Source: an uncultured Erysipelotrichaceae bacterium (lineage in GTDB: Bacteria > Bacillota_I > Bacilli_A > Erysipelotrichales > Erysipelotrichaceae). Taken from it: a stretch of DNA of 5,758 nucleotides. The notes beneath the pieces were generated by a model that saw only the letters and a program-made list of their open reading frames with translations, did not search any database and was not told the DNA's origin. Where the stretch lies: positions 5,305 through 11,062 of the forward strand of contig CAYWGS010000048.1 of NCBI GenBank assembly GCA_964457525.1, given 5' to 3'. Each line of letters starts with the position of its first letter. The stretch's first letter is position 1. The position numbers and the translations under genes were made by a program. This document shows, piece by piece, positions 1-5,758 of the stretch.

Positions 1-344
1 CCATCAAACAATCCCGCAACGAGTGGTACACTTCCATAATTAACATAGATATAAGCAAATGCTAACACAATCAATACAGCAGGCAAAATAAAACTAACAC
101 CCGCAATAATTAAACCAATCATTCCTCCTCGATGATAACCCATCAGGATTGCCATTTCGGTTGAGTTGGGTCCAGGAATTAGACTGGTAAATCCATACAT
201 ATCAATAAATCGCTCTTTACTCATCCATTTACGCTTCGTCACAATCTCATCTTCCATCATTGCGACATGCGCTGCTGGACCCCCAAAGGCAAATATACCT
301 AACTTAGCAAATACTTTGAATATTTCTAATTTTACATTTTCCAT
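1..344 (-). CDS. chrA: Chromate ion transporter (CHR family), N-terminal part. The C-terminus runs off the left edge of the window.
   Basis: This ORF is not in the supplied track because no stop lies inside the window. My own translation from the ATG at 344 (minus strand) stays open to position 1: MENVKLEIFKVFAKLGIFAFGGPAAHVAMMEDEIVTKRKWMSKERFIDMYGFTSLIPGPNSTEMAILMGYHRGG..., followed by hydrophobic TM segments. The FGGPxAH ... W ... F ... LIPGPNSTEMA pattern is the CHR-family N-terminal signature. A GGAG RBS lies 6-7 nt upstream (351-354). The start is 11 nt after the padR-like stop. Confidence 0.85.
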   Translation of the reverse strand, partial: MENVKLEIFKVFAKLGIFAFGGPAAHVAMMEDEIVTKRKWMSKERFIDMYGFTSLIPGPNSTEMAILMGYHRGGMIGLIIAGVSFILPAVLIVLAFAYIYVNYGSVPLVAGLFD

Positions 345-355
345 TTATATCTCCT

Positions 356-658
356 TTATGTTTCTCGTGTAAGTTCTTTAACATAATGTTTTAGCTCTAT
401 TAGCGTATCATCACCTAGTGGCGTTGAACGATATAGGATTCGTCTTTTACCCTCATAGACAATTTCTTCACTTATAAGTAATCCATCCTTTTCTAAACTA
501 TGAAGAAGTGGATAGAGTGTTCCATACGAAATATCATATCCATGTCTCTTTAATTCTTCCATCATCCAAGATCCATAAATTGGTTCTTCTTGTGCATGAT
601 GTAAAATATGAATACTCATGAATGCATTAAATAATTTACGTTTAAGTGGTGTATTCAT
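356..658 (-). CDS. PadR-family transcriptional regulator (short, about 100 aa, winged HTH)
   Basis: The translation contains the typical PadR winged-helix core: ILHHAQEEPIYGSWMMEELKRHGYDISYGTLYPLLHSLEKDGLLISE...EGKRRILYRSTPLG. The gene sits directly upstream of chrA with an 11-nt gap, implying co-transcription. Confidence 0.9.
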   Translation of the reverse strand: MNTPLKRKLFNAFMSIHILHHAQEEPIYGSWMMEELKRHGYDISYGTLYPLLHSLEKDGLLISEEIVYEGKRRILYRSTPLGDDTLIELKHYVKELTRET

Positions 659-673
659 AATATCGCCTTTCGT

Positions 674-717
674 TATCGAATGTCGATATTATAAAATAAG
701 GTAGTTTATTTTACCAA
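674..717 (-). promoter_or_regulatory. Putative sigma-A promoter of padR-chrA with an overlapping inverted-repeat operator candidate
   Basis: Read on the minus strand: TTGGTA (717..712), an 18-nt spacer, then TATAAT (693..688). An inverted repeat TATCGA-atg-TCGATA (674..688) overlaps the -10 and the predicted TSS. A third TATCG copy lies at 661-665, so AATATCG (659-665) pairs with CGATATT (684-690). The published PadR ATGT-N8-ACAT operator is not present, so the operator assignment is inference. Confidence 0.45.
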
Positions 718-726
718 TCATATGCA

Positions 727-748
727 CAAAAAAACCGCCGAAGCGGTT
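727..748 (-). terminator. Rho-independent terminator of the ATPase/HMA operon
   Basis: The minus strand reads AACCGC-TTCG-GCGGTT followed by TTTTT(T)G. This is a GC-rich stem with a UUCG tetraloop and a 7-T run (plus-strand A-run 728-734). It starts at the stop codon of the HMA gene. Confidence 0.8.
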
Positions 749-974
749 ACTTTACATTTGACTTTAATACATCATAACCAAGCTTAGTAATAGCTTGATT
801 GATCAAATCTACATTTACTTTAGATTCATCAAACTCTACTTTTACTTTACTTGAGTTAAATAATACACTCACACTATCCTTATTTATTCCATCTAACGAT
901 TTAACTGCACCTTCAATTTTAAGTGCACAAGATGGACAAGTAAGTGTATCAAGTTGTATAACCGCTTTTTGCAT
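747..974 (-). CDS. Stand-alone heavy-metal-associated (HMA) domain protein, CopZ-like metallochaperone
   Basis: The protein is 75 aa with a beta-alpha-beta-beta-alpha-beta HMA layout. Its metal-binding loop is LTCPSCALKIEGAV (CxxC), and it ends ...AITKLGYDV. An AAAGGAG RBS sits immediately after the ATPase stop codon, with a 10-nt gap between the genes. Confidence 0.9.
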   Translation of the reverse strand: MQKAVIQLDTLTCPSCALKIEGAVKSLDGINKDSVSVLFNSSKVKVEFDESKVNVDLINQAITKLGYDVLKSNVK

Positions 975-984
975 ATTTTCTCCT

Positions 985-2835
985 TTATTTAAGTTTATAT
1001 TTCAATAATCTCATACCATTCAATATTACAACTAAGATACTCGCTTCATGAACAAGCATGCCAATCGACATATTCATCCATTCACTAAAGAATACATTAA
1101 AGAGTAAGAATAGTACAACACCTAATGCGATCACAATATTCTGAATCATGTTAGATGTCGTGGCTTTCGTTAAACCTAAGGCATGAACCAAACGACTAAA
1201 ATCAGAATTCATTAAGACGACATTCGATGTTTCAATCGCGACATCCGTTCCACTTCCCATTGCTATACCAATATGGGCTAATGCGATCGATGGACTATCA
1301 TTTACACCATCTCCTACAAAGGCAACAATCTCTCCTTTATTTTTGAGTTGTTCAATGAAATGCGCTTTATCCTCTGGCAACATATTACCATGAGCTTCAG
1401 TAAGACTTAACTCATTCGCAACGAGTTCAACCGTTGTTTGATTATCTCCCGATAGTAGAATTAGATTCTTAACTCCCATTTTTTTCAAGCGATTTAAATC
1501 ATTAACGACATTAGGTCGAATCTGATCTTTTATGCCAAGCATGATTTGAAGTTCATGGTTCATTGAAACAAGTACTAAAGTATTACCTTTCTTCTCAAAT
1601 TCATGAATATCTTCTAACATACCAGAAGTTAAGTTCACATTTTCTTGTTTCATTAAGGATAGATTACCAATCGCTATCCAATCATTATTGACAAGTGCAC
1701 GAATTCCTCCACCCTTTACAACATCTGTCTTATCAACCGGATAACTTTTGCGATGTCCAACATACGTTACAACCGCTTTCGCGAGTGGATGATCTGATTC
1801 TTTTTCGACACTGAGTATTAAACTTAGAACATGTTCCAAATCAGAGGTATATGATTTTACTTCTGATACTTCTGGATTTCCAATGGTAAGTGTCCCTGTT
1901 TTATCAAAGACAATGGTATCCACACGACTGAAATCTTGAATAACTTCACTCCCCTTAAACAATACTCCATGACTTGCGCCATTTCCTATCCCAGCCACAT
2001 GTGACACTGGGACACCTATCACAAGTGCACCGGGACATCCCAATACAAGAATGGTAATTGCTAGTTCAATATTCTTTGTGATTAGCCACACAAGTATAGA
2101 TAGTAACAATACAACCGGTGTGTAATATCGTGAGAATCGATCAATGAATCGTTCCGCATCCGATTTTGAATCTTGCGCTTCTTCAACTAATTCAATAATC
2201 TTACCGAATGTTGTGTCTTCACCCACTCGATCTGCTTTGATTTGTAAGGTTCCATTTTCAAGGATAGTACCTGCATAGACAAATGAGTTTAATGATTTAT
2301 GCACAGGGAATGATTCCCCTGTAATACTTGCTTGGTTAATATAGCCTTCACCACTCATAACATTTCCATCAACAGGTACTTTTGATCCTGTTTTAACTAA
2401 CAACACATCATCCACATCTACCTCTTCAATCCCTACTTCTTCGAATTCACCATGATCCATTAATTTTAGTGCCGTTTCTGGAGCAAGACTGATTAACTCT
2501 TTAATTGCGGATCGTGTTTTATTTAATGTCCGATGTTCGAGATATGCACCGAATAAGAATAGGAATGTAACGATTGCGGACTCTTCATATTCTTGAATAA
2601 GGAAAGCCCCAAGAACTGCAATAGTCACAAGTACATCAATACTGACTACCTTTACTTTTAAGGATTGGTACGCTTGAATCGCAATGGGCAGTACTCCAAG
2701 AATGGATGCGATGATTAGAAGTATTTCGAATATAAATTCATTCTTAAATCCAAAATGACTGATGAATCCAAATGTTATTAATAAGCCACTCAACAAGGTT
2801 ATTAAGTTCTTATTTTTTAGTACTATTTTTTGCAT
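985..2835 (-). CDS. P1B-type heavy-metal-translocating P-type ATPase with no N-terminal metal-binding domain and an atypical CPG motif in the TM helix preceding the phosphorylation domain (P1B-4-like)
   Basis: The protein is 616 aa. Motifs found: TGES actuator (aa 172-175), DKTGT phosphorylation site (aa 311-315, D311) and GDGVNDSP hinge. About 8 predicted TM helices. The TM helix before the P-domain carries C267-P268-G269 (TGT CCC GGT at 2037..2029) where CPC or SPC is usual. The last TM carries HEAS (H596-E597), resembling the HEGxT signature of P1B-4 pumps. There is no ZntA-type Lys in TM7 and no DxG in TM8. The AGGAGG RBS sits close to the ATG. Confidence 0.95.
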   Translation of the reverse strand: MQKIVLKNKNLITLLSGLLITFGFISHFGFKNEFIFEILLIIASILGVLPIAIQAYQSLKVKVVSIDVLVTIAVLGAFLIQEYEESAIVTFLFLFGAYLEHRTLNKTRSAIKELISLAPETALKLMDHGEFEEVGIEEVDVDDVLLVKTGSKVPVDGNVMSGEGYINQASITGESFPVHKSLNSFVYAGTILENGTLQIKADRVGEDTTFGKIIELVEEAQDSKSDAERFIDRFSRYYTPVVLLLSILVWLITKNIELAITILVLGCPGALVIGVPVSHVAGIGNGASHGVLFKGSEVIQDFSRVDTIVFDKTGTLTIGNPEVSEVKSYTSDLEHVLSLILSVEKESDHPLAKAVVTYVGHRKSYPVDKTDVVKGGGIRALVNNDWIAIGNLSLMKQENVNLTSGMLEDIHEFEKKGNTLVLVSMNHELQIMLGIKDQIRPNVVNDLNRLKKMGVKNLILLSGDNQTTVELVANELSLTEAHGNMLPEDKAHFIEQLKNKGEIVAFVGDGVNDSPSIALAHIGIAMGSGTDVAIETSNVVLMNSDFSRLVHALGLTKATTSNMIQNIVIALGVVLFLLFNVFFSEWMNMSIGMLVHEASILVVILNGMRLLKYKLK

Positions 2836-2859
2836 AACTCCTCCTAATTTCTGTTGAAA

Positions 2860-3156
2860 TTAAGCTGTATATGCATCATCTAGCTCTTTCAACATGTTAT
2901 AAACTGCTTCAAACGTTTCACAAACATCGCCTGGAACTTCATAATTATTGGTTGTCTTACGTAATTGATTAAACTCAAAGTTTAAATCGGCTATTTCAGA
3001 TTCCTTTACTTTCTTGGATAGTAAATTAAATAAGCGACGTACTTCATGAAATTCTGGATGATGATCTCCATGAACTCGATCAACAACTGGTACATATTGG
3101 ATCAATGTTGGAAGTACTCTTTTTGCGACTTCTTTAAATTGTGTTTGATTTGACAT
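2860..3156 (-). CDS. Small RIC/YtfE/ScdA-related protein (truncated hemerythrin-like, 'mini-RIC'), 98 aa from the preferred start
   Basis: MSNQTQFKEVAKRVLPTLIQYVPVVDRVHGDHHPEFHEVRRLF...QLRKTTNNYEVPGDVCETFEAVYNMLKELDDAY. This aligns by eye with two blocks of E. coli YtfE (LPELILQATKVERVHADKP and [32 protein letters not shown]) and of S. aureus ScdA (LTPYVTKLSKVHGPNHP and [25 protein letters not shown]). The start at 3156 is preferred over the track start at 3216. It has an AGAAGGG RBS 6 nt upstream, and 3216 would lie upstream of the predicted TSS. Confidence 0.7.
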   Translation of the reverse strand: MSNQTQFKEVAKRVLPTLIQYVPVVDRVHGDHHPEFHEVRRLFNLLSKKVKESEIADLNFEFNQLRKTTNNYEVPGDVCETFEAVYNMLKELDDAYTA

Positions 3157-3190
3157 AATTACCCTTCTTTCCATAGAAGTATCTCTTCTA

Positions 3191-3240
3191 TACTTGTATT
3201 TTAGTCCTATAAACAATAAAAAACCTTGATGTACATCAAG
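3191..3240 (-). promoter_or_regulatory. FNR-dependent class II-type promoter: a perfect FNR box plus a -10 element
   Basis: A perfect 16-bp palindrome CTTGATGTACATCAAG lies at 3225..3240 and contains the consensus FNR site TTGAT-N4-ATCAA (3226..3239, centre 3232.5). A -10 hexamer TAAAAT on the minus strand lies at 3203..3198. That places the box centre 29.5 bp upstream of the first -10 base, i.e. -41.5 relative to a TSS predicted near 3191. This is the only such perfect box in the window. Confidence 0.7.
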
Positions 3241-3245
3241 ATTTT
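3218..3245 (-). terminator. Possible weak, AU-rich intrinsic terminator of the fnr-like gene, formed by the same palindrome as the FNR box
   Basis: The minus-strand RNA would read AAAAU-CUUGAU-GUAC-AUCAAG-GUUUUUUAUUG. That gives a 6-bp core stem with only 2 GC pairs, extendable through a U.G pair and A/U pairs, followed by a 6-U run. It begins 5 nt after the fnr-like stop codon. Confidence 0.4.
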
Positions 3246-3249
3246 ATAA

Positions 3250-3945
3250 TTATATTAACAACAAACCATCCACATCGATTATTTTAATCGATTTATTACT
3301 TAACTGTTTAATCAGTCCTGCATCTTCAAACTCAAGCAATTTACGACTAATCGTTTCAGGTGTTGTGCCTAGATAGGAAGCTAAATCCTTCTTACTCATT
3401 GGAAGTGTGATAACATCCGATTTACTATTATGATCCATCGATTCCACTAGAAACAATGCAATTCGTAGTTCAACTCTTTCAGTAGCACGAGTTGTTTGAG
3501 TTTCGGATTGAGCTAAACGATGGGATAATTCAGATAATATTTTCATTGAGATATTTGGATATTTTAATAATAAATTCTGTAAATCATTTCGTTTTATCAT
3601 GCATATATCCGTATCAACTAAAGCACTCGCAAAGGCATCATGTACGGACTCATTAAATAATGCAAGTTCACCCGTAAAATCACCCGGATTCAAGATTCGA
3701 AGAATTTGTTCTTTACCTGATTCTGATATACGATAGATCTTCACTCTACCCCTTCGAACAATGTATAAAGCATCCGATGCATTTCCGGTTTGATAAATAT
3801 CTTCACCCTTTTTATATGACCTAGAGTGAATTAATGCCATAACTTCATCCATCTGTTCTTCTTCTAAATGATTAAAAATAGGGACTAAAGAGATACAATA
3901 ATCATCATGATCTGTACAATGATGGCAATGTGCTTGTTCTTGCAT
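3250..3945 (-). CDS. Crp/Fnr-family transcriptional regulator, FNR-type, with a predicted Cys-ligated sensory cluster
   Basis: The protein is 231 aa. The N-terminus AHCHHCTDHDDYCISLVPIF has C7-x2-C10-x6-C17. A cNMP-like beta-roll follows (GEDIYQTGNASDALYIVRRGRVKIYRISESGKEQIL...PGDFTGE). C115 lies in DTDICMIKR, at the position corresponding to E. coli FNR C122 (SMVCEIPF). The C-terminal HTH is DLASYLGTTPETISRKL, which carries the FNR-type E--SR recognition motif that reads TTGAT. Confidence 0.9.
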   Translation of the reverse strand: MQEQAHCHHCTDHDDYCISLVPIFNHLEEEQMDEVMALIHSRSYKKGEDIYQTGNASDALYIVRRGRVKIYRISESGKEQILRILNPGDFTGELALFNESVHDAFASALVDTDICMIKRNDLQNLLLKYPNISMKILSELSHRLAQSETQTTRATERVELRIALFLVESMDHNSKSDVITLPMSKKDLASYLGTTPETISRKLLEFEDAGLIKQLSNKSIKIIDVDGLLLI

Positions 3946-3975
3946 TTTGAATCCTTTCTAACTCATTCTTTCTCA

Positions 3976-3984
3976 ATTATACCA
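3976..3984 (-). promoter_or_regulatory. Candidate extended -10 promoter element for the fnr-like gene
   Basis: The minus strand reads TGgTATAAT (3984..3976), about 30 nt upstream of the ATG at 3945. A GAAAGGA RBS lies between them. No convincing -35 is present, which is consistent with an extended -10 promoter. Confidence 0.4.
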
Positions 3985-4017
3985 AAGATTTAAAAAGTGT
4001 ATCGTTATCCACTTTGA

Positions 4018-4659
4018 TTAACAGATTTCCCCGCCTTCTAATTTAATATCTTCCTTCACTTCCATAATGGTTTGTATCGCAACTTCAAGTGCAGAAATTA
4101 TGATTTCCAACGACATCGATGGCATATTTGACTTATTTATGACTTGTTCAGGTAAGAAAGGAATATGAATAAATCCTGTTCTCATTGAAGGATATTCGGT
4201 TTTCGCAAGATGCGCCATTCCATACGCCACATGATTACAAATGAATGTACCTGCTGTATTGGATACCGATGCTGGAATACCATGTGAGTGAAGATTAGAT
4301 ACAATTGCCTTGATCGGTAATGTTAATAAATAAGCATCCGGTCCATCGAATACAATCGGTTCATCAATCGGTTGATTCCCTTCATTATCTTTAATCCGAC
4401 AATCATTAACATTTATCGCTACACGCTCAATGGTCATATCACTTCGACCACCAGCTTGACCAACACATAGCACAACCTCAGGTTTATGCTTATGTATCGC
4501 TTGAGTTAAAACATCAATCGATTTACCAATAACTGTTGGTATCTCTAATTTTATAATCTCAACCTCATTGATGGTATCTGGTAATCGTTTTACCGCTTCT
4601 ATTGAAGGATTAATTTTTTCTCCACCAAAAGGATCGAATCCACTAATAAGAATTTTCAT
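4018..4659 (-). CDS. pcp: Pyroglutamyl-peptidase I (pyrrolidone-carboxylate peptidase)
   Basis: The protein is 213 aa and is near-collinear with Bacillus Pcp: MKILISGFDPFGGEKINPS...VLCVGQAGGRSDMTIERVAIN...DNEGNQP...TAGTFICNHV (catalytic Cys)...GFIHIPFLPEQ (catalytic His). Confidence 0.95.
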   Translation of the reverse strand: MKILISGFDPFGGEKINPSIEAVKRLPDTINEVEIIKLEIPTVIGKSIDVLTQAIHKHKPEVVLCVGQAGGRSDMTIERVAINVNDCRIKDNEGNQPIDEPIVFDGPDAYLLTLPIKAIVSNLHSHGIPASVSNTAGTFICNHVAYGMAHLAKTEYPSMRTGFIHIPFLPEQVINKSNMPSMSLEIIISALEVAIQTIMEVKEDIKLEGGEIC

Positions 4660-4709
4660 AGTAACCTCACATTACTATCATTATAACGATATAAAGAGCG
4701 AATAAGCGA

Positions 4710-5564
4710 TTAATCTTCAAATTTGCGAACAAGAGATGTGAGTCGTTCAACAGTTTCAGGATCTTGATGAGAGAAGAACAAACTCTTTGCTTGATCCAGT
4801 TGAAGAATCTGATTCATTTCATCTTCATTTAACACAAAATCAAACACATCAAAGTTCTGTTTCATTCGTTCTTTATTAACGGTTTTTGGTAAAACAGATA
4901 CACCTCTTTGAATTAAATAACGTAGTGTAACTTGAGCTGAAGTTTTATTGTGTTTCTTTCCTATATTTACCAATGTTTCATCGTTAAAGAGATTATTCTT
5001 ACCTTCCGCAAAGGGTGCCCAAGCTTGTATTTGTACACCATACTTCTTCATAATTTCGTTAGCCTTGATTTGTTGGTTATATGGATGTGTTTCTACTTGA
5101 TTAACCATTGGCACAATCTCATTGAATTTGATTAAATCAATTAAACGATCCGGATAAAAATTAGAAACACCAATCGCCTTTAGTTTACCTTCTTTATACA
5201 GTTCTTCCATTGCACGATAGGTTCCATAAACATCCCCAAAAGGTTGATGAATAAGCAATAAATCAACATAATCCATTTGTAAACGTTCAAGTGATTTTAA
5301 TATTGAACCTTTTGCTTTTTCATAACCCGATTCAGAAATCCAAATTTTAGTTGTGATAAAAAATTCTTCACGAGGAATACCCGATTTTATAATCGCAGAC
5401 CCTAGTCCTCTTTCATTTCCATACCCTTGTGCTGTATCGAATAAACGATAACCCACTTCAATCGCATCTAATACAATTCTTTCAGTATCTTCCTTTGGAA
5501 TCTGAAATACCCCAAATCCCAATATTGGCATCTTAACTCCATTATTTAATGTTGTATATTCCAT
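4710..5564 (-). CDS. Aldo/keto reductase (AKR superfamily, DkgA/YvgN/YtbE-like NADPH-dependent carbonyl reductase)
   Basis: The protein is 284 aa. It shows LNNGVKMPILGFGVFQ and the AKR catalytic tetrad context: FDTAQGYGNE (Asp and Tyr), ITTKIW (Lys) and LLLIHQP (His). An AAAAGGAG RBS lies 7 nt upstream of the ATG. Confidence 0.92.
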   Translation of the reverse strand: MEYTTLNNGVKMPILGFGVFQIPKEDTERIVLDAIEVGYRLFDTAQGYGNERGLGSAIIKSGIPREEFFITTKIWISESGYEKAKGSILKSLERLQMDYVDLLLIHQPFGDVYGTYRAMEELYKEGKLKAIGVSNFYPDRLIDLIKFNEIVPMVNQVETHPYNQQIKANEIMKKYGVQIQAWAPFAEGKNNLFNDETLVNIGKKHNKTSAQVTLRYLIQRGVSVLPKTVNKERMKQNFDVFDFVLNEDEMNQILQLDQAKSLFFSHQDPETVERLTSLVRKFED

Positions 5565-5591
5565 CTTGTACTCCTTTTCATTTATACTATT

Positions 5592-5622
5592 ACTATACTA
5601 GCCTGTAGTAACTACAGGTCAA
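5592..5622 (-). promoter_or_regulatory. MerR-type promoter/operator driving the aldo/keto reductase
   Basis: The minus strand reads TTGACC (5622..5617), a 19-nt spacer, then TATAGT (5597..5592). A perfect inverted repeat CCTGTAGT-a-ACTACAGG (5602..5618) fills the spacer and overlaps the -35. An over-long 19-bp spacer with a dyad inside it is the classical architecture of MerR-family-activated promoters. A MerR gene is divergent from it. Confidence 0.7.
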
Positions 5623-5638
5623 GCAAAAGGAGATTATT

Positions 5639-5758
5639 ATGTATAACATGAAAGAAGTATGCGATAAAACAAATTTGAATTATGAAACATTAAGGTATTA
5701 TTGTAACCTTGGTTTAGTCCCAAATGTTAAACGAGATAAAAACAATTATCGATTATTT
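5639..5758 (+). CDS. MerR-family transcriptional regulator, N-terminal HTH part. It continues past the right edge of the window.
   Basis: My own translation is MYNMKEVCDKTNLNYETLRYYCNLGLVPNVKRDKNNYRLF. The pattern (I/V)xE(V)..xTxLxxxTLRYYxxxGL(V/I)xPxxRxxxNYRxF is the MerR N-terminal winged-HTH signature. A GGAG RBS at 5629-5632 lies 6 nt before the ATG. An alternative start exists at M4 (5648). Confidence 0.85.
   Translation, partial: MYNMKEVCDKTNLNYETLRYYCNLGLVPNVKRDKNNYRLF

Follow-up and report, generated by a model that had tools for sequence, protein, structure and literature searches.

Does the CRP/FNR-family regulator encoded in this stretch of an uncultured Erysipelotrichaceae genome govern the small metal-handling operon beside it, and what would that operon do? 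The window, the whole 5,758-nucleotide stretch of DNA analysed here, carries a four-gene module on the minus strand, in which the regulator gene is followed by a three-gene operon, hereafter the cassette (Table 1). Taken together, the sequence and comparative evidence make it probable that this is a regulator module for a metal efflux operon. The module is found again in hundreds of anaerobic Firmicutes species and has apparently never been studied.

Table 1 Features of the regulator and metal-handling module, in window coordinates.
Feature	Position	Strand	Description
CRP/FNR-family regulator	3250..3945	-	231 aa; Pfam cNMP_binding + HTH_Crp_2
RIC-derived four-helix protein ('mini-RIC')	2860..3156	-	98 aa; ATG at 3156
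P1B-type heavy-metal ATPase	985..2835	-	616 aa; Pfam and NCBIfam TIGR01525 matches
HMA (CopZ-like) metallochaperone	747..974	-	75 aa; Pfam HMA 8e-14
FNR-type box, perfect palindrome	3226..3239		Sole perfect match in window
-10 hexamer TAAAAT	3198..3203	-	Read in sequence; predicted TSS ~3191
Putative promoter of regulator gene, extended -10 TGgTATAAT	3976..3984	-	Inference from sequence reading only
Intrinsic terminator, operon end	725..748	-	AACCGCTTCGGCGGTT then TTTTTTTG; terminator scan

The cassette genes are separated by 24 and 10 nt, with AGGAGG or AGGAG in each gap, and the RBS of the 98-aa gene, GAAGGG, lies 5′ of its start codon. Downstream of the box, the sole minus-strand terminator-like site that the terminator scan placed within the module is at 748–733, followed by a T-run. 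The initial annotation had described an FNR-type regulator, three same-strand genes with an RBS in each gap and a strong terminator closing the operon; each of these elements holds, with two Pfam domains identifying the regulator and its helix reading ETISR, the same as in Aliivibrio FNR. The putative extended -10 of the regulator gene is absent from the consensus-scan list because its -35 is poor.

Between the regulator and the 98-aa gene lies exactly one perfect TTGATNNNNATCAA, where 0.03 would be expected from shuffles; at least one perfect box occurred in 5 of 200 shuffled windows. The box reads TTGATGTACATCAA, and the palindrome extends to AAAATCTTGATGTACATCAAGGTTTT. With up to two mismatches allowed, the window holds 11 matches against 11.09 by chance, so that within the window the perfect site alone is informative. 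A gap of 22 nt separates the end of the box (3226) from the TAAAAT hexamer (3203–3198), which puts the box centre 41.5 bp from the predicted TSS. Both the uniqueness of the perfect TTGAT-N4-ATCAA and its class II spacing had been noted beforehand, and both stand. The palindrome and a T-run lie 10 nt past the regulator stop codon and could also terminate the regulator gene; as RNA, the box region can form a hairpin with a U-rich tract behind it (-12.8 kcal/mol over a 68-nt stretch, z -2.46).

Related loci agree with the reading of the box as a conserved CRP/FNR-type site with class II geometry before the 98-aa gene. Among 79 related loci from different species, 45 have TTGA-N6-TCAA 60–110 nt upstream of that gene, where chance predicts 0.2. 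As in the window, 35 of the 46 boxes in related loci stand 22 nt from a TAnnnT hexamer, and one-mismatch variants occupy the equivalent position in ~15 further loci. These comparative data suggest that the predicted box is functional. A recognisable box is absent from ~17 of the 79 loci, and other control of the cassette is therefore possible there.

The order 98-aa gene, ATPase gene (~70% identity) and HMA gene recurs in 58 of 80 loci from distant taxa, which marks the trio as a conserved unit. The HMA gene is 3′ of the ATPase gene in most loci and has its own box and -10 in at least six. The 98-aa gene also occurs without a pump (22/80 loci), and a pump–regulator pair occurs without the 98-aa gene in Neobacillus (L085), so that the partnership is not obligate; across 750 representative clusters, the 98-aa protein was never seen fused to an ATPase.

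Of the 80 loci, 12 have a CRP/FNR gene beside the cassette, in three arrangements and nearly always with a box; in ~85% of cassette-bearing loci no regulator gene is adjacent. The proposal that regulator, box and operon form a single unit is upheld in that the combination recurs in independent lineages, but adjacency is not the rule. The same four-gene order with a box is present in L006, L067, L092 and L095 and, with a one-mismatch box and an inserted DUF6448 gene, in L057; the regulators of these five loci are 60–75% identical. The neighbourhood includes a secreted DUF6448 protein with a His-rich tail. Elsewhere, relatives of the regulator adjoin a box-preceded full-length RIC and cupin (Clostridium sp. 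JN-9, L084), a box-preceded flavodoxin (L094) or a box-preceded HMA–DUF6448–S26 peptidase set (L090), and in Neobacillus the regulator comes last in a flavodoxin–HMA–ATPase(CPG)–regulator array that also has a box. Of nine regulator contexts compared, that of the window among them, seven have a box-preceded gene within one to three genes of the regulator; none of the neighbourhoods examined contains hcp, nor or flavodiiron genes. On this comparative evidence, the class II-type regulon is real and conserved, with metal efflux and Fe–S protection as its predicted functions.

The regulator has a His/Cys-rich N-terminus (C7, C10 and C17), a central C115 and the ETISR helix. Among solved structures it is closest to Aliivibrio FNR (5cvr/5e44, E 2e-22), to which all four cluster cysteines and ETISR align, and it scores 95.9 bits with the NCBIfam Fnr model, under the cut-off of 228. 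Among 91 homologues, only C17 and C115 are invariant, and the N-termini vary, with many His, Cys and Asp residues; the family is FLP-like rather than canonical four-Cys FNR. Given the two invariant cysteines, the His-rich N-termini and the metal-handling members of the regulon (HMA genes with a box of their own and the secreted DUF6448 protein), direct metal sensing is no less likely than O2/NO sensing. Metal overload is a plausible signal, if short of probable, and redox, O2 or NO damage to a cluster or thiol pair is a slightly less plausible one.

The 98-aa protein has no Pfam match and scores 49.5 bits with the NCBIfam RIC model TIGR03652 (cut-off 204.7), but its AF2 model (pLDDT 93) has ScdA/YtfE as top Foldseek matches, with probability 1.0 and TMq up to 0.80. 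It retrieves 264 homologues of ~100 aa, a family with the conserved start MSNQ. Like the RIC proteins YtfE, ScdA and DnrN, it is modelled with a four-helix hemerythrin-like fold and shares the motifs VHGxxHPE and PxDxC...Y..L. Unlike them, it is without the ScdA_N domain, the helix 2 segment that bears the His-x3-Glu ligand pair and the entire last helix, and none of the six di-iron ligands of YtfE (H84, H129, E133, H160, H204 and E208) is kept. The label 'mini-RIC' is therefore apt for fold and motifs but not in the sense of a di-iron protein, and RIC-like working of the protein is not to be assumed.

The pump has ~8 TM helices by hydropathy and, like the P1B-4 pumps sCoaT and CzcP/CtpD, no N-terminal metal-binding HMA domain. 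Its motifs are GCPGAL in TM4, VHEASI in TM6 and DKTGT, and 54 cassette ATPases and the Neobacillus homologue share the CPG of TM4. ZntA (4umv) and sCoaT (7qbz) are the best full-length PDB matches, and the TM5–6 segment matches sCoaT alone among solved P1B pumps (LVHEASILVV versus LVHEGSTLVV in TM6). The previous P1B-4 label is thus borne out by the HEAS of TM6 and not by TM4, which has CPG rather than SPC. Since CPG fits none of the described P1B signatures, assignment of Fe(II)/Co(II)/Zn(II) is an analogy through the P1B-4-like TM6 only, and the transported metal does not appear to be readable from the pump sequence. The HMA protein carries CPSC and scores under the NCBIfam CopZ cut-offs; P1B-4 pumps differ in having no such dedicated separate chaperone. 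Cu(I) systems typically have a separate CxxC chaperone, whereas P1B-4 pumps typically have HE in TM6.

From these features we infer a binder of the box, an activating signal, a class of metal and a role for the 98-aa protein. A dimeric CRP/FNR-family activator, most likely the adjacent regulator with its E--SR helix, would be switched on through its Cys/His-rich N-terminal segment and C115, bind the TTGAT-N4-ATCAA box and, as the box is centred ~41.5 bp upstream of the TSS, recruit RNA polymerase as class II activators do. The resulting transcript would encode the 98-aa protein, the CPG-type (P1B-4-like) ATPase and the HMA chaperone and stop at the terminator. The products would reduce a cytoplasmic divalent transition metal of the Zn/Co/Fe/Ni class, with the HMA protein feeding or regulating the pump and the 98-aa RIC-like protein as a cytosolic accessory for metal handling or Fe–S protection. 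Dumping of iron from damaged Fe–S clusters, as proposed before, is possible.

Could a different protein occupy the box? TTGAT-N4-ATCAA and TTGAC-N4-GTCAA are common to FNR, DNR and some HcpR (PMC1274295), so that a global FNR/HcpR-type paralogue could bind. If the binder were such a paralogue, an O2-sensing FNR or an NO-sensing HcpR/DNR-type protein acting genome-wide, the neighbouring regulator would be coincidental or control other genes and the operon would be part of a general regulon for anaerobiosis or nitrosative stress. Most cassette loci do have a box without an adjacent regulator, and NO-responsive regulons typically include RIC genes (PMC9268430). We nevertheless regard a paralogue as unlikely: a CRP/FNR gene lies beside the cassette in three arrangements, nearly all boxed, box-preceded genes are close to the regulator in seven of nine contexts, and hcp, nor and flavodiiron genes are absent from the neighbourhoods examined.

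It is very improbable that the palindrome acts chiefly as an intrinsic terminator for the regulator gene, with its FNR match incidental and the three genes under an ordinary constitutive promoter. The box does begin 10 nt past the stop codon, and the extended palindrome AAAAUCUUGAU-GUAC-AUCAAGGUUUU is foldable and followed by a U-run, with the energy and z-score given above, but dozens of loci have the box at the same distance from the -10 with no gene ending upstream, their stems are AT-only and would not terminate, and the terminator scan did not call the palindrome. A dual role as box and terminator is possible and compatible with activation through the box. Less likely than the paralogue, though well above the terminator, is an ordinary Cd/Zn resistance pump in which the 98-aa gene is unrelated, its product has no part in transport and the linkage comes from the shared promoter only. 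ZntA as best full-length PDB match, the JGI label 'Cd2+/Zn2+-exporting ATPase' on a 616-aa cluster member and the 22 loci with the 98-aa gene alone favour such a pump; CPG in TM4 and HEAS in TM6 are unlike P1B-2 (CPC, Lys in TM5, Asp in TM6), a strain variant of the same organism (L081) has a separate, ArsR-controlled classical Cd/Zn-type P1B ATPase with two HMA domains, and the 98-aa gene precedes the pump gene in 58 of 80 loci from distant taxa.

A regulator module for metal efflux, the reading we favour, combines parts of several known systems. P1B-5 pumps also couple a hemerythrin-related module to a P1B pump, with candidate roles in redox, O2 or iron sensing (PMC9388753). In those pumps the module is a fused, di-iron-binding domain and TM4 reads PCP, whereas the module described here has a gene of its own, lacks di-iron ligands and accompanies a pump with CPG in TM4. 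As in PerR-controlled Fe(II) efflux, a Fenton-active or toxic divalent metal would be exported under stress, here under a CRP/FNR activator rather than PerR or a riboswitch. PfeT, PmtA and FrvA are P1B-4 ATPases, and PerR induces PfeT and PmtA. The box, with the FNR consensus at -41.5, recalls class II promoters of E. coli and Aliivibrio FNR; the regulator shares ETISR with these proteins, its cysteines align with C20, C23, C29 and C122, and the N-terminal segment and C115 occupy [4Fe-4S] cluster positions of FNR. Two of the four cysteines are unconserved in its orthologue family, however, its N-terminus is variable and His-rich, and in place of respiration genes it has metal-handling and RIC genes as predicted targets.

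The parallel that the initial annotation drew with the Lactococcus flp operons is reasonable. Gostick et al. are said to have described, in 1999, orfX-orfY-flpA/flpB of L. lactis, in which the FNR-like genes lie beside genes for a P-type ATPase and a small metal-binding protein. The L. lactis flp proteins and Lactobacillus casei FLP are likewise Gram-positive FNR-like regulators that recognise FNR-type sites, and FLP, which binds DNA once an intramolecular disulfide has formed (PMC7162690), is switched by an N-terminal and a central cysteine, matching C17 and C115, although the window regulator holds all four FNR-type cysteines. The operons differ in that a RIC-derived gene heads the one described here and the regulator is encoded first rather than last; the L. 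lactis flp system is linked to zinc and peroxide stress. The Neobacillus relative, with its regulator last, has exactly the order HMA–ATPase–regulator.

The cassette, three minus-strand genes encoding a 98-aa protein, a P1B ATPase and an HMA protein, lies downstream of a CRP/FNR-family regulator gene and an FNR-type palindrome, hereafter the box, and this arrangement of box and genes recurs in related loci. Within the cassette the intergenic gaps are 24 and 10 nt, with AGGAGG or AGGAG in each. The initial annotation described this anatomy accurately, including the single perfect box, its −41.5 geometry, the gaps bearing ribosome-binding sites and the terminator. Because only 10 nt separate the ATPase and HMA genes, the two must, by prediction, be co-transcribed in the window. 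The PadR and chromate-transporter genes, another metal- or oxyanion-related pair adjoining the operon, have their own promoter-like sites at 717–657. Near the opposite edge, within 5592–5640, a perfect 8-1-8 palindrome, CCTGTAGT-A-ACTACAGG (5602–5618), sits inside the spacer of the promoter-like site of an aldo/keto reductase (AKR) gene and immediately upstream of a divergent MerR-family gene starting at 5639; it looks like a MerR-type operator of the AKR/MerR pair.

Coordinates of features in the window and in fetched relative loci (L handles)
Locus	Feature	Position	Strand	Remark
Window	Pyroglutamyl peptidase gene	4018–4659	minus	
Window	CRP/FNR-family regulator gene	3250–3945	minus	
Window	98-aa ORF	2860–3156	minus	
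Window	P1B ATPase gene	985–2835	minus	616 aa
Window	HMA protein gene	747–974	minus	75 aa
Window	Strong intrinsic terminator and T-run	748–733	minus	downstream of HMA gene
Window	PadR-family regulator gene	356–658	same strand	beyond terminator
Window	Chromate-transporter gene	1–344	same strand	beyond terminator; clipped by window edge
Window	AKR promoter-like site	TTGACC 5622–5617, 16 nt, TAGTAT 5600–5595	minus	
Relatives	Second FNR-type box	L015:5286, L016:8268, L021:8197, L034:4027, L036:7215, L067:8216		between ATPase and HMA genes
Relatives	Box-preceded flavodoxin genes	L085:2156–2669, L094:5870–6429		beside regulator relatives
Relatives	DUF6448 loci	L057:4669–5471, L090:3091–4874, L044:1680–2725, L067:8885–9734		beside regulator or cassette

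The window contains exactly one perfect TTGATNNNNATCAA, at 3226–3239, against 0.03 expected from dinucleotide-preserving shuffles, and imperfect matches are no more frequent than chance predicts. From the box to a TAAAAT hexamer (3203–3198) there are 22 nt, a gap that would place the box centre at −41.5 if transcription starts about 7 nt past the hexamer, at a predicted start near 3191. Among the 79 loci with enough upstream sequence, TTGA-N6-TCAA begins 60–110 nt ahead of the small-gene start codon in 45, where 0.2 would be expected from the box density in the rest of the 718 kb; one-mismatch variants occupy the same place in approximately 15 further loci, and approximately 17 of the 79 have no recognisable box upstream of the small gene. 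The gap from box to TAnnnT is exactly 22 nt for 35 of 46 boxes in related loci. This excess and the conserved spacing are strong evidence for a functional CRP/FNR-type site, with a predicted class II geometry. The window palindrome can also fold and is followed by U residues, as would suit a terminator serving merely to end the regulator gene; the positional conservation of the box across related loci argues against this role, as do most other loci themselves, where the stems are AT-only and no gene ends at this point. Both TTGAT and TTGAC boxes occur and the adjacent regulators are all E/S--SR, so that covariation between helix and box is uninformative. A one-mismatch box, TTGATTAAACTCAA, at 2965–2978 inside the 98-aa coding region, also present in the near-identical contigs L081–L083, is probably a chance match.

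A riboswitch, for example of the NiCo/czcD type, was suspected in the box-less loci; an Rfam scan at gathering thresholds is empty upstream of the small gene in 22 box-less loci and in the window. In three relatives, L079, L045 and L044, approximately 220 nt upstream of the small gene hold no box, and the cassette there seems embedded in a different, larger operon. In L079 an ORF with a hemerythrin-type motif at its end (...HIEKENNVLF...) terminates shortly before the small gene, and the sequence GTCATAGGG...CATGAA is common to L045 and L079.

The small protein has relatives encoded in 546 species-representative genomes, nearly all of them from Bacillota; 80 loci were fetched. The order small protein, ATPase, HMA is found in 58 of them, with ATPases approximately 70% identical across distant taxa; in the other 22 the box precedes a solitary small gene or, once, the small gene with HMA only. 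Desulfitobacterium sp. THU1 and Alkalibaculum bacchi are among the cassette carriers, and Trichococcus has only the small gene. We looked for hcp, nor and flavodiiron genes beside the stand-alone small gene and found variable, unrelated flanking genes, which do not uphold a tie to an NO regulon. Where the ATPase–HMA gap is long, in at least six loci, the HMA gene has its own box followed by 22 nt and a −10 hexamer; the chaperone gene is therefore predicted to be an independent member of the same regulon. Cassettes with similarly conserved ATPases (approximately 70% identity) also appear in metagenome-assembled genomes outside Bacillota, assigned to Anaerolineaceae/Chloroflexota (L010, L059 and L069), Bacteroidales (L012 and L041) and Smithella (L066), through either horizontal transfer or mis-binning.

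The same four-gene order of regulator and cassette is seen in five relatives, with perfect boxes in L006, L067, L092 and L095; in the fifth, L057, the box has one mismatch and a DUF6448 gene sits between the regulator and small genes. Several loci, L019, L039, L051, L055, L061 and L077 among them, have a more distant CRP/FNR gene (approximately 41% identity) beside the cassette in other orientations. Elsewhere the regulator keeps different company. In Clostridium sp. JN-9 (genome CP035280; locus L084) it lies between genes for a full-length RIC (ScdA_N and Hemerythrin domains; 4997–5809) and a cupin (7352–7783), each preceded by a perfect TTGAT-N4-ATCAA box. The Neobacillus locus (L085) reads box, flavodoxin, HMA, ATPase (also CPG) and regulator; in L094 the regulator gene adjoins a flavodoxin gene with a box; and L090 reads box, HMA, DUF6448/LysM, S26 signal peptidase and regulator. 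DUF6448 genes recur with an S26 signal peptidase gene, with a box ahead in some loci, and their products at these loci carry a signal peptide and end in a His-rich tail at the C terminus, with HCDTMEGP directly past the predicted signal peptide in L057; the DUF6448 protein may be an extracytoplasmic, metal-binding regulon member. From these contexts, the adjacency in the window is predicted to be one of several recurrent arrangements of a single regulon of metal-handling proteins, RIC and flavodoxin. In most cassette loci the regulator gene is not adjacent, so a regulator encoded elsewhere must act there in trans.

A cNMP-binding-like β-roll (PF00027, 1.5e-24) and HTH_Crp_2 (PF13545, 5.7e-18), both identified with Pfam, place the 231-aa regulator in the CRP/FNR superfamily. 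Its closest solved relative is Aliivibrio FNR, whose ETISR recognition helix is identical residue for residue, and this alignment bears out the earlier proposal of an E--SR helix, the type that in FNR proteins reads TTGAT; the helix Glu is invariant in 91 homologues (approximately 63–91% identity). The adjacent regulator is likely to be the protein that binds the box. A different CRP/FNR paralogue may bind instead, a reading that the generic nature of this box type allows, as it is common to FNR, DNR and some HcpR proteins (PMC1274295). In FNR an O2-labile [4Fe-4S] cluster, held by three N-terminal cysteines and a central one, drives dimerisation; C7, C10, C17 and C115 of the regulator align with these four ligands, C20, C23, C29 and C122. 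Across the 91 homologues C17 and C115 are the sole invariant cysteines, 43 have fewer than three N-terminal cysteines, and the segment ahead of C17 varies in length and abounds in His, Cys and Asp, with a median of 4 His and a maximum of 19. The regulator scores 95.9 bits with the NCBIfam Fnr model PRK11161, far under the cut-off of 228. With this pattern, the family resembles two-Cys FLP proteins more closely than canonical FNR.

The 98-aa protein has 264 homologues of approximately 100 aa in the protein collection. It has zero Pfam matches, with no Hemerythrin even at E 10, and scores 49.5 bits against the NCBIfam RIC model TIGR03652, under the cut-off of 204.7. The family profile nevertheless matches ScdA in the PDB (E 7e-9), and an exhaustive profile search retrieves full-length RICs from approximately E 1e-12, always as two stretches. 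The AF2 model (pLDDT 93) has four helices, and its 12 best Foldseek matches are all ScdA or YtfE (TMq up to 0.80); the protein is accordingly modelled with a four-helix hemerythrin-like fold. An hhalign comparison of the family with a single full-length RIC is weak (probability 4.9), and the profile-versus-PDB search, MAFFT alignment and Foldseek are more informative on this kinship. Aligned with RICs, the protein has lost the ScdA_N domain with its DxCCxG motif, a domain also missing from certain genuine RICs, the N. gonorrhoeae protein among them (PMC9268430). The first ligand His is replaced by K or F in the family, a 44-column deletion takes out a His-x3-Glu, the third ligand-His position has no His, and the protein ends before the last helix, which carries the other His-x3-Glu. 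Read against the di-iron ligands of YtfE (H84, H129, E133, H160, H204 and E208) and ScdA (H87, H132, E136, H167, H211 and E215) (PMC9268430, PMC12412097), the alignment leaves zero of six. A count of one retained ligand, with YtfE H105 as an iron ligand, is excluded by the same two papers.

The RIC-specific motifs VHGxxHPE and PxDxC...Y..L are retained, and H29, H33, E35, H37, E61, D77, C79 and E80 are invariant in the small-protein family, with E83 nearly so. Helix topology in the model would bring most of these residues to one end of the bundle, possibly forming a new metal site. The designation ‘mini-RIC’ is thus apt for descent, given the fold and motifs, and misleading for chemistry, given the missing ligands. 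Labelling the family ‘iron-sulfur cluster repair di-iron protein’, as databases do, is unjustified on the same count, and correcting this name would remove a systematic misannotation of this RIC-derived protein. Among 750 representative clusters there is no fusion of small protein and ATPase; the only long match in this search, P0329 (1344 aa, 12 repeats), arises from its repeats and is spurious. Small protein and pump are each found in loci that lack the other, and with fusions also missing from this search the small protein is not an obligate pump subunit; we infer a cytosolic accessory that handles metal or protects Fe-S proteins.

The 616-aa protein, with E1-E2 ATPase and HAD domains (Pfam), DKTGT and 554 bits against TIGR01525 (cut-off 346), is by these matches a bona fide P1B ATPase. 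Its TM helices number approximately eight, and an N-terminal metal-binding domain is missing (no HMA by Pfam). The TM4 sequence GCPGAL is common to the window pump, 54 homologues from cassettes and the Neobacillus pump, which is 47% identical. The TM4 motifs described so far are CPC, CPH, SPC, PCP, SCA and CSC (PMC13460109). The CPG motif matches no described P1B subtype, a literature search gave nothing relevant on it, and the combined signature of CPG in TM4 and HEAS in TM6 has no counterpart among the seven described subtypes. Over its full length the pump is about as similar to ZntA (P1B-2) as to sCoaT (P1B-4), and TM5–6 matches sCoaT (7qbz) alone among solved structures (LVHEASILVV versus LVHEGSTLVV). 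The P1B-4 consensus in TM6 is HEGxT. Compared with ZntA (4umv), which we take to carry the P1B-2 signature of TM4 CPC, a TM5 Lys and a TM6 Asp, the pump has CPG for CPC, HE for AD in TM6 and no Lys at the TM5 position. The earlier P1B-4 assignment therefore stands for TM6 and for the missing N-terminal HMA domain, and fails for TM4, which is CPG and not SPC; TM6 makes the pump P1B-4-like and TM4 sets it apart, and its metal is not legible from sequence.

The P1B-4 pumps PfeT, PmtA and FrvA move Fe(II). Co, Zn, Cd and Ni are further P1B-4 substrates (PMC13460109). A divalent ion of the Zn/Co/Fe/Ni class is the probable cargo of the cassette pump. Cu(I) is improbable. CxxC chaperones encoded apart from the pump are found more typically in Cu(I) systems. 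The 75-aa protein has an HMA domain with a CPSC motif, scores 56.6 and 45.2 bits with CopZ models whose cut-offs are 91 and 95, and lacks the Met that usually precedes CxxC in Cu chaperones. In L081, a strain variant of the window’s organism, a phage-type integrase replaces the upstream AKR/MerR genes, and an ArsR-type regulator and a 782-aa P1B ATPase with two HMA domains lie downstream (5949–7285, 13754–16476). This comparison indicates that the cassette surroundings are variable and that a second, classical heavy-metal pump is present; the additional ArsR-controlled ATPase suggests that the cassette pump is not the main Cd/Zn pump.

In the mechanism that we propose, an FNR/FLP-type activator would bind the box and activate a class II promoter, and the transcript would carry all three cassette genes. 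One candidate signal, with close to an even chance, is an excess of metal sensed at the Cys/His site; the other, at somewhat less than even, is redox, O2 or NO damage to a cluster or thiol pair. A more far-reaching and rather unlikely reading makes the regulator family a direct transition-metal sensor on an FNR scaffold, governing a metal-defence regulon of anaerobic Firmicutes. The His/Cys/Asp-rich N-terminus and the two invariant cysteines would then hold a metal ion at the place of the FNR [4Fe-4S] cluster, and metal binding would drive dimerisation and class II activation. The regulon would consist of flavodoxin, the new CPG-type pump and the HMA chaperone belonging to it, a His-rich DUF6448 protein that is secreted and served by a dedicated signal peptidase, and either RIC or its ligand-less derivative, the latter as a cytosolic pump adaptor. 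Were this direct metal-sensor reading true, the set would be a previously unrecognised metal defence.

The finding amounts to a widespread, apparently unstudied regulon that is open to testing, and a literature search returned no report of such a system in which a CPG pump is combined with a RIC derivative devoid of ligands. Its signal and metal, once worked out, would reveal how metal efflux is coupled to Fe-S protein protection in strict anaerobes. The system closest to the module is that of the Lactococcus flp operons with FLP-type regulators. The L. lactis operons are reportedly ordered orfX-orfY-flp, with a P-type ATPase and a small protein that binds metal among their products; the regulator in the window and in Neobacillus is tied to HMA and a P1B ATPase, a possible parallel. 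Judged by spacing, the invariant C17 and C115 may correspond to Cys5 and Cys102 of FLP, the N-terminal and central cysteines that form its switch. To our knowledge, the physiological targets of the FLP branch of FNR-like regulators have been unclear since about 2000. As a functional analogue, the module may be compared with PerR, which controls Fe(II) efflux by P1B-4 pumps. The link of L. lactis Flp to zinc and peroxide stress, put forward in the initial annotation, agrees with the literature. FLP proteins of lactic acid bacteria bind DNA once a disulfide has formed (PMC7162690). A structural analogue is provided by P1B-5 pumps, in which a hemerythrin-like domain is fused to the ATPase (PMC9388753).
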